The position numbers were made by a program, and so were the translations under genes. 64,000 nucleotides of DNA, from contig CAXXGJ010000038.1 of the NCBI GenBank assembly GCA_963677895.2, positions 256,001 through 320,000 of the forward strand. Direction: 5' to 3'. Positions within the stretch are counted from its first letter, which is position 1. The number at the start of each line of letters is the position of its first letter. The notes under the pieces were generated by a model. It did not search any database, had not been told where the DNA came from, and was given only the letters and a program-made list of their open reading frames with translations. Positions 1 through 64,000 of the stretch are shown here, piece after piece. This DNA is from Treponemataceae bacterium. GTDB lineage: Bacteria; Spirochaetota; Spirochaetia; Treponematales; Rectinemataceae.

Positions 1-531
1 CACATCGTCAAAGGTTATTTTCTTGCTTGGCTCGACGTAACGCTTGGCCCTGCTCTTGCCGAACTGGAATGCTTTATTGTTGCCCTGCATCTGCCTCATC
101 ATGATCCAGATAAGGAAGAAGCCGAAAAACCATGGCGCCAATTCAAATAGTATCTGCAGGGGGCTGGAGCTGCCGACGGCTCCCGACACCTTGACGTTCT
201 TGTCCTTGAGCTGCGCGAGCAGCTGGAGGTCAATGTAAGGAATCGATGTCCTGAACGCCACCTGCGTGCCGTCGGCGCTCCGCAGCGATCCTTCGATCTG
301 TTTCTGGTCCACGATCTGCACCGAATCCACTTCTCCCAGATCGAGATAGGAAAGAAAAGCGGAATAGGGAATTTCTTTCGAGGGCGACTTATCATTGAAA
401 AGGAAAAAAGTCGCGAAAAGCACCGTCAGGGAAAGGAAAACCGCTAGAGCAGCCTTGTTGGCCCTCGGGGGAATCCCCTTGGGCAGTTCGGGACGTTTGG
501 GGTTTTCGTCGTTCTTCTTATCGTCAAGCAT
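1..531 (-). CDS. ftsH: ATP-dependent zinc metalloprotease FtsH (N-terminal part, runs off the window)
   Basis: Manual translation from ATG 531: MLDDKKNDENPK...TM1...EIPYSAFLSYL...TM2...MRQMQGNNKAFQFGKSRAKRYVEPSKKITFDDV, a typical FtsH N-terminus. Lies directly after tilS. Not in the ORF track because it has no stop in the window. Confidence 0.93.
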   Translation of the reverse strand, partial: MLDDKKNDENPKRPELPKGIPPRANKAALAVFLSLTVLFATFFLFNDKSPSKEIPYSAFLSYLDLGEVDSVQIVDQKQIEGSLRSADGTQVAFRTSIPYIDLQLLAQLKDKNVKVSGAVGSSSPLQILFELAPWFFGFFLIWIMMRQMQGNNKAFQFGKSRAKRYVEPSKKITFDDV

Positions 532-536
532 CGAAA

Positions 537-1979
537 TTATGCTCCTTTTATCCTGATATAAAGCCTGCGGCCATTCTGCGGACCTGCATAGTTCCTGAAT
601 TTCTCGTTGTGCGAGTGAGCCGCTTCAAGCGAAGATGGAAGGACGGCCACAATCCCTTCCCTGTCCTCTATGACCGGAACGAGATTCCTGACCCCTTTGT
701 CCAGGCGCCAGGACTTCATTATATCGTCCAGTCGCTTTTCGCCTTCCACAGCCCTTATCACGTCTCCCGCTTTTCGAGAGCGCACTATCAATGGAAAAAC
801 GAAGGATCCTTCGATCAAGTATCCTCTGCGCTTTGCCTTCTCTCCACCGGAACCTTGGGTTTCGACTTCCGGGGCATCCCATTCTATGGTAATCTCGGTC
901 GGGCCGCAACGATAGATTCCCACCGAAGATATCACGAAAAAATACTTGTCTTCGCCATGAAAATCAAGCCCAGGCGTGATTTCCAGCCTTCCGTCACTGA
1001 TAAAAAGTCTCGCCCCGGGGACATCCGCCCCGGAAGCGCCCTGAACGATCGATTCGGATGCGGATCTCAACGCTTTCCAGGACAAGCGGCCTTCCCTGCC
1101 CAGAATTACCATGCACCGGGCAAGCATCCTTATCCTGATGGCAGCCGACGCCGATGAAAAAGCTTCAAGGTCGATCGAGGCTTTTTTCCCTTCCAGATCG
1201 ATATGGCATGCGTCGAGGGCCTTGCCTAGAACTTCATCCAGAACAAGCTTATCGTCGGCTAGTTTGATGGAAGTCCCGAGGAGCCCGTTTTTCCATCCGG
1301 GAAACTCGCGGTCAAGCGTCGGCATGATCGCGTGACGAATCCTGTTCCGCGTATAGCTGGCCGACGCGTTGGTGGAATCGGTGGAAACGGCGAGCTTTTC
1401 CGAAATGGCATATCGCTCGATGTCTTTCCTGGAAAGAGACAAAATCGGTCTTATAAGAAGAAGCCCGTCGCCTATATCGCGAAGAGGCTGGATTCCCCCG
1501 AGTCCGTCGATGCTCGATGCGCTGAGAAACCGGCTGATAAGGGTTTCCAGCTGATCATCGGCATTATGGGCAGTGCAGATCGCGCTCATTCCAAAGCGTT
1601 TAGCGCAACGCCTCAGGATTCCATACCTGACTTCGCGCGCCGCCGCTTCTATCCCGATTTTTTTCTTATCGGCTAATTTCCGAATCGCTCCCGGCTTTAC
1701 GGTCGCGATAGTGAGCGGAAGGTGAAGGCCGCGGCATGTTTCGCGGACAATTTCCCTCTCCCTTCGAAGTTCATCGGCCGGCCTTAAGTTATGCATGACG
1801 TGGACCGCGCGCAGGGAATTGAGGCCTCTTGAGGCAAGCGCGCAGAGCAAGGAGGCGGAATCGACCCCGCCTGAATACGCCACAACGAGTCCCTGGCCAA
1901 CAGTGTCCGGATGATCGGCAAAAAAGGTTTCAAGACAGCGGTCCATTGGTGAGAAACCAGTTTTTCTGCCCCCATTCAT
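537..1979 (-). CDS. tilS: tRNA(Ile)-lysidine synthetase
   Basis: PP-loop VAYSGGVDS, EAAAREVRY, AHNADDQLET, RNRIRH; conserved tilS-ftsH linkage. Confidence 0.95.
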   Translation of the reverse strand: MNGGRKTGFSPMDRCLETFFADHPDTVGQGLVVAYSGGVDSASLLCALASRGLNSLRAVHVMHNLRPADELRREREIVRETCRGLHLPLTIATVKPGAIRKLADKKKIGIEAAAREVRYGILRRCAKRFGMSAICTAHNADDQLETLISRFLSASSIDGLGGIQPLRDIGDGLLLIRPILSLSRKDIERYAISEKLAVSTDSTNASASYTRNRIRHAIMPTLDREFPGWKNGLLGTSIKLADDKLVLDEVLGKALDACHIDLEGKKASIDLEAFSSASAAIRIRMLARCMVILGREGRLSWKALRSASESIVQGASGADVPGARLFISDGRLEITPGLDFHGEDKYFFVISSVGIYRCGPTEITIEWDAPEVETQGSGGEKAKRRGYLIEGSFVFPLIVRSRKAGDVIRAVEGEKRLDDIMKSWRLDKGVRNLVPVIEDREGIVAVLPSSLEAAHSHNEKFRNYAGPQNGRRLYIRIKGA

Positions 1980-2036
1980 CTATGTAGACCCCGGGATTCG
2001 TTCATTTTCCTTCCGCGTTTCGTCAGGCTGCCTCAT

Positions 2037-2072
2037 AAAAAAAACAGTTTTGCGGGAATTCCCGCAAAACTG
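2037..2072 (-). terminator. Intrinsic terminator after rplY
   Basis: Perfect 28-bp palindrome CAGTTTTGCGGGAATTCCCGCAAAACTG (2045-2072) followed by T8 on the minus strand. Confidence 0.85.
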
Positions 2073-2100
2073 CAATGTTCTTCGCGAAAACAGTCCCGAA

Positions 2101-2772
2101 TTAAGCCTTCGCCTTCGCCTCCGGAGCGGCGGCAGCGGTTGCGGCGGCTTCCGGAGCGGCCGCGGCGGCTTCGCCCGCGACGGCTTCGACAGCGGCTTCG
2201 GCCGGCTTCTCTTCCACTTCCTCGCGCGCGTACTTGACGATGGCGATCACCTGGTCGGGGCTCGTAAGCACCTTCACCTCGGGCGACAGGGTCAAATCGC
2301 GGACATGGAAAGCGTGGTTGACGCCCAGACCGGAAACGTCGATTTCAATTCTCTCGGGCAGTACGGAGGGATCGCACTCGACTTCGATATCGTGAGCCGG
2401 ATTCTCCAGGATGCCGCCTTCGACAACGCCGATAGGCGTTCCCTTGAGAATCAGCCTGACGCGAGCATGCAGCTTCTTGCCTTCCTGCACTTCGAGGAAA
2501 TCGATGTGAAGCACATACTTCTCGACCGCGTGGCGCTGGTGATCCTTCACGAAAGCGTTGATTTTCCTGCCTTCGATATCGAGGGTGATGATCGTACTTT
2601 CGGTGATGCTCTTCAGGGCTTTTTCGTATTCCTTAGCATTGACCAGCAGGTTGCTGGCAGACTTGCCGCCGCCGTATACGACAGCGGGAATCTTGCCGTC
2701 AATCCTATATTGATTGAGCTGTCCCTTCGTCGATTTTTCTCTATTGAATGCCTGAATCACAAAGTGTTCCAT
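2101..2772 (-). CDS. rplY: 50S ribosomal protein L25 (Ctc/TL5 long form)
   Basis: GKIPAVVYGG, HIDF, GV..GGIL motifs; Ala/Glu-rich tail. Start set at ATG 2772, downstream of AAGGAG. Confidence 0.95.
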   Translation of the reverse strand: MEHFVIQAFNREKSTKGQLNQYRIDGKIPAVVYGGGKSASNLLVNAKEYEKALKSITESTIITLDIEGRKINAFVKDHQRHAVEKYVLHIDFLEVQEGKKLHARVRLILKGTPIGVVEGGILENPAHDIEVECDPSVLPERIEIDVSGLGVNHAFHVRDLTLSPEVKVLTSPDQVIAIVKYAREEVEEKPAEAAVEAVAGEAAAAAPEAAATAAAAPEAKAKA

Positions 2773-2811
2773 ACTGAATCTCTCCTTACGCATTTGGCTT
2801 TTTAAGCCGTA

Positions 2812-2883
2812 CTGGGACGGCAGGATTCGAACCTGCGAATACCGGGACCAAAACCCGGGGGCTTACCGCTTGCCGACGTCCCA
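2812..2883 (-). tRNA. tRNA-Gln (TTG), CCA not encoded
   Basis: Minus strand TGGGACG...CCGGG-TT-TTG-GT-CCCGG...GCAGGTTCGAATCCTGC-CGTCCCA-G folds as a cloverleaf. Confidence 0.96.
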
Positions 2884-2923
2884 AATTGTGAGTATCTGTC
2901 CAGCGCTCGGTGCTGCTGCTAGA

Positions 2924-3208
2924 TCAGTCGAATTCCGGGACTGTCGCGTCGGTTCCAGCGCTTGAAGCGTAGGCCGCGAGTATTCGCTCCTGAAGGCGCG
3001 TTCTGAAATCCGGACATATCGGGTGAGCGATATCCTTGTACTCCCCCGTGTTCGTCCTTCTGCTGGGCATCGCGATGAAGACTCCGTTCTTCCCCTCGAT
3101 TATCTTCACATTGTGCACCACGAAGCATTCATCAAAGGTGACGGTTACATACGCCTTCAACTTCCCCTCAGTCGGAACTTTGCGGATTCGGATGTCCGTA
3201 ATTTCCAT
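2924..3208 (-). CDS. spoVG: SpoVG family nucleic-acid-binding regulator
   Basis: MEITDIRIR...[24 protein letters not shown]...FIAMPSRR...YKDIAHPI. Confidence 0.96.
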
Positions 3209-3251
3209 AGTAAGGACGCTCCTTTTGTGTACGCAGTTACATATATGGATT

Positions 3252-4187
3252 TTAGCCTAGATACAGACTTGTTTCAAGCGGTTTTATTGCATGCAACCCC
3301 ATGCCGTATAAGGTATTTTCAGCATTTCCATCGTCGGCTCCGGACTTCAGCTTCGCTTCCGCGAGATGCGCGTCCCGCATCGACCCGAACACTCCGTACA
3401 TGCAGGAACCCGATCCCGTTATGGAAACATGAAGCGCCCCCGCTTTCCTGAGCATCTTTTCAAGATCGGCATAGACGGGGAAATTATGGTACAGCATCTT
3501 CCTGAAGGAATTATCGAACTTCCACGCTTCGAGCGGGCCCCTGTAGGCGGACAAAAGTTCGTCTTTACGGATATCGAGGCTCTCCGGGGCGTCTTCCGCA
3601 TAGGGGGAAGCTCTGTCGCCGCGTCGTAATGAATCCAGCTCCGCAAAAGCCCACTTGGTCGACACGCCGAAACCCGGATGGATGAGCAGGATGGCGAAAT
3701 CGCTTCGGGGCGCGATAGGTTCGATGATATCGCCGATACCTGAGACCATGGCCGCGCCGCCTGAAAGAAAGAAAGGGACGTCAGCGCCAATGCGAGCCCC
3801 CATTTCGCGCAATTCGGAGGAGGTAAGTCGAGACCCATATAGCCTATCGAGAGCTACCAGCGCCGCCGCGGCGTCGGCCGATCCTCCTCCCAGGCCGGCT
3901 TTCGCGGGAATGCCTTTTTCCACGACAGCCTTGAATCCCCCCGATATTCCGAACCGCTTCCTGAATAGATCGGCCGCTTTATAGACCGTCGTGTCCTCGG
4001 GGCGGCAATCGAATGCGCCTTCGACGCTGATGCCCCCGGCTTCCCGCCTGGAAAAGACTATTTTATCAGATATGCCCACCGAATGGAAAATGCCGAGGAT
4101 AGGATGATAACCGTCCGGACGGGGTTTCCCGATCTCAAGCCCGATATTGATCTTCGCGAAGGCTTCGATCGCGATTTCACGCTTCAT
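3252..4187 (-). CDS. ispE: 4-diphosphocytidyl-2-C-methyl-D-erythritol kinase
   Basis: [37 protein letters not shown] (GHMP kinase motifs). Confidence 0.95.
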
Positions 4188-4195
4188 GGACTAAG

Positions 4196-4224
4196 AATCT
4201 AGTATCAAAGAGGCTCTATGTCAA
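4196..4224 (-). promoter_or_regulatory. Sigma70-type promoter of ispE (probably leaderless)
   Basis: TTGACA-17 nt-TAGATT, then 8 nt to the ATG. Confidence 0.7.
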
Positions 4225-4283
4225 AGATTTTTTCTCCTTTACCCCATCTTGTTCTTTTTTTGCCCGAAAACACGTTTTTCCAG

Positions 4284-4368
4284 TTGACAGATTCCAATAT
4301 GCTCTTTAGATTTTCGTTGCCAGATGAAATAAATGGGGCTTGACGCGCCCGCTTAATGTAAGCATAGT
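4284..4368 (+). promoter_or_regulatory. Two tandem sigma70-type promoters upstream of the acidic protein gene
   Basis: TTGACA-17-TAGATT starting at 4284 and TTGACG-17-CATAGT starting at 4340. Confidence 0.55.
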
Positions 4369-4416
4369 ACGCAGGCTTTGAGACTTTTCGATGGTAAGGT
4401 GAGGGAGGAAACTGCG

Positions 4417-4752
4417 ATGACCCCCATTTATAGCGCATTTGCATCGACTGAATCGGAATATGAACTTGTTACGATAGCCGGAGAAGGCTCTATAGAAAAC
4501 GCGGGTTTTGTGCTCCGTTCCCCGGTTCATTTCGATGACAGCTATGACGCCGACTATGAGGATTTCGACGAGGAAGAGGATGATATGAGCGACGACGAAG
4601 ACGAGTTCGATGATGACGACGATTTTGACGACGAAGACGATGATTTCGACGATGACGACGACTTCGACGATGAAGACGATGATTTCGACGATGACGACGA
4701 TGACGAGTTCGGCTACGACGATGACGTGGAGTATGACGATCTCGACGAGTAA
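4417..4752 (+). CDS. Hypothetical extremely acidic (Asp/Glu-rich) protein, 111 aa
   Basis: GGAGG upstream of ATG 4417; own promoters and terminator; 54 of the last 72 residues are D/E; repeat copies differ at synonymous positions. Confidence 0.8.
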   Translation: MTPIYSAFASTESEYELVTIAGEGSIENAGFVLRSPVHFDDSYDADYEDFDEEEDDMSDDEDEFDDDDDFDDEDDDFDDDDDFDDEDDDFDDDDDDEFGYDDDVEYDDLDE

Positions 4753-4773
4753 AGCGCCGTAACGCTTGAAACG

Positions 4774-4817
4774 AAAAAAGGCTGTCCGCGATGTTTCATC
4801 GCCGGACAGCCTTTTTT
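4774..4817. terminator. Bidirectional intrinsic terminator between the acidic protein gene and rsfS
   Basis: AAAAAAGGCTGTCCG...CGGACAGCCTTTTTT. Confidence 0.88.
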
Positions 4818-4839
4818 ATGCCATGAAGACCTTATGCGG

Positions 4840-5220
4840 TTATTCCTCCGCCGTTTCCTGCCTGCCGGGAGACGCTTCGATCTTGAAGACCTTTGCCTTG
4901 AACCAAAGCTTTTCCAGTTCGTAGAAAGTACGCGCTTCCTGACTCATTATGTGAACGATCACATCCCCCAAGTCATGGAGAAGCCAGCTTTCATCCTCCG
5001 TGGCCACGGGTTTGTTGAGCGGCTTTTGCTTATCCTCCGTGAGATAAGCGTCCACGAAGCGTGACAGGCCGCGCAGGTGGGTAATCGAAGTGCTGGTGCC
5101 GATGACGAAATAATCCGTCCATCCGGCGATCCCCGTCAGATCCATCACAACCACATCGCCGGCTTTATGCTCGGCGAGAATGGACGCAATATTGAATGCA
5201 AGCGATTTACTATCGGACAC
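4840..5220 (-). CDS. rsfS: Ribosome silencing factor RsfS (Iojap)
   Basis: TDYFVIGT and WLLHDLGDVIVHIM...RTFYELEKLW; GTG start after GGAGG. Confidence 0.93.
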   Translation of the reverse strand: MSDSKSLAFNIASILAEHKAGDVVVMDLTGIAGWTDYFVIGTSTSITHLRGLSRFVDAYLTEDKQKPLNKPVATEDESWLLHDLGDVIVHIMSQEARTFYELEKLWFKAKVFKIEASPGRQETAEE

Positions 5221-6385
5221 AAATCCTCCCATTGAAATCATTCCCCAGAATTATCGTATAATCGGCCTTTATTTTTCCGGTATACTCGGCCGCTTCGGAG
5301 AAATTCGAACATTTTATGACGCCGGCGATTGAAGACAAGGCTTCCTTGTCGCCAAAACGATCGATCAGGACAGTCTTCGCGTAATCCAGGTTTGCGGCGT
5401 TGCCGACGGCAACGACATCGTAGCCGAAGCTGCCGAATATTTCGGCGGTTCGGGCGGCAAGCCCCCTCTCCGTCGTGCCGTTCAAGATTTCCACCGTATA
5501 TATCTTGCTGCTCGATGACGCGACATTTGAGGCGTTCATGGCATTGAGCGTCTGCTTAAGCATGTCGCGGGCCAGTTCTCCGTCGTAGAAAGGAAAGAAA
5601 AGGCTCTGCCCCTCCACGTTCCTGTATATGCCGGTGATTTTCTGCAGGAGAATGGAATCGGCGTCCAGCTTGGCTATCTCCCGGACCAGCATCTTTTTGG
5701 CCTCGGCGTTGAAATTGCTGTCCATGGCCGCGGCGAGGGTCGCCGACGCCCTTTTATCGTCAAAATATTTGGACTTGTCGGAGAGCTTTTTCAGCAAAGC
5801 TATGGACAGTTTTTGCCTCCGCACGAGAGTATCGCCCTCGCTCTCGTTCTCTTCCTTATAGCGAAGGTACTGCAATACCTTATCGCCGTCGAGGTTCACC
5901 GCGCCGCCGGGGAGCATCACTCCCGCCTCGCCTTCCTGGATGATCATGGACGGTATGAAAAGCTGGAGTCCGTCGAGGAGGTCCACGACGGTGCTGAGGC
6001 TTTTCTCGTTGAAAAGAAGATAGCCGTTCAATGGAATATCGAGGTAGCTCGAAACCTCGGTCAGGAAATTCTTGGGGCTGCCCGCTTTGTATATATAGTC
6101 GATCCTGTCCATGCGCTTGATGGTCTTGAGGATGACGGCCGTATTGGCCGGTATGTCGAGGAGGGCCGCCTTGGATTTGGATGCGTAGAACATCAGAAGC
6201 TGCGTCGAAACCGGCTTATTTCCCTGCTCGAAAATGAGGAGTATATTGATAGGCCTGTCGGTTTTCAGCTGCATCGAAAGACTCTCCGCCCTCAGCGCCA
6301 CGGCGCCGACTATGACAGCGGACGCGAAAAGCGCTAGAATCACCCATAGAAGAATATGGCTTTTATTGAATCGTATCTTTCTCAT
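5210..6385 (-). CDS. LCP (LytR-CpsA-Psr) family protein with C-terminal LytR_C domain
   Basis: N-terminal TM helix; DIP...VDLLDG...LDGDKVLQYLRY...RRQ; C-terminal VEILNGT..GLAARTA...VGNA...DYTIILGND. Start could be at 6397. Confidence 0.85.
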   Translation of the reverse strand: MRKIRFNKSHILLWVILALFASAVIVGAVALRAESLSMQLKTDRPINILLIFEQGNKPVSTQLLMFYASKSKAALLDIPANTAVILKTIKRMDRIDYIYKAGSPKNFLTEVSSYLDIPLNGYLLFNEKSLSTVVDLLDGLQLFIPSMIIQEGEAGVMLPGGAVNLDGDKVLQYLRYKEENESEGDTLVRRQKLSIALLKKLSDKSKYFDDKRASATLAAAMDSNFNAEAKKMLVREIAKLDADSILLQKITGIYRNVEGQSLFFPFYDGELARDMLKQTLNAMNASNVASSSSKIYTVEILNGTTERGLAARTAEIFGSFGYDVVAVGNAANLDYAKTVLIDRFGDKEALSSIAGVIKCSNFSEAAEYTGKIKADYTIILGNDFNGRICVR

Positions 6386-6386
6386 T

Positions 6387-7010
6387 TCAATTATCACTCA
6401 TCGTGAGGGCATTGTATAAGTCGAGAGTGCTTTGGGCAATAGCGTGGTCCTTTTTCCTGAGCCAGCCCATGCTCAAGTTCAACGCGTAAAGAAGAAGGGC
6501 GTCCAGGTCAAGGATGTCGACCTGCGACAATTCCGCCTGCGTTATATAAACGCGCCGCGGCTCCATCTTGTCCGCTACGAACAGTATTTTGGCAAGCGCT
6601 GACATGGAAGCGGAGGCCGACGAATGGAGGGCCACGGCTTCAAGCATGTCATGATCCCGAAGTTCGCACTCGCGACGCAGGAAGACCGCGGCAGCGGGGC
6701 CATGGATGATCTTGTCGGCGAAGGATTTTTCCGCGTCCATGCGGCTGACGACGGAAGCGATAAAGTCGAGGCCAGGTTCGGAAGCGGCCTCCCCGGCCAG
6801 CTCCCACTGGAATTCCACGGGTTTGTCCTTCATGAGGTCGTGGGCGAGACCGGCGACGTAGCCATCCTCGGGATCCAACCCAAACCGGACGCATAGTCTG
6901 GAAGCCATCGTCGCCACCGACAGCGAATGCTCGATCCGCGAGGGCTTGCAGAAACCGTTCAAATAGCCGCGGACGAGAGGTTCAAGACTTCTGGAGTCCA
7001 TATAGTCCAT
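6387..7010 (-). CDS. yqeK: HD-domain protein YqeK (symmetrical Ap4A hydrolase family)
   Basis: RIEHSLSVA, AGLAHDLMK, HGPAAA, ILFVADKMEP; located between nadD and rsfS; GAGGAG before ATG 7010. Confidence 0.88.
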   Translation of the reverse strand: MDYMDSRSLEPLVRGYLNGFCKPSRIEHSLSVATMASRLCVRFGLDPEDGYVAGLAHDLMKDKPVEFQWELAGEAASEPGLDFIASVVSRMDAEKSFADKIIHGPAAAVFLRRECELRDHDMLEAVALHSSASASMSALAKILFVADKMEPRRVYITQAELSQVDILDLDALLLYALNLSMGWLRKKDHAIAQSTLDLYNALTMSDN

Positions 7011-7560
7011 GCTCCTCGATGATTTTTCGCGCGGCTTCGGGCACCAGGTAGCGCCAGGCTTTTCTTTGGGCGATTTTTTCCCTGACAATCGTGGACGACA
7101 CGGGGAATATAGCGTTGTCGATATAAAGATGGGGATGGTTCATGGGGAGTCTGCTGTCGGAAAGCCGGTGCACGACGATCAGGGAACTCTCGCGCAGGAT
7201 GGCATCCGCTTCCTTCCAGCCGTCAAAGCCCGCTATGAGATCGTCGCCCATGATGAGGCTGGGTTTGGCTTCGACGAGACCATTGCCGACAAGATAGCGG
7301 ATGGTATCTATACTGTAGGAAACTCCCGATCTGCGGATTTCGCAGTCGCTGACGCTGAACCTTGGATTGCCTTGTATGCTCTTCTTCAGCATCTCCAACC
7401 GAAGAGCTGGACCGGGGTCATCTATGCTCTTGTGGGGAGGGTTATTGGCGGGTATGAAGAGTATCGTATCGCAGTCGGTTTGAGCGAGCACTTCTTCGGC
7501 GATGACAAGATGGCCGATATGAACAGGATTGAATGTCCCACCGAAGATGGCGGTTTTCAC
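6982..7560 (-). CDS. nadD: Nicotinate-nucleotide adenylyltransferase
   Basis: FGGTFNPVHIGH, PPHK, SYSIDT, VSSTIVRE. Confidence 0.95.
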   Translation of the reverse strand: MKTAIFGGTFNPVHIGHLVIAEEVLAQTDCDTILFIPANNPPHKSIDDPGPALRLEMLKKSIQGNPRFSVSDCEIRRSGVSYSIDTIRYLVGNGLVEAKPSLIMGDDLIAGFDGWKEADAILRESSLIVVHRLSDSRLPMNHPHLYIDNAIFPVSSTIVREKIAQRKAWRYLVPEAARKIIEEHGLYGLQKS

Positions 7561-8717
7561 TTGAGCTGATCCTCTCCCGCCCTGTCATCGACAATTGCAT
7601 CGTCGCCGATAGCGCTTGTTCCGCTGTCGAAAGTGTCCATATCGAAAGCGCTCGTATCGAAAAATCCGCCGGTCATCCCGTTCGCCTTTTCCTTTTCACT
7701 GGCTTTCTCGTAATCGACAACCTGCCGGAAAAGGGCTTCCTTGAGCTCATCCAAGCCCTCGGTGCTGAAAACGGAAATTCCGAAGACGGTCTCGCCGGGG
7801 AATTGGGCCGCGAATTCCGGGAAACGCTCCTTAGCCTCTGGCAGGTCGAGTTTCGTCCCTATGATGATTCTGGACTTCTGAGCCAGCACCGGCGAAAACG
7901 ACTGCAGCTCGCTTTTGAGGACGGTGAAGGCGCTTTCCCAGTTTTCATCGGAGAGATCCACCAGGAAGGCGAGGCAGGCCGTGCGCGCGATGTGCTTCAG
8001 GAACCGTATTCCCAGTCCGGCGCCATCGTGCGCGCCCTCTATGATGCCGGGAATGTCGGCGAGGATTATGTCGCGGTCATGGAGGCTCAGCACCCCCAGG
8101 TTTGGAATCTTCGTCGTGAAAGGATAGGGAGCGATTTTGGGTCGCGCGTTCGTAAAAGCATCCAGAAGGCTCGATTTTCCGGCGTTCGGAAAACCTACCA
8201 AGCCTACATCCGCGATGAGGCTCAACTCTATCTTGAGTTTCCTCTCATGCCCCGGCTGTCCCGGCATCGAAATTTTCGGAGCCTGGTTCACGGAATTCTT
8301 GAAATGCGTGTTGCCCCACCCGCCCTTTCCGCCCTTGAGAAAAATCCAGCTTTCGCCTTCTTTCACGCTTCGGCCGCCGGACGTGGAACCGAAATCCTTG
8401 ATGATTTCGTCCGTTTCGGCGTCTTTGACGACAGTCCCCGGAGGTACCGGAATGACTATATCCTCGCCGTCCTTGCCATGCATATTCCTGCCCATGCCCG
8501 GGATGCCGTTCTGGGCCTTGAAAGTCTGTCTGAAGCGCAGGAAGGAAAGGGTTCTGACATTGCTTTTGACGAGGAAGATGACGTCGCCGCCCTTCCCGCC
8601 GTCGCCGCCGGAAGGACCACCCATGGGTATGTACTTTTCGCGCCGGAACGCTACGCAGCCATCGCCGCCTTTTCCCGATGCGACGGTAATCGTCGCCTCA
8701 TCCGCGAATTTTATCAC
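7557..8717 (-). CDS. obg: GTPase Obg/CgtA
   Basis: FADEATITVASGKGGDG...FRREKY, GFPNAGKSS, YPFTT, DIPG, TKLD. Start set at GTG 8717, not the ORF-track 9071. Confidence 0.96.
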   Translation of the reverse strand: MIKFADEATITVASGKGGDGCVAFRREKYIPMGGPSGGDGGKGGDVIFLVKSNVRTLSFLRFRQTFKAQNGIPGMGRNMHGKDGEDIVIPVPPGTVVKDAETDEIIKDFGSTSGGRSVKEGESWIFLKGGKGGWGNTHFKNSVNQAPKISMPGQPGHERKLKIELSLIADVGLVGFPNAGKSSLLDAFTNARPKIAPYPFTTKIPNLGVLSLHDRDIILADIPGIIEGAHDGAGLGIRFLKHIARTACLAFLVDLSDENWESAFTVLKSELQSFSPVLAQKSRIIIGTKLDLPEAKERFPEFAAQFPGETVFGISVFSTEGLDELKEALFRQVVDYEKASEKEKANGMTGGFFDTSAFDMDTFDSGTSAIGDDAIVDDRAGEDQLK

Positions 8718-8770
8718 AAGTGACTCCGTTAAGAGAAAAATACCAATTCGTATGCCATGTGGCAAGACGC

Positions 8771-8799
8771 AAAAAGAGCCGCCCGACATCGAGCGGCTC
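8771..8799 (-). terminator. Terminator-like hairpin between rpmA and obg
   Basis: Minus strand GAGCCGCTCG-ATGT-CGGGCGGCTC-TTTTT. Confidence 0.65.
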
Positions 8800-8844
8800 C
8801 TGGCCATGCCGCGGAACGCGGCACGGAAATATTCCGTATTCGAA

Positions 8845-9090
8845 TTATTCAGCCGGGAAAGGCTCGACTTGAGCGAATTTCTTACCCTTGACTTCCCTGA
8901 AGGAAACCATTCCGTCGACGAGGGCGAAAAGCGTATCGTCCTTGCCGATTCCGACGTTGAGTCCCGGATTGATCTTGCTGCCCCGCTGCCTGACGATGAT
9001 GGAACCGGCGAGAACCGCCTCGTTCGCAAACTTCTTAACGCCAAGATGCTGAGGATTCGAGTCGCGACCATTTACACCCTTGTGTGGCAT
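8845..9090 (-). CDS. rpmA: 50S ribosomal protein L27
   Basis: [14 protein letters not shown]...GSIIVRQRG...[13 protein letters not shown]. Confidence 0.97.
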
Positions 9091-9117
9091 GATATTCTCC
9101 CCTATGCTTTTGGCGCG

Positions 9118-9432
9118 TCAGGCGCCGACGATTTCCTGAACCTTGAGTACCGTGTAGCGCTGCCTGTGTCCCTGCGTTCGCCTGTAGTCTTTCTTGGGCT
9201 TGTACTTGAACACGATGACTTTGTCGGCCTTTATCTCCGCGTCGATGACTGCCTTCACGCTGGCGCCTTCGACATAGGGACTGCCGATTTTCACTCCGGC
9301 TTCACCGGAGAGCAGAAGAACCTTGTCGAACGAAACGTTCGAGCCCGCTTCTTCGTCGATCCTGTCTACCGTCAGGGCCTTGCCTTGTTCGGCGCGATAT
9401 TGTTTTCCGTTAATTTCTACAACTGCATACAT
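9118..9432 (-). CDS. rplU: 50S ribosomal protein L21
   Basis: MYAVVEINGKQY...KVIVFKYKPKKDYRRTQGHRQRYT. Confidence 0.97.
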   Translation of the reverse strand: MYAVVEINGKQYRAEQGKALTVDRIDEEAGSNVSFDKVLLLSGEAGVKIGSPYVEGASVKAVIDAEIKADKVIVFKYKPKKDYRRTQGHRQRYTVLKVQEIVGA

Positions 9433-9554
9433 CTTTGCTATCCTCGTCAAAAATCCATACGTAGCGCAGTTTTATACACCGCGCGGGCCCAGGATGTCAA
9501 CCCATGGGCAGATTAATGTTAAGTGGAATCTACGCTTATGGCCTTTCTTCCCTC

Positions 9555-11342
9555 TCACATCACTTCAAGAAAGGGAATGCAGAGCATTTCGCATACGGCT
9601 TCGAGCGTGGCCTTTACCGACCTCACGAGCGCGACCCTGCTGGCCGAAAGATCGGGATCGGCGCTGTTCAGCACTTGGTTGTCCCTGTACCAGGAGGAAA
9701 AGTCCGAGGCTACATCGTGGGCATATGCCGCCATAACCGAAGGTTCCTTGGTTCTCGCCGCGAGTTCGAGGGATTCGGGGAAGGAGGTCAGCCTGCGTAT
9801 GAGATTCCAGTCGGAATCGCTCGAGAGCGCCGCCATCGACACGGTTCCCTTTTGCGCGTTTCCCTCGCCCTGCCCGTATTTGCGAAGTATGGAGCTGGCC
9901 CTGGCTCCCATGTACTGGATGTAGGGGCCTGTATTTCCCGTGAAGGATAGGGATTGTTCCGGATCGTAGAGCATGTCTTTCGTGGGGGAGGTCTGAAGGA
10001 GATAGTAATGAAGGGCTCCCAGCGCGACCTTCTCGGCGACGGTCTTCACGTCGCCCACCGTCGCGTCGCGGCCCTTGGCTACGATTTCCTTTTCCGCCAG
10101 GCTCGCCAGCTCGTCGATGAGATCGTCCGCGTCCACCACCGTGCCTTCCCTCGTCTTCATTCTTCCCGACGGAAGGTTCACGAGCCCGTAGGCCAGATGG
10201 TAGAGGTTGGCGGCCCAATCGTAGCCGAGCCTTTTCAGGATCTCGAAGAGGGCTTTGAAATGGTACTGCTGCTCGCTGGCCACCACGTAGATGAGCTGTT
10301 CGAAAGGCCAGTCGGCATGGCGGTATATGGCCGTGCCAATGTCCTGGGTGATGTAGATGCTCGTTCCGTCCTTGCGCAGCAGGACTTTCCTGTCGAGGCC
10401 GATATCCTCGAGATTGACCCAGATTGAGCCGTCGTCCTCCCGATAGAAGATGCCATTCCGCAAGCCCTCAAGGACCTTGTCCTTGCCCTTCATATAGGTG
10501 AGGCTTTCGTAGTAGTAGGCGTCGAAATCCACGCCCTGCCGGGCATAGGTGGTCTTGATGCCGTCCACGGCCCATTTGTTCATCTTCTTCCAGAGCGCGA
10601 TGACCTCGGGATCGCCTGCTTCCCACTTCTGCAGAAGCTCCTGGGCCTTTTCCTCGGCTTTGGGATCCTCTGCCTTCAACGTATTGAAGAGCACGTAATA
10701 TTTGCCCACGAAGTGATCGCTCTTGAGCCCTTCGTCCTCGGGACTGTGCCCCTGGCCGTAGGCCATGTAGGCAAGCATCGATTTGCATATGTGGACGCCG
10801 CGGTCGTTGATGAGGTTCACTTTCCTCACATCGGCGCCGGCCGCCTTGGTGATCCTGGAGAGCGACTCTCCGAGGATGTTGTTACGCAGGTGGCCCAAAT
10901 GCAGTGGTTTGTTCGTATTGGGGCAGGAAAATTCGATCATGACCTTGCGGCCGGCCATGGGTTTGGAGGAATTCCAGTCGGGGCTTTCGCCGCGCCGGAG
11001 TATTTCAGCGCCAGCGGCGACGCGGTTCAGGAAGACATTGAGATAAGGTCCCACAGCCTTCGCGGTTCCGCTGGCTCCGGTCGAGCCGCTGTCAGCAGCC
11101 GAGCCGTCCTTCCCTGTTCCCAGCAGTCTTTCCAATTCCAGCGCTATGGCCGCCGGGCTCTTCTTCAAAAGCTTGGCGTAGCCGAACATCGGAAAACCTA
11201 TGTCGCCCAGTTCGGGTTTGGGAGGGAATTCCACGACTATGGCGTCCAGGTCTATGGCCGCGACATCCAGGCCGCAACTCGCCGCCATTTCCCGCAGCGC
11301 CTGGTGGACGCGCTCTTTCCAAAGTCTCTTGATATCGGTCAT
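9555..11342 (-). CDS. argS: Arginyl-tRNA synthetase
   Basis: EFSCPNTNKPLHLGHLRN (HIGH motif), MKTREG, GNTGPYIQY, C-terminal EVM. Confidence 0.97.
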   Translation of the reverse strand: MTDIKRLWKERVHQALREMAASCGLDVAAIDLDAIVVEFPPKPELGDIGFPMFGYAKLLKKSPAAIALELERLLGTGKDGSAADSGSTGASGTAKAVGPYLNVFLNRVAAGAEILRRGESPDWNSSKPMAGRKVMIEFSCPNTNKPLHLGHLRNNILGESLSRITKAAGADVRKVNLINDRGVHICKSMLAYMAYGQGHSPEDEGLKSDHFVGKYYVLFNTLKAEDPKAEEKAQELLQKWEAGDPEVIALWKKMNKWAVDGIKTTYARQGVDFDAYYYESLTYMKGKDKVLEGLRNGIFYREDDGSIWVNLEDIGLDRKVLLRKDGTSIYITQDIGTAIYRHADWPFEQLIYVVASEQQYHFKALFEILKRLGYDWAANLYHLAYGLVNLPSGRMKTREGTVVDADDLIDELASLAEKEIVAKGRDATVGDVKTVAEKVALGALHYYLLQTSPTKDMLYDPEQSLSFTGNTGPYIQYMGARASSILRKYGQGEGNAQKGTVSMAALSSDSDWNLIRRLTSFPESLELAARTKEPSVMAAYAHDVASDFSSWYRDNQVLNSADPDLSASRVALVRSVKATLEAVCEMLCIPFLEVM

Positions 11343-11404
11343 CGCATATTTCTCCGCAATCTTCGCTAAGGTTATCCGATACTATCGCTTCGGGGCTCTG
11401 TCGT

Positions 11405-13375
11405 TCAAGGCTGCGAAGCGGCAAACATGGCGAGCAGTTCATCCTCGCCGATGATGGTCACGCCATATTCCCTCGCCTTCCGGTTCTTGTCGGATCCCGA
11501 CCCGGGATCGTTGGTAACAAGGAAATCCAGATCCTTCACGACTGAGGATTTGGCCGTGCCCCCGAGATCCCTTATTTTCTTTTCGGCTTCAGGTCTTTTC
11601 ATCGATCGAAGTTCCCCGGTAAAGCAGAAGCTCTTGCCGGCAATCGGGTTCCCGGGAGCCTCCAGCCCCGAAACGACGGCAGGTTCCTTGATCCTTACGG
11701 CGCCTCCTTCAAGAAGGTGCTTCATCTCGTCCTTCACCGCGGCAATTCCCTTGATTATACTGGCAGCCATCGTCTCGGCTATGCCGTCAATCTTTATGAG
11801 ATCGGCATCGGCCGCGCCGAACAAGGCATTCAAAGTCGGGAATCCTCCCTTCACGAGCTTGTCGGCCACGAGGAGTCCGATGTTTTCCAGATCGAATCCC
11901 GCGATGAACTCGGCCAGGCTGACTTCCTTGACGGCGTGGAGATTGCGGAGCACCTTCTGCGCCGAAATCTTCCCCATATGCTCAATCCCCTGCAGTTCCT
12001 CGACGGTGAGGCTATAGAGATCGGCGATAGTTTTCACCTTCCCCGCCTCATGAAGCCGCCTTACGAGAGCCGAGCCGAAATCCCTTATATCCAGGATGGT
12101 GAGCCACTTTTCCACTCGGTGGAGCTCTTTCTTGGGACAAAGCTCGTTCGGGCAGTAGAGCCTCGTCCCTTCATCGACCAGCGGCGTTCCGCAGGTTCCG
12201 CAGACGCTGGGCTGCTCGATTTCGGAGGCTCCGGGCGGATTTTCCACGAGCGTCTCGATCTTGGGTATGATTTCGCCGCGTTTGGTTATCACGACCACGG
12301 AACCCAGTTTCAGCTGCATGGAGCGGATCATGTCGGGATTGCAGAGATTGGCGCGCTGGACCGTCGTGCCGGCGAGGCGCACCGGATCGACAATGCCGAT
12401 GGGCGTATAAAGGGCTCCCGATTCGCTCCATTCGATGGCCTTTAGCCTCGTCACCGCCTCTTCGGGGCTGAACTTGAAGGCTATCTGCTTTTCGGGCCGG
12501 GGTTTCGCGAGATCTTCCTCGTCTATGGCGAGGCCTTTTACAACGAGGCCGTCAATATCGTATTCCAGACTGGGGCGCAAGGCCATTATCCTGCCCCTGT
12601 AGTCGATCACTTCCTTCGCGTTCTCGAAAATCCGCGTCGCAACCACCGAAAAACCCATCCTGGCCAGCCAATCGAGCTTTTCCAGTTCGTTCTTAAACGG
12701 AGAAGCCCCATCGGCGGAGCTGTCCGCATTGCCGAATAGATCCGCTTCCTTTTTGGAAGCGACGCTTCCCATGGCATCGTAACAGATGACAGCCAGGTCT
12801 TCGCAGCCGACGCCGTCCTTGCGCTTCATGATTCCGTTGGCGGCGTTCCTGCAATTGGCCTTGTCGGCGTATTTTTCGTCATGGACGCGCCTGGACATGA
12901 GGACTTCGCCGCGCACGCCGCCCGTAAAGGCCGAAGGCAAGGTATCGGGCAGCCCGATCATCCTGCGCGCGTTCGGCGTTATATCGTCGCCTATCGTTCC
13001 GTCCCCGCGCGTCACCGCGCGCACGAGAAGGCCGTTTCGATACTGGATTTCCAGGCTTGCCCCATCCATCTTGTACTGCACGATATACTTTTCGAACTTC
13101 ATCTTTCCGGCCCAGGCTTCGAAGGACTCGGGGTCGGTAGCCTTGGCCTGGCTTCCCATTGGAATGGTATGTCTGACTTTTGGCCAGCCATCGGCCTTGT
13201 CCTCGCCGATCCTGCGCAAAAGCGCGTTGGCCGGATCCAGGTCTTCCAGTTCGGTCCAGAGCGCGTCGAATTCTTCGTCGCTTATCGTCGGCTCGGCGTT
13301 ATAGTAGAGCCGCTGATGCGTCACGATAAGCTTTTCCAGTTCGGCGACGCGCTCCGTTCTCGTAAGTTCTGCCAT
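11405..13375 (-). CDS. ligA: NAD-dependent DNA ligase
   Basis: KMDG adenylation motif, TRGDG, IDGLVVK, AFKF, C4 zinc finger, HhH repeats, BRCT domain. Confidence 0.97.
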   Translation of the reverse strand: MAELTRTERVAELEKLIVTHQRLYYNAEPTISDEEFDALWTELEDLDPANALLRRIGEDKADGWPKVRHTIPMGSQAKATDPESFEAWAGKMKFEKYIVQYKMDGASLEIQYRNGLLVRAVTRGDGTIGDDITPNARRMIGLPDTLPSAFTGGVRGEVLMSRRVHDEKYADKANCRNAANGIMKRKDGVGCEDLAVICYDAMGSVASKKEADLFGNADSSADGASPFKNELEKLDWLARMGFSVVATRIFENAKEVIDYRGRIMALRPSLEYDIDGLVVKGLAIDEEDLAKPRPEKQIAFKFSPEEAVTRLKAIEWSESGALYTPIGIVDPVRLAGTTVQRANLCNPDMIRSMQLKLGSVVVITKRGEIIPKIETLVENPPGASEIEQPSVCGTCGTPLVDEGTRLYCPNELCPKKELHRVEKWLTILDIRDFGSALVRRLHEAGKVKTIADLYSLTVEELQGIEHMGKISAQKVLRNLHAVKEVSLAEFIAGFDLENIGLLVADKLVKGGFPTLNALFGAADADLIKIDGIAETMAASIIKGIAAVKDEMKHLLEGGAVRIKEPAVVSGLEAPGNPIAGKSFCFTGELRSMKRPEAEKKIRDLGGTAKSSVVKDLDFLVTNDPGSGSDKNRKAREYGVTIIGEDELLAMFAASQP

Positions 13376-13437
13376 GGCGGAATGATAGTATGGCCATTAA
13401 GTTCTTGTCAAAGGTTACGTCTGTCTATAGCTTCGCA

Positions 13438-13466
13438 TTGCAAAATCGGCTGTTCCATCCTACAAT
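13438..13466 (+). promoter_or_regulatory. Sigma70-type promoter of the loaP-xdh operon
   Basis: TTGCAA-17-TACAAT, 35 nt upstream of ATG 13502; divergent from the ligA promoter. Confidence 0.65.
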
Positions 13467-13501
13467 GTACGCCTGTAAAGAATGCTACTCAAAGGCAGGC
13501 C

Positions 13502-14077
13502 ATGAATTTTTTTGCTATCCAGGTGATGACCGGCAGGGAAGATGACTTCATAGAGCTTTTCTCGAAGTCCCGACCCGATCAACCGCTTTACAACATCAAA
13601 AAAAAGCTCAAATCCAGACGAAGAGGAAAGGTTGTTTTTCTCATGAACTGTCTTTTTCCGGGATATGTCTTTTTTCAATATCCCGAGGAAAAGCCTTCCG
13701 CCGAACTCATAAGGATTTTCAGGCGCACGAGACATTTCGCGCGCGTACTGCCGGCCACCGACGGCATCAAGCCCTTGAGCGACCGGGATTCGGAGATCAT
13801 ACGCCACCTTCTCTCCTTCGGCAGGGAGATAGGCTCCTCGCTCGTATCTTTCGATGAAAACAACCGCATAAAGGTGATCCAGGGACCGATGATGGGGCTG
13901 GAAGGCCGTATCATCAAGGTGGACAAGAGAAAACGAAGAGCCAAGATCAAGTTCGAGATGACCGATTCGCCCATAACGTTCGACCTAGGCTTTGAAATTC
14001 TGGAAGCGGTCAAGGATACGCCCAAGGATATCTCCAGGGCCGAGGCTGAGGATACGGCTATGGAGGCGGGCCATTGA
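13502..14077 (+). CDS. loaP: NusG paralog, LoaP-type processive antiterminator
   Basis: NGN domain MNFFAIQVMTGRE...LFPGYVF; KOW domain IKVIQGPMMGLEGRIIKVDKRKRRAKI, carrying the basic patch typical of LoaP. Start set at ATG 13502. Confidence 0.85.
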   Translation: MNFFAIQVMTGREDDFIELFSKSRPDQPLYNIKKKLKSRRRGKVVFLMNCLFPGYVFFQYPEEKPSAELIRIFRRTRHFARVLPATDGIKPLSDRDSEIIRHLLSFGREIGSSLVSFDENNRIKVIQGPMMGLEGRIIKVDKRKRRAKIKFEMTDSPITFDLGFEILEAVKDTPKDISRAEAEDTAMEAGH

Positions 14078-16161
14078 CGGAAAAGAACGCTTCCGAGGCA
14101 TTGCCCCTTCTCAGTTCCATGCAATTCCCGGGCATGCTGTACGCTTCCACGATTCGTTCCGCCGCGGTAAGGGCGAAAAATTTCAAGATTACCCGGCCTA
14201 AGCTTCCCTCCGGGTATCGCTGCATTGTCGCCTCGGATATCGCGGAGGAAAACATTCCTTTGATTTTCGGCGACGACTTCTTCCTCTTCGCCGAAAAGGC
14301 CATTTCCTATAAGGGTGAGGCTCTCGGATTGATCACGGGGCCGGATCCTGCTATTTGCGACGAACTCGCTGGATCCGTAGCCGTCGAATACGAAGAGGAA
14401 GAACCCCAGCTGGAATGGGAAAGCTTCTCTTCCTCGCAGATCGACTACAAATACGCGATCGACTACGGGGATGTAGACCTCGCTTTTGAAAAAAGCCAGC
14501 ATATAGAGCGCGCGGTCTACAGAAACGGGATTTTCGACCACCATTACAGCGAACCCATGGGAGCCATCGCCAACTGGGAATACGACAAGATGGCCATCTA
14601 CTGCGCCTCCCAATGGCCCTCGGATGTGAGAAGGTCCGTGGCCGCCATCATGCGGGTGCCGGAAGCGGACATCGTCGTAAGACCTACCGATTTGGGCAGA
14701 TCGCTCGACGGGCGCCTATGGTTCCCCTCTATCGTAGCCTGCCAGGCAGCCATAGCGGCAAAAGTCTGCAAGAAGCCAGTGAAGCTGCTCTATACGCGAA
14801 AAGAAGATTTCCTTCGCACCCCCAAACAGGCCCGGAGCGCCGTCACCATTAAATCGGCCACCAACGAACAAGGCAGACTCCAGGCGCTCGACATCAAGAT
14901 CATCATCAATATCGGCATCTATAATCCCCTGGCACGGGAACTTGTCCACCAGGCGGCCGCCGCTATCACGGGCATCTACGCCTGCCCTTCGATACGGCTC
15001 GAGGCCTATGCCATCAAGAGCAACATCATTCCTCTGGGCGCCATGGGGAGCATCGGCGCGACGCATGCCTTCTTCTCCATCGAATCGCATCTGAATCATC
15101 TCGCGAAAACATTGGGCAAGACTCCCGCCGAAATCAAGATGCTGAATATGCTCGCTAAAGGTTCATCCAACTTCGGGAGCAAACCTCTCGACTATGAGAT
15201 TCCCTTCGCGAAAATCCACAAGAAGCTTGAAAAAATTTCTGATTACCGACGAAAGTACGCCAGCTACGAACTCGTCAAAAAAAGGGATCCGGGATGCCGG
15301 GAAGGCATCGTCCGCGGCATCGCTCTCACCGTGGGCTATCAAACAGGACAGACTTTTTCCAATCAACCCTTGATGAATGCCTATTCTGTCGAGACTACCC
15401 TCGACAGAGACCTGAATCTCATCATCAACACTCAAGCATCCATCGGCTCGGAAAGCCTCAAGGCGATGTGGAAGACGACAGCCTCCGCCCTCCTCTCGAT
15501 TCCGCCCGAGACCATACATTTTCCTCCCCCCGATACGGACAAGACGAATCCCTGCGGTCCTTTGACCTTGTCGCGCGGCGCATCAACGGTAAATAAGCTG
15601 ATTGAAAGAACCTGCAAGGCAATCCAGAAAAAGCGTTTCAGGGAAAGCCTGCCCATCGTCGCGAAGGTACAGAACCGCTCACCTAAAAACTCCGGTCTCG
15701 ACAAGAGTCCGGCGCAGGGCAACATTTTTCTGGATTCGGCTTCCTGGTGCGGCACGGCTGTTGAAATCGAGATCGACACGATCAGCGGCGAGCCAAAGCC
15801 TCTCGCGGTCTGGATGGTCGTCGACGCCGGCAAGATTGTCTCCAAGGAGAAGGCTCTTTCCTCTCTCCGTTCTTCAATAATAAGCGCCCTCAACCTATGC
15901 ACCGGCGCCGACTTCAATCCCGAAGGCATCGAGAGCGAGGAATATCTTCGCGATCGGAACCTGAGTCTCCTGGACCTTCCCGCCATCGGCATAGAATTCA
16001 TTGATTCTGAAAAAACAAGCGTGGCTCGCGGTTTGGGTGAACTGCCTTTCATCACCGTACCGGCCGCTTTTTACAGCGCCCTGACCCAGGCGCTCGGCGT
16101 AGAGCCTCGCCAGCTGCCCCTGCAGGGAAGCGAAATTCTCAAGCTCCTGGAGACCACATGA
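14074..16161 (+). CDS. Xanthine dehydrogenase/aldehyde oxidase family large subunit (divergent)
   Basis: GMLYA.TIRS, HHYSEP, KPVKLLYTRKEDF, VDAGKIV, RGLGELP; TTG start overlaps the loaP stop codon. Confidence 0.85.
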   Translation: MTEKNASEALPLLSSMQFPGMLYASTIRSAAVRAKNFKITRPKLPSGYRCIVASDIAEENIPLIFGDDFFLFAEKAISYKGEALGLITGPDPAICDELAGSVAVEYEEEEPQLEWESFSSSQIDYKYAIDYGDVDLAFEKSQHIERAVYRNGIFDHHYSEPMGAIANWEYDKMAIYCASQWPSDVRRSVAAIMRVPEADIVVRPTDLGRSLDGRLWFPSIVACQAAIAAKVCKKPVKLLYTRKEDFLRTPKQARSAVTIKSATNEQGRLQALDIKIIINIGIYNPLARELVHQAAAAITGIYACPSIRLEAYAIKSNIIPLGAMGSIGATHAFFSIESHLNHLAKTLGKTPAEIKMLNMLAKGSSNFGSKPLDYEIPFAKIHKKLEKISDYRRKYASYELVKKRDPGCREGIVRGIALTVGYQTGQTFSNQPLMNAYSVETTLDRDLNLIINTQASIGSESLKAMWKTTASALLSIPPETIHFPPPDTDKTNPCGPLTLSRGASTVNKLIERTCKAIQKKRFRESLPIVAKVQNRSPKNSGLDKSPAQGNIFLDSASWCGTAVEIEIDTISGEPKPLAVWMVVDAGKIVSKEKALSSLRSSIISALNLCTGADFNPEGIESEEYLRDRNLSLLDLPAIGIEFIDSEKTSVARGLGELPFITVPAAFYSALTQALGVEPRQLPLQGSEILKLLETT

Positions 16162-16646
16162 TCATAGACATGAATGTGAACGGCGAGACGAAACACCTCC
16201 AGGCGCGAAGCGGCGATCGACTCGTCGATGTCCTTCGCGACGAGCTCTCCCTATCCAGCCTCCTCCCCGATTGCCTTTCGGGCAAATGCGGCCGCTGTTT
16301 CATATTTATGGACGGACGCCTCGTCCTTTCCTGCCTCGTCCCCGCCTTCAAGGCGAAAGGATCGACCATACAGAGCTATGAGGCGTTCAAGGAAATGCCT
16401 GACGTCAAGGAGATAATCCTGGCCATGGAAAAGGCCGAGGCACTTCCCTGCGCTTTCTGCAGGACGGGGAAGATCATGGCCATTCTCGACCTGCTAGGTC
16501 GCAGCCCCCTTCCCGAAGAGAAAGAAATACTGAAACAGCTGGACATGGTGGCCTGCCCGTGCACGGATCCGGTCTCGCTCGTAAAAGCGGTCGGCATCGC
16601 CGCGGAAATGCGCAATAAAAGGAAATTCAACCGTGCGGATAAGTGA
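16158..16646 (+). CDS. Xanthine dehydrogenase family 2x[2Fe-2S] small subunit
   Basis: C-x4-C-x2-C-x11-C (DCLSGKCGRC...SC), CAFC and CPC. Confidence 0.88.
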   Translation: MIIDMNVNGETKHLQARSGDRLVDVLRDELSLSSLLPDCLSGKCGRCFIFMDGRLVLSCLVPAFKAKGSTIQSYEAFKEMPDVKEIILAMEKAEALPCAFCRTGKIMAILDLLGRSPLPEEKEILKQLDMVACPCTDPVSLVKAVGIAAEMRNKRKFNRADK

Positions 16647-17460
16647 ACCATACTACCCGACCTCTACGGCCGAGATTCTCGCGCTCCTTCGCTCCAATCC
16701 CGAGATCCAGATTCTGGCCGGCGGGACTGAAATTGTCGGATCGCAGATGACCCGAGCCCTGGAATTTCCCGCCCAGGTAGCGTCCATAGCCAAGGTTCAG
16801 GAACTAAGAAAAACCATCCGTACGGAACAATTTATCGAACTAGGTTGCTGCACGACACTCACCGGCCTTCTGTCGCTTACCCCAGGCACGCTCCCCGACC
16901 CGCTCCCGGAAATCATAGATTCCATCGCCAATCATGCCATCCGCAATATAGCCACGATTGGGGGAAACCTCTGCTGCCGTTTCCGTTTCATGGATCTATG
17001 GCCTTATTTGGCATGCATGGACGCTCAAGTTGAACTAAAGACTCCTTCGGGAACCCGATGGGCCAGCGTCTCGCATTTGTGCGGCGAGGATGGGAAGCCG
17101 AATTTCCCGCGGACGGCGCTGCTCTCCAGAGTGAGAATCCCTCTTTATTCGTATAACTTCATATTTTACCGCAAGCTTGGCCCAGGGCTATTTCCCGGTC
17201 CGGAAACGGCGTCATTCGTCTGTATGGCCAACATCGAGCGAGGGAAAATAGAGGATTTCCGACTGGCCTTCGCCGGCGTGAAGGCATTCCGGCTAAAGGA
17301 CAGGGAAATGGCCATCGCGGGAAAAAAGACTTCTTCGGCATCCAAGGAAATACAGGCTATCATAGATGACTACATGAACGCCTTTGAAAGCCAGGACTGG
17401 TTCGACCGCCGCCTCTTCCTGTCGCTGCTCGAGGAAGCTTTTGAAAGGCTGTTCTCATGA
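16633..17460 (+). CDS. Xanthine dehydrogenase family FAD-binding subunit
   Basis: ILAGGTE and IRNIATIGGNL motifs. Confidence 0.88.
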   Translation: MRISEPYYPTSTAEILALLRSNPEIQILAGGTEIVGSQMTRALEFPAQVASIAKVQELRKTIRTEQFIELGCCTTLTGLLSLTPGTLPDPLPEIIDSIANHAIRNIATIGGNLCCRFRFMDLWPYLACMDAQVELKTPSGTRWASVSHLCGEDGKPNFPRTALLSRVRIPLYSYNFIFYRKLGPGLFPGPETASFVCMANIERGKIEDFRLAFAGVKAFRLKDREMAIAGKKTSSASKEIQAIIDDYMNAFESQDWFDRRLFLSLLEEAFERLFS

Positions 17461-18230
17461 ACGGTAAAACTTCCGGAAAACTCTTTCTCCTCCCTGCACC
17501 CCTGCAACCCTACGAAGCGGAAAGCTGGGATCCCGCCATGCTCGCGCATTCGCTGCCCGCCGAAGCCCTGCGTCTTCTCGGCTCGCTGGATTTTTTCATC
17601 GTGGAATCGGAACGCACCGCGCTTCGGCTTCTTTCGAGACTGAAGAATAGGGAGTCGATGGAAAAGCTTTCCATGAAAATCCTGGACGAACACAGCAGGG
17701 AGTCAGATATTCCCGGCCTCCTCGCGGAAGTGCTCGACGGCCGGGACTGCGGATTCTTCACCGAGGCGGGAATGCCCTGCATAGCCGATCCGGGGGCGGC
17801 CCTCGTTTCCTTCGCCCACTCCAAGGGGATTCCCGTCCTGCCCATCTCCGGTCCTTCCTCCATTATTCTCGCGCTCACCGCCTCGGGGATAGACGCGCAG
17901 CGTTTTGCTTTCCTGGGCTACCTCCCGCAGGAAAAGATCGCGCGGCGCTCGGCGGTTCAGCGGCTGCTCAAAGACCAGAAGAGCGATGGGATGACGAGGA
18001 TTTTCATCGAGACACCTTATAGGAACGACGCGCTGCTGGCCGATCTTGCCAGCCTTGTTCCGGACGATCTGTGGCTATGTGTAGCTTCAGGTCTATGCGG
18101 TTCGGAGGAAAGCATACTGAGCAGACCCGGCGTCCAATGGCGGGCCGCTCCCCTTCCGAAAATAGGCAAGATCCCCGCCGTCTTCCTTTTCGGGCAAAGG
18201 GCGGGCCTCAAGCCCAAAAACACTCGCTGA
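17457..18230 (+). CDS. RsmI-like SAM-dependent methyltransferase (tetrapyrrole methylase fold)
   Basis: EAGMPCIADPG, GPSSIILALTASG, FAFLGYLP, FIETPYRN. Confidence 0.85.
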   Translation: MNGKTSGKLFLLPAPLQPYEAESWDPAMLAHSLPAEALRLLGSLDFFIVESERTALRLLSRLKNRESMEKLSMKILDEHSRESDIPGLLAEVLDGRDCGFFTEAGMPCIADPGAALVSFAHSKGIPVLPISGPSSIILALTASGIDAQRFAFLGYLPQEKIARRSAVQRLLKDQKSDGMTRIFIETPYRNDALLADLASLVPDDLWLCVASGLCGSEESILSRPGVQWRAAPLPKIGKIPAVFLFGQRAGLKPKNTR

Positions 18231-18245
18231 ACGAAAGCGAGTCCA

Positions 18246-21200
18246 TCAGGCAAGCGAAGCGAGGCGTTCGCGTATGAATTCGCTCTTTTCCCGAAGCCCG
18301 ATGGCTTTTGTCTGGAGAATGATGGCATTGGGTTTTGCGGGATCGAGCTTCACGCGGCCGTTCGATTCGCGCATGAGGCGCAAAAGCCTTTCGACCGAGA
18401 TCTTCGATACCTTCGAAAACTCCACGATCACCCTTCCCCCGCGCTCCTTCAAGGTCGAGACGGAGAGTTTCCGGCAGAGAATCCTTATCTCAGCCAGCGA
18501 AAGCAGGGATTGAAGCTCTTCGGGCATCGGGCCGAAGCGACTCTCGAGTTCTTCCTGCAAGGCGTCCAGCTCGCCCTGTTTGTATATCGAAGCGATCTTC
18601 TTGTAGATTTCCATCTTGATCATCGGCATGGAAATATAGGTATCGGGGATATAGCCGGTATACTCCAGCTCGAGGTATGGCTCTTCCTCTTCCTGGGGCA
18701 CGCCGGAGAGAGCGTTTATGGCGTCATCGAGCAGTTTCAGGTACATGTCGAATCCCACGGCGAAGATATCTCCCGATTGCTCGCGTCCCAGGAGGTTCCC
18801 CGCTCCTCTCACTTCCAGGTCTTTCATGGCGATCTTGAATCCCGATCCCAGTTCGGTGAAGTCCGAAATGATCTGCAGGCGCTTCATGGCGATTTCGCTC
18901 AAAGCCCGTTTGTCGGGATAGAGAAGATAGGCGAAGGCCTGCCGGTCCGAGCGGCCCACCCTGCCCCTGAGCTGGTAGAGCTGGGAGATGCCGTAAAAAT
19001 CAGCTCTGTCGATGATGATCGTATTGACGTTGGGAATATCGATGCCGTTTTCGATGATCGACGTGGAGACGAGGACATGGAAGGCGCCGTGTATGAAGCG
19101 GTGCATGATGTCTTCCAGCTCGCCCGAGTCCATCTGTCCATGGGCCGATTCCGTCAGGGCTTCCGGCACGATGGATCGGATGAACTGTTCCACCTCCGGC
19201 AGACTTTCTATCCTGTTGTGAAGGTAGAAAACCTGGCCGCCGCGCTCCATCTCGTTCCTGATGGCGCGCGCTATGACCTCGGGGTTGAATTCCTCGACAT
19301 AGGTCTGGATGGGCTGGCGCGCCGCCGGCGGCGTCTGGAGTATGGACATGTCCCTGATCTTCAGCATGGACATATGCAGGGTCCGGGGGATGGGCGTCGC
19401 CGTCAGCGTGAGGCAGTCAATGCCTGCCTTCATTTCCTTGAGCCTTTCCTTGTCCTTCACCCCGAAGCGCTGCTCCTCGTCGATGACGAGGAGCCCCAGA
19501 TCCTTGAAAGCCACGTCCTTCTGCAGGATCTTATGGGTTCCTATGACCATGTCGATGCTTCCCGACAGGAGACCCTGGATAGTCTTCTTCTGCTGCTTCT
19601 TGTCTATGAGCCGCGAAAGGATGCCTATCTGGATCGGATAGCCTTCGAGCCGCTCCAGGAAGTTCTCATAGTGCTGCTCCGCGAGGATCGTCGTAGGTGC
19701 GAGGAAAGCCACTTGTTTGCCCGACATCATCGCTTTAAAGCAGGCTCGTAGGGCAACCTCTGTTTTGCCGTACCCCACATCGCCGCAGACCAGCCTGTCC
19801 ATCGGCTTGTCGAGTTCCATGTCCTTTTTTATCTCTTCGATGCACTTGAGCTGGTCGATCGTCTCCTGATAAGGAAAAGCCGCCTCGAACTCAGTCTGCC
19901 ACTCGCCATCCTTGGGAAAAGCGTATCCTCTTGCCGCCTTGCGGCGCGCATAGATGCGGATAAGGCGTTCAGCCAGCTCCTCCACCGATTTGCGGACGCG
20001 CTTTTTCCTGTTTTCCCAGGATTTCGAACCCAGCGTATCCAGCCTGGGGCTTTCCCCCTCGTTCCCGATATAACGCTGTACGAGATTGGCCTGTTCGATG
20101 GGCACGAATACCGTTTCGCTGTCGGCATACTCGATTTTTATATAGTCGCGCTCATTGCCCAGGACGCGCATCCGCTCGATACTGGCAAAACGGCCTATGC
20201 CGTAGTTTACGTGGACGACATAGTCGCCGGGCGCCAGCTCGACAAAGCTGTCGATGATGGAACTCTTCGTCGTCGAAAGACTCTTGGGTATCCGCTTGCG
20301 CCTGCCAAAAATCTCGTTCTCCTGGACCACGCGCAGATGAAGCGCGGGGATGGAAAAACCCGCCGACAGCTCGCCGATGATTATGGCCGCCGTCGATTCC
20401 TTCAAGAGACTCCCGATTCTATCGGCCTGTATATCGGAGGAAGCGGTCAGGTATGACTGTGTCTTTATTTTCTCGAAACTGGCCAAATCCTCGCGGAAAT
20501 ACTTGATATTGCCGAAAAAGGATCGAGCGGGTTCGCCCCCCATCGCCAGCCGGCTGCCCTGGTTCTGATCCCTGAGCGCGTAGGAGCGCACGACCCTTTT
20601 GGTGGAACCCAGCGCCGCCTCGAAGGAATTGACGCATCGCTCGGGCGGGGGAACAGGCTCATCCCGGAGCGCCGACCGGTACATGCCCGCGTATTCCTTC
20701 CGCGCCGATTCTTCCTGCGCGTCCAGCCTCTCCCGGTTAATCGCGAAAAACACCATGGAATCGTGGAAGTATTCGGAAATGGAGTGGATTTCCCCGAAAG
20801 CCGTCCCGTACCAGACTTCTTCGCCCTTCCACTCGCCCTGTTCGGCAAGCGCTTCCTCGAGAGCCCCCATCCTGCCGCGGCAACCGGGATAGCTCTCCCC
20901 CTGCCCGGCCACGATTCTCGCTATGGCCTTGTCCCAGACGATTTCCTTGAGCGGTCGTACGATGCATGCGTCGATGCGCTCGTATCCCGACTGCGAATTC
21001 GGGTCGAAACGGGTAATCTTGTCGATAGCGTCGTAGCTGAACTGAATTCTAAGCGCCTGCTCGTCGCCGGGCATGAACACATCCAGGACCTCGCCTCGTT
21101 GGGCGAATTCACCCGGGAGGGCAACCCTGGGAACCCTCAGGTAACCATATTCTCCCAATCGATCGGCTACCGCCCCTGGCTGGAATGCCTGTCCGGGCCG

Positions 21201-21635
21201 AAGATGTATGAGCATCCTGGAAAAATAATCCTTAGGAGGCACGGGCGTTATGAAAGCGCGGTGGCTGGCGATGATGATGCCCGAATACTTGCCCGCCAGA
21301 TCGGCGAATATCGAAGCCCTCTCCCCGAACACGCGCGAACGTACGGCCGCGGGCCTATACGCCGCCGTATTCCACCATGGCAATATCCGGCTCTGAACGC
21401 CGAAAAAATCCAGGTCGGCCGCGAAATCCTCGACTTCGCGATCCGATGGAAGAACGATGAAGAAAGATTTCCCGGTTTTCTTTCTCATGGCCGCGACCAC
21501 AAGAGCCATAAATGAGTTTTCGGCTTCGGCCAGATCGACAGGGTACTCCCCTATCTCGATTTTTCTCTCCAGCGTCCGGAATGCTTCGTGTCGGAGTATT
21601 CGGTCGATAAGTACTTGCGGTTCTTTTCTGTCCAT
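18246..21635 (-). CDS. mfd: Transcription-repair coupling factor
   Basis: GDYVVHVNYGIG (CarD/RID), DRLVCGDVGYGKT, DEEQRFG, TATPIPRT, QLRGRVGR, TRCF C-terminal domain. Confidence 0.97.
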   Translation of the reverse strand: MDRKEPQVLIDRILRHEAFRTLERKIEIGEYPVDLAEAENSFMALVVAAMRKKTGKSFFIVLPSDREVEDFAADLDFFGVQSRILPWWNTAAYRPAAVRSRVFGERASIFADLAGKYSGIIIASHRAFITPVPPKDYFSRMLIHLRPGQAFQPGAVADRLGEYGYLRVPRVALPGEFAQRGEVLDVFMPGDEQALRIQFSYDAIDKITRFDPNSQSGYERIDACIVRPLKEIVWDKAIARIVAGQGESYPGCRGRMGALEEALAEQGEWKGEEVWYGTAFGEIHSISEYFHDSMVFFAINRERLDAQEESARKEYAGMYRSALRDEPVPPPERCVNSFEAALGSTKRVVRSYALRDQNQGSRLAMGGEPARSFFGNIKYFREDLASFEKIKTQSYLTASSDIQADRIGSLLKESTAAIIIGELSAGFSIPALHLRVVQENEIFGRRKRIPKSLSTTKSSIIDSFVELAPGDYVVHVNYGIGRFASIERMRVLGNERDYIKIEYADSETVFVPIEQANLVQRYIGNEGESPRLDTLGSKSWENRKKRVRKSVEELAERLIRIYARRKAARGYAFPKDGEWQTEFEAAFPYQETIDQLKCIEEIKKDMELDKPMDRLVCGDVGYGKTEVALRACFKAMMSGKQVAFLAPTTILAEQHYENFLERLEGYPIQIGILSRLIDKKQQKKTIQGLLSGSIDMVIGTHKILQKDVAFKDLGLLVIDEEQRFGVKDKERLKEMKAGIDCLTLTATPIPRTLHMSMLKIRDMSILQTPPAARQPIQTYVEEFNPEVIARAIRNEMERGGQVFYLHNRIESLPEVEQFIRSIVPEALTESAHGQMDSGELEDIMHRFIHGAFHVLVSTSIIENGIDIPNVNTIIIDRADFYGISQLYQLRGRVGRSDRQAFAYLLYPDKRALSEIAMKRLQIISDFTELGSGFKIAMKDLEVRGAGNLLGREQSGDIFAVGFDMYLKLLDDAINALSGVPQEEEEPYLELEYTGYIPDTYISMPMIKMEIYKKIASIYKQGELDALQEELESRFGPMPEELQSLLSLAEIRILCRKLSVSTLKERGGRVIVEFSKVSKISVERLLRLMRESNGRVKLDPAKPNAIILQTKAIGLREKSEFIRERLASLA

Positions 21636-21745
21636 CGTATTCTTTTCCTCGCGACGAAAGCATGAAACCGGGATCAGTCCGGATACTGGGGATCAGTATA
21701 GTCTCCGGTCTTTTTTTATTCCATAAGCGAGGCGATCAACACAGT

Positions 21746-22246
21746 ATGCTTGCAGTAATTTTAGCGGAAGACGATGCTTTTTCGCGCGCCGTCAGTCATC
21801 GTTCGCGCCTTCAGAAATACTCGGTAGTCCGCTACAGGGACCCGGTGAAGCTCGCCGACAACCTGCCCGAAATACATCCCGATCTGCTTATCGTCCGATT
21901 CAAGGACTTCCCCTCCCATTGGGAACTCCTCGCCGCCGAACTGATGTGCTCGGAAAACCTGCGCGACGTAAAAATTCTCGTATTCGCCCCATGCGAAATC
22001 GACGCTGCGCACCTTTTCAGAAATCTGCGATGCATACCCGAATTGTCCGCTCAGGCCGATACCGGTTCCCTATCGCCGGCGACATCGAAAATGCTTTCGG
22101 AATACCTCTCGGCGCCGTCTTCCACGGAAGCCCCGCCTGTCAAACCTTCCGAAGCTTCCTTGAAGTTAGGCGAAGCCAAGACGAGACATCCGACGAAAAG
22201 CCGACTGATGGCGGCCGCGGAAAAGCAGACGCGATCCAAATATTGA
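21746..22246 (+). CDS. Hypothetical protein with a degenerate receiver-like N-terminal domain
   Basis: MLAVILAEDD...RYRDPVKLADNLPEIHPDLLIV...DFPSHW has a CheY-like pattern; low-complexity C-terminus; start uncertain. Confidence 0.55.
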   Translation: MLAVILAEDDAFSRAVSHRSRLQKYSVVRYRDPVKLADNLPEIHPDLLIVRFKDFPSHWELLAAELMCSENLRDVKILVFAPCEIDAAHLFRNLRCIPELSAQADTGSLSPATSKMLSEYLSAPSSTEAPPVKPSEASLKLGEAKTRHPTKSRLMAAAEKQTRSKY

Positions 22247-22318
22247 TTAACTCTTTTCGCCAATATCAATACTTTTTTATATTGAAAAATTTATAGAATA
22301 GGGTTAATATTGTAAACC

Positions 22319-22678
22319 ATGAATAATGAAGCAACACCAATATGCCGCGACGAGCTACTGGAACCCTACGCCACGAAATTTAAGGCTATTGGCCATCCGG
22401 TCCGCTTAAAAATACTCTGCATGATCGTACGGCAGGACGTGCCCTGCGTAGGCGACCTCTGGCATTGCCTGAACCAGCCGCAGCCCGTCATTTCGCAGCA
22501 TCTGGCCATACTGAAAAAAACCGGAATCGTATCTTCGGAAGTACAGAAGACAAAACGCGTCTACTCGATCGTAGACCCATTCATAAAAGAATTGGTGACC
22601 AACATCGTAGGCAACATACTGACTGAGGAAGCAAGGGAAGCGGAAGAGGAAAAACAGACCCCCCTTTCTCCCGTTTAA
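22319..22678 (+). CDS. ArsR/SmtB family transcriptional regulator
   Basis: FKAIGHPVRLKIL...QPVISQHLAILKKTGIV...RVYSI. Confidence 0.9.
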   Translation: MNNEATPICRDELLEPYATKFKAIGHPVRLKILCMIVRQDVPCVGDLWHCLNQPQPVISQHLAILKKTGIVSSEVQKTKRVYSIVDPFIKELVTNIVGNILTEEAREAEEEKQTPLSPV

Positions 22679-22687
22679 TTAAAAGGA

Positions 22688-23758
22688 TTATCCGATCAGA
22701 TTCTCAAGTTCTTCGCCGAAGGCGATATCGGCATCGGAAATCCTTACCTTTTTCGGCTCCTGGCCTTTCTTGAAGATGAGGACATAGTCTCCGGCTCCGG
22801 TTATGCCGATATCGGCATGCCTCGCCTCGCCTGGGCCGTTCACCACGCAACCCATTATGGCGACTTCGATCGGAGCCTTCATCGAATAGAGCTTGCCCGA
22901 CCAGCGAGCCAGAAAAGCGTACGTGTCGAACGAAGCTCGGCCGCATCGCGGACAGGAGACGATCCGCACCCCTGCCTTGCGCAGTCCCGCGCAGCCTATT
23001 ATCTCTCGCGCCGCTATCACCTCGGATTCCATCGAGTCAGAAAGGGAAACGCGTATCGTCGCGCCGATGCCATCCTTGAGCAAAGGCACAAGCGCCGCCG
23101 TATTCCTGGCGATTCCGCTTATGAGAGGACCGGCCTCGGTCACGCCCAAGTGCAGGGGGTAATCGAAATTTGCCGCGAACAGTCTGTTGGCGCGTTCGAC
23201 CTCTCCGGGTTCGTTCAGTTTCATCGACACCACGAGATTGGAAAATCCCAGTTCTTCGAAAACGGCCATTTCGCGTTCGGCCGCCGTGACGCAGGATGCC
23301 GCGATATCTTCGCTATCGCGGAGATCTGCCGGCAGGGAACCCGCGTTGACGCCGATCCTGAGCGCCACGGCCTTGTCCTTGGCTTTGGCCACCACTTCTG
23401 CCGTCTTCCAGGGCGCGCCGATATTGCCGGGATTTATCCTTATCTTGTCGATGGGATAGTCCATGCAGCGCAGGGCGAGACGCCAGTCGAAATGAATGTC
23501 GGCGACGATGGGCATGGGACTTTTAGCCGCTATGGCGCCCAGCGAATCGGCTGCCGCCTCGTCGGGCACGGCAAAGCGGAGAACGTCACAGCCGATCTCT
23601 TTCAGTTTTTCGATTCTGGAAAGAATATCATGCAGTTTGGGGTCGTTTTCGCCTGAGAAAGCCGGCAAGGGGTCTTTCCACATCGTCTGGATAGAAACGG
23701 GCCAGTCGCCGCCCATCATGAGTGAACCGACTTTTACGACCCTGCTTTTATAGTTCAT
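22688..23758 (-). CDS. ispG: (E)-4-hydroxy-3-methylbut-2-enyl-diphosphate synthase
   Basis: VADIHFD, RINPGN, RIGVNAGSL, LHLGVTEAG, SCPRCGR, MGCVVNGPGEA. Confidence 0.97.
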   Translation of the reverse strand: MNYKSRVVKVGSLMMGGDWPVSIQTMWKDPLPAFSGENDPKLHDILSRIEKLKEIGCDVLRFAVPDEAAADSLGAIAAKSPMPIVADIHFDWRLALRCMDYPIDKIRINPGNIGAPWKTAEVVAKAKDKAVALRIGVNAGSLPADLRDSEDIAASCVTAAEREMAVFEELGFSNLVVSMKLNEPGEVERANRLFAANFDYPLHLGVTEAGPLISGIARNTAALVPLLKDGIGATIRVSLSDSMESEVIAAREIIGCAGLRKAGVRIVSCPRCGRASFDTYAFLARWSGKLYSMKAPIEVAIMGCVVNGPGEARHADIGITGAGDYVLIFKKGQEPKKVRISDADIAFGEELENLIG

Positions 23759-23842
23759 ATGGTGCTTTGAAGGTTAGGCGCCGCCCGCTTGCCCGGGGCA
23801 GGCATTTCTGCCGAAGGGCGGGCGGGCGGCGCCTCGGAACCG

Positions 23843-24265
23843 TCAGATCGCTCCGAAGGTGAAGGCCATCACGAAAAGCGCTATCGTCTCGCAGAGGCCG
23901 ACGACGATCATGTAGTTGGCGAAGCCCTTCTCTGTTTCGCCGTAAGCGTCGCAGCCAGCCGCGGCGGCCTGTCCCTGAGCCAACGCCGACATGCCCATGG
24001 CTATGCCGCCCATGATGCCGGCGGCGCAGATGAGAAGCGGCTCTTTCGAGGAATTGAGCATCCTGTTCATAAGGATGAACCCGTAAATCGTCTGGGTAAG
24101 GGGAGCGCCCGCGAAGGCGACCAAGAGGAACGAGGCCTGTTTGTTGTTCATGTAGGATCTTTTCCAGGAGCCGATTGCGGCTTGTCCCGCTATGGCCGCT
24201 CCAAGCGAAGATCCGATGGCTGAAAAGCCGAGTACGCACGCCGCGCCGATCATGGCAATGTTCAT
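23843..24265 (-). CDS. atpK: V/A-type ATPase subunit K (four-helix proteolipid)
   Basis: SAIGSSLG, APLTQTIYG, SALAQG, GLCETIALF; last gene of the ATPase operon. Confidence 0.93.
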   Translation of the reverse strand: MNIAMIGAACVLGFSAIGSSLGAAIAGQAAIGSWKRSYMNNKQASFLLVAFAGAPLTQTIYGFILMNRMLNSSKEPLLICAAGIMGGIAMGMSALAQGQAAAAGCDAYGETEKGFANYMIVVGLCETIALFVMAFTFGAI

Positions 24266-26121
24266 ACGATGTTCTCCTGTACTTTTCTCTCCTCGGCCGA
24301 TTCGCAGAGGGGTTCATATTTATATCCAGACCATTCCATTCCCAGATGGCTGGAAAACTCGAGAATATTGAGCCTGATGCCGTGCACGAGGACGGAGAGC
24401 ACGCTCATCACGAGGTTGATGCCATGCCCGACAAAAAGCAGGATGACCGCCACGACGCCGCCGATCAGGAAGGCTACGATGCTTCCCCCCGTCGGACCAA
24501 ACATATTCACCGCCATTCCGTTGACGGTCTGGGAGATCGCCAAACCGGCGAGCCCTACCGCCCAAAGGCGAATATAGGAAACGATATCGGCGAAGACGCT
24601 GACCACGCCCAGAAAGGTCGGTATGATCCCTTTCAAGCCGTCGAGTATGGCTTTCAGCAAATTGCCGTTCCAATTGCCGAAAATGAATACCAGGACAAAC
24701 CCGACGCCGACAAGGGCGAGCGCCCAACTCTGAAGGGGAAATCGCGTCGCGTCGATGACGAGGTTGAGGACGGCGTTGAGCATGCCGATGACCATCATGA
24801 GCGATCCGACCTGGGACAGAAACTTGGGCTGCGGAAAATCCCGCTTGATGTTCTTGATATGCGCGATGGAGAGCTGGAGCGCGCCTATGATGAAGCAGAA
24901 GATTTTCGTATTCGTGCCTGACTCCGGATTGCTGCCGTTGAGCGCCGTCAGGGACATGTTCTGCAGAATTCCCGGCAGGGATTCGTAGGGAATCGCGAAC
25001 CAGGTGCTCGTCGCGAATCCCCAAAGGATCGTCGTCGCGCTCAGCACGAATAGAAGTCTTCCAAAATCGGAGAACGGCTTTTTCGCCTTCCTGCTTTTCA
25101 CGAGCATGGCGACGGAGAGGGCGAGCAAAATGACTCCGTAGCCGCCGTCGCCGAAAATCATCGCGAAATAAAGCGAGAAGAAACCAAGGAACCATAGCGA
25201 GGTATCGTATTCGCGGTAATTCGGCACCGTGCCCATGAAATCGAGGACGGGCTGGATCATCCGCACCACGGCGTTGTTCTCCACTTTCGTCGGAGGCAGC
25301 TCATCGTCCGCCGGATCGTCGAGCGCGATGGCCCATCCTCGCCTGCCGGCTTCCGCCATCAAGCTGTTCGCCACCTTGGCGGGAACATAGCCGGTGAGGT
25401 AGCGCAGGGCGTCCTGCCGCGGCATTCCCGCGCGGAGTCTTTCGATCGTAAGGGCCGATTCGATGCGTCGTATCTCGGCGTCGATAGCCGCTACGTTCGT
25501 CGACAGGCGCTTGAGCTCCGCCTTTTTCTCCGCCACGCTTTTTTCGCATTCGGCGATTTCCCGATCGAGACGAGAGAGGCGGTGCGCGGGCAGCCTGAGT
25601 TCCTCGAAGCCGACCGGCGTCGACGCGGCGTCGAGAAGCGCTATCCTCACCTTCCCCTTCGGGGCGGAAAGGCGTACGTAATCGAGCTCTTCGGCTATTT
25701 CCGCCAGCTGCTGGGGCTGGCCTTCCAGAAGCCTTATCTGAAGATCATATTCTCGAAGCTTCTCGAAGAGTTCGGGAGTGAAATCGCCCCAGTTCCGGAT
25801 TCTGTCCGATTCACGCTTAAGTTCCGATGCTCTTTCTTGGAGGGAAGAAATGGCCGCCTGGCTTTCCAAGGTCGAAGCTATCAGCTCCATGACCTGGACA
25901 GATGCGTCCGGTTTCGCCTGGTTTTTCTTGTCGCGGCTGGAAGTCAGTATGCCCTTGGCGTTCAGCGCGTTCTTAAGGGTAGCGTCGAGGGTCGCGCAGG
26001 ATTCGCCCAAACTCTGAAATCTTTCGAGATGGACTATCCCGAGCTTGCGCAGATACAGGGGAGCCGCGCGCGCATCCTTTTCCATGAGTACGAGGAGAAA
26101 TTTTTTCATGGGTGCGATCAT
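24262..26121 (-). CDS. atpI: V/A-type ATPase subunit I
   Basis: FAMIFGDGGYG, DIVSYIRLWAVGLA, VHGIRLNILEF. Confidence 0.95.
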   Translation of the reverse strand: MIAPMKKFLLVLMEKDARAAPLYLRKLGIVHLERFQSLGESCATLDATLKNALNAKGILTSSRDKKNQAKPDASVQVMELIASTLESQAAISSLQERASELKRESDRIRNWGDFTPELFEKLREYDLQIRLLEGQPQQLAEIAEELDYVRLSAPKGKVRIALLDAASTPVGFEELRLPAHRLSRLDREIAECEKSVAEKKAELKRLSTNVAAIDAEIRRIESALTIERLRAGMPRQDALRYLTGYVPAKVANSLMAEAGRRGWAIALDDPADDELPPTKVENNAVVRMIQPVLDFMGTVPNYREYDTSLWFLGFFSLYFAMIFGDGGYGVILLALSVAMLVKSRKAKKPFSDFGRLLFVLSATTILWGFATSTWFAIPYESLPGILQNMSLTALNGSNPESGTNTKIFCFIIGALQLSIAHIKNIKRDFPQPKFLSQVGSLMMVIGMLNAVLNLVIDATRFPLQSWALALVGVGFVLVFIFGNWNGNLLKAILDGLKGIIPTFLGVVSVFADIVSYIRLWAVGLAGLAISQTVNGMAVNMFGPTGGSIVAFLIGGVVAVILLFVGHGINLVMSVLSVLVHGIRLNILEFSSHLGMEWSGYKYEPLCESAEERKVQENIV

Positions 26122-26732
26122 GCTTCACGCCCCTCAACCTTTTTCTTGGATATCTTGCCGCGTACGACCTGGGCGGTCTGCTGATCTCCCAGATAGATGC
26201 GTATCATCTTGATCGCGTTTTGCGTTTCGGGAATCTTGACCTTCTCGAAGAGGTTCACCCGCTGGTTGGTGATGCGCAACTCGGCGGCGAGGAGAATCTT
26301 CTGCCTCTCCACGACCTGGAATTCCGCGTCGGCCGCGAGGGTCTGTTTCATGAGCTGAAGCGCCCTATCGACCCAGAGCGGCGTCTGGAAGTAATCATAG
26401 GCGGCGAGTTCGAATTCGACTTCCTCGAATACCGGTATGATGACGCCCGCGATGTTCCCGACCGAAGTTTTTATCGATTTCAGCGAAAGGTGCGGCAGTC
26501 CCGAAGCGGATCTCGCGGCGCCTTCCTCGGAGAATACGGCGATCCACGACGAAAACTGCCGCTCGAGCGCTTCCTTCGCGGAAACCAGCTGGGCGAGACG
26601 CGCTTCCACGCCTCGAATCTCCATCTGGAGCTGCTGTTTCTTAAGCTGTAGCGTAGGAAGATACCTCTGGTACATCTTGAGGGCATCTTTCTGCTTTTTC
26701 AGCTCGTTTTTAGTCAGTTTTATCTTGGCCAT
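26118..26732 (-). CDS. atpD: V/A-type ATPase subunit D
   Basis: MAKIKLTKNELKKQKD...LPTLQLKKQQL...TNQRVNLFEKVKIP; start set at ATG 26732. Confidence 0.95.
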   Translation of the reverse strand: MAKIKLTKNELKKQKDALKMYQRYLPTLQLKKQQLQMEIRGVEARLAQLVSAKEALERQFSSWIAVFSEEGAARSASGLPHLSLKSIKTSVGNIAGVIIPVFEEVEFELAAYDYFQTPLWVDRALQLMKQTLAADAEFQVVERQKILLAAELRITNQRVNLFEKVKIPETQNAIKMIRIYLGDQQTAQVVRGKISKKKVEGREA

Positions 26733-26761
26733 CGCCCCTGTCTCCGAATACCCTGCTTTCT

Positions 26762-28084
26762 TTAGCTTGTTTTTTCTGCCCCGGCGGAGCGCGACGCCGG
26801 CCAGAACTTCTGGATCAGATCGGATCTCAATCCCGTCTCCCTGGGTTCGAAGCAGGAAGCGAGGATTTCCCAACCCTCGTCGAGGGCCTTTTCGAGGGGA
26901 ATATTGACCGAAAGATCCATCATCTTCGTCTCGAACAGTTCGCCGTACTTGAGCAGCTTCTTGTCCCAGGCTGTCATCTGGAAGCCCATGGATTTTTTCT
27001 CGAGAGTGTCGCGGTAAGCGGCGAAGAGCTTGATCATGCCGTCCATGATGGCGCGGTGATCTTCGCGCGTCTTGCCGTTGACCATCTGCTTCAGGCGAGA
27101 GAGGGAGCCGAAGGGCTCGATCCTTCCGCCCTTGAGGTAGAACTGGCCTTCGGTGATGTAGCCCGTGTTGTCGGGCACAGGGTGGGTGACGTCGTCGCCC
27201 GGCATCGTCGTGACGGCGAGCGTCGTGATGGAACCGGCGTCGGCGAAGTCGACGGCTTTTTCGTAGCGCGCAGCGAGCTGGGAATAGAGATCGCCGGGAT
27301 ACCCTCGGTTGGAGGGAACCTGTTCCTGGGTGATGGCGATTTCCTTGAGCGCGTCGGCGAAGTTGGTCATGTCGGTGAGGAGGACGAGGACGTTCTTGCC
27401 CTTGAGGGCGAACTTTTCCGCCACCGCCAGCGCTATGTCCGGTACCTGGAGGCACTCGACGATGGGGTCGGCTGCCGTATGGACGAACATGATCGTCTTG
27501 GCGAGGGAGCCGCCCTCTTCGAGCGTGTCCCTGAAGAACAGATAATCGTCGAACTTGAGTCCCATGCCGCCGAGGATGATGAGATCGACCTCGGCCTGCA
27601 TGGCGATGCGCGCCAGAAGCTGGTTGTAGGGCTCGCCCGAAACCGAGAAAATGGGGAGTTTCTGGCTCTTCACCAGGCTGTTGAAAAGATCGATCATGGG
27701 GATGCCGGTACGGATCATTTCCCTTGGGATAATGCGCTTGAAGGGATTGACCGATGGACCGCCGATGGTGATGAGGTTGTCGTTGAGGATGGGGCCGCCG
27801 TCTCGCGGCTCGCCCGCGCCGTTGAAAATCCTGCCCATCAGGTTGTCCGAAAAGCTCACCTGCATGGGGTGTCCCAGGAAACGCACTTCGTCTCCCGTGG
27901 AAATTCCCCTTCCGCCGGCGAAAACCTGAAGGTAGACGAGGTCCTTGTCGAGACGGATGGTTTCCGCGAGGGAGAGTCCGTAACGGCTCGTCACCTCGGC
28001 CAGCTCGCCGTAGGCGATATTCTCGGCACGGACCGAAATCACGTTGCCCGTGATCGATTCTATATGCGAATAAACCTTATTCAT
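26762..28084 (-). CDS. atpB: V/A-type ATPase subunit B
   Basis: [46 protein letters not shown]. Confidence 0.97.
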
Positions 28085-28087
28085 CGT

Positions 28088-29857
28088 TTACTCCAGTCTC
28101 GCGAGGATTTTTTTCGCCTCGGCATCGTATTCGGGTTGGCGTTCAGCCAGCGCTTTCTCGATCGTGGAGAGCGACTGCCCGTAAAGTTCGGAACCTTCCT
28201 TGGAACCGTTGAGATCCAGGAATGCCTGCCGGACTTCGTAGAACCAGGATCTGGCGTCTTCCTTATCCTTCATGCGCAGGGACGCTCCGAGAATGCTCAG
28301 CACGAGGCGGAACATTTTCCTCTGGCGTTCCGGCGTGACGGAGGCGTCCACGGGATCGAAGGAGTTCTGCTGCAGGTATACCGCGTCGAGGAATTCGCCT
28401 TTAAGGTAGACGGTATAATCCTCGAGGCTCGTGCCTTCCTCGCCGACGACCTTCATCATCGCGCCTACTTCGGCGCTGCGTTCTAGATACGTGTGGGCGT
28501 ACCTGACCGTGTCCATGGGCATGATGCCAGGATACTTCGACCAGGAATCGAGGGGGTGAATAGCCGGATACTTGCGGGCATCCGAGCGTTCGCGCGAAAG
28601 GCCATGGAAGGCTCCTACGACTTTCAGCGTCGCCTGGGTCACGGGCTCCTCAAAGTTGCCGCCCGCGGGGGATACGGTTCCGCCGATGGTGACCGAACCG
28701 AAATTGCCGTCGGCGAGGCGGACGATGCCCGCGCGCTCGTAGAACGCCGCGATCACCGATTCCAGGTAGGCCGGGAAAGCTTCCTCGCCGGGGATCTCTT
28801 CCAGGCGGCCCGACATTTCGCGCATGGCCTGCGCCCAGCGGCTCGTCGAGTCGGCGAGGAGGAGGACGTTGAGGCCCATCTGGCGATAGTATTCGGCGAG
28901 CGTGACGGCCGTGTAGACGGAGGCTTCCCTGGACGCCACGGGCATGCTCGATGTGTTGCAGATGATGACGGTGCGCTCCATCAGCGATTTCCCCGTGCGG
29001 GGATCGGTGATTTCCGGGAATTCCTTCAGCGTTTCGACGACTTCGCCCGCGCGCTCGCCGCAGGCGGCGATGATGACGATATCCACGTCGGCGTTGCGGC
29101 TCGTGACCTGCTGGAGGACGGTCTTGCCGGCTCCGAAAGGACCGGGGATGCAGTAAGTGCCGCCCTTGGCGACCGGGAAGAAGGTATCGATGATCCTCGT
29201 CTTCGTCACCATGGGCTGTTCCGGCTTCAGGCGCTCGACATAGCAGTCGATGGCGCGCTTGACCGGCCAGGTGAAGGTCATGCTCAGGTTTTTCCTGTTC
29301 CCGCGGGCATCCTCGACGACGGCGATCGTCTCGTCGATCGCGTACTCGCCTTTCTCCGCTATGCTGACGATTTTCCATTCGCCGAAGAGGTCGAAGGGAA
29401 GCATGATTCTGTGGGTAAAATGGCTTTCGGGGACGGTTCCCAGGGTATCGCCCCTGCGCAGGCTGTCACCCGCCTTGGCTGAAGGGGTGAAGGTCCATTT
29501 CAGGGATCTGGACAGCGCCTTGAGATACACGCCGGATTCGAGGAAGTAGCCCGTCTTCTCGGCGATCTGCGGAAGGGGATTCTGGAGGCCGTCGTAGATC
29601 TGCCCCAGAAGACCGGGTCCCAGCTCTACGGAGAGCATTTCGTTGGAAAACTCGACGCCGTCGCCGATCTTTATGCCCTTCGTCATCTCGTAGACCTGAA
29701 CCTGAGCTTCGCTCTCCCTGATCCTGATGACTTCGCTCTTCAGCTTTTTTCCGTTTGAAAGAATATAGGCCACTTCGTTCATGGCCACATCGCCATCGAA
29801 CCGAACGGAAACCATATTCCCGTTGACCGCTACCACCTGCCCGCTTTTTTGGCTCAT
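28088..29857 (-). CDS. atpA: V/A-type ATPase catalytic subunit A
   Basis: Walker A GPFGAGKT, CGERAGE, ADSTSRWAQAMRE, EEAFPAYL. Confidence 0.97.
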   Translation of the reverse strand: MSQKSGQVVAVNGNMVSVRFDGDVAMNEVAYILSNGKKLKSEVIRIRESEAQVQVYEMTKGIKIGDGVEFSNEMLSVELGPGLLGQIYDGLQNPLPQIAEKTGYFLESGVYLKALSRSLKWTFTPSAKAGDSLRRGDTLGTVPESHFTHRIMLPFDLFGEWKIVSIAEKGEYAIDETIAVVEDARGNRKNLSMTFTWPVKRAIDCYVERLKPEQPMVTKTRIIDTFFPVAKGGTYCIPGPFGAGKTVLQQVTSRNADVDIVIIAACGERAGEVVETLKEFPEITDPRTGKSLMERTVIICNTSSMPVASREASVYTAVTLAEYYRQMGLNVLLLADSTSRWAQAMREMSGRLEEIPGEEAFPAYLESVIAAFYERAGIVRLADGNFGSVTIGGTVSPAGGNFEEPVTQATLKVVGAFHGLSRERSDARKYPAIHPLDSWSKYPGIMPMDTVRYAHTYLERSAEVGAMMKVVGEEGTSLEDYTVYLKGEFLDAVYLQQNSFDPVDASVTPERQRKMFRLVLSILGASLRMKDKEDARSWFYEVRQAFLDLNGSKEGSELYGQSLSTIEKALAERQPEYDAEAKKILARLE

Positions 29858-30438
29858 GCCTTTTCTCCCAGATTGTCTGATTCAGCAGTTCGGGATGCCG
29901 TGCTGAGGATGTCGTCGTAAAGATGACGATATCCGGCGCCCCCTGTTTCGGCGTTCAGCCGTTCAAGCCGCTCGTTTATCGCCAGTTTCATTCTATACGC
30001 GATGATGAAATCGAGGTCGAAGGTCGAAAGCGAAGAGAGTCTTTCTATCGCGTTCCACCTTTCCCTCTCGAGGTTCAGTTCGGCCTGATAAGGATCGTCG
30101 ATCGCGAAACAGGAGGCGGCGACGCGTCCCGCTTCGTCCGAGCGCTTCGAGGGTCTGACGAACTCTTCCTCGCTTCGGTTGAACCGCCTGGCCCTAAGCC
30201 GGGCCAACTCGTTCCGGAAAGTCCTCTCCCAGGCTAAAAAGCTGGCAAGGAAGCCAGATCTCAGCGTTTCGGGGACCTTGTCGCTGTTCAAGTATCCAAT
30301 CGCGGCAACTGTCTCGGCGCAGTCCGCGGAGGATAAATTACGCCTGCACAATGCCAGGAATTCCTCCTCCGACATGGGTGGCGCGGCCCCGAAGAGGAGG
30401 CCTGGAAGCGTCGCCGACAAGTACCAGTAATGGCTCAC
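29854..30438 (-). CDS. DUF2764-type V-ATPase-associated protein (subunit C-like position)
   Basis: YWYLSATLPGL N-terminus and WERTFRNELA; lies between E and A as in spirochaete-type operons; GTG start at 30438. Confidence 0.8.
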   Translation of the reverse strand: MSHYWYLSATLPGLLFGAAPPMSEEEFLALCRRNLSSADCAETVAAIGYLNSDKVPETLRSGFLASFLAWERTFRNELARLRARRFNRSEEEFVRPSKRSDEAGRVAASCFAIDDPYQAELNLERERWNAIERLSSLSTFDLDFIIAYRMKLAINERLERLNAETGGAGYRHLYDDILSTASRTAESDNLGEKA

Positions 30439-31058
30439 GAAAGTCTGTCCTCCGCGAGGGAAGCCTTGACGCATTCGGCGAGCCGCGCGTTCACGCGGGA
30501 AGCCAGAATCTCGGCGACGGATTCGGCAGAAAAATCGTATTGCACGGATGAAGCTTCAACCGCGATCCGGAACCCCGCATCGATTCCATCAAAGGGTTTA
30601 AACTGTACGCCCTTGCCAAGTTCCCTGGAAAGCCTGTTGGCAAGCGCGTTATCCAAGGATTTGAGGGTTTCGGAAGGCAGAAGGATGCTGAGATCGCCTT
30701 CGGTTTCCTTGGCTATGGACTTGAGAAGCTCGGGAAGCAGTCCGGCAATGAAAGCGGCATCCATGACATCCGAACTGGTCGTCAGGATGGCGTTGCGCAT
30801 AAAATCCTGAACCTTCCCCCTCAGGGCGAGGATAGTATCCCTGGAGGCCTGTAACAGCGCCAGCCTGGATGCTTTTTCCATGGCCTCAATCCTGGCTTTT
30901 GCCCCGGTTTCGAGTTCGGAAGCGTTCTTTTCCGCATCGCTCGCGATGGCTAGGGCCTTTTCCTCCGCGTCCGCAATTATCCTCTCGGCTTCGGCGCGGG
31001 CCTCGTCCACTCCCTCGGCTTTGATTCTATCGAGAAGTTCCTGAACTTGTAGTTCCAT
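30435..31058 (-). CDS. atpE: V/A-type ATPase subunit E
   Basis: MELQVQELLDRIKAEGV, coiled coil, IDAGFRI...YDFS; first gene of the operon. Confidence 0.9.
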   Translation of the reverse strand: MELQVQELLDRIKAEGVDEARAEAERIIADAEEKALAIASDAEKNASELETGAKARIEAMEKASRLALLQASRDTILALRGKVQDFMRNAILTTSSDVMDAAFIAGLLPELLKSIAKETEGDLSILLPSETLKSLDNALANRLSRELGKGVQFKPFDGIDAGFRIAVEASSVQYDFSAESVAEILASRVNARLAECVKASLAEDRLS

Positions 31059-31131
31059 ACGACTGCTTTCCTTGTCTCGCGACGATTGTATTGGAATTTG
31101 AAGCTATCCAGCTCACTTTAAGGCATTGTCT

Positions 31132-31160
31132 TTTATATTCTTGAATTCGAGGATCGTCAA
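31132..31160 (-). promoter_or_regulatory. Sigma70-type promoter of the V-ATPase operon
   Basis: TTGACG-17-TATAAA on the minus strand. Confidence 0.7.
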
Positions 31161-31272
31161 TCCATATTTGGGTAATTTGCGGATGTTTCCCTAGGATGGG
31201 CTTGACATATGAGCCTAAAAATTATACATATCCAATGCTGAATTGAGTCCGTCGTTTTGCGACGGACTAATC

Positions 31273-31344
31273 GCGACCGTCGTATAACGGCTATTACCCC
31301 AGCCTTCCAAGCTGGAGACGTGGGTTCGACTCCCATCGGTCGCT
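31273..31344 (+). tRNA. tRNA-Gly (TCC), CCA not encoded
   Basis: GCGACCG...CCAGC-CT-TCC-AA-GCTGG...GTGGGTTCGACTCCCAT-CGGTCGC-T folds as a cloverleaf. Confidence 0.96.
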
Positions 31345-31542
31345 CTATCGTAAAACGAAAAGCCCACGATAGCCGGACGTCTTCGGCGCCGGAGTTTTAG
31401 CGGAAATCATCTCAAAACCTCAATATTCATGGTGTCGACTCCTTCACGCGATCTCGTCCTGTACAAGAACGAAAAAGCAAGCTTAACTACAAGAATGTTT
31501 ATGAGCGCCTCCAGGTGAGAATTCCCGGAAAGAGGTTTTTTC

Positions 31543-32124
31543 ATGAGCACCGAGTTGGTATCGTATTTATCGCGTTATATCACCATATCAGAAGAACTTG
31601 CGAATATTTTTCAAAAAAGTTCCTTCGTGCAAAAATTCCCCAAGGGGACAGTCCTGTTGCGCGAAGGGGACATGGCGCGAAAGAGCTATTTCATCCTGAA
31701 AGGTTGCATCCGCAACTATGCGCTGAAGAATGGCGAAGACAAGACCATCGATTTCTTCATCGAGGAAGAAGCGATAATCCCGACGGGCTATGGAAAGAAT
31801 GTTCTCTCCGAACATTTTCTCGAGTGCCTCGAAGATACCGTAGCGGTAGTAGGCACGCCCGATGAGGAAGAGAGAATGCTCGCCGAATTTCCCGAGCTGA
31901 AGTCGGCGTGCCTGGCCATGTCGGAGATAATGGCGGCGAAGCTTCAGGAGAGCCTTGCGCGCTATAGGACCTCGACGCCCGAGGAGCGCTATAGGGATTT
32001 GGTGGTAAAGCGGCCGGATTTGCTCCAGAGGATCCCCCAATATCAGATAGCCAGTTATCTTGGCATAAAGCCCGAATCCTTGAGCAGGATACGCAAGAGG
32101 CTTTCCCTCCCGACGAAGGAATAA
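31543..32124 (+). CDS. Crp/Fnr family transcriptional regulator
   Basis: cNMP-binding-like domain LLREG...YFILKGCIR; helix-turn-helix IPQYQIASYLGIKPESLSRIRK. Confidence 0.92.
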   Translation: MSTELVSYLSRYITISEELANIFQKSSFVQKFPKGTVLLREGDMARKSYFILKGCIRNYALKNGEDKTIDFFIEEEAIIPTGYGKNVLSEHFLECLEDTVAVVGTPDEEERMLAEFPELKSACLAMSEIMAAKLQESLARYRTSTPEERYRDLVVKRPDLLQRIPQYQIASYLGIKPESLSRIRKRLSLPTKE

Positions 32125-32141
32125 AACATTTCCGATCGATC

Positions 32142-32155
32142 TTAACCCAGATCAA
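32142..32155 (+). promoter_or_regulatory. FNR/Crp-like operator
   Basis: TTAAC-CCAG-ATCAA matches TTGAT-N4-ATCAA at 8/10; TATTCT at 32178 gives class II promoter geometry. Confidence 0.55.
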
Positions 32156-32262
32156 TGACATCCATGACGATTTTGCCTATTCTTCCCCTGTCTTTCATGG
32201 AGGAAGAGTATCCGCGCGGCATTCGGGAAGATAATCGTTTAATTCTTTTAAAAGGGGCTTTT

Positions 32263-32694
32263 ATGGCAAGGAAATTCTCTCTCGCGGAACAAAAAGTAAA
32301 TACTAAGCTCATCATAATGTCTGCATGGATCGCTCTGATGTGTCTCTACATTTATTGCGACATCTTTTCGCTGTTTCGGCCCGGAACCATCGACAGCATT
32401 ACAAGCGGTAAGATGGGATTTCTTGATGTTTCGCAAATGAGTCTTTTTTCCGCGTCACTTCTGATGGTTATCCCAAGCATCATGATTCTCGTCTCGACGC
32501 TCGCGACCGCGAGAGTATGCCGCATCATAAACATGGTCACCAGCGCGATCTACTTCCTGGTGAATATCGGTAATCTGGTCGGCGAGACCTGGGCATACTA
32601 TTTTCTGTTCGGACTGCTTGAAATCGGAGTGGTCATTCTCATCTTCTTCATTTCGCTTCGCTGGCCTAAGGAGGGCGATGCGATCGTTGGTTGA
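32263..32694 (+). CDS. Four-TM membrane protein (DUF6326-like)
   Basis: SAWIALMCLYIYCDIFSLFRPG...IPSIMI...GETWAYY; AAGGGG before ATG 32263. Confidence 0.7.
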   Translation: MARKFSLAEQKVNTKLIIMSAWIALMCLYIYCDIFSLFRPGTIDSITSGKMGFLDVSQMSLFSASLLMVIPSIMILVSTLATARVCRIINMVTSAIYFLVNIGNLVGETWAYYFLFGLLEIGVVILIFFISLRWPKEGDAIVG

Positions 32695-32775
32695 AACCGC
32701 TCTCCCTAAGCCACATATGTTCGATACCGCACAGACCGTTCCCGCTGTCCTATTTACTATTGTGGTGGGATAACG

Positions 32776-34254
32776 ATGATGAAAACAAACGAGCATAGAG
32801 ATCGTGGCTTTCTCGACGAGATCGCGCACAGGGTAATGATTGAGCGGGGACTTGTTCCCGATTTTCCAGGAGCGGCGCTCGCCGAACTTGAGAAAATCAA
32901 GGGACCGGCGATCGAATCAGGCGCGACGGCATTGAGCGATGCGCGGAATCTTCTCTGGTGCTCGCTCGACAACGACGATTCGCGCGATCTCGACCAGCTG
33001 ACCGCCGCGGAATCATCGGACAATGGCGAGGTCAGGATACTGGTGGCTATCGCCGATGTGGACGCCATCGTCAAAAAACAATCAGCCATCGATCTTCATG
33101 CGCAGCAAAACACGACATCCGTCTATACGGCTTCCGAAGTCTTTTCCATGCTTCCCGAAAAACTTTCCACGGACATCACTTCCCTCAATTTTGACGCCGA
33201 CCGCCTCGCGCTAGTGATAGAAATGACGCTCGACCCCAACGGCGCCATACAACGCTCTTCCCTTTATCGGGCGAAGGTACGCAACCGGGCTCGACTCTCC
33301 TACAACAGCGTTGCGGCCTGGCTCGACGACAGCGGCCCAATTCCGAAGGAAATCAGCGCCGTCGTCGGCATGGAGGAGAGCCTTCGCCTGCAGGATTCCA
33401 TGGCGCAGAAGATGAAAAAACTGCGACACGAGCAAGGCGCGCTCGTGTTGGAAACGATAGAGGCAAAGCCCGTTTTTCTGGGCGATACCCTTGTCAACCT
33501 GGAGCCGGAAACGCGCAACCGGGCAAAAGAAATCATAGAGGAAATCATGATAGCCACGAACGGCATAACCGTTCGTTTTCTTGCCTCCAAACATTTCCCC
33601 GCGATGCGCAGGGTCGTCCGGACGCCCAAGCGATGGGATCGAATAATGGCGATCGCCTCGGAACGCGGCACGACCTTGCCCCTCAAACCCGATCCGAAAG
33701 CGCTGGAAAATTTTCTGGCGGCATCGAAAAAGACCGACCCTCTTCATTTCCCCGACTTGTCCCTCAGTATCATCAAGCTTCTCGGCAGAGGCGAATATGT
33801 CGTCCAGACGCCAGGAAACCCTAGCGAAGGACATTTCGGCCTCGCCGTGGGGGATTACGCGCATTCCACGGCGCCGAACCGCCGCTATCCGGACCTTATC
33901 ACCCAAAGGCTGCTGAAGGCCGCCATCGAAGGACTTCCCGTCCCCTACTCTATCGAGGAACTCGAGATTCTCGCTCGGCACTGTACCGAAGCCGAGGATG
34001 CGGCTCAGAAAGTCGAGCGGCAGCTCATCAAGTCCGCGGCGGCGATCCTCCTTGAGAAAAGGATCGGCGATCGGTTCGATGCCACTGTCACCGGCGCGTC
34101 CGAGAAGGGCACGTGGGTGCGCATCACCGAGCCTCCTCTCGAAGGAAGGCTCGAACGAGGGTATGAGGGGCTGGACGTGGGGCAAACCCTGCGGGTCCAA
34201 CTGGTCGGCGCCGATGCGGAGCGCGGTTTCATAAACTTCAAACGCGTACAGTGA
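32776..34254 (+). CDS. RNB-domain (RNase II/R family) protein, short form with C-terminal S1-like domain
   Basis: [43 protein letters not shown]...[12 protein letters not shown]. Confidence 0.88.
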
Positions 34255-34273
34255 TTTTTCAAAGGAGTCCATC

Positions 34274-35098
34274 TTGAGCATTATCGCTATGAAAGACGGC
34301 ACGAAAATTTATTATAAGGATTGGGGCAGCGGGCAACCCGTGGTTTTCTGTCACGGCTGGCCCCTCAATTCCGACAGCTGGGAAGCGCAGATGGTATTCC
34401 TCGCTTCCAATGGATTCCGCTGCGTCGCGCACGATCGAAGAGGGCATGGCCGCTCGGAACAAAGCTGGATTGGCAATGACATGGATACCTATGCCGACGA
34501 TCTTTCGACGCTCATCGAAACGCTCGATCTGAAAGACTTGGTCCTGGTCGGGTTCTCAGCTGGCGGCGGCGAAGCCGTCCGCTATATCGGCCGCCATGGC
34601 ACGAAGCGAGTGTCCAGGCTCGCGCTGATAGCCGCCGTCCCTCCCCTGATGCTTAAAACGCCAAGCAATCCGAAAGGTCTGCCGATCGAGGCGTTCGACG
34701 CGATTCGCGCCAACTCCATCGCCGACCGTTCCCAATGCTACCGCGACATCGCCTCAGGTCCCTTTTTTGGCGCGAATCGCGCCGGATCGAAGGTGTCCCA
34801 GGGAATGATAGATTCGTTCTGGCTTCAAGGTATGCAGGCAGGCCACAAGAATACGCTGGACTGCATCGCGGCTTTCTCCGAAACCGATTTCACCGAAGAC
34901 CTGAAGAAAATCGATGTGCCGACGCTGATCATTCACGGGGACGATGATCAGATAGTCCCGATCGGGGCTTCCGCCCTTCGCTCCACCGCGCTTATCAAGA
35001 ACGCCACGTTGAAAATCTACCCCGGCGCGCCGCACGGACTTTCCTATACGCACCAGGCAAAGCTCAACGCCGACCTTCTGGCTTTTCTCAAAAAATGA
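34274..35098 (+). CDS. cpo: Non-haem chloroperoxidase/perhydrolase (alpha/beta hydrolase)
   Basis: [28 protein letters not shown] (Ser), HGDDDQIVP (Asp), GAPHG (His); TTG start after AAGGAG. Confidence 0.9.
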
Positions 35099-35114
35099 AA
35101 AAGGAGTAAAAAGA

Positions 35115-35750
35115 ATGGATACTGACAAGACCCAAAAAGCGACCGTCATCGTTCTTCCGCCTCTGCCTTATTCGGATAGCGCGCTCTCCCCGGTAATTTC
35201 CGCGGAGACAATCGGCTTTCACTATGGCAAGCACCACAAAGCCTATGTCGACAACCTGAACAAGTTCATCGCTGGAACGGAACTTTCGGCGTTGACGCTC
35301 GAGGAAATCATCCTTCGGACAGCCGGGAAGACCGATAAAGCGGCGATCTTCAACAACGCGGCCCAGGCATGGAACCACGCATTCTATTGGCGCAGTCTCG
35401 CTCCCCTCTCCGGCGCCGAGCCTTCCGCCGCGTTGAAGAAGAAAATCGACGCCTCGTTCGGTTCCCTGGACGCCTGCAAAAAAGAGTTGCTGGCCGCGGC
35501 TACCGGTCAGTTCGGCAGCGGCTGGGCTTGGCTCGTTTTAGACGGCGGCACGTTGAAGGTAGTGAAGACGGGCAATGCCGAGACGCCGATGACGTCGGGG
35601 TTGAAGCCGCTGCTGACCATCGACGTTTGGGAACACGCGTACTATCTGGATTACCAGAATAGGCGCGCGGACTATGTCGGCCTGGTTCTGGAAAAACTTA
35701 TGAACTGGGAATTCGCCGAATCCAATCTGTCATCCAATCTATCGAACTGA
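35115..35750 (+). CDS. sodB: Iron superoxide dismutase
   Basis: HYGKHH, Fe-type [29 protein letters not shown]. Confidence 0.95.
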
Positions 35751-35774
35751 TCATGAGATTATAGGAGAACGCAT

Positions 35775-36239
35775 ATGAAAGGAAATGAAAAGGTAATCGA
35801 GAAAATGAATGCGCTGCTCAGCGATGAGCTGGCCGCGTCGAACCAGTACATTCTCCACGCCGAGATTTGCGCGAACTGGAAGTATAGGAAACTGCATGAT
35901 TCCATGCAGAAGCGCGCGATCGATGAGATGAAACACGCGGAAAAACTCATCGAACGCATCCTCTTCCTCGAAGGGCGACCTGTCGTCAGCAAACTCGGCG
36001 CGATCAACATAGGCATCGATGTCGAGGAGATATTCAAGAAAGACTGGGCCGCGGAAAAGAAAGCCATCGACGATTACAACGGAGCTATAAAGACGGCTCA
36101 GGATCTCGGCGACAACGGAACGAAGGAACTTCTTGACTCCATACTGGGTGACGAAGAATCGCATATCGACGTGATCGAGGCGCAACGCGACCAGATCGCC
36201 CAGATGGGCATAGCCACCTATCTCAGCCAGCAGATTTAA
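35775..36239 (+). CDS. bfr: Bacterioferritin
   Basis: EL.A.NQY..H, DEMKHA (haem-ligand Met), ERILFLEG, DEESHID. Confidence 0.95.
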   Translation: MKGNEKVIEKMNALLSDELAASNQYILHAEICANWKYRKLHDSMQKRAIDEMKHAEKLIERILFLEGRPVVSKLGAINIGIDVEEIFKKDWAAEKKAIDDYNGAIKTAQDLGDNGTKELLDSILGDEESHIDVIEAQRDQIAQMGIATYLSQQI

Positions 36240-36250
36240 GGAGCCGATCC

Positions 36251-36856
36251 ATGAAAATCGCGATTGTCTTTTATTCGATGTACGGCCATATGTATCAGAT
36301 GTCGAAGGCTGCCGAGGAAGGCGCGAAAAGCGCGGGAGCGGAAGTGAAGCTCCTGCGCATCGCCGAGACGCTGTCGCCCGACATACTCTCCATCACGCAC
36401 TCGATCGAGGCTCAAAAAGCCTTCGCGGGTGTGGCTCTCGTCGCGCCGGAAGACCTCGAATGGGCTGACGGCATCATTTTCGGCGTGCCCACCCGATACG
36501 GGAATATGCCGAGCCAGGTGGCCGCTTTCTTCGATTCCACCGGACCGGTATGGGGACGCGGGGGTCTCGTGGGCAAAGTGGGATCCGTTATGAGTTCGAG
36601 CGCTACCCAGCACGGCGGCGCCGTCACGACGATTCATCACGTGCATAGCACGCTCCTCGCCCACGGCATGGTCGTCGCCGGCCTGCCCTACGCGAAATAT
36701 CCGCCCCTTTTCGACACCACGGAAGTCAATGGCGGTTCGGTTTTCGGCGCGACGACCATAGCCGGCGGCGACGGCGCCAGGATGCCGAGCGAACACGAGC
36801 TCGGAGCCGCGAAGGCGCAGGGCGCGTGGATCGCCGAGCTGGCTGGCCGCATTTAG
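36251..36856 (+). CDS. wrbA: NAD(P)H:quinone oxidoreductase WrbA
   Basis: YSMYGH, ADGIIFGVPTRYGNM, ATQHGG, GGSVFGA. Confidence 0.93.
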   Translation: MKIAIVFYSMYGHMYQMSKAAEEGAKSAGAEVKLLRIAETLSPDILSITHSIEAQKAFAGVALVAPEDLEWADGIIFGVPTRYGNMPSQVAAFFDSTGPVWGRGGLVGKVGSVMSSSATQHGGAVTTIHHVHSTLLAHGMVVAGLPYAKYPPLFDTTEVNGGSVFGATTIAGGDGARMPSEHELGAAKAQGAWIAELAGRI

Positions 36857-37980
36857 AGATATTGGCCGAGTCGGCCAGCTGAAAGCTCTTCGTAGGCCGG
36901 CAGCCCCTCCACGACGAGAGGTTTTTCAGGATTCTGGTTCGTAAAGGTGCCAAAGACGGCCGCTACCGACGCCACATGCCTGCCCACTCTCGTCGAGAGC
37001 GGCCAACCCTTCTCGTCGAAAGGCACGAAGAGTCGCCCGAGCTTCTGCGCGCGAACGTACATCTCGTCCTTGCCTTCCAGTATGAGGGCTTCGTCGGTCT
37101 TGCCCCGAAGCCTGCCCTGCGATGGATTGGTATCCTCCAGCAAGATGGCCAGCGTATTGGTGGCGTCGCCCAGTTCACGGTGAGAAAGGCCACGAAGGCT
37201 TTTCGGCGACGGTTCGAGGCCCATCGTTATGTCCTGGAACTCGAGATCGAGCAAGACTTCCGAGGCCAGGGGCATCGCTCGTTCGTGGGCCACTATCGCG
37301 TTGATCACAGGGTACTCCGGCGACGCCTCATGGAGATCTATGGTTATGTCGATGGCTTCCTTCTCGATGAGGCTCGTGATCGCGTAGGCGACCTTTTCGG
37401 TGAAGGTGCCGTTGGGCCTGCCGGGATAGGCCCGATTCAGGTTCCTCGTCTCCGAGCCCGAAAGCTGCTGGCCAGAGGCCGCGTGGATGTAGATGTCCGG
37501 GTCGGGCCACTGGTCTATGGGGTTCGTGGCCCTCGATCCGAAGCGGAAACTGCGTTTTCCGGAAGCGGCCTCTATCGTGATGCTGTGCGGCGTGCCTTCC
37601 ATAGGATCGGCGTGCGTGAGTCCCGAGGCGTTCGCTTGGGGTATGACGAAGAGGCGCCCCTCCGCGGGGACGGCGTTCTCGACGAGAACGATGGCGGCCA
37701 TGAAGCCCGCCGGTTCGTTCCCATGGGTCCCGCCGAGCACCAGGGCGCTGCCGCCGGGTTTTCCGGAATCGAGAATATAGACATCGGTATCGCCCACCGT
37801 GCCCTTTATTCCCGCGAAATATTCCGAGAGATGCGCGATTCGGGTCACGCCGGGCCCTTTCCGTATGACGTCGGGTTCGCGCATCGCGAGATAGCTCGGT
37901 GACGCGATTCCTATGACCGCGGCGGCGCAGGCCAGGAGGAAGATTGAGACGTAGGTGTTTTGTTTTTTGTTGAGTTCCAT
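36853..37980 (-). CDS. Succinylglutamate desuccinylase/aspartoacylase (M14-like zinc deacylase) family protein, membrane-anchored or exported
   Basis: GGTHGNE, RNLNR.YPG, DLHE; hydrophobic N-terminal segment. Confidence 0.85.
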   Translation of the reverse strand: MELNKKQNTYVSIFLLACAAAVIGIASPSYLAMREPDVIRKGPGVTRIAHLSEYFAGIKGTVGDTDVYILDSGKPGGSALVLGGTHGNEPAGFMAAIVLVENAVPAEGRLFVIPQANASGLTHADPMEGTPHSITIEAASGKRSFRFGSRATNPIDQWPDPDIYIHAASGQQLSGSETRNLNRAYPGRPNGTFTEKVAYAITSLIEKEAIDITIDLHEASPEYPVINAIVAHERAMPLASEVLLDLEFQDITMGLEPSPKSLRGLSHRELGDATNTLAILLEDTNPSQGRLRGKTDEALILEGKDEMYVRAQKLGRLFVPFDEKGWPLSTRVGRHVASVAAVFGTFTNQNPEKPLVVEGLPAYEELSAGRLGQYL

Positions 37981-37999
37981 TTTGTGTTTCCTCCTCGCT

Positions 38000-38146
38000 T
38001 TAGACTATCATCAAGGCGCGCAGCACGAGCGGGATGATGACGATGGCCGCGTTCATCTTCAGCTTGAGATCCTTCTGGGAAAAAAGTTCGACCACGACGA
38101 AGCCAGCCGCGGCCACGGTGATGATGCGATAACATATGGTAAGCAT
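38000..38146 (-). CDS. 48-aa two-helix membrane microprotein
   Basis: Manual translation MLTICYRIITVAAAGFVVVELFSQKDLKLKMNAAIVIIPLVLRALMIV*. Starts 3 nt after the permease stop with GGGAG upstream and fills the intergenic gap. Confidence 0.75.
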   Translation of the reverse strand: MLTICYRIITVAAAGFVVVELFSQKDLKLKMNAAIVIIPLVLRALMIV

Positions 38147-38149
38147 AGA

Positions 38150-39424
38150 TTACACTCCCAAGAACTTTCCGATGGGGTTCGCGAAAATGATCACGACGAC
38201 TCCAACGATGACTGTCAGAACTGCTGGCAGCGCGCAATAGCGGTTGATGCGTCCATATTTCGGCTCGCCGATGAGGCCCGCGGTCACGACCGGCGTGAGG
38301 GCGACTGGCGGCATATAGCTGCCTATGGCCGCGATGAGAGAGAGCGCCGAAAGTACGACGATTTGGTTCTTGCCGAGGAGAGCCAAGGCGAAGGGCACTC
38401 CGAGAATGGACGCCGCGCCGAACACCGAGATGCCACCGAAAAGCGGAATGATGAGGGCGATGCTCACCAGCATGAGCGATGAGGGAAGAGACAGCGCCGC
38501 CACGACGATGCCGCCCCGCATGCCGGTCAACGTCATCACCTCGATGAGCATGCCGACGCCGAAGAGCAGCCCCACGACGGGAAGAATGTCCGAGATGCCT
38601 TGTTGCGCGACCTTGAAAATTTTGAAGCGCTTGCCCGTCACGATTCCGATGAGCGTGCCGATGAGAAAAGTCAAAGGCAGCATGAGGTCGGGGAACCAGC
38701 GCGGAAAGGCCTTGGGTCCGATCATGAGGACGATGACGACAATCAGGGGAATATAGATGGTCCAGCCGGTTTTCTCTTTCGTCTTCCTGTTCTCGGCGAC
38801 GACTATGGAGAGTTTATTCCTGTCTACGTACCTGTAGCCAATGTAGAGCGTCGTGAGAATGGCGAGAGGAAAGGTGATGAGGGCTAGTATGCCGTCGAAG
38901 CCGACATAGGGCAGGTCTATGCCGCCGCCGATGATCATGACGGGGATGTTGACGGGCGGAGCGATCATGCCGAACACCGAGGCGCTGGTGATGACGGCGC
39001 CGGCCACGGCCAGAGGCATGCCCATCTGCATAAGTATGGGCGCGACGAGGGCGCCCGTTCCGAGCACCGACGCCGTGCAGGAACCCGTGATCATGCCGGG
39101 GAACATAATGATGATGGTCAAGGCGACGAGGAGAAGCAGCGGAGATCGGCCGAAGGCCGAGATGACCGCGCGGGTGAGTTCGGCGAGCATGCCGTTCGCC
39201 TCGATGACCTTGATGAAAACCATCGCCGTGATGAGGACGAGACAGGTGTCCAGATAGCCGAACATGCCTTCCACGAGCTTGTCGAGGGGAAAACCCGCGC
39301 CGGCCACCAAAGCCACCACGATCGAGGTGATGACGAGGCTGAGAGAGGCGGGAAGCTTCGCGAGAAGGACGAGGAGGACAAAACAGGCTATCATCAAGCC
39401 GAGCAGCAGAAGATAGGTTGTCAT
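38150..39424 (-). CDS. TRAP large-permease (DctM)/ion-transporter superfamily membrane protein
   Basis: About 12 TM segments; PGMITGS, GMIAPPVNIP, MPPVAL. Confidence 0.8.
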   Translation of the reverse strand: MTTYLLLLGLMIACFVLLVLLAKLPASLSLVITSIVVALVAGAGFPLDKLVEGMFGYLDTCLVLITAMVFIKVIEANGMLAELTRAVISAFGRSPLLLLVALTIIIMFPGMITGSCTASVLGTGALVAPILMQMGMPLAVAGAVITSASVFGMIAPPVNIPVMIIGGGIDLPYVGFDGILALITFPLAILTTLYIGYRYVDRNKLSIVVAENRKTKEKTGWTIYIPLIVVIVLMIGPKAFPRWFPDLMLPLTFLIGTLIGIVTGKRFKIFKVAQQGISDILPVVGLLFGVGMLIEVMTLTGMRGGIVVAALSLPSSLMLVSIALIIPLFGGISVFGAASILGVPFALALLGKNQIVVLSALSLIAAIGSYMPPVALTPVVTAGLIGEPKYGRINRYCALPAVLTVIVGVVVIIFANPIGKFLGV

Positions 39425-39481
39425 CTGAGTCCGCCTTTCATCGTAAACCATTTCATGAGAATGACCTTCCTTTCGATGAAT

Positions 39482-39511
39482 ATGGGTGCCGCTACGTTAG
39501 GCGGCACCCAT
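39482..39511. other. Intercistronic stem-loop after ggt
   Basis: ATGGGTGCCGC-N8-GCGGCACCCAT, with no strong U-tract. Confidence 0.6.
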
Positions 39512-39539
39512 TAAACGCTATGGTGCTAGAGAGAATAGT

Positions 39540-41225
39540 TTAGAAGGCCGCAGCCTGTCCATCACGTCGGGGGTCGGCGCCTCCATGAAGGATACCAGCG
39601 GTATAATCGTAGAGGACGGCGTGCACGCCGCCGAAATAGGCATCCCAGTCACCGCGAACCGTGACCGTATGGCCCAGCTTCTTGAGCGCTTCGTAGGTGT
39701 TAATGGAATAGCGGCCTTCGAGATTGAGGGCGCCTGAAGCCATCTGGAAGACTCTGGGAGCGAGAATGGCTTCCTGGATGGGCATGCCGAAATCGATCAC
39801 GTTGGAGATGACCTGCGCGACCGTCGGGAAGATGCGCGTCGCGCCGGGAGAGCCGAGCGTCATGAAGGATCTTCCCTGGGGATCGAGGACGAGGGTCGGG
39901 CTGATGCTGGAGAGGGGACGCTTGCCGGGTTCGACGGAGTTGACGGAGCCGGGAGTCGGCACGAAATCGTCCATCTCGTCGTTCATGATGATGCCCGTGC
40001 CGGGAACGACGACGCCCGAACCGAAGAAGTAGTTGATCGTCTTGGTAATGCTCACCATGTTGCCTTCCCTGTCCATGACGGCGAGGCTCGTCGTGGAGCC
40101 GGATTCGTATTTGGAGGGATCACCGGCGGTGGCGGAGGCCATGGGTTTGGCGACGTCGATCTTGGCGGCGAGGGTTTTCGCGTACTCTTTGGACGTGAGG
40201 CCGGCGAGGGGAACTTTCACGAAATCGGTGTCAGCCATGTACTTGGAGCGGTCCGCGAAGGTCATCTTAAGCGTCTCGGCCCATAGGTGGGCGTTGGCCG
40301 CCGAACCCTGGACGGATTTCGCGACATCGAAATTCTCCATGATGTTGAGCATTTCTATAAGATGCGTCCCGCCCGAAGATGCGGGGGGAACGGAGAGAAT
40401 CCTATATCCGCGGTAGGTGCCCACGACGGGTTCACGAATCTTCACCTCGTAGTTCGCGAGGTCTTCCATCGTCATGATTCCGCCGCGTTTCTGGACTTCG
40501 GCGACGATCGCCTGGGCAATTTCGCCCTTATAGATGGCGTCTTCGCCGTAGATCCCGACCTTCGCAAGGGTGTTCGCGTAATCCAGGTTGGTGAAGGTGT
40601 CACCTATTTCATAGGGAAGCCCTTCGTTCAGGAAAATCTTCGCGCCTTCCTCATACTGCACGAGCTTCTTGTAATTATCATTGATGATCTGGGCAAGGTT
40701 GACCGTTACGGGCACGCCCTTCAGCGCCCAGCCGATGGCCGGCTGCACGAGATCCATACGCGATAGATTTCCCGAACCGAAATGATCAAAGGCATAGAGA
40801 AGGCCCTTCACTTCGCCGGGCACGCCGATGGAAAGTCCGCCCTCGAAGGTGGAGCCGGGAATGACTTTCCCGTCCTTTCCTAGATACATCGTCGGGGTGG
40901 AGGCTCCAGGGGCGCATTCGCGGAAGTCGACGACTACGGCCTTGTCCATGTTGGCCATCTTGATGATCATGAATCCGCCGCCGCCTACGCCGGAAGCGTT
41001 GGGTTCCAGGACGTGGAGCGCGAATGCCGTGGCGACGGCGGCGTCGACGGCGTTTCCGCCTTTCTTGAGAATATCGATGCCTACCTGCGAGGCTTCCGGT
41101 TTCGCCGCGGCGACTACGCCATTTTTACCTTGGGCGCCACGGCCATAGAGATTGACGGGCGTCTGGGCAAAGGCTGCGGATATACCAGCGGTCAGTAAAA
41201 TGAAGATTGCCAACAATTTTTTCAT
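39540..41225 (-). CDS. ggt: Gamma-glutamyltransferase (exported)
   Basis: Signal peptide, GGNAVDAAVA, SGVGGGGF, DFRE, autoprocessing Thr in GSTTSL, GKRPLSS, DPRRDG. Confidence 0.95.
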   Translation of the reverse strand: MKKLLAIFILLTAGISAAFAQTPVNLYGRGAQGKNGVVAAAKPEASQVGIDILKKGGNAVDAAVATAFALHVLEPNASGVGGGGFMIIKMANMDKAVVVDFRECAPGASTPTMYLGKDGKVIPGSTFEGGLSIGVPGEVKGLLYAFDHFGSGNLSRMDLVQPAIGWALKGVPVTVNLAQIINDNYKKLVQYEEGAKIFLNEGLPYEIGDTFTNLDYANTLAKVGIYGEDAIYKGEIAQAIVAEVQKRGGIMTMEDLANYEVKIREPVVGTYRGYRILSVPPASSGGTHLIEMLNIMENFDVAKSVQGSAANAHLWAETLKMTFADRSKYMADTDFVKVPLAGLTSKEYAKTLAAKIDVAKPMASATAGDPSKYESGSTTSLAVMDREGNMVSITKTINYFFGSGVVVPGTGIIMNDEMDDFVPTPGSVNSVEPGKRPLSSISPTLVLDPQGRSFMTLGSPGATRIFPTVAQVISNVIDFGMPIQEAILAPRVFQMASGALNLEGRYSINTYEALKKLGHTVTVRGDWDAYFGGVHAVLYDYTAGILHGGADPRRDGQAAAF

Positions 41226-41384
41226 TCACTCCTCCCTTTTAAAATAAAAGTTCACGAACGGCTCAATGATGGGGCGGGCTCTCCCTTCCTGTCAAGGGAA
41301 ATCCCGACCAAATATGAGGATTGGGCCTTGTGAATATTGGCTATTCAGGAATCTCGGGAAGCTCGTGAATATTTTTACTAAGAA

Positions 41385-42779
41385 TCAAAGACCATAGCGC
41401 TTTATCTTGTATTGAATGTTCCGTCTGCTTATGCCAAGCGCCTCGGCGGCTTTGCTGCGATTGCCTCCGCAGTTTTTAAGCGCCTGCGAGATGGCGTCCT
41501 TTTCGATTTCGTCCATCGATTCAGAGGCTGCTTCTTTTCCGGTGGATTCATTTCGGCCGTACGGAATCCCCGCGGTTTCGGGCTTTCCCGACAGGGAGCG
41601 CGCCAACGCGGGACGATCCTGATTCGGAAGGGCGAAGTCGAGGTCGGCCACCTCTATGAGGCTGTTCTCGCAATAGATCATAGCCCTTTCGAGGACGTTT
41701 TCCAATTCCCGGATGTTCCCGGGGAACTCGTAGGCGGAAAGCCGCTCCATCGCGTCGGCGCTGAGCGTTTTCGGGGCCTTCCCCATGCGGTCGCAGAGCT
41801 TCTGGAGGACGTGGCGCGCGATAAGGGGGATGTCTTCCTTCCTCTCCCTCAAGGGAGGAATCCGGATTCTCACCACGTTCAGGCGGTAATACAAATCTTC
41901 GCGGAATCGGCCTTCGGCGACGAGATCGTCGATATTCTTGTTGGTGGCGGAGAGTATCCTGGCGGCCACGGGGAGGTCCCGCGTCCCGCCCAGTCTCCTG
42001 ATCCTGCGTTCCTGAAGCACCCGCAGCAACTTTACCTGAAGCGGGAGGGGCATGTCGCCTATTTCGTCGAGGAAAATCGTGCCGGCTCCGGCCAGCTCGA
42101 AAAGTCCCGGTTTCCTGGCGTCGGCGCCCGTGAAAGCCCCCTTTTCGTGGCCGAAAAGCTCACTCTCCACGAGTTCGGCGTGCATGCCGCCGATGTTTAC
42201 CGCCACGAAAGGTTCCCCCGCCCCCTTCGAGGCGCCGTGGATCTCCCTGGCGACGACTTCCTTGCCCGTCCCGCTCTCTCCGGTTATGAGGACGGTGCTG
42301 TCCGTCGCCGCCACCCTCTCGATGACGGACCTGAGCGAACGTATCGAAGGGGACTCGCCTACGAGCCTCGAAGGGGCTCCCGCCGTCCTCGTGTGGGCTT
42401 CCAGCGCGTCGTCGCGCTTCCTGTTGAGCGCAGCGCTCCTCACTTTGCGTATGAGTTCTTCCGGATCGAAGGGTTTCAGGAGATAATCTTCCGCGCCCGA
42501 CTTAAGAGCCCTCACGGCGTCGGATATCTCGCCCAGGGCCGAAATCATGATGACCGGCGAACGAATCCCTTCGGACACGATCCACTCGAGGAGGGCCTGC
42601 CCGCCCATTCTCGGCATGCGCAGGTCCAGGATAATGGCGTCGAAGTTCTGGCCTGTGAGAGTCTCCTTGCCTTCTATGCCGTCCGAGGCTGTCGTGACGC
42701 TGATGCCTTCCAGGCCAAAAAGCTTCTGGATCGAATCGCGTATGTTTTTTTCGTCGTCGACGACCAGCACTTTCATCAT
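41385..42779 (-). CDS. Sigma54-dependent response regulator (NtrC/AtoC type)
   Basis: Receiver VVDDE...DLRMP...KPF; GESGTGKE, ESELFGHEKGAFTGA, FLDEIG; Fis-type HTH. Confidence 0.95.
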   Translation of the reverse strand: MMKVLVVDDEKNIRDSIQKLFGLEGISVTTASDGIEGKETLTGQNFDAIILDLRMPRMGGQALLEWIVSEGIRSPVIMISALGEISDAVRALKSGAEDYLLKPFDPEELIRKVRSAALNRKRDDALEAHTRTAGAPSRLVGESPSIRSLRSVIERVAATDSTVLITGESGTGKEVVAREIHGASKGAGEPFVAVNIGGMHAELVESELFGHEKGAFTGADARKPGLFELAGAGTIFLDEIGDMPLPLQVKLLRVLQERRIRRLGGTRDLPVAARILSATNKNIDDLVAEGRFREDLYYRLNVVRIRIPPLRERKEDIPLIARHVLQKLCDRMGKAPKTLSADAMERLSAYEFPGNIRELENVLERAMIYCENSLIEVADLDFALPNQDRPALARSLSGKPETAGIPYGRNESTGKEAASESMDEIEKDAISQALKNCGGNRSKAAEALGISRRNIQYKIKRYGL

Positions 42780-44134
42780 GAGACCGCCTCCGGCAAGGCG
42801 AGCCTGGCGCGGGTTCCGCCGCCTTCGCGCCGTTCAAGGCTGATCGTGCCGCCCACTTCTTTCGCGAACCGCACGCAGATGGCCAACCCGATGCCGGTTC
42901 CCTGACTTTTCGTGGTGAAGAAGGGGTCGAAAACGCGGGCCTTATCCGCCGGGGCTATCCCCTTCCCCCTGTCCAGGACATCGATGTTCACTTTTCCGTT
43001 CCTGGCTTCCATGGCTATACTGATTTCTTCCGGATTACCGCCGCTTTCTATGGCGTTGCGCAGAAGGTTTTCGAGGATCGAACGGTAACGCTCCGGATCC
43101 ATCAGGATTCTCAAACCAGAGGTTCCGGCCTCGACGAGGGATCGCCCGCAGAGCCGCAAGCCGGCTTCCGAGGCAATTTCGGCCGGGTCGAGGATAGTTG
43201 GAAAGCCCTTGGGGTCGCGCAGATAGTCGTTTACCCTCGTGGTGAGCCTGGAGAGCCTCTCCACTTCGGTATTGATGATGCCCACCTCCATTTTGGATTC
43301 CTCCGGAAGCGTCTTTTCCAGGATGCTGGTCTGGAGCCTTATGGCGAGCAGAGGATTCTTGATTTCGTGGGCCAATGTGCTCGCGGCCGTCCCGAGCACG
43401 ACGAGGTTTTTCTGCTTCTCCAGCCTGTCGAGGAACTCGCGGTTTCGAACCACGAGAAGCCGGATGAAAAAGACGAGACCGGCAAGGATGATTTCGACGA
43501 TGGGGAAAAGTATTCTCATGAGATAGGTTTTTCGCCACAGTTCGGGCTGGCGCAGCTCCAGGAAGACGACGTCGCTGTCGCGAAGCAGTTCCAGCATGAA
43601 AGAGCGCGGCTTGGGGAAGTTATTGTCCGCTTCATAAGCGGCGGCGGCCGCCGCCGCGATCGCCATCTTTTCGGCGGCTGTCGTTTCGGCCGCCGCCGCG
43701 CCGGTGTATGCGGGGAACCCCTCGCGGGGATGAGGCGGAGGGATCATCCGCGTCGGCCGTAGGATGAGCACGAGGGAATGGTTTTTTTCGTTCTCGCTGT
43801 AGAGGCGCACCTGGTTGCCTTCGTCCAGGGCGGGCAGTCCGGCCGCGCTGTACGTCGCCGGTACTTCGCCCCAGGAATAGAGCCCCTTGCCCTGGACGTC
43901 GTAGAGCCCAAGGCCGAGGACGCGATCCTTCAGCGTCGCGTTCTGTTCTATGGCCGACCCGAAATCGTCGTACACCTTCTGGCTCGTGAAAAGGGCGTTC
44001 ATGGTCTGTTCGGCTTCGTTCCGGCTCTCGAGACGATAGAGGAGACTCTGGCCCCTGAATATCATCCCGTTCGCGAGGGAGAGAAGGATAAATACCAGAA
44101 CGGCGATCGCGGCCGATGCCTTATGCCCTTTCAC
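42776..44134 (-). CDS. Membrane sensor histidine kinase
   Basis: Two TM helices, AHEIKNPL, NLLRNA, DRGKG, FDPFFTTK, GTGIGL. Confidence 0.95.
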   Translation of the reverse strand: MKGHKASAAIAVLVFILLSLANGMIFRGQSLLYRLESRNEAEQTMNALFTSQKVYDDFGSAIEQNATLKDRVLGLGLYDVQGKGLYSWGEVPATYSAAGLPALDEGNQVRLYSENEKNHSLVLILRPTRMIPPPHPREGFPAYTGAAAAETTAAEKMAIAAAAAAAYEADNNFPKPRSFMLELLRDSDVVFLELRQPELWRKTYLMRILFPIVEIILAGLVFFIRLLVVRNREFLDRLEKQKNLVVLGTAASTLAHEIKNPLLAIRLQTSILEKTLPEESKMEVGIINTEVERLSRLTTRVNDYLRDPKGFPTILDPAEIASEAGLRLCGRSLVEAGTSGLRILMDPERYRSILENLLRNAIESGGNPEEISIAMEARNGKVNIDVLDRGKGIAPADKARVFDPFFTTKSQGTGIGLAICVRFAKEVGGTISLERREGGGTRARLALPEAVS

Positions 44135-44171
44135 GAAAACCTCCAGGCTTTCCGCCCTATGGCTCAGAATA

Positions 44172-45506
44172 TCATTGCAGCAGCGATAGAAGAAGTGCTT
44201 CGTCGTCCAGGCCGGCCAGATTCCTGAGGGCGGACAGGCCGTTGAGGAAGGTATAGCGCGCCGAGATGAGCGACGAGCGATTGCTGCTCACGAGCAGCTC
44301 GGCGTCCGATAGATCGGAGGAAGAAGCCTTGGACAGCCTGAAAAGTTCCAGCTCGACCTCGTAGTTGCTCTCCGCGTATTCGAGCGCTTTCCCTGAAGAG
44401 GAGACCGAACGCGCCGCCGAGATGAGGTCGTAGGCGGCGCTCTGGATGCCGAGGCTCAAGTCCTCGATGTCGGATTCCATGCTGAGCGCGGTTTTCTTGG
44501 CCTCTAGCGTCTTGGTCTGGACCGTATTCTTCGTGACGTAGCCATCGAGGGGGATCGAGACGGACAGGCTGAGGCTTCCCTTGGAGGCCATATCCAGTCC
44601 GGCGGCGTCATATGAGGCGGCATGGGTCCATCCCGCGGTAACGGAGGGCAGATACCCTGTCTTGGCGGCCTCTATTTCCTTCTCCGCCTGGCTCAAGGCC
44701 AGTGAAGATACCGCCAGAGTCGGATTGTTCGCTAGGGCGGAAGCCTGCAGTTTCGCGATGAAAACATCGGTCGACAAGTCGTCGAAGGACATGAGAGTCG
44801 CCATCAGCGTATCGTATCGGGAAAAAGCGATGGCTTCCGGCGTCAGCGCGGAACCGGTGACCGACTTCATTTTCGCCTTGGCCACGGCCAAGGTCCTTCG
44901 CGCCTGGCTCAGCGCCGTTTCCTTCGATGCCGTCTCCGCCTGCGCTTCCATCACCAGGGCCTTTATGACGATACCAGAGTCGAATTTGGCCTGCGCTATG
45001 GCCTGGTGCGCCTTGGATGCCGAGAGGTCGCTCTCGGCCGCCTCGACGACCGCCTGAGCCTCCAGCACCGCGTAGTATGCCGAATCGGTGGACTCGAGCA
45101 CATCGAGATAAGCGGCTCGGGCTTCTTTCCTCGCGCTCTCGGTGGCGAGCTTATCGATCGCCAGAAGAATGGCGTTCTTGCCCCCGTCGTAGACGGTCTG
45201 CGACAGGGAGACAGATGCCGTTACCGTCGCCGAATCGGCGATGGTCGATGCGCTGCCGGCAGGATAGCTGATTCCGCCGCTCAAGTCCAAGGAAGCTTGC
45301 GGATACAGTTCGTAACGCTGGGCCTTTTCGGCCAGAAGGCTGGAATCCACGCTGAGCAGGGTTTGCTGTAAAGTGTTGGATTTCGCGAGGGCGAGCTCCC
45401 TCGCCTTTTCAAGGCTCAAGCCTTGGCTCGCGGCATCTCCCGCCCAGAGGTTCATTCCCCCGAGCACGAAAAAAGCCAGAAAGACTATCGCACATTTGGA
45501 TTTCAT
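44172..45506 (-). CDS. TolC family outer-membrane efflux protein
   Basis: Signal peptide, LSLEKA...A, two OEP repeats (LYPQ.S, YLPSV). Confidence 0.9.
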   Translation of the reverse strand: MKSKCAIVFLAFFVLGGMNLWAGDAASQGLSLEKARELALAKSNTLQQTLLSVDSSLLAEKAQRYELYPQASLDLSGGISYPAGSASTIADSATVTASVSLSQTVYDGGKNAILLAIDKLATESARKEARAAYLDVLESTDSAYYAVLEAQAVVEAAESDLSASKAHQAIAQAKFDSGIVIKALVMEAQAETASKETALSQARRTLAVAKAKMKSVTGSALTPEAIAFSRYDTLMATLMSFDDLSTDVFIAKLQASALANNPTLAVSSLALSQAEKEIEAAKTGYLPSVTAGWTHAASYDAAGLDMASKGSLSLSVSIPLDGYVTKNTVQTKTLEAKKTALSMESDIEDLSLGIQSAAYDLISAARSVSSSGKALEYAESNYEVELELFRLSKASSSDLSDAELLVSSNRSSLISARYTFLNGLSALRNLAGLDDEALLLSLLQ

Positions 45507-45519
45507 GATTTTCTCCTTG

Positions 45520-46716
45520 TCATTCGTAGCGAAGCGCTTCGATGGGATAGAGCCGCGACGCTTTCTTCGCCGGATAATAGCCGAAGAACACCCCCACGAC
45601 GGCGGCGAAGCCCGCCGAAACGGCCACGACGAGCGGGTTGATGATGGCCGGAATCTGGGCGAAACTCCCGAGCAGCTTCACGATGACGAAGGCGAGCGCG
45701 ATGCCTATGATGCCGCCGCAGAGGCTCAGCAGTATCGACTCGGACAGAAACTGCAAGAGAATGTCCTTGCTTCGCGCGCCGACCGCCATGCGTATGCCGA
45801 TTTCCCTCGTCCGCTCGGTCACCGAGACGAGCATGATATTCATGATGCCGATGCCGCCGACGATCAGCGATACTCCGGCGATGGCGGCGAGCAGGGTCGT
45901 GAGCGTCGCGGCGCTCGCCGAGGCCGTGGCGATGATCTCGGCCTGGTTCATCACGTCGAAATCGGCCTCGTCGTTCTGCCCCAGCCTATGGGCTTCGCGC
46001 AGTATCGTCGTGACCTCGGCCTGCGCGGCATCCATGAGATCCTCGCGGGTCACGCTCATCTCGATGGAATTCAGGTACTTGCTCTTCTGGAGCCGCGCCA
46101 GCGCCGTGGAGAGCGGCACCATCACGACATCGTCCTGGTCCTCGCCCATGCCGCTGCTCCCTTTGGATTCGAGGACGCCTATCACCGTGAAGATCGTGGA
46201 TCCGATCCTCAGCCTTTGTCCCACCGGGTCCGTATCGGCGAAAAGCTCTTTGGCCACCGTGCTGCCGATGACAGCCACCTTATTCCTGGATGTTTCGTCG
46301 CTTTCGGTGAAGAACTCTCCTTGCGCCATGGTCCACTGTTTTATGATTGTATACCCGGTCTGCACGCCCCTGACGGTGGTGGGCCAGTTGCCGGAGCCTC
46401 CCACCACTTCGGTGTCGTTGCTCTGCACCGAACCGGAGATCGCGGAGATATAGCTCGATTCGGCCATTATTTTCTCGATATCGCTCTCGGTGATCCTGTT
46501 GGCCTCGCGGGGACCGCGGGGCGGCATCACCATGAGGAGGTTGGTGCCCATCGACGCTATGTTCTTCGCTATCTGAGCCTGGGATCCCTGGCCTACCGCG
46601 ACCATCACGATCACCGAGCAGACGCCGATTATGATTCCCAGCGAGGTGAGCAGGCTCCGCATCCTATTCCTGAGGATGCTCCTCGTCGAAAGAGAAAGTA
46701 GTTTACCGATGCTCAT
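45520..46716 (-). CDS. MacB/FtsX-like ABC permease
   Basis: RSLLTSLGIIIGV, GGIGIMNIMLVSVTERTREIGIRMAVGA, PIEALRYE. Confidence 0.95.
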   Translation of the reverse strand: MSIGKLLSLSTRSILRNRMRSLLTSLGIIIGVCSVIVMVAVGQGSQAQIAKNIASMGTNLLMVMPPRGPREANRITESDIEKIMAESSYISAISGSVQSNDTEVVGGSGNWPTTVRGVQTGYTIIKQWTMAQGEFFTESDETSRNKVAVIGSTVAKELFADTDPVGQRLRIGSTIFTVIGVLESKGSSGMGEDQDDVVMVPLSTALARLQKSKYLNSIEMSVTREDLMDAAQAEVTTILREAHRLGQNDEADFDVMNQAEIIATASASAATLTTLLAAIAGVSLIVGGIGIMNIMLVSVTERTREIGIRMAVGARSKDILLQFLSESILLSLCGGIIGIALAFVIVKLLGSFAQIPAIINPLVVAVSAGFAAVVGVFFGYYPAKKASRLYPIEALRYE

Positions 46717-47453
46717 GCCGCCCCCCTTATCTTCTTAGCCGCCAGGTCGGCCGCCGCGTTCCCCGGCTTTTCCACGGCGGTGTCGGAGATGATGGCGCCG
46801 TCCCTCATCGTGATGATCCTGTTCGTGTAAGCCGCCACTTCGGGTTCATGCGTCACCATCACGATCGTTATTCCCTTGGCGTTCAGCTCCTGGAACAACG
46901 ACATGACTTCGAGCGTCATTTCCGAATCCAGGTTGCCGGTGGGTTCGTCGGCCAGCACGAAGGCCGGGTTGTTGATCATCGCCCGCGCTATGGCCACCCG
47001 CTGCTGCTGTCCGCCCGAAAGCTGGGAAGGCAGGTGATAAAGCCTTGAGCCAAGCCCTACGGCTTCGAGCACTTCCACTCCTCTCTTGGCGGGATCGCCG
47101 TCGAGACCGCCTCGCCGGTAAAGGAGCGGCAGCTGGACATTCTCCAGCGCCGTCGTCCTGGCGAGAAGATTGAAGCCCTGGAACACGAAACCGATCTTTC
47201 TGTTGCGGATGTCCGCGAAGGTATTGTCGTCGGCCGCGGCGATATCCTCGCCGTCGAGGAAGTAGCTTCCCGCCGTGGGCTTGTCCAGGCAGCCGAGTAT
47301 GTTCATGAGGGTCGATTTTCCCGATCCTGAAGGCCCCATGATGGAGACGAACTCGCCCGAATCGACGTCCAGATCCAGGCCTCTTATCGCTTTTACGGTT
47401 ATGTCGCCCAACTCGTAGTGGCGCTTTATGCCGCGCAGCTCGATGATTGCCAT
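46713..47453 (-). CDS. ABC transporter ATPase (MacB/LolD type)
   Basis: [34 protein letters not shown]. Confidence 0.96.
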
Positions 47454-47457
47454 ATGC

Positions 47458-48834
47458 CTACTCCGCCTTTTCGCGAAGGATGATGTTCATCCCTTCCAGA
47501 TCGTCGGCGCCGATTATTTCAGTGCGCGCGCCATCGGTCGATCCTACGCCAACCATTCTCACGGCGAGTTTCCCCTGGCTGTCCAAATACCAGAGCGCCT
47601 TCTTCGCCACGGTTGAATCCGCCGCCGCCGAGACGGACGCGTCCGATGCGGTCCCTGTCTCCGTCCCCGTAGATGCCGTTTTCTTGTTTCCGAATCCGCC
47701 GGGACCGCCGGGGCCACCCTGACCGCCGCCGGTCAGTATGCCGGAAAGACCGCTCGTCTTCGTCGAGCCCGCGCTCTTGGCGAGATCGGTAGCCTTCAGC
47801 GCTGCGTCGTATTCGGCGAGCGCGGCTTTTTTCGCGTCTTCGGAGAGATCCGCAAGGCCGGCAGCGTAGACCATGCGCTGGATTTCCTGGGCGCCGAGGC
47901 TGGACGGCTGGTATCGCAACGCCGAATTCTGGACGAGGAGAGCGTTCTCCCTGGTTTCCTTGATGAACTCCACGTTGGCCGTCATGCCGGGCAGAAGCGT
48001 GCCGTCCTCGTTCTCGGCTTTTATGATCACGTAATAGTTGACGACGTTGTCCGTCGTTTCCGGCACGAGCCTGATGGTCCCCACCGATCCCGAGTATGTC
48101 TTTCCGGAATTGGCCTCCACGGTGAAGCGCACCGCTTGCCCCACTTTTATGGAGCCGATGTCGAGCTCATCCACTTCGGCCTTTATCTCCATCTTGGAGA
48201 GATCTTCGGCCAGGGTGAAAAGCGCGGTCGCGTTCGAGCTCGACCCTTCCACGACGCTCTGCCCGACATCGACGTCCTTCTCGAGGACGATGCCGTCTAT
48301 GGGGGACTTTATCTGCGCGTACTGGGTGAGCTGGGTTTCGATGACCTTCAGCGCGGACTGGGCGGAACTGAGCGTCGCCTTCTTCACGTCGAGCGTGGTT
48401 TTGCTCGATTTCAGGTCGTATTCGGATACGAGGCCTTTGGCGGCCAGCGTGGAATTGTTCTGATAATCGAGGGCCGCGAGATTGTAGTTGGCTTGGGCTA
48501 TGTTGAGGTCGGCCTGCGCTTCCTTCTGTTCGAGCTCGAGCATGTCGGTGTTGAGGGTGACGAGAACCTGTCCTTTCTTGACGGTATCATTGTAGTCCGC
48601 GAAAACTTTCTCGACTCTGCCGCTCATCTGCGAGAGGACGCTGACGCTTGAGACAGGCGCCAGGGTGCCGGAGCTTGTCACCACGGTTTCGAGGGTGCCC
48701 CTCGATGCCGCGGTAAATTCATAATTGCTTTTTGATACGTTTGCCTTTTCGCCGGTTCGGATGCTCAAAAGCAGCATCGCAGCGCTCGCTACTAAAACCG
48801 CGGCCATAATTCCTGCTATCCATTTCTTTTTCAT
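47458..48834 (-). CDS. Efflux periplasmic adaptor (MacA-like membrane fusion protein)
   Basis: V.SQMSGRV, IKSPIDG, VDELDIG, LLPGMTA. Confidence 0.93.
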   Translation of the reverse strand: MKKKWIAGIMAAVLVASAAMLLLSIRTGEKANVSKSNYEFTAASRGTLETVVTSSGTLAPVSSVSVLSQMSGRVEKVFADYNDTVKKGQVLVTLNTDMLELEQKEAQADLNIAQANYNLAALDYQNNSTLAAKGLVSEYDLKSSKTTLDVKKATLSSAQSALKVIETQLTQYAQIKSPIDGIVLEKDVDVGQSVVEGSSSNATALFTLAEDLSKMEIKAEVDELDIGSIKVGQAVRFTVEANSGKTYSGSVGTIRLVPETTDNVVNYYVIIKAENEDGTLLPGMTANVEFIKETRENALLVQNSALRYQPSSLGAQEIQRMVYAAGLADLSEDAKKAALAEYDAALKATDLAKSAGSTKTSGLSGILTGGGQGGPGGPGGFGNKKTASTGTETGTASDASVSAAADSTVAKKALWYLDSQGKLAVRMVGVGSTDGARTEIIGADDLEGMNIILREKAE

Positions 48835-48863
48835 TGCGGGTTCTCCTTCCTCGCAATATATAA

Positions 48864-48879
48864 AGCAGGAATCGTGCCA
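48864..48879 (-). promoter_or_regulatory. Sigma54 (-24/-12) promoter of the efflux operon
   Basis: TGGCACG-ATTC-CTGCT with exact GG-N10-GC spacing, about 30 nt upstream of the ATG. Confidence 0.88.
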
Positions 48880-48972
48880 ATTAATAATTGTATTTTTATT
48901 TTATTTATATATATAGAATTAATTAAATTAATAGACTATTTACAGATGATGATCGGCTTTTTTTATCCAAAA

Positions 48973-49022
48973 GCGCAATATTTGCGCATCTATACTTTTC
49001 CTCAGGTGCGCATTTCGTGCGC
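48973..49022. promoter_or_regulatory. Tandem palindromic enhancer (UAS) sites
   Basis: GCGCA-ATATT-TGCGC (48973-48987) and GCGCA-TTTCG-TGCGC (49008-49022), 35 bp apart. Confidence 0.72.
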
Positions 49023-49042
49023 ACCCGAGATATCTTGATTGA

Positions 49043-50431
49043 CTACTCCGGCGCGACTGTCTTTTCAACCGCGAGGTTTTTCACCCAATGCTCTTTTTTC
49101 AGCCACCACATCGCCAGGAAGGTTTTCGGGAAGTCCGACAGTTTCGCCACGCCATAGAGAAGGACAGGCCCCCAGGAACTGATCCGCGAGATTATGATGG
49201 CCGCGGGAATGAAAATCGCGTAGCTGATCCCCACGTCGACCCACACGCCCATGAGGGTATCGCCGCCGGCCCGAGACACGGCGAACTGGGCGTTGAGGAG
49301 GCACCAGAGCGGAAGGTAAGCGGCTATGACGAAGACAAGCCCTATAGTCACTTTTTTGGCTTCCCCGGAAAGATTGCCGAAGACCAGGGGAATGCCGAGG
49401 GTCGAAGCGCTTGCCACGAGACAGGCCGCCAAGCCGAGGATGACCGACCCCGATTGTATCCAGCGGGCTTTCTCCCTGGCTTCGTCCAGTTTTCCCGACC
49501 CAAGGGTGGATCCGACGATGATGCCCGTCGCGGCATGGATAGCCGGGAACACGAGAAACATGATGTTCGCTATGGTCCAGCCCGCGGCCATGCCCGCCAC
49601 TGTCTCGGCCCCGCCCCTCCCGTTGTAGAGAGCGGTGATGATTGTCTCCGATACGACCCAGGCGGTTTCCGAGAAAAGCATCATGCCCGATTTCGAAAGC
49701 ACTTCTCCGAAGAGCCTTCGGTCTATGCGGAACAGCGCCGAAAGCTTGAATCCGAATCCCGGCTTCTTGCGCCAGAGCATGGCGGCGAAAGCGAGAGCTT
49801 CCACGACACGCGCGATAACCGTTGCGATGGCCGCCCCGGTGACTTCCAGCCTCGCCGCGCCGAGATTGCCGTATATGAGCATCCAGTTGAAGAAGGTATT
49901 GACGAGGGCCGCGCAGACCGACACGAGGAGCGGCACCTTGGTGACGCCGGTATCGCGGAAGGAAGTGCTCATCGCCGAAGAAAGGCCGATCGGGATGAAG
50001 CTGGGGGCCACCGCCCGAAGGTACTTAGCGCCCTCCCTTACGATTTCCTCCCCCTCCGAATTGCCGCCCAGCATCATCCGTATCAGGGGTTCCGCGAACA
50101 ACAGGCAGATGAGGGTATACAGGGCGGAGATGCCCAATGCCAGGATAAGCTTGAACCTGAAGGCCTGGCGCATCCCTTCCTTGTGGCCGGCTCCCCTGTG
50201 CTGGGAAAGATAAATGCCTCCCGCGGCGCATATCGTATTGATGATGACGAGATAGATGAAGTTGATCTGGTTGGATACGTTCACTCCCGCCATCTTGGAG
50301 TCGCCAAGGGCGGCCACCATGAAATTGTCGATAAGGGAGACAAGTCCCGTCAGGAGGGTCTGGATCATTATGGGAATGACCACCACGAGCGCGCTGCGAT
50401 AGAATTTTGCGGGTCCGAATAGAGCTTTCAT
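49043..50431 (-). CDS. MATE family efflux transporter
   Basis: P..IQ.L...LIDNFMV..LG, LSQHRGA, NW.LIYGNLG...GAAIATVIAR; two MATE repeats. Confidence 0.92.
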   Translation of the reverse strand: MKALFGPAKFYRSALVVVIPIMIQTLLTGLVSLIDNFMVAALGDSKMAGVNVSNQINFIYLVIINTICAAGGIYLSQHRGAGHKEGMRQAFRFKLILALGISALYTLICLLFAEPLIRMMLGGNSEGEEIVREGAKYLRAVAPSFIPIGLSSAMSTSFRDTGVTKVPLLVSVCAALVNTFFNWMLIYGNLGAARLEVTGAAIATVIARVVEALAFAAMLWRKKPGFGFKLSALFRIDRRLFGEVLSKSGMMLFSETAWVVSETIITALYNGRGGAETVAGMAAGWTIANIMFLVFPAIHAATGIIVGSTLGSGKLDEAREKARWIQSGSVILGLAACLVASASTLGIPLVFGNLSGEAKKVTIGLVFVIAAYLPLWCLLNAQFAVSRAGGDTLMGVWVDVGISYAIFIPAAIIISRISSWGPVLLYGVAKLSDFPKTFLAMWWLKKEHWVKNLAVEKTVAPE

Positions 50432-51807
50432 CAGTTTCCTTTGTCCAGGTCGTATTCTTTTATCTTATTGAGTAAAGTACGCCTTGTTATCCCCAACTCC
50501 ACCGCCGTTTTCTCCCGGTGGTTCGCGTTGCGGCTCAATGCCTCGATGATGGCCTGTTTTTCCATCGTCTCGAGAGTCCTCGCCGCGCCAATTCCGCCTA
50601 TCGCTCCGGCAGCCTTTTCGACGCCTTCGCCCCGAAGACCGGGTCTCGTATCCCTAGGCGAAATGAACTCGAAATCGCGGGACTCAAGCACGTCGGCTTC
50701 GGTGAGGATGCACGCCCGCTCGATCGCGTTCTCCAGTTCGCGGATATTTCCGGGAAAATCGTAGCGCATGAGAAAATCCATAGCCTCGCTCCCGATGCCC
50801 TCCACCTTCCTTCCCATATCCGAAGAAAAGCGCGAAAGAAAGGCCCCGGCAAGCAGGGGAATATCATCCCGACGTTCCCGCAGCGGAGGCAGCCGCACCC
50901 TGATCACATTGATGCGATAATAGAGATCCTCCCTGAACCGACCTTCCTTGACTTCCTTTTCGAGATCGCGATTTGTGGCGGCCACGACCCGTACCTCGAT
51001 GGGCGTGCCTTTAAGCGAGCCCAATCGCTGTACCTTGCGTTCCTGCAGGACACGGAGCAGCTTTACCTGCAGGTGGAGGGGCAACTCAGCTATCTCGTCG
51101 AGAAAGAGCGTTCCGCCCTGGGCGCTTTCAAAGAGGCCTTGTTTCCGGGAATCCGCTCCGGTGAAGGCGCCTTTCTCATAGCCGAAAAGCTCGCTCTCCA
51201 GAAGGTGTTCGGGAAAAGCTCCCATATTGATGGGCACGAAAGGTCCCTCGCGTCTCGAAAGGTTGTGGACGAGACGGGCGGCCACTTCCTTGCCGGTTCC
51301 GCTCTCCCCCGTGAGGAGAATTGTAGCGCCCGAAGGAGCCGCCTTGCCGAGGATCCTCACGATTTCCTTCATTTTCTGGCTCTCGCCTATCATCTCTCCG
51401 GTGGCTTTTTTCCCGCTTTTTCCCGCCCTGAGCGACAGCGTGAGGCGATGATTCTCCACCGCTTTCTTTATGCGTATGAGTAGTTCGTCGGGGTCGAAAG
51501 GCTTGACGAGATAGTCATAAGCGCCGGTCTTCATCGCCTCGACGGCGTCGCGGATTTCACCATGCGCCGATATCATGATGACGGGAATGTTCGGCCCTTC
51601 TTCCTTCACCCAATGGAGCAGCTGCATGCCATCGAGTCCGGGCATCCTCAGATCGGAGACGAGAGCGTCATAAGCCTGTTCCTCGAGCTTCTGCCTCCCA
51701 GTCTTTCCGTCCAAAGCGATGTCGGCTTCGATCCCGTCCGGTCCGAAATAATCCTTGAGCGAAAGGGCAAGCTGTTTTTCATCGTCCACTATCAGAATTC
51801 GCATCAC
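50431..51807 (-). CDS. Second sigma54-dependent response regulator (no adjacent kinase)
   Basis: Receiver domain, GESGTGKE, GYEKGAFTGA, HTH; its stop overlaps the MATE start. Confidence 0.94.
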   Translation of the reverse strand: MMRILIVDDEKQLALSLKDYFGPDGIEADIALDGKTGRQKLEEQAYDALVSDLRMPGLDGMQLLHWVKEEGPNIPVIMISAHGEIRDAVEAMKTGAYDYLVKPFDPDELLIRIKKAVENHRLTLSLRAGKSGKKATGEMIGESQKMKEIVRILGKAAPSGATILLTGESGTGKEVAARLVHNLSRREGPFVPINMGAFPEHLLESELFGYEKGAFTGADSRKQGLFESAQGGTLFLDEIAELPLHLQVKLLRVLQERKVQRLGSLKGTPIEVRVVAATNRDLEKEVKEGRFREDLYYRINVIRVRLPPLRERRDDIPLLAGAFLSRFSSDMGRKVEGIGSEAMDFLMRYDFPGNIRELENAIERACILTEADVLESRDFEFISPRDTRPGLRGEGVEKAAGAIGGIGAARTLETMEKQAIIEALSRNANHREKTAVELGITRRTLLNKIKEYDLDKGN

Positions 51808-51872
51808 CGCATCACTCCGTTTTTTCCCTTAATCGCATTGAATTTAATGAATCTGCGCTTATACTCAAAGAT

Positions 51873-52727
51873 ATGAAAAATAAAACCGATGCCTCCCGAA
51901 GGGATACATCGCAGTTCACGCGCACTGCCGTCGTGTCCGGTCTGTTCTATCCCGCGTCCCCGCAGGAACTCGCGCGGAGAATAGGCACCCTGCTGAACGA
52001 AGCGGCCCCTCGGACGGATCGTTGCGCCGCGATCGTCAGCCCCCATGGGAGCATCGATTATTCCGGCGCCATGGCCGCAAGGGCATGGAAGGCGGCCGCC
52101 GATGGCGATATCGATACTATCGTAATCGTGAGTCCTTCGCATCGAAGCTTCGAGCCGGGCATCTTCATGCCGGAAGCGCACGATTTTTCCGTTCCCACCT
52201 GTACTTTCCAAGTCGACAGGACCGCGGTCAAGCAGCTGCTTCATTGTAGCACAAGCCTCAGCCTCAGCGATATTCCCCATTTCGAGGAACACTCGATCGA
52301 AATGCAGCTTATCTTCGCCGCGCATTGTTTTCCCAAGGCCCTGATCCTGCCCATCATCGTCTCCGGCGCCGACGACCAGACGCTCGATGGGCTTTTCTCC
52401 AATCTGCGATTCATACTGGGCGGACGCCTGGAATCGACCCTTTTCGTGCTCACCACCAATCTGGCCGTCGACGAGGACGCCGTGGCCTGTCTCAGGCGGA
52501 GCGGCGCCATCGTGGAATCCATCGAAAAAAGGGCGATGGAGGAGCTGCGCGCATTCTGCGATTCGGCTCCTTCTTTCTGCGGAGGCAGGATAATTGCCGG
52601 ATATATGCGTTCGGCGCTTTCCTCGGGAACCAAGCCGCTCCTCTACGGGCTGAGCAGCTCGGCCGTTCTCGCCGAAGCGGGCGAACCTATCGTCGGCTAC
52701 GCCGCAATGGGCTTTGCGAGGATATAG
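51873..52727 (+). CDS. amrB: AmmeMemoRadiSam system protein B (MEMO1 family)
   Basis: R...VSGLFYP, SPH...YSG, PSH, EHSIEMQL, CG, VGYAAM. Confidence 0.85.
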   Translation: MKNKTDASRRDTSQFTRTAVVSGLFYPASPQELARRIGTLLNEAAPRTDRCAAIVSPHGSIDYSGAMAARAWKAAADGDIDTIVIVSPSHRSFEPGIFMPEAHDFSVPTCTFQVDRTAVKQLLHCSTSLSLSDIPHFEEHSIEMQLIFAAHCFPKALILPIIVSGADDQTLDGLFSNLRFILGGRLESTLFVLTTNLAVDEDAVACLRRSGAIVESIEKRAMEELRAFCDSAPSFCGGRIIAGYMRSALSSGTKPLLYGLSSSAVLAEAGEPIVGYAAMGFARI

Positions 52728-52729
52728 CC

Positions 52730-53341
52730 ATGGATCTAGTCTTATCGCTCGATGAGAAGCGCGCGTTATGCGCCATCGCCAGGGAGAGCATAGAAGCGCG
52801 CCTGTTTCATAGGGCTCAGGCGATGCCCGCCTCGGGGAAAGGCTTCCGCCGGCGCGCGGGCGCCGCGGGGTCTACGGGTTCCGCGGTATCCGCGGGAGCC
52901 TTCGTGACGCTGCATGAAAACGGACAGCTTCGCGGCTGTATCGGCCGCATGCGCAGCGAATTGCCGCTCGACGAGACCATAAGCGAGATGGCTCAGGCCG
53001 CCGCCTTCGAAGATCCCCGCTTCGACCCGGTCAGCCGCGCGGAAATCGCCGACATCACGATAGAGATCACCGTGCTGGGCATTCTGCGAAAAATCGCCTC
53101 CGCCGAAGAAATCGTCGTGGGGAACCATGGAATCTATATCATCGCGAGAGGAAGGTCGGGAGTCCTCCTCCCCCAGGTCGCCACGGAATATGGATGGAAT
53201 CGCCTGGAATTCCTGGACCATGTATGCCTCAAGGCGGGGCTTCCACCAAGGGCATGGCAGGATGCGGATACGCAGCTTTTCATATTCGAGGGAATCGTGT
53301 TCGGCGAAAGCGATCCGGAGATATCAGGGTTTTCTGGCTGA
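52730..53341 (+). CDS. amrA: AmmeMemoRadiSam system protein A (AMMECR1 family)
   Basis: GAFVTL...LRGCIG, AAFEDPRF, G.HG, SGVLLPQVA, CLKAGL; start set at ATG 52730. Confidence 0.92.
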   Translation: MDLVLSLDEKRALCAIARESIEARLFHRAQAMPASGKGFRRRAGAAGSTGSAVSAGAFVTLHENGQLRGCIGRMRSELPLDETISEMAQAAAFEDPRFDPVSRAEIADITIEITVLGILRKIASAEEIVVGNHGIYIIARGRSGVLLPQVATEYGWNRLEFLDHVCLKAGLPPRAWQDADTQLFIFEGIVFGESDPEISGFSG

Positions 53342-54481
53342 TCCTTTGAGCATTTTCTTGATCTTCTTGAACCAGAACAGGCGCAAGGCTTCAGCCTTTC
53401 TGAAGAGGTCATAGCCAAGGGGCAGCAGGGGATAATCCACGCATCCGACGCGATGCACGATTTTTCCGCCAAAACCCGTCTTGAAGAAATAAAGTCCCGC
53501 CATCGGATGGTGGGGATCTTCGTCGGGCGGAATTCCGAAAAAATCATAGTCGACGCAGCCTTCCGCTTTGGCGGCCTGGATGGCCTTCCACTGTAGACCG
53601 TAGGCAGGCATCAGGTTGCGTTTTTCGCCCGAGGAAGCGCCGTACAGATAGGTCGCGTGTCCGCCCTGGAAGAGCGTGATGATCGAGGCCAGAGCCTCTC
53701 CCTCATGTCGCGCCACCCAAACCGAAAGCTTGGGAGAAAGCGAATCCGACGATTCATCGGCGTCTTTGGCCGTGGCAAAAAGGTTTTCATAGTAAGCCAG
53801 GGGGTGGATGGCAATGCCGTCCCGCTTCGCCGTTTCCAGATAGAGGGCATAGAATTCACCCAGCGCCGCGGCGCCTTCCCTGCTTATTACCACGCCCTTC
53901 TTTTCCGACAGCTTGATGTTGTAGCGCCACTTCGGTTTCATCTCCGAAAGGATTTCATCTTCCGGTCTTCGCAGGTCGAGGAGGACGGTATCCGGCACCT
54001 GGACCGCCGTACCCCGCCTCAATTTCCCCTCGCCCTTCCCTATTGCGTCGAGAAGGAGCCTGCCAGCGGCGCCTTCTCGATCCCAAGCGAGGTCGAAGCG
54101 CAGAAAGAGTATCTTTTCCTTTATGGCGGCCGCTATCGTCGCGGCAAGGGATTCGAGATAAGCCGAAGGAGCGGAAATTTCGGGAGTCAGAACCGGAGCG
54201 TGAGGAACATAGGCGAAGCTGAATCCAAGCCTAAGCGGGCGGACGAGAACGACGATATCGCCGTCGCCCTTTCCGTCCGCCGCGGCCGCGCGATTCCCTT
54301 CAGGTTTGCCGCCGGGAAAAGTATAGACCTTCCAGCCCGTCCTTTCCTTGAAACGGGCCCAGAAGGAGCTCTGCATGAAACTCGGGCTTAGGCTTAGGCT
54401 TAGGCTGGGGCTCGGACTCGGGCTCGCGGAGCTCTCGTCGCCGCTGTCACCATCTGCCGCCGGCAAGGTTTTTTCGTCCAA
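53324..54481 (-). CDS. FemABX family peptidoglycan bridge aminoacyltransferase
   Basis: FMQS..WA.FK, KPKWRYNIK, YLYGAS, YDFFGI, FKTGFGG. Confidence 0.92.
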   Translation of the reverse strand: MDEKTLPAADGDSGDESSASPSPSPSLSLSLSPSFMQSSFWARFKERTGWKVYTFPGGKPEGNRAAAADGKGDGDIVVLVRPLRLGFSFAYVPHAPVLTPEISAPSAYLESLAATIAAAIKEKILFLRFDLAWDREGAAGRLLLDAIGKGEGKLRRGTAVQVPDTVLLDLRRPEDEILSEMKPKWRYNIKLSEKKGVVISREGAAALGEFYALYLETAKRDGIAIHPLAYYENLFATAKDADESSDSLSPKLSVWVARHEGEALASIITLFQGGHATYLYGASSGEKRNLMPAYGLQWKAIQAAKAEGCVDYDFFGIPPDEDPHHPMAGLYFFKTGFGGKIVHRVGCVDYPLLPLGYDLFRKAEALRLFWFKKIKKMLKGSARKP

Positions 54482-54483
54482 AA

Positions 54484-56859
54484 TCAGCCGATCTCGCCGT
54501 CGAGCACGGTCTGGAGCTTGAGCGGATTGCCGTCGACGCTGAGACGGGCGGAACCTGCCTGGGCATAGCCGGACTTGGCCGCCAGCGGTACGGAGAAGAA
54601 AGCGTCCACGTCGATCTGGGCTTCGGCGGGACCTTCGGCTTTCATCCCTTCAAGCGAGACGGGCGTTCCCGGCGCGGCCCAGGGAGCGCTCAACACCTCC
54701 ACCGCTTCCTTGCCGTCTGGTCCGGAAAGCGATGCAGCGAGAAGCATTCCCTTCGACTCCACACCTCGCAGTTTCGCGGGCTTCAGGTTGTCGACGAGGA
54801 TGATGTGCTTGCCGAGGAGTTCCTCTTCTTTATAGAAAGGCACGAGGCCGGATACGATCACGCGTTCTACGCCGGAGCCGTCGTCGAGGGTTTCAATATA
54901 GAGCTTGTCCGCCTTGGGATGGCGTTCTATCTTGACGATTTTCGCCACCTTAAGGGCGATGAGCTTAAGAAAGCGCTGCTCCACGGGCAAATCCGCGTAG
55001 GGTATAGCCTTGGGAGCCGGTGCTTCCTTGGCGGCGGGCGCGTTTGCAGCGGCCGCGTTTGCTGCGGACGCGTTCACAGCGGCCGCGGGCTTGGCGTCAG
55101 GGGCAGGTGCCTTGGCGTCGGGGGCTGGTACCTTCACGTCAGAGACCGGCGCCTTCGCGTCGCCTGCCGCTAAATCCCTGTCGGCTCTTTCCTTCTGCGA
55201 GCCCGAATAGCGCTCGCGCAGGGTCGCGATATATTTTTCATCCAGCTTGGCGAACAGCACGTCGGGTGTCTTCACTTCCGAAAGCCCCTCCGTCTTGCCG
55301 AGGACGGACCAGTCGAGGCCGCCTTGGCCCAGTTTCTGCCCAAGCATCGCCGCGAGCTTTTCGGCGGCGTGGGGCATATAGGGCTGGGTGAGCACGGCGA
55401 TGTCCCTGAGGATGTAGCAGAGGTCCGACACGAGGGAGGCCGCCGCTTCCGGATCGGAAATCCTGGTTTTCCACGGCGCGCCGTCCTGGAAACGCTTGTT
55501 CGCGATATCGGACAGCTCGAAAATGGCGCGGAAGGCTTCGCGCAGGTCAGCCCTCTCCAGGGAAGCGGTGATTCTCGCCTCGATCTCCTTCGCCCTTTCC
55601 CAGAACTCCGCATCGGGCTTGCCTGCGGGGATCGCTCCCTCGTAGTAACGCGAGACGAAGGTCAGGGTGCGGTTGGCCAGGTTGCCGAGGTTGCCGATGA
55701 GTTCGCCGTTCACTTTTTCCAGGAAATCGGACCAGGTGAAGGTGTAGTCCGAAGTCTCGGGTCGGTTCCAGAAAATATAGAATCGCCACACGTCGGCCGG
55801 GATGCCGGTCTCCATGACGTCGGTGCCGAAAACGCCGATTCCCTTGGATTTCGAGAACTTGCCCGATTCATAGTTCAGGTATTCGCTCGACGACATGTGG
55901 TGAAGCATCGTCCAGTCCCGTCCGGAGCCCAGGAGGCTGGAGGTGAATATGACTGTATGGAAGGGAATGTTGTCCTTGCCGATGAACTGGAAGAGGTCGA
56001 CGTTCTCGGGATTCTGCCACCAGGATTTCCAGTCGAAGCCCTTTTCGGCCGCGAGTCCCGCCGTCATCGAAATGTAGCCGATGGGGGCGTCGAACCAGAC
56101 GTAGAATACCTTGTCCTCGTAGCCTTTCAGGGGAACGGGAATGCCCCATTTCAGGTCCCGGGTGATGGCGCGAGCCTTGAGGCCGTCCCTCAGCCAGGCC
56201 TGGGTCATCTGGACGGCGTTGTTGGACCAGAATCCCTTCTCGCTCGCTTCCCTGATCCAGGGTTCGAGCTTGGGCTTAATGGCCGGCAGGTCGATGTAGA
56301 GATGCGTCGTGGCCTTGAGATGAGGCGTGGCGCCGCAGCTGGAACATTTGGGGTTGATGAGCTCGGTAGGCTCGAGAAGCTTGCCGCAGTGCTCGCACTG
56401 GTCGCCCCGGGCACCGTCGTAGCCGCAGGAGGGACAGGTTCCTTTGACGTAGCGGTCGGCCAGGAACCTTCCGCAGGAATCGCAGTACAGCTGTTCTATG
56501 GTCTGGCTTTTTATGTAGCCGTTCTTTTCGAGATCGAGGAAGATCGATTGCGTTATGGCGGTCTGTTCTGGCGCCGATGTGCGCCCGAACTTGTCGAAGG
56601 AGATGCCGAACCATGAATAAATATCGCGGTGGAGGGCGTGGAATCTGTCACAGAGCTCGCGGGGAGTAATGCCCTCTTCCTGCGCCTTCGTCTCGGTGGC
56701 GGTGCCGTATTCGTCGGTTCCGCAGATATAGAGGGTATCGTAGCCCCTCAGGCGGCAGAATCTGGCGAACACGTCGGCCGAAAGTACTTGTATGAGGTTC
56801 CCCAGATGGGGGACGTTGTTCACATAGGGCAGCGCCGAAGTGATTAGTCTGCGTTTCAT
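54484..56859 (-). CDS. metG: Methionyl-tRNA synthetase with C-terminal tRNA-binding domain
   Basis: SALPYVNNVPHLGN, two zinc knuckles, YVWFDA, KFSKS, C-terminal HPKADKL...SKGMLLAA. Confidence 0.97.
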   Translation of the reverse strand: MKRRLITSALPYVNNVPHLGNLIQVLSADVFARFCRLRGYDTLYICGTDEYGTATETKAQEEGITPRELCDRFHALHRDIYSWFGISFDKFGRTSAPEQTAITQSIFLDLEKNGYIKSQTIEQLYCDSCGRFLADRYVKGTCPSCGYDGARGDQCEHCGKLLEPTELINPKCSSCGATPHLKATTHLYIDLPAIKPKLEPWIREASEKGFWSNNAVQMTQAWLRDGLKARAITRDLKWGIPVPLKGYEDKVFYVWFDAPIGYISMTAGLAAEKGFDWKSWWQNPENVDLFQFIGKDNIPFHTVIFTSSLLGSGRDWTMLHHMSSSEYLNYESGKFSKSKGIGVFGTDVMETGIPADVWRFYIFWNRPETSDYTFTWSDFLEKVNGELIGNLGNLANRTLTFVSRYYEGAIPAGKPDAEFWERAKEIEARITASLERADLREAFRAIFELSDIANKRFQDGAPWKTRISDPEAAASLVSDLCYILRDIAVLTQPYMPHAAEKLAAMLGQKLGQGGLDWSVLGKTEGLSEVKTPDVLFAKLDEKYIATLRERYSGSQKERADRDLAAGDAKAPVSDVKVPAPDAKAPAPDAKPAAAVNASAANAAAANAPAAKEAPAPKAIPYADLPVEQRFLKLIALKVAKIVKIERHPKADKLYIETLDDGSGVERVIVSGLVPFYKEEELLGKHIILVDNLKPAKLRGVESKGMLLAASLSGPDGKEAVEVLSAPWAAPGTPVSLEGMKAEGPAEAQIDVDAFFSVPLAAKSGYAQAGSARLSVDGNPLKLQTVLDGEIG

Positions 56860-56927
56860 AACTCAGCACAATATCCACGCCATAAGGGGGTGTCAAGAAT
56901 GCGGGTGCGTGATACTATTATTGCGAT

Positions 56928-57218
56928 ATGGTCGTATCCATGCTTCTGCTTATCGTGGAGCTGCCGGAAACCACGAGCATCAAAGACAAGCGCAAGGTGA
57001 TTTCCGGGATGAAAAGCAGGATGCAGAGGAAATTCCGGCTTTCCTGCGCGGAAGTCGATCTCCAGGATTCGCTCGGCTTCGCCGAAATCGGCGCGGCGAT
57101 CGTATCCAACTCCCAGACCTTCGGGGAGAAGGTTCTAAACGAGGCGGTGAGGTTCGTGGAGGACGGTTTCCCCGTGAACATCTATGAAGCGCAAATTCAT
57201 TCCGAGGTATATGACTGA
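56928..57218 (+). CDS. DUF503 (YlxP-like) protein
   Basis: SIKDKRKVI...F.LS.AEVD.QD...IG.A.VSN. Confidence 0.88.
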   Translation: MVVSMLLLIVELPETTSIKDKRKVISGMKSRMQRKFRLSCAEVDLQDSLGFAEIGAAIVSNSQTFGEKVLNEAVRFVEDGFPVNIYEAQIHSEVYD

Positions 57219-57237
57219 CATTATGAAAGGGGACACG

Positions 57238-57870
57238 ATGATTTCCAAAAACTGCAGGGCCGTCCTTGGCTGCCTCGCCATGATGATTCTGATGACTTCC
57301 TGCGTCGGCATCGATACGAAGGTCAAGATTTCGGAGAATGGTTCGGGGAAAGTCACCGCCGAGTACAGGCTTTCCGAGGAACTTGTCTCCTTCGGGGAAC
57401 TGGAGGCCAACAAGGCCATGCTTCCCGTCCCGCTGACGAGGGCCGATGTAGAGAACAGCCTCAGGGGCGTAAAGGGATTGGCGCTGGATTCGTGGTCCAG
57501 CAGAAAGGATGGCACGGACCTCCTCATCAAGACCGTGATATCCTTCGACAGTCTGGACGCCTTCATGCGCTATCTGGATCCTAAGGGAGAGCTCGCGAAG
57601 CACAGCCAGGACTCGAGCGGGCACCATATCGTCTTCACCGTGGGCGAGAGCCTTCCCACCTTCGATGCCGACATGAAGCAGATCGCCCAGGAAGCCTTTG
57701 CCTCCTATACCTTCAAATTCGCCGTCGAACTGCCCTCGCCCATCAAGGAAGCGACATCACAGCATCCGGCCGTCGCGGTGCGGCAGGAAGGCAATACGGC
57801 GATCTTCGAAGGGCAGATGAAGGACATTGTCGCGAGCGAAATCCCCCCGTCAATGAGGCTTTCCTGGTAG
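57238..57870 (+). CDS. Putative lipoprotein
   Basis: MISKNCRAVLGCLAMMILMTSC lipobox-like signal; AAGGGG upstream; ENGSGK..Y pattern. Confidence 0.7.
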   Translation: MISKNCRAVLGCLAMMILMTSCVGIDTKVKISENGSGKVTAEYRLSEELVSFGELEANKAMLPVPLTRADVENSLRGVKGLALDSWSSRKDGTDLLIKTVISFDSLDAFMRYLDPKGELAKHSQDSSGHHIVFTVGESLPTFDADMKQIAQEAFASYTFKFAVELPSPIKEATSQHPAVAVRQEGNTAIFEGQMKDIVASEIPPSMRLSW

Positions 57871-59019
57871 GAATTTTGCCCTTACAAGTTTGCCGGCACC
57901 CTTTCTGCCTATTTCCTGCGCCACCCTGCGCACTTCCTCCGATTTGCCGTTTTGGGGCGCGAAGAGCTGGCCTTGGAGACAGGCGCCTTTCTGGAGCCTG
58001 TGCAGACCAGCGCCTACGAGACGCAGGGGATTTTTTCCGTCCCAATTCCTGTCGAGCAGCATGATCGCGTCGTCGTAGATTTCGTCGGCGGAGGAATAAG
58101 GTTCCGCTTTCGTGCACTGCCGGGAGATCGACGAGAAATCGCCGAAACGAAGCTTGAGGTCCAGCGTGCAGGACCAGGTTCCTTCATCGCACATCCGGGC
58201 CGCCAGATCGTCGGCGAGCATGCGCAGTACGTCGCACACCGCTTCCCTGTCTGTGGTATCCCTCTCGAACGTGCGCTCGCCGCTCATCGACTGCGACTTG
58301 GTCTCGCCCGAAAAAATTCCAGGATCCTCGCCCCTCGCCGCGGCGAAGAGAAATGCCGCGCCGGCCTTTCCGAACTTCGACTCCAGAATGGAAAGCGAGA
58401 TTTCCTGAAGTCCGGCTATCGTGGTAATTCCTATATCCTTCAAGGATTTTCTGGTTTTCTCGCCGGCCCCCCATAATTTTTCCAGAGGGAGCGAACTCAT
58501 GAACTCCATTTCGGAGCCCTCGGGAACAAAGACGAATCCATCGGGTTTCCGGATTCCCGAAGCGATCTTCGCCACATATCGGTTGGCGCTTGCGCCTATC
58601 GAAACGGTCAGCCCCGTTTCATCGAAAATATTTTTCTTTATCGCAGCCGACGCGCTCTCCGGTCCGCCCCATAGGCGTTGGGTTCCCGTCATGTCGAGCA
58701 TGGCTTCGTCTATGGAAATCTGCATGGTGTCGGGAGTGAAACCCGTCAGAATGTTCATTATTTGCCGGGAAACCTCCGAGTATCGCCGCATCCGTACCGG
58801 AAGATAAATGCCTTGGGGACAAAGCTTGAAAGCCTGGGAAATGGGCATGGCGGAATGCAGGCCGAACGCTCTGGCCTCGTAGGAACAGGTCGAAACTACG
58901 CCGCGATGTCCCGGCGCCGCGCCGACTATCAGCGGTTTTCCCTTATATTCGGGATGGTCGCATTGCTCCACCGAGGCGAAAAAAGCGTCGAGGTCGACGT
59001 GGAAAAATATATGCTTCAC
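57850..59019 (-). CDS. dinB: DNA polymerase IV
   Basis: HVDLDAFFASVE, CSYEARAFG, SIDEA, KPDG. Confidence 0.95.
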   Translation of the reverse strand: MKHIFFHVDLDAFFASVEQCDHPEYKGKPLIVGAAPGHRGVVSTCSYEARAFGLHSAMPISQAFKLCPQGIYLPVRMRRYSEVSRQIMNILTGFTPDTMQISIDEAMLDMTGTQRLWGGPESASAAIKKNIFDETGLTVSIGASANRYVAKIASGIRKPDGFVFVPEGSEMEFMSSLPLEKLWGAGEKTRKSLKDIGITTIAGLQEISLSILESKFGKAGAAFLFAAARGEDPGIFSGETKSQSMSGERTFERDTTDREAVCDVLRMLADDLAARMCDEGTWSCTLDLKLRFGDFSSISRQCTKAEPYSSADEIYDDAIMLLDRNWDGKNPLRLVGAGLHRLQKGACLQGQLFAPQNGKSEEVRRVAQEIGRKGAGKLVRAKFLPGKPH

Positions 59020-59095
59020 GCAAATATCATGTACCCGACGAAGCTGTTTAAGTCAATGGCGAAGGGCTGGATCGCATAACGCCATCCGCGCTTTC

Positions 59096-59124
59096 TTGAC
59101 ATAGAGCTTTCTTTCTATTAGTTT
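59096..59124 (+). promoter_or_regulatory. Sigma70-type promoter of ppdK
   Basis: TTGACA-17-TAGTTT. Confidence 0.6.
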
Positions 59125-59209
59125 ACTCCAGTGTGATTTGAACTAAGCAAATCGCTTTTCATGCGAAGCATTGCTTCGCGATTCATTTTCCTTTCGGAGG
59201 ATATGCCTA

Positions 59210-62200
59210 ATGGCTAAAAAGAAATTCGTGTACGCGTTTGGAAGCGGTATCGCAGAGGGCGCCGGAATGAGCAAAGACATTCTCGGCGGCAAAGGCGCCG
59301 GACTCATGGAGATGACCAAGATCGGTCTTCCCGTTCCCGCCGGCTTTACGATCAGCATTCCCTCCTGTGAGGAGTATTTCAAGGCCGGACGCAAACTCCC
59401 GAAGGCGATCGTCGACGAAGTGAAAACCGCCGTCATAAAGCTGGAAAAAATGGTCGGCAAGAAACTCGGCGATTCCAAGGATCCCCTCCTCGTCTCCGTC
59501 CGCTCAGGCGCGGCGCGCTCCATGCCCGGCATGCTCGAGACTATCCTCAACCTCGGCCTCAACGACGAATCCGTTCAGGGTCTCGCCGCCGTCACGAATA
59601 ATCCCCGTTTCGCCTACGACAGCTACCGCCGCTTCATCCAGATGTATTCCACCACGGCCATGGGGCTTTCCAAAGAGCCTATGGAAGAAATGCTAAGCGA
59701 GATGAAGAGCAAGCTCGGATTCAAGAACGACACCGAACTCAGCGCCGACAACCTCAAGGAACTCTGCGAGGAATTCAAGGCGTTTTATAAGAAAAACAAG
59801 AAAGATGATTTCCCGCAGGATCCGATGGAACAGCTCTGGGGCGCCATCGACGCCGTCTTCAATTCATGGGAAGCGGACAAGTCCGTAACCTACCGCCGCG
59901 TCGAGAAAATCACCGACCTCAAGGGCACCGCCGTGAACGTCGTGCAGATGGTGTTCGGCAACAAAGGCGACAACTCCGGCACCGGCGTATGCTTTACCCG
60001 CGACCCCAACTCCGGCGAGAACGTTTTCTACGGTGACTGCCTCATCAACGCCCAGGGCGAAGATGTCGTCGCGGGAATCCGCACGCCCATGAAGCTCGCC
60101 GAACTCGGCACCAAGCTTCCCAAGGCTTACAAACAGCTACTCAAGGTCCGTAAGACCCTCGAGAAGAACTTCAAGGAAATGCAGGACCTCGAGTTCACGA
60201 TTGAGGACGAGAAGCTCTACATGCTTCAGTGCCGCACCGGCAAGCGCCTTCCCTCCGCGGCCTTCAAGATCGCGGTGGATATGGTCAACGAAGGACTCAT
60301 CACAAAGGCGGAAGCCATTTCCCGCATAAGCCCCGAGCAGATCGAGGGCGTCTTCTATCCCATCATCGACGTCGCCGCCACCGGCGCCGCCAGGCTCAAG
60401 GAACTGAAGCTCGCCACGGGCATCGACGCCGTCCCCGGCGCCGCCGCGGGCAAGCTCGTGTTCAACGCCGCCGACGCCGAAGCCATGGCTCTGGCCGGCG
60501 AGAAGACCATTCTCATCCGCCGCGAAACCAGCCCCGAAGACGTCGGCGGCATGTTCGCCGCCCAGGGCATCCTCACCGCGACTGGCGGCAAGACATCCCA
60601 CGCGGCCGTCGTGGCCCGCGGATGGGGCAAGTGCTGCATCGTCGGCTGCGAAGCCCTCGATATCGACGAGAAGGCCAAGACCGTAAAAGTCGGCGGCAAG
60701 ATTCTCAAACAGGGCGATGAAGTGACCATCAACGGCACCACCGGCGACGTATTCATCAGCGCTCTCCCCCTGAAAAAGCCCGAACAGACCAAGGAATTCA
60801 AGACGCTGCTTGGCTGGTGCGACGAAATTCGCACCCTCAAGGTCCGCACCAACGCGGACACGCCCCACGACGCTCAGAAGGCTGTCGAGCTCGGCGCCGA
60901 AGGCATCGGCCTCTGCCGCACCGAACACATGTTCTTCAAGGATTTCAAAGTCCCCGCCAATTCGGAAAAGCGCCAGCTCGCCATCCAGGAAATGATCATC
61001 GCCGACGATGTCGAAACCCGCAAGAAGGCGCTCGCCAAGCTCCTTCCCTTCCAGCAGGGCGATTTCGAGGGCATCTTCGAGGCCATGAACGGCAAGCCCG
61101 TCACCATCCGCCTCATCGATCCTCCCCTTCACGAGTTCACGCCCAAAGATGACGCGGGCGTCGACAAGCTCGCCAAGATCACCGGCAAGACCCCCGAATT
61201 CATAAGGATGCGCTGCGACCAGCTCCATGAGTCCAACCCCATGCTCGGCCACCGCGGATGCCGCCTCTGCATCACCTATCCCGAGATTCTCGACATGCAG
61301 GTGACCGCCATCATCCAGGCCGCCGTCAACATGGAGAAGAAGGGCATCAAAGTGCTCCCCGAGATCATGATCCCCCTCACCATCGACAAGAAAGAGTTCA
61401 AGATCCTCGCCGATCAGACGAGGGGCGTGGCCGATCCCATCATCGCCAAGGCAAAATCCAAGATCACCTACATGGTCGGCACGATGATCGAGATTCCCCG
61501 CGCCGCCCTCCTCGCCGACGAGATCGCCGAGGAAGCGGAATTCTTCTCCTTCGGGACGAACGACCTCACCCAGATGACCTTAGGCCTCTCGCGCGACGAC
61601 GCCGGCCGATTCCTCCCCGATTATGTTAAGGCCGAGAAAGAAGGCGGAAAAGAGATCTTCGCGAACGATCCTTTCGTAAGCATCGACCAGGCAGGCGTGG
61701 GCAAGCTCGTGAAAATGGGCATAGCCGGCGGCCGCTCGACGCGCAAGAATCTCAAGGTTGGCATCTGCGGAGAACACGGCGGCGAAGCCAAATCCGTCAA
61801 GTTCTGCCACGCCGCGGGAATGAACTACGTTTCCTGCTCGCCTTTCCGCGTGCCTATCGCCCGCCTAGCGGCCGCCCAGGCCGTGATCGAGGAAAAAGCC
61901 GCTGCCAAGGCCGTCAAGACTGTAAAAGCGCCGGCTAAAAAGGCAAGCTCCGCCGCCAAAAAAGTCGCCGTGAAAGCGGCCGACGTCAAGGCAAAACGCG
62001 GCAGACCGGCCGCCAAAGCCGAAAAAGCCATGGCCCCGGCCAAGGCATCGAAAACCCTCAAGGCAGCCAAAGTCTCCAAGACCGGCGCAAAACCGGCGGC
62101 GAAAGCCCCCGCCAAGAAAGCCATTGCCAAGAAAGCCGCTGTCCGAAAAACCCCCGTCAAAGCGGCGGTTAACGAGGTTAAATCGACTCGAGGAAGAAAG

Positions 62201-62404
62201 CCGACTGCAGTAAAAGCGCTGTCGACCAAGACGCCCGCCGTCAAGAAGACGGTCAAGACCGCCGCCAAGGCCGCAGTCAAGACCGCTGTGAAAACAGCAG
62301 CCAAAACTCCGGCTAAAGCAGCCGCGAAGACCAAGAAAACCGCGGCGGCGGTTTCCACGAAACGCCATGTTGGCAGGCCCAAGGGAACGTCCAAGAAATC
62401 ATGA
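59210..62404 (+). CDS. ppdK: Pyruvate, phosphate dikinase with a long basic C-terminal tail
   Basis: LGGKGAGL, LLVSVRSGA, catalytic His in GGKTSHAAVVAR, GIGLCRTEHMF, FSFGTNDLTQ, GICGEHGG; GGAGG before ATG 59210. Confidence 0.97.
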   Translation: MAKKKFVYAFGSGIAEGAGMSKDILGGKGAGLMEMTKIGLPVPAGFTISIPSCEEYFKAGRKLPKAIVDEVKTAVIKLEKMVGKKLGDSKDPLLVSVRSGAARSMPGMLETILNLGLNDESVQGLAAVTNNPRFAYDSYRRFIQMYSTTAMGLSKEPMEEMLSEMKSKLGFKNDTELSADNLKELCEEFKAFYKKNKKDDFPQDPMEQLWGAIDAVFNSWEADKSVTYRRVEKITDLKGTAVNVVQMVFGNKGDNSGTGVCFTRDPNSGENVFYGDCLINAQGEDVVAGIRTPMKLAELGTKLPKAYKQLLKVRKTLEKNFKEMQDLEFTIEDEKLYMLQCRTGKRLPSAAFKIAVDMVNEGLITKAEAISRISPEQIEGVFYPIIDVAATGAARLKELKLATGIDAVPGAAAGKLVFNAADAEAMALAGEKTILIRRETSPEDVGGMFAAQGILTATGGKTSHAAVVARGWGKCCIVGCEALDIDEKAKTVKVGGKILKQGDEVTINGTTGDVFISALPLKKPEQTKEFKTLLGWCDEIRTLKVRTNADTPHDAQKAVELGAEGIGLCRTEHMFFKDFKVPANSEKRQLAIQEMIIADDVETRKKALAKLLPFQQGDFEGIFEAMNGKPVTIRLIDPPLHEFTPKDDAGVDKLAKITGKTPEFIRMRCDQLHESNPMLGHRGCRLCITYPEILDMQVTAIIQAAVNMEKKGIKVLPEIMIPLTIDKKEFKILADQTRGVADPIIAKAKSKITYMVGTMIEIPRAALLADEIAEEAEFFSFGTNDLTQMTLGLSRDDAGRFLPDYVKAEKEGGKEIFANDPFVSIDQAGVGKLVKMGIAGGRSTRKNLKVGICGEHGGEAKSVKFCHAAGMNYVSCSPFRVPIARLAAAQAVIEEKAAAKAVKTVKAPAKKASSAAKKVAVKAADVKAKRGRPAAKAEKAMAPAKASKTLKAAKVSKTGAKPAAKAPAKKAIAKKAAVRKTPVKAAVNEVKSTRGRKPTAVKALSTKTPAVKKTVKTAAKAAVKTAVKTAAKTPAKAAAKTKKTAAAVSTKRHVGRPKGTSKKS

Positions 62405-62429
62405 GGCTTGATGGCTCCATGTAGAAACT

Positions 62430-62466
62430 AAAAAAGGGTTGTCCGGAAACGGACAACCCTTTTTTT
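62430..62466. terminator. Bidirectional intrinsic terminator between ppdK and dtd
   Basis: AAAAAAGGGTTGTCCG-GAAA-CGGACAACCCTTTTTTT. Confidence 0.92.
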
Positions 62467-62495
62467 ATTCCGGCGACCTCGCCTCGGCAATTTTC

Positions 62496-62957
62496 CTAAA
62501 AAAGTTTTTTGGAATCGAGGAGGATAGTGATGGGGCCCTCGTTCACGTAGGCGACGCGCATGATTTCCCCGAAGCGGCCTGTCTCGACACGGATTCCCCC
62601 GGCCGAGAGCGATCGGCAAAAATGTTCATAGAGGCTGAAAGCCGCATCGTTTCCGGCCGCGTCGGAGTAAGACGGCCGCCTTCCCTTCCTCGCGTCCGCA
62701 TAGAGGGTGAACTGGGAAACCGCTAAAACCCCATAGCCGAGATCGACGAGGGATAGATTCATTTTTTCCTCATCGTCCATGAATATCCGGAGATGGGCGA
62801 CCTTGTCCGCCAGGTATTCGGCGTCCGTTTCGGAATCGTCCTTGCCCACGCCCAGATACACAAGAAGCCCCTGATCGATGGCTCCGGCGATAGCGACGTT
62901 ATCGGCCTCCCCTATTGTCACGCTCGCCGAGGATACTCTCTGTACGACGGCTCTCAT
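62496..62957 (-). CDS. dtd: D-aminoacyl-tRNA deacylase
   Basis: MRAVVQRV, SQFTLYAD, KGRRPS, NEGPIT; start set at ATG 62957. Confidence 0.96.
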   Translation of the reverse strand: MRAVVQRVSSASVTIGEADNVAIAGAIDQGLLVYLGVGKDDSETDAEYLADKVAHLRIFMDDEEKMNLSLVDLGYGVLAVSQFTLYADARKGRRPSYSDAAGNDAAFSLYEHFCRSLSAGGIRVETGRFGEIMRVAYVNEGPITILLDSKKLF

Positions 62958-63015
62958 CGCTTCGCCCTCTTGGGGAAAGCTTTCGACGCCTTCGCGTTCA
63001 CGATCGGGACGAGAC

Positions 63016-63690
63016 TCAACAGACGGCCCCCTTCCTGTATGCGTTCCGCATGTCGCGGACGACGGAATCCCTGTCTTCGGCATTGAAAAACGCCGAGCCG
63101 ACGACAAGCACCTCGGGACCGGCCTCTGCGACTTCGGCGATGGTCGAAGGGCCTATGCCGCCATCGGCCGAGATCAGGAACTCCAGCTTCATGGAAGAAC
63201 GCATGTCCTTCAGGCGCTTGATTTTCTCCAGGCAGAAAGGAAGGAGCTTCTGTCCCCCATATCCCGGATTAACCGTCATGATGAGGACAAGATCGACGAA
63301 AGGAAGCAGTTCGACAATGGACGACAGCGGGGTGGAGGGAACGATCGAAAGACCTGCCTTTTTTCCGCACTCCCGAATGGTCTGGATCGCGCGATGCGCA
63401 TGGACGCATGCCTCCGCGTGGAAGGTAATGATGTCGGCGCCGGCTTCGGCGAATTCCGTAATCATCCGTTCCGGCTCTTCCGTCATGAGATGAACATCGA
63501 GGGGGAGCGTTGTTCGGGCGCGGATATCCGATACCATCTTCGCGCCGAAGGTGATGGGCGGCACAAAACGCCCATCCATTACGTCCAGGTGAATCCAGTC
63601 CGCTCCGGAACGCCTCACGGCTTCAAGGCCGGAAGAAATGTCCGTAAAATCGGCGGAAAGGATGGAGGGAGCGATCAAAGGAAAATTCAT
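63016..63690 (-). CDS. rpe: Ribulose-phosphate 3-epimerase
   Basis: IAPSILSADF, HLDVMDGRFVP, DVHLM, MTVNPGYGGQ, DGGI. Confidence 0.97.
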   Translation of the reverse strand: MNFPLIAPSILSADFTDISSGLEAVRRSGADWIHLDVMDGRFVPPITFGAKMVSDIRARTTLPLDVHLMTEEPERMITEFAEAGADIITFHAEACVHAHRAIQTIRECGKKAGLSIVPSTPLSSIVELLPFVDLVLIMTVNPGYGGQKLLPFCLEKIKRLKDMRSSMKLEFLISADGGIGPSTIAEVAEAGPEVLVVGSAFFNAEDRDSVVRDMRNAYRKGAVC

Positions 63691-63847
63691 ATCTGAATAG
63701 TAACATCATGGCCCGCAATTTTCCACCGGTTTTCTTTCCGTGAATTCATCCATCCTTCAACGAAAGCACGAAATCCTATCAACGATTGACTCTTTCCGCA
63801 ACGATGGGTTAGTATGAAAAGATAGTGATGTTCGGAACTGGATGTAC

Positions 63848-64000
63848 ATGGTAAATCTAGATCGCGTCCCTTCGCTTCTGGCACTGGGATATGAATGCCT
63901 CAAGAACGCCGATCTCGGCAACGCTTCACGATTTTTCGACGAAGCGCTTTATGAGGATTTTGACAACGGCGAGGTCCTTTTTTCCATGAAGTGCGCCCAG
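63848..64000 (+). CDS. Hypothetical protein, N-terminal fragment (helical/TPR-like, runs off the window)
   Basis: Open frame MVNLDRVPSLLALGYECLKNADLGNASRFFDEALYEDFDNGEVLFSMKCAQ..., divergent from rpe, with TTGACT upstream. Confidence 0.6.
   Translation, partial: MVNLDRVPSLLALGYECLKNADLGNASRFFDEALYEDFDNGEVLFSMKCAQ

Follow-up and report, generated by a model that had tools for sequence, protein, structure and literature searches.

What links central carbon metabolism to the chromosome in bacteria has long been an open question, and described systems touch on it from different sides. In Bacillus subtilis, the PEP-pyruvate node enzyme PykA, a pyruvate kinase, is tied to chromosome biology through its catalytic and PEP-utiliser domains and not through a basic tail (PMC9009071). 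Disordered, histone H1-like K/A/P tails occur on Pseudomonas AlgP and PhaF and on Ralstonia PhaM, where they are thought to tether polyphosphate (polyP) or PHA granules to the nucleoid (PMC9239181). The myxobacterial factor CarD carries a K/A/P-rich, DNA-binding C-terminal tail that, depending on the lineage, includes three or four AT-hooks or lacks them, the tail being HMGA-like in Myxococcus xanthus and H1-like in Anaeromyxobacter (PMC9304148). The AT-hook itself is defined as a GRP core flanked by K/R, with the RGR core entering the DNA groove, and polar or basic residues beside HMGA1 hook 2 raise DNA affinity (review PMC11354804).

The pyruvate phosphate dikinase (PPDK) gene described here, ppdK, lies in a 64,000-nucleotide stretch of spirochaete DNA (the window) and encodes an enzyme whose basic tail contains AT-hook-like motifs. 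The division of PPDK tails into plain and hooked forms matches that of CarD, although CarD is an RNA polymerase-binding transcription factor and PPDK a central-carbon enzyme. AlgP, PhaF and PhaM are granule proteins with regular KPAA repeats, whereas the ppdK tail has GRP hooks and irregular repeats, and its cargo would be the enzyme to which it is attached. Solved canonical PPDK chains (EC 2.7.9.1; PDB 1KBL, 1DIK, 9PZL, 1VBG, 5JVN, 2X0S) align with the core over residues 5-895; none aligns past query residue 903 and none has a 174-aa basic hooked tail. A literature search reaching few subscription journals found no description of a PPDK tail. What appears new are the selected hooks, the core swap and a cultured carrier organism. 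With a conserved motif of DNA-binding type joined to an abundant enzyme of PEP, PPi and ATP metabolism, a direct physical link would be at hand, and CarD would no longer be alone in bacteria as an example of an H1-like tail that has acquired AT-hooks of eukaryotic appearance. The hooks also give a first hint, from sequence, of what basic PPDK tails may bind.

The ppdK locus and its C-terminal extension

PPDK converts PEP, AMP and PPi into pyruvate, ATP and Pi, using both AMP and PPi. The gene is the only full-length PPDK copy in the genome and reads as one open frame in the window sequence, from the ATG at 59210 to the TGA at 62402-62404 (Table 1). In a profile search it matched the TIGR01828 equivalog at 1268.8 bits (cut-off 843.45) with model positions 1-865 covered, and PPDK_N, the mobile His domain and the PEP-binding barrel were found in that order in both the Pfam results and the AlphaFold2 model. 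The catalytic motifs are intact, as originally predicted: K28, R98, H464 and C853, positions aligned to a solved PPDK, are invariant across 36 aligned PPDKs. We take H464 to be the catalytic His of the TSH motif, C853 the barrel Cys, and K28 and R98 the ATP-site Lys and Arg; the role of the TSH motif is given in PMC9009071.

Table 1. Features of the ppdK locus, in window coordinates
Feature	Coordinates	Strand	Evidence
dinB-type polymerase gene, upstream synteny marker	57850..59019	-	
Predicted sigma-70-type promoter of ppdK (TTGACA, 17 nt, TAGTTT)	59096..59124	+	relatives' loci
7-bp hairpin in predicted 5' untranslated leader	59163..59179	+	leader consensus
Shine-Dalgarno GGAGG, 9 nt before start codon	59196..59200	+	sequence; retained in relatives
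ppdK, encoding a pyruvate phosphate dikinase of 1064 aa that includes the C-terminal tail	59210..62404	+	TIGR01828 equivalog
Catalytic core ('type A'): ATP-grasp, phospho-His swivel and PEP barrel domains	59210..61879	+	Pfam, structure alignment, trees
Tail of 174 aa rich in Lys, Ala, Val, Thr and Pro; net charge +47; disorder predicted beyond a short helix extension	61880..62401	+	
Hook 1, KAKRGRPAAK, full RGRP core	61988..62017	+	
Hook 2, STRGRKPT, RGRKP variant	62183..62206	+	
Hook 3 at the C-terminus, KRHVGRPKGTSKKS, a variant of the end motif conserved in the family	62360..62401	+	
Predicted bidirectional intrinsic terminator between ppdK and convergent dtd	62430..62466	.	fold
dtd (D-Tyr-tRNA deacylase), downstream synteny marker	62496..62960	-	

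Upstream of ppdK, a TTGAC-type -35 hexamer is present in 21 of 22 family loci; for G017, the script took a second, nearer copy of the hexamer. This predicted promoter is the conserved upstream element, and no hook-lineage-specific AT-rich operator was seen there. The strong terminator predicted to follow the tail was recovered as a 16-pair hairpin with a T-run (-25.6 kcal/mol), and an RNA-labelled contig ends near it, at 62424. Neither the promoter nor the terminator was listed by the consensus scan.

Past ...RLAAAQ the frame runs on for 174 codons, in line with the predicted K/A/T/V/P-rich extension of about 170. Counted after the next Ala, the 173 remaining residues include A50, K45, V18, T17, P10, S9, R7 and G5. 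The tail has no F, W or Y and five acidic residues, three of them beyond the first four positions, which agrees with the prediction of a tail free of aromatics with three acidic residues after its first positions. Its net charge of +47 compares with +4 for the core, and AlphaFold2 pLDDT is below 50 for residues 907-966 and 968-1064. The predicted disorder, K/A/P-rich make-up and high net positive charge are histone H1-like traits. The Pfam search of the tail did not return the HC2 profile (PF07382, listed for 3 of 120 homologues), regular KPAA repeats are absent, and Pfam, NCBIfam and own-genome AT_hook scans of the window's tail gave nothing above a cut-off. Read-through or assembly artefact is excluded, because the junction between core and tail is spanned by contigs from public runs (X1, 61307-62222, 7 differences; X2, 61552-62500, 0 differences, X2 being possibly the source sample) and both same-genus genomes carry the tail. 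Two further runs gave small pieces at low depth (X18) and, from RNA, only distant relatives with the tail not covered (X20).

AT-hook-like motifs in the tail and their conservation

The three motifs named in the original prediction are present: KAKRGRPAAK from 61988, STRGRKPT from 62183, and RHVGRPKG as part of KRHVGRPKG from 62360. They hold six of the seven tail arginines. The full RGRP core is found in motif 1 only, motif 2 being RGRKP and motif 3 VGRP, so that hooks 1 and 3 have a GRP core flanked by K/R (hook 2 has GRK) and hooks 1 and 2 have the central RGR (hook 3 has VGR). In shuffled tails GR[P/K] occurred 0.06 times on average and none of 5,000 shuffles reached three, for a pattern picked post hoc. 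The window's motifs do not match Pfam AT_hook (PF02178) at its gathering score of 17.4 bits. A weak match of hook 2 to H-NS (E=0.09) was discounted.

The likeness to AT-hooks is stronger than the window alone reveals, one relative having an end nearly identical to HMGA1 hook 2; the window's own motifs stay below the Pfam cut-off. The tail of the G018 orthologue has a single PDB match, HMGA1 hook 2 (2EZD), over 12 of 13 residues (E=0.11), with which it shares the GRP core, basic flanks and a trailing G-S-K-N-K run, and at 17.4 and 18.6 bits it reaches the AT_hook cut-off. Among 12 full-length hook-bearing PPDKs one, P0036 (17.7 bits), reached this cut-off. The terminal hooks of G018 and of Rectinema-labelled proteins have RGR; the window's terminal VGRP and middle GRK do not score on PF02178. 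At the place of the affinity-raising residues beside HMGA1 hook 2, a G-[ST]-x-K run is kept across the family. The resemblance to HMGA1 is probably convergent. An acidic region beside the hooks is an HMGA-type trait; unlike HMGA and CarD-type proteins, the window's tail has no acidic stretch, and Pfam finds no CarD domain.

The original prediction also held that related spirochaetes may share such tails. Close relatives indeed do not end at the canonical stop: a basic tail, 54-189 aa long, is encoded in all 23 scorable family genomes, and KR-x-[V/R]-GRP-[K/R]-G forms the end in 14. The proposed check on the GRP motifs was borne out as well, since they are retained even as the spacers drift apart. 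All 14 terminal motifs agree at six residues (K, R, G, R, P and the final G), each of which is written with 2-4 codons, and the first R of the RGR core is replaced by V in 13 of the 14. RGRP is present in 11 of the 14 hook-bearing tails, and GR[P/K] exceeds the shuffled expectation in every one of them (P at most 0.007). The codon and residue pattern shows selection on the hook residues. Because the motif codons vary synonymously in the plus frame, an antisense ORF at 61825-62394 was rejected as a real gene and RNA-level constraint on the terminal motif is unlikely. At the short extreme are hook-bearing tails of 40-61 aa, several of them labelled Rectinema, which consist of two GRP hooks and a spacer. 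Basic PPDK tails are widespread. The tail is dispensable, since in 9 of the 23 family members it does not carry the terminal hook and, of 15 genomes scored from other families, 8 are tailless.

The exact end pattern occurs at 19 loci in 185,579 species genomes, comprising 17 PPDK ends, a 90-aa orphan and Peptidase_S24-linked copies. In the last case five hook-pattern copies lie N-terminal to the Peptidase_S24 domain, the side on which LexA-type proteins carry their DNA-binding part. In the window's genome, a K/A filter was passed by three frames only, namely PPDK, topoisomerase I and a small orphan ending KRGRP. The ESM Atlas gave nothing usable for the orphan hook protein.

Exchange of the catalytic core beneath the tail

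Mapped onto the RpoB tree, the hook label requires two changes and core type five; on the PPDK-core tree the hook label requires four. The RpoB clade is rejected by the core data (AU p=1.7e-55), and the G017 core is a mosaic beneath a retained tail. These tree comparisons show the catalytic core being exchanged at the same locus while the hooks follow the host lineage, and the window's 'type A' core was apparently acquired by such a replacement. Tail retention may, however, be a by-product of recombination in which crossing over takes place only inside the conserved core, and this counts against reading the tail as a tether.

Candidate ligands of the tail

Since AT-hook-like motifs are kept by many relatives, the tail likely ties PPDK to the chromosome. 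On balance we lean, with reserve, towards a metabolic enzyme carrying a DNA tether of H1/HMGA type, in which the hooks would bind DNA. The nucleoid tether proposed in the original prediction thus remains the best reading, backed by hook conservation and the HMGA1 likeness, but weakened by the window's motifs lying under the Pfam cut-off, by the V that most terminal hooks have within the groove-entering core, and by the dispensability of the tail. PPDKs form dimers; a dimer of this enzyme would present two multi-hook tails and could bridge DNA, and the tail would hold the abundant enzyme on the nucleoid, where polymerases release PPi, possibly giving PPDK a second job as a nucleoid protein. In its fullest and rather speculative form, the proposal would make the Rectinemataceae PPDK, among the most plentiful glycolytic enzymes of the cell, also an HMGA-like chromatin protein whose dimers bridge AT-rich DNA through convergent AT-hooks, turning polymerase PPi into ATP on the nucleoid and coupling PEP flux to chromosome structure in one polypeptide, with the tail as the host-specific part kept through horizontal core replacement.

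RNA is a less probable ligand: the tail could anchor PPDK on ribosomes or bulk RNA, sites at which AMP and PPi, both PPDK substrates, are set free by aminoacyl-tRNA synthetases, or on its own leader hairpin for autoregulation. Binding by extended AT-hooks is about tenfold better for RNA than for DNA (PMC4615771), and the consensus of 11 ppdK leaders from one hook-bearing RpoB clade keeps the 7-bp hairpin with five of seven pairs changed on both sides. The hairpin is, however, missing from the leaders of the hook-bearing G016 and G019, and may share a clade with the hooks by descent alone; moreover, GRP has basic residues directly beside it, the layout of classic hooks, and its closest counterpart is an HMGA1 peptide in a DNA-bound state. 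Against Rfam, the leader gave no family over the cut-off and one chance-level match (15.9 bits versus 59). That the tail is a sequence-independent polycation, directed to polyP granules or condensates and with incidental hooks, seems unlikely: charge alone does not account for six residues that never vary and always sit at the same place in the terminus, and minimal tails lose most of their charge while retaining two hooks, even though the genome encodes PPK1, plain hookless basic tails are common among PPDKs bearing the labels of several phyla, and AlgP, with its KPAA tail, localises to polyP granules (PMC9239181). We consider it very unlikely that the tail lacks a nucleic acid ligand and is tolerated low-complexity growth, or serves instead to bind a protein partner, to mark the enzyme for degradation or to keep it soluble. 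Many PPDKs are untailed, one record (L096) has a frameshift within the tail, and in-frame indels change the spacers even among near-identical strains (tails of 174, 164 and 155 aa), but residues fixed under synonymous variation, the excess of GR[P/K] over shuffles in all 14 hook tails and hooks that outlast core replacement argue against this.

The metabolic part of the tether reading is constrained by gene content. The genome has genes for pyruvate kinase, a membrane pyrophosphatase and a soluble pyrophosphatase-like protein of the DHHA2 family, and the need for local PPi scavenging is therefore weaker. The DHHA2-family protein defeats an argument from a missing soluble pyrophosphatase (family I was not found in 39 of 41 genomes), and pyruvate kinase rules out PPDK as the sole PEP-to-pyruvate route. 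The PPDK regulatory kinase (PF03618) was not found in the window's 93%-complete genome. Three HU/IHF-family genes, none with a basic tail, rule out the tail as a substitute for missing HU. A cultured hook carrier exists in Rectinema cohabitans HM, whose PPDK has three hooks, with RGRKP between its two GRP hooks, and MS/MS counts about equal to those of GAPDH.

A hook-bearing basic tail on PPDK

The ppdK gene of the window forms a single frame of 1064 aa, residues 1-890 of which make up a complete PPDK with three Pfam domains. The product scores 1268.8 bits against TIGR01828 (cut-off 843.45), its residues 5-895 align to solved PPDKs, and K28, R98, H464 and C853 are invariant across 36 sequences. 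As the original prediction had it, this enzyme, its catalytic motifs intact, runs on into a Lys-rich tail with three AT-hook-like GR[P/K] motifs (hooks) and is followed by a strong terminator, a hairpin with a T-run. The tail comprises 174 codons, has a net charge of +47 and lacks F, W and Y; in the AlphaFold2 model the last helix continues up to residue 905, and almost the whole of 907-1064 has pLDDT <50. Shuffled tails average 0.06 hooks and reach three in 0 of 5000 cases, for a pattern picked after the fact. This is the sole full PPDK copy in the genome; a second, distant full-length PPDK-type gene (~37% identical), found in many relatives, is absent from it.

Features discussed in the text
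Feature	Location	Strand	Remarks
ppdK	window 59210 (ATG) to 62404 (TGA)	+	tail from 61880
Predicted ppdK promoter	window 59096-59124		TTGACA-17-TAGTTT, promoter-like sequence
ppdK leader hairpin	window 59163-59179		compensatory changes within one clade; no Rfam family
Terminator hairpin	window 62430-62466
Second PPDK-type gene	G013:C1, G006:C75, G011:C22 and others		examples in relatives
C25 orphan, ~130 aa	G000:C25:359895-360290 (L067:2396-2791)	+	conserved ~35-aa N-terminus, K/A/P tail, terminal KRGRPAK
Topoisomerase I	G000:C38:508431-510764	-	short Lys/Ala-rich N-terminal extension ahead of Toprim domain
PPi-PFK	G000:C21:64693-66322 (L106)		split over two frames, signs of more indels
Peptidase_S24 protein (LexA/UmuD-type), planctomycete	L094:1174-2508	+	five tandem KRPVGRPKGSGKK motifs upstream of peptidase domain
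Bryobacterales orphan, 90 aa	L088:1386-1655	-	basic; exact-pattern motif; no Pfam family
MetG	window 54484-56859	-	Ala/Pro-rich linker (PAPDAK, AAANA-type repeats) before C-terminal domain

The tailed PPDK is a genuine feature of the window. Contigs from public sequencing runs span the core-tail junction, and one contig of 3199 nt, from a related strain (run X16, labelled metatranscriptomic, its RNA nature being only a guess) covers 59174-62424, ends just short of the hairpin and carries two in-frame deletions, both in tail spacers. In RNA run X17, all eight contigs matching over 9.6 kb map to ppdK or its leader, two of them in the tail, which is only a weak hint of transcription because the run was chosen via ppdK and contigs cannot prove a transcript. 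For the cultured Rectinema cohabitans, PMC6052044 places the PPDK gene next to dtd and gives a protein whose end carries RGRP and RGRKP before a terminal RRGRPLGSKNK. This PPDK was detected with 72 peptides at 75.4% coverage, without peptide positions, and 557 MS/MS counts; GAPDH had 559 counts and pyruvate kinase 109, all uncorrected for length. Neither dikinase nor PPDK is mentioned in the main text of that paper.

Distribution of the tail and probable exchange of the core

The suspicion that related spirochaetes share such tails was borne out in the Rectinemataceae, and GRP motifs persist in many of them. Among 25 genomes, including the window's own, 23 were scorable (G010 holds the N-terminal part only, G023 only a distant PPDK-type match); all 23 encode a basic tail of 54-189 aa, and 14 of these tails end in KR-x-[V/R]-GRP-[K/R]-G, 4-7 residues from the stop. 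In other families of the order (16 genomes, 15 scored), seven PPDKs have a plain K/A tail of 33-163 aa and eight the canonical end; GR[P/K] occurs in 0 of the 15. The source labels attached to homologues and records indicate Rectinemataceae, Spirochaetota. In two homologue lists (the best 120 in each, biased because they were selected by likeness to tailed queries), some PPDKs labelled Planctomycetota, Bacteroidota, Acidiferrales and Chitinispirillaceae carry basic tails that are short or plain, and two of the proteins listed (P0036 and P0018) have separate hook repeats.

PPDK cores in the family fall into two types, A, in which the cores of homologues are mostly 82-99% identical to the window's own, and B, at about 68-70%. 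Both types adjoin dinB and/or dtd, and in trees the PPDKs labelled Bacteroidota and Planctomycetota are placed between the two, strongly supported. On a single-marker RpoB tree of 29 genomes, of which three have incomplete rows, the presence of hooks requires two changes, against four on the PPDK-core tree, and core type requires five. Core data reject a 10-genome RpoB clade (AU p=1.7e-55, with the log-likelihood reduced by 719) as well as another of four genomes (p=6.7e-5). In the first six windows of 60 columns the core of G017, a relative, is 94-100% identical to that of the homologue P0007, and in later windows the identity is 82-95%; the tails of the two stay close. We infer from these sequence patterns that the catalytic body was probably replaced in place, repeatedly. 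Replacement of the core with the tail kept is consistent with selection for the resident tail; retention as a by-product would also fit, as homologous recombination tends to cross over within the conserved core.

Conservation and AT-hook likeness of the terminal motif

Six positions of the terminal motif are invariant (n=14), each written by 2-4 codons, and its V, present in 13 of 14, is encoded by four codons; the spacers of hook-bearing tails vary in both length and sequence. Tails of 40-61 aa, the shortest that bear hooks, retain only two of them and end mostly in KRPRGRPRGSKNK or a close variant. The G018 tail end is identical to HMGA1 hook 2 (2EZD) at 12 of 13 residues (E=0.11), its sole PDB match at E up to 10, and the tail reaches the Pfam AT_hook cut-off. 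On the other side, only one of 12 full proteins passes it, and the window's own motifs give no AT_hook match. PMC11354804 names the RGR core as the groove-binding part of the AT-hook, whereas the V variant of the terminal motif lacks the first R.

An exact-pattern search with K-R-x-V-G-R-P-K-G-[ST]-x-K-K across 185,579 species genomes gave 19 loci: 16 in-frame PPDK ends, one PPDK frameshifted in the tail, the Bryobacterales orphan and the Peptidase_S24 protein, with five copies; only rarity elsewhere is informative, since the pattern derives from these PPDKs. The frameshift (L096) lies in an AK-repeat and cuts the terminal hook off the enzyme; in a close homologue, P0222, the tail is in frame.

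Candidate function and genomic context

We somewhat favour, extrapolating beyond the sequence, an H1/HMGA-type tether, by which PPDK, an abundant enzyme, would be held to DNA. The nearest precedents are CarD (PMC9304148), whose K/A/P tails occur in plain and hooked forms, and, for a tail that ties cargo to the nucleoid, AlgP/PhaF (PMC9239181). RNA binding by the tail, for which the RNA binding of extended AT-hooks (PMC4615771) and the hairpin in the ppdK leader speak, is unlikely; attachment to polyP or formation of condensates is somewhat less likely still, and a tail with no nucleic acid ligand at all is improbable. Judged by sequence, the hooked tail is a known kind of module with a new partner, and among open papers no account of a tailed PPDK or of a dikinase with AT-hooks was found.

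A filter for K/A-rich windows passed three of 34,336 stop-to-stop frames in the window's genome: PPDK, the topoisomerase I N-terminus and the C25 orphan, a candidate stand-alone H1/HMGA-like nucleoid protein. The orphan is present in seven of 31 genomes, every one hook-bearing; six of the seven copies have a GRP motif at their end, the remaining one running off its contig; two extra weak matches were unrelated repeats. The genome also encodes three HU/IHF genes, pyruvate kinase, PPK1, a membrane pyrophosphatase and a DHHA2-family pyrophosphatase-like protein; neither a family I pyrophosphatase nor a PPDK regulatory kinase was found in it. The split PPi-PFK reflects either a frameshift or an assembly error. 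In G023, a 344-codon frame (L085, on C52) has a very long KKPAAK repeat as its C-terminal half.
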